DNA of 20,036 bases from Verrucomicrobiota bacterium (GCA_039815375.1 JBCBZJ010000039.1:1-20036), one strand, 5' to 3'. Shown: positions 1 to 20,036, counted from the stretch's first letter. Notes: generated by a model from the sequence alone, not told the origin. Numbers and translations are program-made.

Positions 1-132
1 GGAGCGAACGTGCGTTCGGTTCAGGAACTGCTGGGACATACTTGTCTGGAAACGACCAGAAGGTATCTTCACCTCACATCTCAGTCGGATGCCAGAAGCG
101 TGATCAGTCCCTTGGAGAAAATGGCCAGTTGA
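1..132 (+). CDS. C-terminal end of a tyrosine recombinase/integrase (partial, runs off the left edge)
   Basis: Frame 1 reads GANVRSVQELLGHTCLETTRRYLHLTSQSDARSVISPLEKMAS*. This has the box II LLGH motif, the catalytic Tyr in TTxxY, and the VxSPL tail common in IntI-like integrases. Not in the ORF track. Confidence 0.9.
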   Translation, partial: GANVRSVQELLGHTCLETTRRYLHLTSQSDARSVISPLEKMAS

Positions 133-320
133 CCTTGCACTTTGCCCAGCCCGTCAAGATGCTGCCGCCATTGGTCTCGGCAATAACTTCCAGGCCACAT
201 CTTGAACGAAAAGCACTACTCAGATGCTAGTGTCTCCCCTTGCCTTGCGTCAATACCTCGTCTCCTGCGAAAGACTATAGGCATAGCCGCAGATGTGAAG
301 GATTCATAGCGGTTACTCAA

Positions 321-360
321 TTGTCCCTTTTTTGTCCCTCACATTTGTAATGCGTTGATA
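321..360. promoter_or_regulatory. Putative integrase arm-type direct repeats plus IHF site (att arm)
   Basis: TTGTCCCT occurs at 321-328 and 332-339. TAATGCGTTGATA at 348-360 is an exact match to the reverse complement of the IHF consensus WATCARNNNNTTR. It lies between the integrase and the duplicated tRNA 5' end. Confidence 0.55.
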
Positions 361-437
361 ACCAGACTTTCTCCCATGAACCCCTGACCTAGAGGACAGC
401 TAGACGCAACCGCTGCGACCTTTCCTGTTCGGGTGGT

Positions 438-749
<312 letters not shown>

Positions 750-891
750 GAAAACGCAAGCTGCGAACCGTAAAAGCGCATGCGCTCATGCATACCAAAT
801 CCTGTCCAAATTAAGTGCGCTCAAAAAAAGACTGGATCAGTCATTTTTCATTAAGAATCCGATTTTTTGAAAAAAATTTAGGGTCATCTGG

Positions 892-1010
892 TTATTCACA
901 TCCGAGTTCGATCTTATTCACACCCGTAAATATCTCTATGTCAGGGGCTTTTTGACTTATTCACATTTTTTGAAATAATTGTTCACAAGTTGTTATCAAT
1001 CAGTGATTTA
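892..1010 (+). promoter_or_regulatory. DnaA-box cluster with IHF site
   Basis: TTATTCACA at 892-900, 914-922 and 957-965, and TTGTTCACA at 979-987, all in the same orientation. AATCAGTGATTTA at 998-1010 matches WATCARNNNNTTR. Flanks are AT-rich. Confidence 0.75.
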
Positions 1011-1023
1011 TGCATATTTTATC

Positions 1024-1086
1024 TTGACTTCAACCTGCTTCTGAATTCTTCTTTTGTCTGTTCCTTCGGGAGCTTGATCTTTGACA
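1024..1086 (+). promoter_or_regulatory. Putative promoter and boxB/boxA-like leader of the ncRNA
   Basis: -35 TTGACT at 1024-1029, with only a weak -10 (TCTTCT, 1047-1052). Hairpin GTTCC-TTCG-GGAGC at 1060-1073 is followed by TGATCTTTGACA at 1075-1086 (E. coli boxA is TGCTCTTTAACA). Confidence 0.45.
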
Positions 1087-2115
1087 GAAGCGAAATGCGT
1101 TAAAGCTACGAAAGTGGCCAAGACGCTTTTCAAGATAAATTTCCGGAATCCATGTCCGGGAAAAATGGTCGGGCAGAACTGGCGTTCCCGGCCCCTGTTT
1201 CAGCCGTCTATCGTGGCGGCAGCATGAACTGAAAAGAGATTGTGAAACAGGCACATGTCACCGACTTCCTCGGAAAGGGTCGTTCCTTTCCGTGAAAATA
1301 ACGACCAGGAAGTCGGCGGTTAGCGGAAGCTGCGCAAAGCGTGATCAAAAGCAAAGCGCGCAGCAAAACCAACTGCGAAACCGAGTGACGCTTCCAAGTT
1401 CAAGGTTTATGAACTGGAGAGCGAACACAGTCGGTCAATGAGACCGAAAGTTGCTACTGTGAGCCAGTATGAGGATCCAAGGGACCGGCGGTATGGACAA
1501 AAGAGCCGCTAGATCGCTACGGTGTCGCAACCGAGGCGGGAAAAAGGAACCAGACCTCGTGGATTGAGCGAGCCATGCAGAAGGCATCAGGCGCACTGAT
1601 GGTGACTGCAGAAGCGCAATAAAATCCGAGACTGCGGGAGGAACCGGAAACGGAGCCGTCCGCCTGAGAAAGGAAATGCAACTTGAGGGTTAAGAAACAA
1701 GACCCGTTGCTTGAGGCAAACGATCCCACATGCAGGATGCCGACCTCGAGTGAAAGGACCGATTAAGGAATCTCAGCCATATTCGGACCGTGTCAGGAGA
1801 GCAGCCAACGGCAGTTGGATGTGAATCCGGGCAGAGAAGTTTCACCCAACAAGTTTTTGGTGGCGACACCGGAAACAGGTTCTGCTGCGGGACCGAAACG
1901 ATGTGACAATTGTCCTTGTCAACGACGCAGCGTCGGGGAACTGGCAGCCCACACCGCTCGACGGGTGGAGCGGGCGCCCAATGCCAGTGAATCGGGGAAA
2001 GAGAGCGTGGCTAGCTCCCACTCCTCACCTTCTCATCACTCTTCGGAGCCATGAGAGGGACACTTTAATCGCTGTTATTGCGATTGGCCCGCAGGTTTAT
2101 ACCTGCGGGTTTTTT
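1059..2115 (+). ncRNA. Candidate large (~1.05 kb) highly structured non-coding RNA (possibly MISL-like or new)
   Basis: No credible ORF. About 20 near-contiguous helices with A-rich linkers and G-U pairs on the + strand. cUUCGg loops at 1065-1068 and 2042-2045, GAAA loops at 1110-1113 and 1647-1650. Long-range helix 1520-1532/1859-1871. Ends at a + strand terminator. The 5' end is inferred. Confidence 0.75.
2088..2115 (+). terminator. Rho-independent terminator
   Basis: CCCGCAGGT-TTAT-ACCTGCGGG followed by TTTTTT. The U-tract is present only on the + strand. Confidence 0.9.
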
Positions 2116-2173
2116 GTGCTAAAATCTGGCGTCTCCGGCAACAAACAAGCTTTAAGCAGGCAATGCGATGAAA

Positions 2174-3907
2174 TCATGAGCGAGGGACGAGCCACATCGC
2201 CTGATATGGTTTGACCGAGTAGCCTCGTTTGCCGGGCTTGGTTTCACGCGCGCGCAGGATATCGTGGAAAACACTATATTTTTCGAAATGTCCGTCCGGG
2301 CAGAGCTGCTTCAAGTGTTTTTCCTTCGCAGTGAGATTGAATACACAGTAGATCGTTTGCTCACCATCCAGAGAAGTGCGCTTATGAACAAACAGGCCTG
2401 AATTTACCTTGAAAACCTCTTGAGGTGCATCCGGATGAAAAGCTGGATATTCGGTCCGACGACGCAACATACGCAAGTATCTCGTAAAAACGAGCTTACC
2501 CACTCCCTTATCGAGGTGGGTTTTGAGCTCGGGCAGCTCCCACTTTCGACGGTTTATCGTGCGATTTTGGCCGGTTTCCTGAACACCCTCTTCGTAATTC
2601 TCAGTTCCAAACAAGCTGTGAATATAAATGCCCGGAATACCACGAAGCGAAAGCGCCAAGGCTTGAGAGCAGAGGAATCGAGACGCACCCAACTTGGCAT
2701 CCTCGGGCATAGCGAGTGCCGAATAGTAGGTGATGTTCATCTCATAAGGCTGCTTCGAACCATCCGGCATAGAGCGCCAGTTTACGCGACCACCGGCCTC
2801 TTGCACGTGATCGATCAGCTTGTCGCGTTCGGCTGTAGGCAGGATACCCTCTATCGGACGGACCCCAACCCCATCGTGGCTGGCAGTGAAGTTAAAGAAA
2901 GTGCAACCGGGAGGCGGAGGCTCCAGATTCATTGCCCATTCAGTCAGATACTTGCCGCTTCCGGTTGTAAACGCATGGAGCAAAAGTGGCGGCAGACTGA
3001 ACTGGTAGACCATGTGGGCTTCATCAGCTCTGCCAAAGTAGCTGACATTCTCGTCATGCGGAACATTTGTTTCGGTCAGGATTATCGCACCCGGCGAAAC
3101 AATATCGCAAATATCCCGGAAAAGCTTAACCATTTCATGCGTTTCGGGTAAGTGCACACAGTTAGTGCCAAGCGTTTTCCAGAGGAAAGCGACAGCATCG
3201 AGACGTGCGATACGCATACCCTTCGAAAGATAGAGGAAGAGGATGTCAATGAACTCAAAAAGCACCTCGGGATTCTGCCAGTTCAGGTCGACCTGATCTG
3301 CGGAAAATGTGGTCCATACATGGGCCTCGCCATCTCGGGTCCGAGTCTTCGTAAGAAGTGGACTAGTGCGCGGACGGACGACATCACTGTAATCGCCATC
3401 CGGGTCCATCGGTAGAAAGTAGTGGCGGGCAGGCTCGATACCGGCGACAAAATCCTTAAACCAGCTGCTACGCGACGAGCAATGATTCATCACGATATCG
3501 AACATGAGGTCGAAATCGTGACCTAGCCATTCAACATCGTCCCAATAACCGCAGTCAGGATCCACCTTGCGGTAATCAATCACAGAAAACCCATCATCCG
3601 AGGACCACGGGTAAAACGGCAAAAGATGAATACAACGAATCGCACCCTTCAGGTTCTTGCGGGCAAAGGTGTTCATCGCTTCAAGCGGCCTGCATTCGCC
3701 GGTATTCTTGATCGTATCGGCATATGTAATCAAAACACTGTCGCGCTCGTCCCATTGGTCGACTTCATTGATGACATTCAGACCCACACCGTATCGACCG
3801 ATGATCATAACGAATCGCTCCATCAGCTTCTCCGCCTGACCACCATAGAGGCGCTCGAGACGTTTCCGAATCTTACGCAGCTGCCCTCTTGAGATTGTTT
3901 TAATCAT
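2174..3907 (-). CDS. GH13_18 sugar phosphorylase, glucosylglycerate phosphorylase-like
   Basis: GH13 motifs RLDAVAF (nucleophile), TETN (acid/base), ASHDG and WTTFSADQVDLN. The ETN and YEMN loops resemble glucosylglycerate phosphorylases (YcjM type) rather than sucrose phosphorylase. gpgS is nearby. Confidence 0.85.
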   Translation of the reverse strand: MIKTISRGQLRKIRKRLERLYGGQAEKLMERFVMIIGRYGVGLNVINEVDQWDERDSVLITYADTIKNTGECRPLEAMNTFARKNLKGAIRCIHLLPFYPWSSDDGFSVIDYRKVDPDCGYWDDVEWLGHDFDLMFDIVMNHCSSRSSWFKDFVAGIEPARHYFLPMDPDGDYSDVVRPRTSPLLTKTRTRDGEAHVWTTFSADQVDLNWQNPEVLFEFIDILFLYLSKGMRIARLDAVAFLWKTLGTNCVHLPETHEMVKLFRDICDIVSPGAIILTETNVPHDENVSYFGRADEAHMVYQFSLPPLLLHAFTTGSGKYLTEWAMNLEPPPPGCTFFNFTASHDGVGVRPIEGILPTAERDKLIDHVQEAGGRVNWRSMPDGSKQPYEMNITYYSALAMPEDAKLGASRFLCSQALALSLRGIPGIYIHSLFGTENYEEGVQETGQNRTINRRKWELPELKTHLDKGVGKLVFTRYLRMLRRRTEYPAFHPDAPQEVFKVNSGLFVHKRTSLDGEQTIYCVFNLTAKEKHLKQLCPDGHFEKYSVFHDILRARETKPGKRGYSVKPYQAMWLVPRS

Positions 3908-5200
3908 TTAACTGTTTTCTTGAGTGCTGGTTTGAGATGAAGGCGCATCGCCGGTCAACATGGCGATATGGTGCCGAAGCACACGACGCAGGACGGTGTA
4001 GCTATAGAAACGGCAAGCCACCTTGTAGTTATGGTCTACCATCGATTTTCGATACTTCGCATCTTCGATCACCCGTCGTGTTTCCTCGATCAAGCGAGGT
4101 GTGATGAATCCATCCATCTCGATCAATTTGAAACCCTTTGGCTCGATATCCTGAATATATATCGAATAGCGATTGATAATGACCGGCACTTTGAAGTAAA
4201 TCGCTTCGAGTAGCGCATTGCCGAAGCCCTCGTAGGTGCTCGGGTAAGTCATCAAGTCAGCGTGCTTATAGATATCCCAAAGCGTGTATATCTTGTTACC
4301 CTCATGGTCTACCTGGCGCACCTCGCCAATCCGTGCGGCAAAGAAACGAAGGTCGACGCCTTCCTGTTTCGCAAGCGCTTCCAACTGGTTTTTATAGTCA
4401 TGGCCCTCATCCCCCGCATCGTGTGAGATCACCAGTTTATAACGTGGATCTTTCAACATACCGACCAATTTGATGGCATGTTCAATGCCTTTACGTGGAA
4501 CGATTCGGGTCGGTTGCAGGATCAGAATATCGTCATCGGTTATGCCGATTTCTTTCCTTATATCTGCGGTGTAGGGGTCTGCTTTTGGTGGCGGGTTATC
4601 AAAATCAAAAACGTTCGGCATAAGGGTGGAATTCACACCTTTGCGAAAAGCGAGCTGCTCAAGGGCAGCCTGGTTAATGCCGATATGGTGGAGGTGCGGC
4701 AAACTCGGAGGAAAAGCCATGTCCAGATAGTCCTTTACGCCTCCCACCGAAAATCTGGTGCGCTCCCAATAGAAATCGTGATGGTGCGCGATCGCAGGCA
4801 TCTGCGTCTCAGCCAGAAACTCGGTTACCGCAATTCCGAGAGGAACATGCATCGGAATCGCCAATACATTCTGTGGTATCAGGATATCAATATCATGGCG
4901 GCTCACGAAATCATACAGCGTCTGCTTCAGGTAGTCCGCCATGTTGTTGATCCGCTCGGTAACCTCCGGATTTCGACGCGGGTGCCCCCAGATCCGCTCA
5001 TTGATCCACTCATTCTCGGGATGCCCGAAGTAAGCTTCGGGAACACAAAAACTGCAACCTGGATCCCGGTCGTTGCGACCGCTATACCAGAAGCTGACAT
5101 GACGATCGTCCCAAAGCACCTGAGCCCATTTAGCACTTTCCAATGAGACGCCATCCGAACCGGCAAAACGAGTTGAAATAAACCCTATATTTTTAGACAT
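3908..5200 (-). CDS. GT4 glycosyltransferase, mannosylglucosylglycerate synthase (MggS)-like
   Basis: N-terminal DGVSLE, HHHDFYWER, TRIVPRKGIE and YPSTYEGFGNALLEA (GT-B ExF motif). It abuts the phosphorylase gene (TAA-ATG). The specific function is inferred from context and recalled similarity. Confidence 0.75.
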   Translation of the reverse strand: MSKNIGFISTRFAGSDGVSLESAKWAQVLWDDRHVSFWYSGRNDRDPGCSFCVPEAYFGHPENEWINERIWGHPRRNPEVTERINNMADYLKQTLYDFVSRHDIDILIPQNVLAIPMHVPLGIAVTEFLAETQMPAIAHHHDFYWERTRFSVGGVKDYLDMAFPPSLPHLHHIGINQAALEQLAFRKGVNSTLMPNVFDFDNPPPKADPYTADIRKEIGITDDDILILQPTRIVPRKGIEHAIKLVGMLKDPRYKLVISHDAGDEGHDYKNQLEALAKQEGVDLRFFAARIGEVRQVDHEGNKIYTLWDIYKHADLMTYPSTYEGFGNALLEAIYFKVPVIINRYSIYIQDIEPKGFKLIEMDGFITPRLIEETRRVIEDAKYRKSMVDHNYKVACRFYSYTVLRRVLRHHIAMLTGDAPSSQTSTQENS

Positions 5201-5289
5201 AAGCGTGCACTAACGTAGTGAGAAATCCGATACGTAGAAACTATACCGGGAGCAAGCTTTTATAGGCTAAGTTTCGACTTATCCGCAGG

Positions 5290-6219
5290 TTACGCTTTTC
5301 CACGAGGATGATGCAGCGCATGTTCATCGACAAGTCGCGAGGCCTGCACCGCTGTATAGATTTGAGTAGTCGAAATATCTGCATGGCCCAACATTTCCTG
5401 AATCGCCCGCAAATCCGCCCCACCCTCCAACAAGTGTGTCGCAAAAGAGTGTCGCAGAAGATGGGGTTTGATCGGCTTCTTGATTCCTGCCTTCCGGGCA
5501 CACGCTTTGATCATAACCCAAACCATCTTTCGCGAAATGGCCTTCCCCTGCTGGCTTAGAAAGAGCTCGCTCCCCGTATGCGATTTAACGAAGTGCGGGC
5601 GTCCGCCGGAAAGGTAGTCTTCAATTGCTCTAACAGCCGCATTCCCGATAGGCGCAATACGTTCCTTCGAGCCCTTTCCAAAGACACGAGCATAGCCGTC
5701 CTCGGGATTGATACTTTGCAGCGAGAGGCTGCACAACTCCGATACACGCAGACCACTGCTGTAGAAAAGCTCCAAGATCGCCCGGTCACGCAAGCCATGC
5801 GGTGTGCTCATCGATGGTGCTTTGAGCAGGGCTTCCACTTCCTTCGGGCTTAAGACATCCGGCAGCCTCCGCGAGAGCTTCGGCGCCTTCGCTAATTGAG
5901 TGAAGTCGTCCTTTCGCATGCTTTCATTAACCAGATGGCGCGCGAGCATGCGCATCGCCGAAAGTTTTCGTGATTGGCTCGTTCGGGCGTATCCCTGCTC
6001 ACCCAGATGAGCAGTCCATTTGTTAGCTAGCGCGGGATCTACGCCCATCCAGTCCTTAGCACCTTTTGCCTGCATGAACACTGCACACTGCACGAGATCG
6101 CGGGTGTAAGCTTGGATCGTGTTTCGGGATAAACCACGCTCCAATTCCAACCAAGCCAGAAAACTATCTACCGGTTCGGCAAAGCTGGAAGGAATCTTAT
6201 CCAAAGGATCATTCGCCAT
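5290..6219 (-). CDS. xerD: Site-specific tyrosine recombinase XerD
   Basis: LERGLSRNTIQAYTRDL, RDRAILELFYSSGLRVSEL, GKGSKER, PHLLRHSFATHLLEGGADLRAIQEMLGHADISTTQIYT and HHPR. The start is probably the ATG at 6219 or 6225. Confidence 0.88.
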   Translation of the reverse strand: MANDPLDKIPSSFAEPVDSFLAWLELERGLSRNTIQAYTRDLVQCAVFMQAKGAKDWMGVDPALANKWTAHLGEQGYARTSQSRKLSAMRMLARHLVNESMRKDDFTQLAKAPKLSRRLPDVLSPKEVEALLKAPSMSTPHGLRDRAILELFYSSGLRVSELCSLSLQSINPEDGYARVFGKGSKERIAPIGNAAVRAIEDYLSGGRPHFVKSHTGSELFLSQQGKAISRKMVWVMIKACARKAGIKKPIKPHLLRHSFATHLLEGGADLRAIQEMLGHADISTTQIYTAVQASRLVDEHALHHPRGKA

Positions 6220-6292
6220 CGTCATTTGAACTTCAGTCTCGAAACAAGCGCCTTGCAAGCTCTGAGGCAGCAATCACAGTAAGCCACAATTT

Positions 6293-7603
6293 ATGAGCCA
6301 ACTGGATACAGGCGAAAGTAAAATCAAACCGACCGACCTGCGGGGCATCCTCAAGTATGTGCCAATGTTTCGCGAACAGGTCTTTGTCATTGCATTGGAT
6401 GGTAGTGTTGTCGCACATGAGATGTTTCCGAACGTCCTGCTCGATATCGCTGTATTGCGTTCGCTCAATATAAAGATAGTGCTCGTCCACGGCGTCGGCC
6501 AACAACTGCGCGCACTTGCAGAAAAGCGAAGCATTCAGATTACCGATCCTCACGGCGAGGGAGTAACTGATTCTATAACTCTCGAGCTGGCGACCGAAGC
6601 TACCTCAAGTGTAAACCTGCAGATTGTCCAGGGCCTGACCAAGAACAAGCTACGCTGCGCGGCATCAAACGCGGTGCGCAGCAAAGAAATCGGCATACTG
6701 AAGGGCGAGGACCAGCTTCTCAGCGGTAACGTCGATAAACTCGATATCAAACTCATTAACAAGTTGCTCGAGAGCGACACAATACCGGTTGTGGCACCAA
6801 TCGCCTTTAACCGCGAGGGCAACTCACTGCGTATAAATTCAGACCTCCTGGCCGCAGAACTCGCCTCCATGCTTGAGGCTTCCAAATTGATTTTTTTAAC
6901 CACTCAGGATGGTCTGAAAATCAATGGAGAGTCCATTACCAATCTTCCTGTCGCCGAGCTTGAAGCCCTCCTGGAAAAACCTGAAGGCGATGCCATCCCT
7001 GAGCGTTTGCGCAGCAAATCAGAGCACGCTATTAAAGCTATTCACGCGAGCACGCCTCGCGCCCATATCCTCGACGGACGCATCTTCGGTGCGCTTCTCA
7101 ATGAAGTTTTCGACAAAGTGGGCATCGGCACGATGGTTTACAGTAACCAATACCAGTCTATTCGACAGGCAATCCTTGCAGACGCTTACTCGATCTTTAA
7201 TATCACACGGAACGCTGTCCGGAGCGAGGCACTGAAAGAACGTTCCCAGGAGTATATCGAATCCGAGATTAACAACTTTCTTGTTTATGAAATTGATGGA
7301 AGCCTAATCGGCTGCACCCATTTGCGGACCTACGAGAACGGCAAAATTATCGAGATCGGCAGCGTCTATGTGCAACCCTTCTATCAGAAACGAGGGGTCG
7401 GCCGCCAGATGATTGAATGCGCGTGCAAGGAAGCTGAAAAGCGTGGCGCCTCTCGAATCTTCGCACTAACGACCCAGGCCAGCAAATTTTTCACTACCGT
7501 TTGTGGTTTTACCGAAGGCAGCCTCTCCGATCTTCCGGAAGAACGTAGAATCGAAACTGAGCAAAATGGACGTAATTCCAAGGTGCTCTACCTGGATCTG
7601 TAG
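6293..7603 (+). CDS. argA: Amino-acid N-acetyltransferase (N-acetylglutamate synthase)
   Basis: N-terminal amino-acid-kinase-like domain (FVIALDG, VLVHG, INSDLLA, RAHILDG) fused to a C-terminal GNAT domain (YVQPFYQKRGVG, FALTTQ). Confidence 0.9.
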   Translation: MSQLDTGESKIKPTDLRGILKYVPMFREQVFVIALDGSVVAHEMFPNVLLDIAVLRSLNIKIVLVHGVGQQLRALAEKRSIQITDPHGEGVTDSITLELATEATSSVNLQIVQGLTKNKLRCAASNAVRSKEIGILKGEDQLLSGNVDKLDIKLINKLLESDTIPVVAPIAFNREGNSLRINSDLLAAELASMLEASKLIFLTTQDGLKINGESITNLPVAELEALLEKPEGDAIPERLRSKSEHAIKAIHASTPRAHILDGRIFGALLNEVFDKVGIGTMVYSNQYQSIRQAILADAYSIFNITRNAVRSEALKERSQEYIESEINNFLVYEIDGSLIGCTHLRTYENGKIIEIGSVYVQPFYQKRGVGRQMIECACKEAEKRGASRIFALTTQASKFFTTVCGFTEGSLSDLPEERRIETEQNGRNSKVLYLDL

Positions 7604-7622
7604 TTGCAGTTTGGATACATAA

Positions 7623-7943
7623 ATGGACCTATTCCACACAACTGACATCGACGGGGTTTCAGAAATCAACCCAAGCGTGGAAAAAATGCGAGAAGTCCTG
7701 GAGCTACTCGATGAACCAGAAATCGAAGACGAGGAGCACCCGGATGTTTCTCTTGTGCACGACCCGACCGGCTGGTCGCTATCAGTATTCCCCAATGGAA
7801 TCGTCACCTTCGAAAATCTCGATGATGAAGATAATACGCCACGCTTCATGAATGGCGTGAGCAGAACAGATGTCCTGAAGATGTGGCAGGAGCTTTCACG
7901 GGGTAAGATTGAACGGTTACTCAATCAGGCTTGGTCCCGTTAA
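7623..7943 (+). CDS. Hypothetical small acidic protein
   Basis: 106-aa ORF starting 19 nt after argA, with protein-like composition (DEEHPDVSLVH...WSLSVFPNG). Confidence 0.8.
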   Translation: MDLFHTTDIDGVSEINPSVEKMREVLELLDEPEIEDEEHPDVSLVHDPTGWSLSVFPNGIVTFENLDDEDNTPRFMNGVSRTDVLKMWQELSRGKIERLLNQAWSR

Positions 7944-7948
7944 AAGAG

Positions 7949-8632
7949 CTAACCGAACTCTTTCAGCCAACAAATACAGACGACAAAATCCTCAAAGAAA
8001 CGATAGCGAAACTCCATCAAACCAGCCAGATCCCGCAAATCCTGAGGAAACCGCGCATCTATTTGGCTAATCGTCGCTTTCCCGGAACCGAGATCTACAG
8101 AAAGCACAAGATCATGGAAGTTTGCTGATGTGTGCCATTCCCAATATTGCGCTTTGTAAAAGGCTTCCTTCGCACAAAACAACAGCGAGGCCCGTTTCTG
8201 GTCACCTTTGACGAAAGCAGCCTCGAGCGGGTGCACAACACGCTCAATCGCAGCTGGACTGAGCCGATTGGTTTTTTCCAGATCCAGTCCCAGCGCGCGG
8301 TAATACGTATCGCTCGTTGCGATCGCAGAACAGTAGCCACGGGAATGCGAAATTGCCGCAAGAACGCCTTCAGGCCAGCGAGGTAGACCATCCTCATCCA
8401 TAGTGATCGGGCCCGACTTAATCCCCAGTTTGGAAATAGCGGATCGAGCACAGATTCGGCCTGCTGCGAATTCGCGTTGTCGATAGTCGCCTGCCTGCTG
8501 AACGGCTGAAGCTTCCTGCTCAAAAGCAAATCGCGCCTGCTTGGGAATCACACAAACGGCGCTCTGAGCATGTTTAGGTAAAGATGCTTCGAGTGCTGTA
8601 TCGAGCGCTTTTAAAGTCTGAGTAACCGACAT
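7949..8632 (-). CDS. 4'-phosphopantetheinyl transferase (EntD/Sfp-like)
   Basis: RQREFAAGRICAR, PRWPEG..AISHS, LGLDLE and FCAKEAFYKA motifs. Confidence 0.9.
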   Translation of the reverse strand: MSVTQTLKALDTALEASLPKHAQSAVCVIPKQARFAFEQEASAVQQAGDYRQREFAAGRICARSAISKLGIKSGPITMDEDGLPRWPEGVLAAISHSRGYCSAIATSDTYYRALGLDLEKTNRLSPAAIERVVHPLEAAFVKGDQKRASLLFCAKEAFYKAQYWEWHTSANFHDLVLSVDLGSGKATISQIDARFPQDLRDLAGLMEFRYRFFEDFVVCICWLKEFG

Positions 8633-8946
8633 TGGACAGTAGCAATTTCATATTAGAAAGCTCGCGTTTGTTAGCAAGTAAACTTGCAAGCAAAAGGCCT
8701 GTTGCCAGAGATTCGGCATGAAGTGACTAATATGCCAAGCCAACTTAATCGTAATCGCACCGCCATCAGCCCTATATTCAGAAGTTTCGCAAGCAGAGTG
8801 GATATCTCTCGACTAACAAAAGGCTGAAGAAGGCTACCGGACCGCTTGCAATACATTTTACCAGCAACTTTCTGAACAATGAGTTCATGGTGTATCGACA
8901 GTTGACGCGCTAAGCGCGGCCTACCAAGTTTCTATCCAAATTACGC

Positions 8947-9765
8947 ATGAGCCTCTGCGACTTTCAACACTACCTAATCAAGCCCGGCCAAAACAATTGC
9001 CTGGCCGAAGTCGAATCAGACCCGTGGGAAGACCTCCCTGAAACAAAAAGTGAGGCGAAGCACGAGCTCGAGAAGCTCCACGAAAAGCTGGCCGATCTGC
9101 AGCAGCGCTTCTTCGTCGATCGCCGGAAAAAGCTTTTGCTCGTACTCCAGGGCATGGACACAAGTGGTAAAAACGGAACCATTCGGCACGTCTTCAGAGG
9201 CGTGAATCCACAAGGTGTGCATGTCGCTAGTTTTGAAAAGCCTTCAACTCGTGAGCTATCGCACGATTACCTCTGGAGAATCCACAAAAGAACACCATCG
9301 CAGGGCGAAATTGTGATTTTTGACCGGAGCCACTACGAAGACGTCCTCGCCGTTCGTGTCAACGAACTCAAGCCTGAGTCGGTCTGGCGCAAACGCTTCA
9401 GGCACATTCGCGACTTCGAACAAATGCTCTACGATGAAGACACGGTCATACTCAAGTTCTTCCTCCATATTAACCGTGAAACGCAAAAGAAACGGCTTCA
9501 GGAACGCCTAGACATCCCTGCAAAAAACTGGAAGTTTGACCAGTCCGACCTCGTTGCCCGCAGCAAGTGGGAGGACTATACCCGTGCCCACGAAGAGGTC
9601 TTTGTAGAAACCGCATTCAGTCACGCCCCGTGGTATGTCATTCCGGCCAATAAGAAATGGGCCCGCAATCTGCTAGTCGCTCGAATTGTCGTTGCTTGTC
9701 TTGAAGACATGCACCTCAGCTATCCCGACGTTGATTATGATCCTAAACAAATTGTAATCGATTAA
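8947..9765 (+). CDS. ppk2: Polyphosphate kinase 2 family (class III-like polyphosphate:nucleotide phosphotransferase)
   Basis: Walker A LQGMDTSGKNG, HDYLWR, Walker B FDRSHYE, lid NWKF..SDL and APWYVIPANKKW. Confidence 0.92.
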   Translation: MSLCDFQHYLIKPGQNNCLAEVESDPWEDLPETKSEAKHELEKLHEKLADLQQRFFVDRRKKLLLVLQGMDTSGKNGTIRHVFRGVNPQGVHVASFEKPSTRELSHDYLWRIHKRTPSQGEIVIFDRSHYEDVLAVRVNELKPESVWRKRFRHIRDFEQMLYDEDTVILKFFLHINRETQKKRLQERLDIPAKNWKFDQSDLVARSKWEDYTRAHEEVFVETAFSHAPWYVIPANKKWARNLLVARIVVACLEDMHLSYPDVDYDPKQIVID

Positions 9766-9780
9766 GTCACTCACATACAC

Positions 9781-10947
9781 ATGGCCAAAGACCTAAAATC
9801 TATCCTGGAGAGCATACATACGCATCGAGAATCCTTGCATTCCGTGCGAGAGCTGCTTCTCGCCAACGCACTCATGATCGGAGAAATCCCTTCCCCAACC
9901 GGCGGCGAAGCGGACCGTATTACTTTCCTTAGTAACCGCTACACAGAAGACGGGCTACAGAATATTTCTATCGATCAGGCCGGGAATGGGATGGCAATTC
10001 TTCCTGGAAAGAAAGGTAAGAAGAACATCCTCGTCTGTGCACATGCAGATACTGTCTTCAACAAAAAGGTCGATCATGCGATGTCCGTCACGGCCGATGG
10101 CATCATGGGGCCCGGAATCGGCGACAATAGCCTCGGCCTCGCGGCCATTGTTACTCTTCCGGAGATTCTTAGGCGCCTCAATATTAACTTCGATGACAAC
10201 CTCATCTTACTCGGATGCACGGACAGTTTGGGCCGCGGCGATCTCGGGGGCATCCGCTTTTTCCTAAAGAACAACAAACTCCCGATACGGGCAGGCATCA
10301 GCGTTGAGGGTATTCAGCTGGGTCGGCTCAGTTATGCGGCAGTCGGCATGTTACGGGCCGAGATTACGGTGAATGTGCCTTCGGGCTACGACTGGGCCAG
10401 ATTTGGTGCTTCCGGTGCAGTCGCGATCCTGACGAAGGTTGTTCAACGTATCACCGAAATTCCGATCCCCATGCAGCCTCCGACACAAATGATCTTTGGC
10501 TCGATCAACGGTGGCACTTCATTTAGCACGCGTCCCACGAGCGCAAATCTGCGCTTTGAAATCCGCAGTGAGAAGACTGGTATGGTCGACGAGCTGAAAG
10601 AAAAGATCGTCGATATTGTCGAGGAGATCGGAAACAGTTCTGAGACTGAAATCACTTTCTCCTCCGTTGCGGAACGCCAGCCCGGCGGCTTGGAATTCGG
10701 CCATCCACTGGTCAAATCAATGAGAAAGATACTCGACACGCTTGACGTAAAACCGCGCGTCGAACCCAGCGTCGGAGAGCTCAGCCAATTGATTGAAACA
10801 GGTATCCCTAGCGTGACCCTCGGCCTGACAAGGGGCCACAACAAGAACGAATTTAACGAGTCAATCGACATAAGGCCTATCTTCGGTGGATTGGCCCAAC
10901 TGATCGCACTTTTGCAATCGATTGACGGAGGATTTTGCGATGAGTAA
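9781..10947 (+). CDS. M20/M25/M40-family metallopeptidase-fold protein with degenerate active site
   Basis: EIPSPTGGE, CAHADTV, GPGIGDNSLG and a dimerisation domain (GSINGGTS). The EE motif and C-terminal His appear to be replaced. Confidence 0.8.
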   Translation: MAKDLKSILESIHTHRESLHSVRELLLANALMIGEIPSPTGGEADRITFLSNRYTEDGLQNISIDQAGNGMAILPGKKGKKNILVCAHADTVFNKKVDHAMSVTADGIMGPGIGDNSLGLAAIVTLPEILRRLNINFDDNLILLGCTDSLGRGDLGGIRFFLKNNKLPIRAGISVEGIQLGRLSYAAVGMLRAEITVNVPSGYDWARFGASGAVAILTKVVQRITEIPIPMQPPTQMIFGSINGGTSFSTRPTSANLRFEIRSEKTGMVDELKEKIVDIVEEIGNSSETEITFSSVAERQPGGLEFGHPLVKSMRKILDTLDVKPRVEPSVGELSQLIETGIPSVTLGLTRGHNKNEFNESIDIRPIFGGLAQLIALLQSIDGGFCDE

Positions 10948-11923
10948 AAAAATCGATAAATGGTTGGAATCCAACACATTCCACCACGGTGAATTTTGGG
11001 ATATTCTCAAACTCGTTGAGGAAAAGGAGAAGAAGGGGCTCAAGATTTCCCTCTGTATCCCGACCCTCAACGAAGAAAAGACCATCGGTAAGGAGATCGT
11101 GATCTTCAAATCCGAGTTGATGGAGCGCTACCCACTCATCGACGAGTTTGCAGTCATCGATTCAGGCTCCGAGGACAAAACACTCGAAGTGGCTTCCTCT
11201 TTTGGGGCGGACACCTATCTCGCAGCCGACATTCTACCGGAAGTTGGTGATAAGCGTGGAAAAGGAGAAAACCTTTGGAAGGCAATCTATCAATTGAAGG
11301 GCGATATTATCGTCTATGTAGACGCAGATATAAAAAACATTCACCCGCGCTTCGTCACCGGTATCGTTGCACCGCTCATCAACAACGATACGATCAAATA
11401 CTGTAAAGCCTTCTATGACCGTCCAATGGCCTACTCGACCGGAATCCGCTCGAGCGGCGGCGGCCGTGTCACCGAAATCCTGATACGCCCTCTCTTTTCG
11501 CTCTTCTTTCCGGAGCTCACTTCGCTGATCCAGCCGCTATCCGGGGAATTCGCAGTTCGCCGTGATGTCCTTGAGCGCATTCCTTTCCCGATCGGCTATG
11601 GCGTGGAAACTGCACACATCCTTGACGTTTACCAGGAGTGGGGTCTCGAGGCCTTTGCCCAGTGTGACCTCGACCAGCGAATCCACCGCAATCAAAGCAC
11701 CAATGCTCTCGGTAAAATGTCGTTTGGTATTCTTCAGACTTTCCTCAATCGCCTCAAGAGCTATGGAATGGTCGACAAGCTGCCCGAATTGGCGACCTTC
11801 TACCGGCAGTTTCAAGCTGAAGGTAATCGCTACGAGCAGCTGACACGAGAAATTGTTGAATACGAGCGCCCACCGATGGTCACGATACCTGCTTACCAGG
11901 AAAAATTCGGCATCGAGGAATGA
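10940..11923 (+). CDS. gpgS: Glucosyl-3-phosphoglycerate synthase
   Basis: IPTLNEE, DSGSED, GKGENLW, DAD, GGGRVTE, QPLSGE, GYGVE and RIHRNQ motifs. GGAGG RBS lies before the ATG at 10940. Confidence 0.9.
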   Translation: MSKKIDKWLESNTFHHGEFWDILKLVEEKEKKGLKISLCIPTLNEEKTIGKEIVIFKSELMERYPLIDEFAVIDSGSEDKTLEVASSFGADTYLAADILPEVGDKRGKGENLWKAIYQLKGDIIVYVDADIKNIHPRFVTGIVAPLINNDTIKYCKAFYDRPMAYSTGIRSSGGGRVTEILIRPLFSLFFPELTSLIQPLSGEFAVRRDVLERIPFPIGYGVETAHILDVYQEWGLEAFAQCDLDQRIHRNQSTNALGKMSFGILQTFLNRLKSYGMVDKLPELATFYRQFQAEGNRYEQLTREIVEYERPPMVTIPAYQEKFGIEE

Positions 11924-13386
11924 ATGCACCGCTTCGGGTCGCAATCGTTCACTATCACCTGAAACGTGGCGGTGTCACCCGGGTGGTTGAGTCCACCCTG
12001 AACGGATTTGAATCTCTGGATAGTGCCCCGCAATGTGTCGTGCTTGCTGGCGAGATCACAGATGACTTTTCATTTAAGGACTGCGCACGTAGTATCGAAG
12101 GCCTTCACTACTCGAATGCACAGGCAACGACTCCGGATTCGCGATTCCTGTTAGAGCAAATGCGGGCTGCTGCCCGCGAAGTCCTTGGAGGCGAACCCGA
12201 TGTTTGGCATATCCATAATCATTCACTAGGGAAAAACAGCGCGATGCCCGGCATTGTAGCTGAGCTCGCCGAATCCAGTGAAGCTGTCCTCCTCCATATG
12301 CATGATTTTGCAGAGGATGGACGGCCCGACAATTTCCGGTTGAATCAGGAGCGGCTACAGCGTGCTCCCTGCCTCTACCCTAACACGGCAAACGTCCACT
12401 ACGGTGTGATCAACGCACGTGACTTCAGTCTTTTCAGCCAAACAGGCTTGGATGAAGAACGCATCCACCTGCTCGCCAACCCGGTCGAGGCTCAGGAAAC
12501 TCCCGATCAGCAGGATAGCAGACCTATTCTCAATGCCCTCGGAGCGAAGCGCCTCCTCCTTTATCCAGTCCGTGCCGTCCGACGAAAGAACTTCGGTGAA
12601 ATGCTTCTTTGGGCAGCTCTGGCAGACGAGGGAGACGTATTTGCCAGCACTCTCGGCCCGACGAATCAAAACTACACCACCTCATATGAGCAATGGCAGA
12701 CTTTTGCCTTGAAGTATAATCTTCCGGTCCACTTTGGCATTGGAGAGAGCCGTGATTGGTCATTCGAGGCCATCATGCATGCTGCCGATACAATTCTTAG
12801 CACAAGTATCGCGGAAGGCTTTGGCTTAGCATTCCTTGAACCCTGGTTGTTCGGAAAATCCATCGCCGGACGTGACCTGCCCGCGATTACTTCAGACTTT
12901 AAAGCCAATGGCCTTACACTCAGCGGACTTTACGAGAGCATCCCAATCCCAATAGATTGGATCGATCTCCAAGCCCTTGAAGACTCTCTGCACAGCGGCC
13001 TTACTGCTGCTTACGAGACTTATAAGCGGACGCAGCCAGCAAACGCTGTTCAACGTGCGCTCGATGCGATCATGCCAACAGCAGACACGGTTGATTTTGG
13101 CGGGCTCAATGAAACGCTCCAACAACAGGTCATTGAACGCGTTATTGAGGATAACGAAGCCAGAAAACAACTACCGCGTCTTGAGTTCAAAGATTCGGAA
13201 CATGTCATCCGATCTAACGCCAAAATCATCCAAACAGAGTATAATCTTCGAAAATACGCAGCGAATCTGGCTCTGCTCTACAGATCCATCCAACCTGAAA
13301 ACGGCGAGACTACTCCATACATCGACCCCTCCGAAATTCTTGATGGCTTCCTCAAACCCGAACGCTTCCGCCTCCTCCGCACATGA
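11920..13386 (+). CDS. GT4 glycosyltransferase, mannosylglucosyl-3-phosphoglycerate synthase (MggA)-like
   Basis: HYHLKRGGV, HNHSLGKN, HDFAEDGR, YPVRAVRRKN and EGFGLAFLE. ATGA overlap with gpgS. Confidence 0.75.
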   Translation: MNAPLRVAIVHYHLKRGGVTRVVESTLNGFESLDSAPQCVVLAGEITDDFSFKDCARSIEGLHYSNAQATTPDSRFLLEQMRAAAREVLGGEPDVWHIHNHSLGKNSAMPGIVAELAESSEAVLLHMHDFAEDGRPDNFRLNQERLQRAPCLYPNTANVHYGVINARDFSLFSQTGLDEERIHLLANPVEAQETPDQQDSRPILNALGAKRLLLYPVRAVRRKNFGEMLLWAALADEGDVFASTLGPTNQNYTTSYEQWQTFALKYNLPVHFGIGESRDWSFEAIMHAADTILSTSIAEGFGLAFLEPWLFGKSIAGRDLPAITSDFKANGLTLSGLYESIPIPIDWIDLQALEDSLHSGLTAAYETYKRTQPANAVQRALDAIMPTADTVDFGGLNETLQQQVIERVIEDNEARKQLPRLEFKDSEHVIRSNAKIIQTEYNLRKYAANLALLYRSIQPENGETTPYIDPSEILDGFLKPERFRLLRT

Positions 13387-14300
13387 ACGATTTAACCTGG
13401 CTGAAACTCATCACAGACCGTCGCCAAGGCGGACCCGTCACATTACCTGACGATGCAGCACCGCGTTTCGCTAAGCTGGACGGCATCCGCGCAGTCGTCT
13501 TCGACATCTACGGCACTCTGTTTAGTTCCGGCGTAGGCGACATCAGTCTCGCCACCGAAGATAATCGAGATGCCCTTCTTCGCGAAACCGTCATTGCCAA
13601 TGGGATTCACCCCACCGCCCTCGCAGGCAAGCTACGCCTTGACGAACAGCTTCACAGCACCATCCACAGACATCAGGACACACGCCGCATGGAGGGTATA
13701 GAATACCCTGAAGTCGACATTCGTCATGTCTGGCAGGACTTCCTCAATCAGCTTGAGGCACTCAATTTGATGGAACCGTCCGATAATGTCATCATTGAAA
13801 AATTGGTTCTCGACTATGAAACCCGAGTCAATCCGACACAGCCCATGCCTGGTCTACTCGAAGTCCTGGCCGAGCTGCGGGAACGCGGCCTCATCCTCAG
13901 CATCATTTCCAACGCCCAGTTCTACACGCCTTTTCTTTTTGAAGCGTTTCTGGGCAAAACCATTGAAGAACTTGGCTTCTCCGAAGCATGCAACGTCTGG
14001 TCCTATGCTGAACTCGAAGGCAAACCTTCAGAGCGGCTCTATGAATGCGCAGCGGAGCGCCTAGCCTCGATACACCAGATCCAGCCCGAACAGTGCCTCT
14101 ACGTCGGAAATGATATGCGCAACGATATCTGGCCAGCTCAAGCCCTTGGCTTTAAAACCGCCCTCTTTGCCGGCGACCGCCTGTCCCTCCGACGCCGTGA
14201 AGACCATCCGGCCTGCAAGGACCTGCAAGCCGATCTCGAAATCACTGAACTGGCCCAAATTCTGCAAATCATAGACCATCCAGTAGGTGGTGACCTCTAA
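13383..14300 (+). CDS. HAD-family phosphatase, probable MggB-like
   Basis: FDIYGTL (motif I), ISN (II), GKP (III) and YVGNDMRNDI (IV). ATGA overlap with the upstream GT4. Confidence 0.8.
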   Translation: MNDLTWLKLITDRRQGGPVTLPDDAAPRFAKLDGIRAVVFDIYGTLFSSGVGDISLATEDNRDALLRETVIANGIHPTALAGKLRLDEQLHSTIHRHQDTRRMEGIEYPEVDIRHVWQDFLNQLEALNLMEPSDNVIIEKLVLDYETRVNPTQPMPGLLEVLAELRERGLILSIISNAQFYTPFLFEAFLGKTIEELGFSEACNVWSYAELEGKPSERLYECAAERLASIHQIQPEQCLYVGNDMRNDIWPAQALGFKTALFAGDRLSLRRREDHPACKDLQADLEITELAQILQIIDHPVGGDL

Positions 14301-14356
14301 ATCACGACGCGTTGCCGCCTAGAGAGCGCACGCTGCTTCATTTTTAAAAACAATTG

Positions 14357-14590
14357 CTATTTGATCCCTACAACCAGCCATTCCGTAGTACTAGCATTTA
14401 GGTCAAATATCTGATTACCACCGTTTCCTCTGTCGTCACTCACCATAAATTTGGCAGACTCCACGACTGTTACATCCTGAAAGCTACTTCCTGGTGCAAT
14501 GAGTTCTTTGGCGTATTTGATTGCCGCTTCCTGAGAATCAAAGATGAATGTTCTCACTTCATCTGATGTCTTTGTATAGTATCCTGGCAT
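14357..14590 (-). CDS. Hypothetical protein
   Basis: 77-aa ORF with an AGAGGA RBS, starting 17 nt downstream of the 365-aa gene. Confidence 0.7.
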   Translation of the reverse strand: MPGYYTKTSDEVRTFIFDSQEAAIKYAKELIAPGSSFQDVTVVESAKFMVSDDRGNGGNQIFDLNASTTEWLVVGIK

Positions 14591-14607
14591 AGTATGTTCC
14601 TCTGTTG

Positions 14608-15705
14608 TTAATTTTGAAGTAACTCGAGTGCACTGATAGATTTCAGCCTAAATTTTTCCGACAACGTGTCTAAATATCCTTTGAGCGAATCGTTGTCTGT
14701 GATACTTGACATATCCACTTTCCTGACGAGACCGTCAGGCTGTTGATACAGCTTATCCACTTTTGCTTTATCTATGCTTCCGTTGCTTTGCAGTAGCCCG
14801 GTGTAGATGGTCTGAACTTGCTGTTCTTTCGACTTTTGGATGCTTGCCAACTCTTCCTCTGAAACCTCAGTGAAATTACTTGCGGCTTCAACTGCTGCGG
14901 CGTTTGTGCTGACTGCCGCTGGCGTCTTGGATAGGTTTTGAGCAGCCATACCCGTGGCAAAGTATTGAGCCAGCTGACCATCGAAATCGGATGAATTGTC
15001 CAAAGTATTCGGCGCGCTTGTTTTCGCAGAACCTTTTGCCTTACCGCTGAATATGCCCAGAACAGAGTAAGCGTCCTTGTAGGAATTCTTCCCACCCTCT
15101 TCCTCTATCACTTCAGCAGTATATTTCATCTCACTGTGAAACCTTTGAGCCAGGGATGGTTTGCTTAACTGGCTCTCCGCAAATACCCTCACTCTGGTAA
15201 TGTCCTTAACAGTAGAGGCGTTGGTGAGCGCCAGTGCTTCATTATTCAGCTTATCAAACAAAGGATCAACCACACTGGTTTTCCCATCATCTTTTAACTT
15301 GGTTGCAGATTCCAGAGCACGTTCAGTCGCAAACTGAAGTGATTGCAGAACTGGGTCTTTGACAGCTTTTGCCGCTGAATTTTTAGTCAAAAAAATCAGA
15401 TTTTCAGAATACTTCGCAACCATGTGCAGGTATGTGCTTGTATCGAGATCGCGATAGGCTGCATCTGTCAGCATGCCGTCACCGTATGTAAGGAGCGGGA
15501 CCAGAGCAGCTTCCTGGCGGTTAAAACCGACGATGACCGTAGGAACCTGTTTCTCGTCTACGCCTACCTTGACCCCGACCTGGGTATTAATCCCAAACAT
15601 AATGGCATCTTTGTGCTGAGGGGCACAGCCGGTAATTGCGGCGAGCGCAAAAGCTGACCATGCCAAGCCTAGTCTGCTGAATCTATCTGATCTTGAGTGA
15701 TACAT
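14608..15705 (-). CDS. Hypothetical lipoprotein
   Basis: Signal peptide with lipobox ITG-C, in a 365-aa ORF. Confidence 0.8.
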   Translation of the reverse strand: MYHSRSDRFSRLGLAWSAFALAAITGCAPQHKDAIMFGINTQVGVKVGVDEKQVPTVIVGFNRQEAALVPLLTYGDGMLTDAAYRDLDTSTYLHMVAKYSENLIFLTKNSAAKAVKDPVLQSLQFATERALESATKLKDDGKTSVVDPLFDKLNNEALALTNASTVKDITRVRVFAESQLSKPSLAQRFHSEMKYTAEVIEEEGGKNSYKDAYSVLGIFSGKAKGSAKTSAPNTLDNSSDFDGQLAQYFATGMAAQNLSKTPAAVSTNAAAVEAASNFTEVSEEELASIQKSKEQQVQTIYTGLLQSNGSIDKAKVDKLYQQPDGLVRKVDMSSITDNDSLKGYLDTLSEKFRLKSISALELLQN

Positions 15706-16052
15706 AGTGAAGTGTTGTTTTTCGTTAAATTCAGAGAGTCGATGATACTCTCAAAGTCCTGCCCGGGAGGGATGTCGATAAATGCATAGTTCGTCTCTTC
15801 TGCAGGGAACAGTATCTCAAAACTGTTATGATACCCTAAAGTAAAACGAGACTCTGAAACGCCTACGCCATAGTTCTTGACGGACGTGATCGAAGGGGGC
15901 TTTCCATTCGTCACGATTACCGGGCGTTCGACTTGAGTATATCCGAGGTAATGAGAAACAACCGCTCCATCGCTATTTGTCGTTTGGGCAATTTTACAGC
16001 CAGACATCGTCATTAGGCCTATTGACAGAAAAATACCCCTATTAACTATCAT
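15669..16052 (-). CDS. Hypothetical small lipoprotein
   Basis: MIVNRGIFLSIGLMTMSG-C lipobox-like signal. Overlaps the next gene by 37 nt. Confidence 0.7.
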   Translation of the reverse strand: MIVNRGIFLSIGLMTMSGCKIAQTTNSDGAVVSHYLGYTQVERPVIVTNGKPPSITSVKNYGVGVSESRFTLGYHNSFEILFPAEETNYAFIDIPPGQDFESIIDSLNLTKNNTSLCITQDQIDSAD

Positions 16053-16255
16053 TAGCGATCGTTATGATAGGCAGGAATTAACTGTAAAGTCTATTTTCGC
16101 GAAACCGTTACTTTATCTGGAACAAAATACCGCAACCCTGTAATTTACATTTCAGACAGCAAAAATCGGAAAAATCAGCTCAAACCACTCCAGTAAATTA
16201 GCTGAAAAACTGCTTGATTCCCCTGCTTCATGCGATTTGCTCTACCGCTTTTCCC

Positions 16256-16570
16256 ATGAAAGCCACTATCAAAACACAAGGTCGCCAATTTACTGTTTCT
16301 GAAGGAGATGTCCTTAAGGTGAACGCATACCCAGGCACTGCTGCGGGCGACACCGTAGACATCAACGAAATCCTCATGATCGGTGAAGGCGCTGACGCAC
16401 GCTTCGGCACGCCACTCGTCGAGGGCGCCGCAGTAAAGGCCACCGTCCTCGAAAATAAGAAGGACAAGAAAATCGTCGTCTTCAAAAAGAAGCGTCGCCA
16501 AGGCTACAAAAAGCGCCGCGGCCACCGCCAACACCTTTCCGTCATCAAGATCGAATCGATCAACGGCTAA
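16256..16570 (+). CDS. rplU: 50S ribosomal protein L21
   Basis: [18 protein letters not shown]...[18 protein letters not shown]. The true start is the ATG at 16256. Confidence 0.97.
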
Positions 16571-16594
16571 TCATCAACACGGAGACCAAAGACA

Positions 16595-16849
16595 ATGTCA
16601 CACAAAAAAGGACAAGGAACTTCCCGTAACGGACGTGATAGTAACTCCAAGCGCCTCGGCGTAAAGAAGTTTGGCGGCGAGGCTGTTATCGCCGGTAACA
16701 TTATCATGCGCCAGCGCGGCACTCGCTACCACCCTGGTGCCAATGTGGGCATGGGGCGCGACCACACTCTCTTCGCTCTGAAGAACGGGCACGTTGCTTT
16801 TGACAAGGCTCACCGCAAGATCAACGTGGTTGAGACCGTAGAGGCTTAA
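16595..16849 (+). CDS. rpmA: 50S ribosomal protein L27
   Basis: [24 protein letters not shown]...RQRGT...GRDHTLFAL. Confidence 0.98.
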
Positions 16850-16886
16850 CGCTTCTTTAAGGACTTTTCCGTTCGACAAGACTTTC

Positions 16887-16921
16887 AAAATCCCGCCTCC
16901 TGATCGGAGCGGGATTTTTTT
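16887..16921 (+). terminator. Rho-independent terminator after rplU-rpmA (possibly bidirectional)
   Basis: AAAATCCCG-C-CTCC-TGATC-GGAG-CGGGATTTTTTT. Confidence 0.88.
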
Positions 16922-17055
16922 GGTATTCAAAAATGGAGAATCTAAATGACACAAAAGGCAGGGACACATGCCCCCGTAGGTCCAATTCAATACCTCCTAC
17001 CTCATTTCGCGGACGGCTGAGGGCAGCCATCCCTACCCTTTCCGTGATTCTATAG

Positions 17056-17436
17056 ATGGAAAACGACAAGCTACTCGAAGAACTGCGCACCCAGCGCAAA
17101 CTCATCCAGAAGCATCTGGAATGGATCGAGAAAAAAATCATCGAACTGGAAAGAAGAGATGAAGGTAGCAGCACCCTCCCCGCCAGTCTCGAGACAGCTG
17201 AGGCTGGACCGTCATCTGTGGAGCCTTCCAAAAATTCGACCGAGGAGACAAAGATTGAGAGTGCCCGGTCCGAAGCTCTACTTGAAAACAGCGAAGAAGA
17301 GCAGGTGTTGAAGGCATATCAGCCCCCTACCGGCAGCGATGTGGCACGCGCCAAGATTGGTTGCCTTGTCCTTTTTTTTCTCAGTATCGCCCTCTTTCTC
17401 TTTCTACTCTTTGGGCTACCTTATCTGCTGGACTAA
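17056..17436 (+). CDS. Hypothetical protein with N-terminal coiled coil and C-terminal membrane anchor
   Basis: 126-aa ORF with the hydrophobic tail IGCLVLFFLSIALFLFLLFGLPYLLD. Confidence 0.8.
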   Translation: MENDKLLEELRTQRKLIQKHLEWIEKKIIELERRDEGSSTLPASLETAEAGPSSVEPSKNSTEETKIESARSEALLENSEEEQVLKAYQPPTGSDVARAKIGCLVLFFLSIALFLFLLFGLPYLLD

Positions 17437-17900
17437 AAACCCTTCTTTTGGAGGACTTCCTGAAGCTGAACCTGAAATTCCTGGACATCTTCAGGCGATG
17501 GTCGGTATTCCGCGTCATCTTCGTCAGGAATAAGACCGAGCTGACCTGAGGCTCCGAGTTGCCAACCGAGAGACTTTCCGTCACTGAACTGAACCGTGCC
17601 GCTGACAAGCGAACCCGGGCGCATAATCGCATCGACATCGACGGTCACATTCCCAGAGCCTTCTTCAATAAGCTCCGCATCAGCCTCTTCAGCAGGCTTT
17701 GCCTCCTCCGATGGCGCATCATCGCTCTCTTCATCAGGCTCGAGCATGGTAATATCAAGATCGTCCACAAGGAAACGAACATCCATGTATGTCATGGAGA
17801 TTTCGAATTCTTCGCGAAGCAGGCGCTGCACATCGGCGAGTGACCTGTTTTCCTGAATCCATCCGGCAACGGCAGTCTTTTGGCTGTCAGTAAGTTCCAT
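17433..17900 (-). CDS. Hypothetical acidic protein directly downstream of dnaA
   Basis: 155-aa ORF from the ATG at 17900 (MELTDSQK...), with a short helical N-domain, an acidic linker and a beta-rich C-domain. Confidence 0.85.
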   Translation of the reverse strand: MELTDSQKTAVAGWIQENRSLADVQRLLREEFEISMTYMDVRFLVDDLDITMLEPDEESDDAPSEEAKPAEEADAELIEEGSGNVTVDVDAIMRPGSLVSGTVQFSDGKSLGWQLGASGQLGLIPDEDDAEYRPSPEDVQEFQVQLQEVLQKKGF

Positions 17901-17944
17901 AAGGGCGTGTAGGCTGGGCAAAGTGCCCCGTCCGTCAACTTAGT

Positions 17945-19348
17945 TTAAGCGCGGCCACTTGAGAGCTGCTTGATAAGGTAATCAACCCCACGCTTTACGG
18001 TGCCATCCTGCTCCATCATATTCTCTACCTGCTTGCAGGCATGGATGACAGTGCCGTGGTCGCGCCCGCCAAAAGCGTCACCAATCGATTTGAGCGGATC
18101 ACCGGTCAATGTGCGACTGATATACATGGCCACCTGACGCGGAAAAACAATGCCGCTGGTGCGACGGCGACCGACAAGCTCACTTAGACGAATTTGATAA
18201 TAATCAGCTACCTTGTTCTGAATTTGCTCCACGGTGACCTTACTGGCAGCCTCTTCCTGAAGCAGATCGCCCAAGAGGCGCTCAACCGAGTCGAGGTCGA
18301 TCTTTCGGTCAATCAAGGTGCCATAGCCGGCAATGCGGGTGAGTGCACCTTCCATACGACGAACATTGCGGGAAACACGTTCGGCGAGAAAATCCATAAT
18401 CTCGTCGTCGAGCTCTACCTTCATGGCAGCGGCCTTTTTACGAAGGATCGCGACACGTGTCTCGTAATCCGGCGCCTGAATATCAGTCACAAGGCCCCAT
18501 TGAAAACGCGAGACGAGACGATTCTCAAGTTTTTCGATCTCATTGGCCGGACGATCGCTGGCGAGGAAGATTTGGCGACCAGACTCGAAGAGGTCGTTGA
18601 AAGTGTGGAAAAACTCTTCCTGCGTGCTCTCTTTTCCAGAGAGGAAGTGGATATCATCCACTAAAAGTGCATCAACGTTGCGGTAATATTTGCGGAACTT
18701 AGCGAGCTTGTTCTCACGAATCGCATGGATAAATTCGTTGGTAAACTTTTCGGTAGAAACGTAGGCGATGCGAGATGACGGATTGTTCAGAAGCATCTGA
18801 TGGGCAACCGCATGCATGAGGTGAGTTTTACCCAGACCGGTCTCACCAAAAACGAAAAGCGGGTTGTAGGCGCGGCCTGGTGCGTTCGCCACGGCAATGG
18901 AGGCCGCGTGTGCAAGCTGGTTTCCGGAACCAACAACAAAGTTCTCGAATGTATTGCTCGGGTTAAGAAGGGATCGGTGCGTTTTGACTGACTCCTTTGC
19001 TGCAGCGCCCCGATCGCTCTGCCTTGAAGCAGTATCGACACGGTTCTTGGACGAACTCTCACCTTCTCGATCACTTTCGGTTGGTAATTTGCGCTCCATC
19101 ACCTCGATGGAGACCTCTACCGAGGAACCGGCAAACCCTCGTGCCTGCTGAATAATGACATCGAGAAAATTGTTCTCGATCCAGATTGCATTAAACTCAG
19201 ATGCGGCTTCCAGAACGATCTTTGAATCACTTTCGTGCGAGCACACGAGATCGCTGAACCACATATCGTAGATGTCTGCCGGAAAGAGGCTTTTGAGTTG
19301 TTGATTAGTGCTTTCCCAAAGAGTTAAAGCGGACGGTTCTGTGGGCAT
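17945..19348 (-). CDS. dnaA: Chromosomal replication initiator DnaA
   Basis: [48 protein letters not shown] and domain [14 protein letters not shown]. Confidence 0.98.
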
Positions 19349-19800
19349 GGAAATAGTCTAAATCTAAAAATTATTCACACTGGCGCGTCATCGATATGTA
19401 ACACTGGCGAGACGCTGAATTTAAAAATATCTGGAAAAGAAGCCTTCTGGGGGTCGCTTGTTGAGCTTCGCATGTGGAGCAGTTCTAATGAGTTTCTTTA
19501 ACTACTGTATTTCAATGGTTTAGGGGATTTCTATTCTGTTTGTTTTTGTTTTAAAGGAATTGTAAAGTGTTGAAAATCAAGCTCATAAGTCGAGTTGAAA
19601 TCAGTATTTATAAATAGAAAGTGATAGCGCAATGTGCTTGGCAAGGCCAACTTCTACACAAGTTATTCACATTCTCTAAGCCAATAACTTTTACGTAAGA
19701 TGTAGCATGGTTATCACAACCGTGTGACAGTTTTGTTACCCCCTGAAAAAGCGTGGTTTCCAACTCTGCAAGGGTGCTTTTTTTGACTCATTTTAATAAC
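19349..19800. promoter_or_regulatory. dnaA upstream region with DnaA boxes; candidate oriC or autoregulatory region
   Basis: TTATTCACA at 19371-19379 and 19663-19671, TTCTACACA at 19652-19660, and TGTTGAAAA at 19568-19576. AT-rich stretch ~19490-19620. Confidence 0.65.
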
Positions 19801-19801
19801 G

Positions 19802-19825
19802 TCTGCTTTAAAATGACAAAGCAGA
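19802..19825 (-). terminator. Possible terminator hairpin
   Basis: TCTGCTTT-N8-AAAGCAGA, just downstream of the minus-strand stop at 19849. The U-tract is weak. Confidence 0.4.
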
Positions 19826-19848
19826 TGCTTCGTAAAAAAAATTTAGTC

Positions 19849-20034
19849 CTACTTTTTCGACATGTGGGCGATGAGACGTTCGTTAAATTCGGTCGCAGAG
19901 TCATGGCCAATACGTTTTGCATCTCGATAATTTTCGGGTGGGGATTCTCCTTGATGTTCTTTTTCGTATTCCGAAATGGTATAAGCATCATAGCCTCCAG
20001 TTGAAGGGTTTGCTGGAAGTCTATCATCCCCTTG
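19849..20034 (-). CDS. C-terminal part of an unknown protein (partial, runs off the right edge)
   Basis: The open frame reads QGDDRLPANPSTGGYDAYTISEYEKEHQGESPPENYRDAKRIGHDSATEFNERLIAHMSKK* and is followed by a hairpin. Not in the ORF track. Confidence 0.55.
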   Translation of the reverse strand, partial: QGDDRLPANPSTGGYDAYTISEYEKEHQGESPPENYRDAKRIGHDSATEFNERLIAHMSKK

Positions 20035-20036
20035 GA

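Follow-up and report, generated by a model that had tools for sequence, protein, structure and literature searches.

The window analysed here, a stretch of 20,036 nucleotides from a Verrucomicrobiota bacterium (source genome G000), carries on its + strand what can virtually without doubt be regarded as a full-length member of the known MISL RNA family rather than a new class of RNA. Positions 1135-2018 (+), the core of the RNA as delimited by Rfam, match the covariance model RF03079 (listed in Rfam as 'Gene; sRNA') with 309.8 bits against a gathering score of 274.6 and an E value of 4.4e-92, and the 884 nt of the match cover model positions 1-751 of 751, end to end and untruncated. It is because Rfam confirms the match that we speak of a known class, and an earlier note on this DNA, which had guessed at MISL from the sequence alone and proposed an Rfam search to settle the matter, was right in its guess; GOLLD, ROOL, OLE, introns, RNase P and ribozymes gave no match in Rfam even at E <= 10. 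Its description of the locus as a large, structured, stand-alone RNA and not a riboswitch leader is likewise upheld. The next gene is convergent, as it had stated (2174-3907, -), and the absence of a credible ORF is borne out, the sole frame of at least 80 aa being a 103-aa GTG frame at 1903-2214 that lacks a conserved counterpart, and ORF length in the homologs showing no excess over shuffles (median 89 vs 77.5 aa). MISL was reportedly first described by Weinberg et al. in 2017, its host range being the Verrucomicrobiota. The name 'MISL' is absent from the main text of PMC5737381 and from a 2026 preprint on noncoding families, Ribonanza holds only the chemical mapping of a MISL window, and our search of an incomplete literature library found no work on the function, the promoter or a 5' extension of MISL. 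The gene itself is catalogued, and the use of the present analysis lies in making an orphan RNA family testable, where DnaA as a putative regulator and boxA with its Nus factors as a putative mode of transcription would say when a phenotype should be sought. The model put forward below, in which MISL would be a DnaA-switched, Nus-assisted, compact scaffold RNA, has as a whole about an even chance of being correct.

For the comparative analysis 36 loci from Rfam searches were combined with 123 from motif scans, giving 108 with both ends, of which 11 were dropped for a missing anchor motif; 95 of the 97 left had a boxA, and these were thinned at 85% identity to a set of 60 sequences. All 60 homologs consequently carry boxA, since the set was built from boxA-bearing loci, and it should also be mentioned that the motif expressions were tuned on the same loci as were counted. 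Seven further places examined afterwards had boxA in four cases, a variant in one and none in two, both of the latter in G140. Covariation was evaluated by a G-test with background correction and eight tree-based nulls on a sequence-only MAFFT alignment of the 60.

The element is clearly more structured than its composition would predict, since positions 1100-2090 fold at -378.9 kcal/mol (z = -5.15) and none of 20 dinucleotide shuffles, a control named in the earlier note, folds as well; z ranges from -0.7 to -2.9 in seven 150-nt sub-windows inside the element and from +0.8 to -1.6 in five flanking windows. Fourteen of the 15 helices that had been proposed by eye pair as written (at least 75% of tested pairs, and eight of them fully), the exception being 1885-1931, where 2 of 8 pairs form in the register proposed and 7 of 8 if the strands are moved slightly, the region really being a pseudoknot plus local stems. 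The long-range helix 1520-1532/1859-1871 has furthermore to be rejected, for although it is complementary here (12 of 13), its pairs are canonical in 16-79% of the homologs and do not covary, exchange with the nearest relative gives 21 better and 26 worse, and it competes with a covarying local hairpin at 1857-1872. The multibranch domain of ~330 nt that it was thought to enclose is likewise unsupported. The homologs do covary elsewhere: E <= 0.5 is reached by 33 pairs, of which 31 have a canonical share of 80% or more, and most of the 33 coincide with stems of the Rfam model.

Six long-range or pseudoknot pairings, namely a boxA helix and the helices PK1-PK5, are however missing from the structure line of RF03079, and these may perhaps already be present in the original MISL alignment. 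The boxA helix (1082-1086 with 1256-1260, +) has its 5' strand, which is the 3' half of boxA, upstream of the Rfam model; its pair 1085-1257 scores above every null value and is retained with matching letters in three held-out loci, and the nearest-relative swap gives 52 better and 2 worse. Support for the five further helices varies among the 60 homologs. In PK1 (1280-1284 with 1300-1304, +) the pair 1284-1300 is above all nulls and 1283-1301 reaches E 0.38 (swap 31/17, better/worse throughout), and in PK2 (1664-1669 with 1771-1776, +) the pair 1668-1772 reaches E 0.25 and the six pairs are 85-100% canonical (swap 38/19). Significant single pairs are confined to these three helices. PK3 (1883-1888 with 1927-1932, +) instead has five pairs that are 100% canonical (swap 45/14), PK4 (1179-1183 with 1463-1467, +) has at least five contiguous pairs in 59/60 sequences (permutation p = 0.0002; swap 36/20), and the long-range helix PK5 (1448-1454 with 1677-1683, +) has at least five contiguous pairs in 54/60 despite 50 distinct 5' strands among the 60 sequences (swap 36/11). 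Partner permutation gives p 0.0002 for all six, but this test ignores kinship and the rejected 1520/1871 helix reaches p 0.003 as well, the nearest-relative swap being the stricter of the two. The list of pairings should be of service to structure work, and MISL is predicted by the alignment to be a compact, knotted RNA, more intricate than the catalogue model. Likenesses to group II domain V, tRNA acceptor ends, T-loops and kink-turns were also weighed by eye and are unsupported, an apparent T-loop at 1664-1669 being a pseudoknot strand.

Conservation is strongest in the block 1675-1722 (+), around TAAGA..AGACCCGT..GGC.AACG in the profile of the 60 sequences, and overall 95 alignment columns are at least 97% invariant. 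We infer that this block is a candidate functional centre. Towards the 3' side the conserved RNA likely ends at a hairpin whose loop reads GUGGC(G/U)A and behind which there is a pyrimidine tract (1993-2027, +), as seen from the 3' ends of the 60 homologs and from covariation, the hairpin pair 2004-2016 lying above all nulls.

MISL could alternatively belong to an undescribed type of ribozyme or ligand-binding RNA, whose active centre would be the block 1675-1722. This notion is in agreement with the size of MISL, its six long-range helices and its invariant unpaired nucleotides, with the statement in PMC5737381 that large complex bacterial RNAs are often catalytic, and with the persistence in G140 of two copies of a version comprising the 3' two-thirds. 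It is nonetheless an unlikely reading, given the lack of an intron, RNase P or ribozyme match mentioned above and the fact that neither the genome nor rRNA shows complementarity of the kind expected between guide and substrate. G000 furthermore has separate genes for RNase P RNA and tmRNA, for which reason MISL was also discarded as a replacement of either; in G028 and G011 the search for tmRNA found none. The search for antisense targets in genome and rRNA returned chance-level matches only, boxA apart, and the best match between MISL and an rrn operon is indeed boxA in G047 (13/13) and G070 (12/12), and is not boxA in G146 or G127.

Help from Nus factors in making the RNA is suggested by the 5' end. 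The conserved RNA begins ~60 nt upstream of the Rfam model, at an rRNA-type boxA (GATCTTTGACAG, 1076-1087, +) that is found in 95/97 anchored loci and in 0/200 control windows, and constructs starting at the Rfam boundary would hence lose a conserved helix. The boxA word is common to the 16S leader and the spacer in 4/4 rrn operons of relatives; no 16S gene is assembled in G000. The word recurs in 3/4 tmRNA leaders, with a variant in the fourth, and in 0/5 RNase P leaders. Among 21 boxA matches in G000 only two are intergenic, one before MISL and one before tmRNA (the tmRNA gene with its rrn-type boxA leader is at G000:C21:31333; further examples are L260-L262). Immediately before the MISL boxA, in a boxB-like position, the sequence forms a small UUCG hairpin (1060-1073, +), and similar hairpins precede boxA in the rrn leaders of relatives. 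The arrangement of a hairpin and then boxA behind a promoter is thus the same as in the antitermination signal of rrn leaders (boxB-boxA, acting through NusB-S10, NusA, NusG and SuhB), and both NusB and Rho are encoded here. According to PMC13753749, the Bacillus subtilis boxA AUGAUCUUUGAAA, whose sequence is nearly that of the MISL boxA, binds NusB and follows a small hairpin, and the E. coli boxA is described in PMC10250234 as having a modest quality-control role in rRNA folding. In contrast to the rrn leader, the boxA of MISL serves a non-ribosomal RNA and stays inside the conserved fold, and since the boxA word doubles as a helix strand, structure alone could conserve part of it. On balance it is nevertheless likely, as far as sequence comparison goes, that MISL makes use of boxA and the Nus factors.

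The earlier note had also credited the region with a promoter-like site of its own, and this holds in so far as a likely sigma-70-type promoter is present, but not at the position called by the promoter scanner (952-979), which is inside the array of boxes discussed below. The spacing in homologs instead favours a -35 element TTGACT at 1024-1029 with a weak -10 element at about 1047-1052 (+), which the scanner missed; the distance from this -35 to boxA is the same in homologs, a -35 of the form TTG(A/C)(C/T) occurs in 28/60 loci vs 11/60 control windows, and transcription would start at about 1057-1060. The + strand terminator noted previously is present at 2086-2111, and the intrinsic terminator with its 11-bp stem and T run is annotated over 2086-2116 (+); a terminator-like hairpin follows MISL in 38/57 homologs vs one control hit.

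Upstream of the promoter lie four direct-repeat DnaA-type boxes (892-987, +), with TTATTCACA at 892, 914 and 957 and TTGTTCACA at 979, and this array is the densest cluster of strict boxes in the genome (four in 300 nt), whereas of the genome's own 779 promoter-like windows 37 have at least one box, one has two and none has three. Boxes are equally a feature of MISL promoters in general, at least one being found within 300 nt in 55/60 and at least two in 48/60, against 0/58 and 1/54 in flanking controls, whereas the rrn promoters examined here lack strict boxes (4/4). We take the word to be the DnaA box of this lineage because it occurs at 27/27 dnaA promoters, where TTATTCACA accounts for 33/45 boxes, and beside trio repeats upstream of dnaN; TTATTCACA is also the dominant variant at MISL promoters. 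The Opitutales dnaA promoter, with its presumed autoregulation by DnaA, in fact shares more than the word with MISL, for a tandem pair of reversed boxes 7-8 nt before the -35 is found at 25/27 dnaA promoters and is repeated, at a fixed place, in 13/60 MISL promoters and in none of the controls. Box geometry varies among lineages, and the copy studied here differs from the dnaA promoter in having four forward boxes plus IHF-like sites instead. DnaA itself (window 17945-19348, -; L042-L071) reads GGRDHGTVI in the DNA-binding helix in 27/27 proteins, with a glycine in place of the usual DNA-binding motif DHTT, and this variant may perhaps be tied to the preference for TTATTCACA.

Two putative IHF-like sites accompany the boxes, both on the + strand and judged by the IHF consensus. 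The site between boxes 2 and 3 (927-950) follows an extended pattern that is met with at this place in 4/60 loci, and that between box 4 and the -35 (986-1010) contains a strict consensus match at 998-1010; at the latter place the extended pattern is found in 13/60 loci, limited to some Opitutales, and the strict form in 8/60 vs 0/60 controls. IHF-like sites total 23 as compared to a shuffle mean of 1.5 and a maximum of 6, and are confined to 15/60 loci. None of the three HU/IHF genes reaches the IHF cut-off. Taken together, the boxes make control of MISL by DnaA quite likely, and should it be true, MISL would connect a giant structured RNA with the control of replication, which in this phylum is barely described.

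As a point against such control, pairs of boxes are also found at unrelated promoters, namely those of lexA and of sigma-factor-like and anti-anti-sigma-like genes (named from their translations), and dense clusters elsewhere (L319, L315, L318, L303 and L324, located before a sigma-factor-like gene of two families, an anti-anti-sigma-like gene and others) hint that the DnaA regulon may be wider. A search with a MISL profile downstream of 19 box clusters other than those at known MISL genes gave no match. Tandem boxes directly before the lexA -35, beside a LexA-like site (G000:C2:32079-32124; L321), both here and in G008, make an input of DnaA to the SOS regulator possible.

That the array might chiefly be a sink or inactivation site for DnaA, with the RNA gene or nearby transcription merely timing it, has to be considered in view of E. 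coli datA, which PMC10950094 describes as lying remote from the origin and downstream of a tRNA gene, with several DnaA boxes grouped together and an IHF site. The MISL array resembles datA in its boxes and in its position behind a tRNA gene, and in this copy a candidate IHF-like site lies between boxes; a sink would agree with its unequalled box density, with the number of strict boxes at MISL exceeding that upstream of dnaN in 18/21 genomes (equal in three), and with Hda not being found in 5/5 genomes. However, the array is unlike datA in being tied to a promoter and to a conserved RNA with which it vanishes, and the boxes keep fixed distances from that promoter. The inter-box IHF-like site, a degenerate pattern, is furthermore restricted to the 4/60 loci given above, tRNA adjacency within 1.5 kb to 3/13 loci, and the MISL-less G002 likewise lacks Hda, while the 95 invariant columns of the RNA are left unexplained. 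We consequently regard such a function as improbable. Complementarity between Hda and MISL had been entertained separately and was dropped, Hda being not found irrespective of whether the five genomes have MISL.

The boxes could alternatively be bound by LexA or another regulator instead of DnaA, which would make the RNA a DNA-damage transcript. LexA comes into consideration since boxes also cluster at lexA, the second-densest cluster being at its promoter, and since one of the reversed box variants shares sequence with the GAACA half-site that is seen at both lexA and recA. The LexA palindrome is TGTTC-N4-GAACA, and with up to one mismatch it is found in only 2/60 MISL promoters, and the variant dominating there is the one known from dnaA promoters and from beside the origin trios, which renders this explanation very improbable.

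Returning to the proposed DnaA-switched, Nus-assisted MISL, we would suggest that the locus likely yields one stand-alone RNA of ~1.05 kb from a promoter that is likely switched by DnaA, and that this RNA, likely aided by the boxA/Nus machinery, would take up its predicted compact, pseudoknotted fold and serve as a structural scaffold. DnaA would fill the tandem boxes and an IHF-like protein would bend the DNA towards the polymerase, activation being somewhat favoured over repression because all boxes are upstream of the -35 and because promoters with boxes immediately adjoining the -35 have a poor -35. NusB-S10 could next load on boxA, shield the untranslated transcript from Rho and keep hold of its 5' end up to the moment of pairing with 1256-1260, whereupon the RNA would end at the intrinsic terminator and be stable. 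As the weakest step of the proposal, the RNA may act in trans by way of its shape at times of high free DnaA, possibly in oligomeric form, and would be helpful but dispensable; action by shape is suggested by the lack of an ORF, of an antisense target and of a cis gene. The parts point to a stable RNA that may be made in the manner of rRNA and tmRNA but gated by DnaA. One may go further and speculate that DnaA turns MISL on via a copy of its own promoter module, that Nus factors fold the RNA like rRNA, and that in these bacteria without Hda it exerts feedback on replication or growth, perhaps in the form of an RNA-only assembly, but so specific a scheme is doubtful. The thought of an assembly derives from GOLLD and ROOL, which form RNA-only nanocages free of protein (bioRxiv 2024.12.08.627333), and which are, like MISL, large and pseudoknotted, without an assigned function or protein partner and sometimes near tRNA genes. 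MISL is on the other hand chromosomal, mostly vertically inherited and without phage association, and the cages are an analogy only.

The distribution of MISL is patchy, and by Rfam search it was found once in G000, in 13/61 relatives, in 0/8 genomes of the genus, in 3/36 of the family, in 42/151 of the order and in 9/151 of the phylum (counts include G000); a DNA search in the eight genus relatives found no hidden copy. Since it was not found in 48/61 relatives, including 8/8 of the genus, MISL is no core part of the replication machinery. Within the 61 relatives, genomes with MISL are larger than those without (median 3.6 vs 2.2 Mb, kin not being independent). The core motif has matches in at least 120 GTDB contigs, and 76/80 among the matches listed are titled Verrucomicrobiota; among the copies nearest to this one is a record from Puniceicoccaceae (L181), in line with a Verrucomicrobiota host. 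Three motif matches (L149, L151 and L191) are in records titled outside the phylum, likely owing to misbinning or mislabelling since the tree places L151 among copies from Verrucomicrobiota. In 21 genomes the MISL tree follows that of DnaA plus DnaN (Mantel r 0.81, 9/11 supported splits) with one likely transfer, in G130, and as judged by this congruence inheritance is mostly vertical, with frequent loss. The RNA and its array moreover come and go together, for at the syntenic site after tRNA-Leu both are missing in G002, of the same genus, and in G011, and in G154 and G124 both are duplicated with 98-99% identity. Three genomes of one family have two copies (98-99.7% identical) in different flanks, and in the two of G140 (L344:4126-4809 and L345, 99.7% identical) the 5' third is missing along with boxA and strict boxes, core and terminator being kept. 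These two speak against the proposed model and are possibly a natural minimal form.

The neighbours of MISL are varied housekeeping genes, and among 37 ORFs scanned of 114 called no conserved neighbour or partner gene was found. The HrpB helicase was considered as a partner since it adjoins MISL in one family, yet 48/61 genomes have it, most of them without MISL, and a search of the MISL-bearing G042 and G048 did not find it, and the idea was dropped. Within the window, 2174-5200 and 10922-14300 contain glucosylglycerate-metabolism-like genes, including a sucrose-phosphorylase-like GH13 enzyme, a glycosyltransferase and a HAD hydrolase, and of these glucosylglycerate-type genes the glucosyl-3-phosphoglycerate synthase is above its family cut-off.

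In G000 and G028 MISL is located 3' of tRNA-Leu(TAG), and this region looks like an integration hotspot because different genes occupy it in genus relatives. MISL could hence be viewed as a decayed intron or insertion sequence, or as phage cargo, and the patchy distribution and the likely transfer in G130 would fit. Intron or insertion sequence decay had in fact been foreseen by the earlier note as an outcome contrary to its view, but no intron domains, interrupted host gene or mobile ORF are found at the locus, and Rfam gives no intron match. Moreover, the structure is conserved across orders, the neighbours elsewhere are varied housekeeping genes, the tRNA 3' end is not repeated in the genome, and neither the viral collection, in which three small contigs (2.2-2.4 kb) match the core motif, nor the neighbour genes revealed a phage or prophage association. 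The mobile origin is thus largely contradicted by covariation and by the mostly vertical tree, and we consider it scarcely credible. As to the surroundings of the tRNA gene, positions 420-681 of the window hold a tandem duplication of ~120 bp upstream of tRNA-Leu(TAG), each unit having a promoter-like TTGACA and ending in the first 13-15 bases of the tRNA, and the same array is present in genus relatives (L237, L238 and L239). Positions 1-130 encode a tail resembling a tyrosine recombinase, and a 99% copy of the first 277 bases is found where contig C30 of G000 ends. Elsewhere in this genome (G000:C40:54655-56468) 11 tRNA genes are packed into 1.8 kb, their isoacceptors duplicated elsewhere, and look like a mobile tRNA array.

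Hardly any credence at all can be given to the idea that replication starts at the array and that the RNA is a primer linked to the origin or a transcript that activates it. Boxes are indeed clustered there together with IHF-like sites, and dnaA is only 16 kb away in this genome, but this is offset by the absence of a GC-skew switch at MISL or dnaA in the closed genomes G127 and G047, by trio-like TAATAA(T/G)A repeats in 0/60 MISL promoters vs 15/27 dnaN-upstream regions, and by a distance from MISL to dnaN of 68 kb to 1.78 Mb in eight genomes. Of the link to replication that the earlier note drew from the DnaA/IHF array, a conserved array lost together with the RNA consequently stands and a direct origin role does not, there being neither a skew switch nor trios at MISL. 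That MISL is always origin-proximal, as its distance from dnaA had suggested, was likewise dropped because GC skew and dnaN place the origin elsewhere; here the skew is mostly negative to the right of MISL, and the cumulative minimum of G000 is at dnaN on contig C59. Boxes upstream of dnaN are mostly degenerate, with a strict box in 15/27, and in two genomes of one family (L278 and L285) the dnaN-upstream region is without the box and trio layout. DnaA-trios beside a box are the layout of a basal unwinding system, as set out in PMC8287927. With its box, its trios and the skew minimum, the region upstream of dnaN (G000:C59 ~9750-10000; L270-L296) is apparently the Opitutales origin, far from dnaA.
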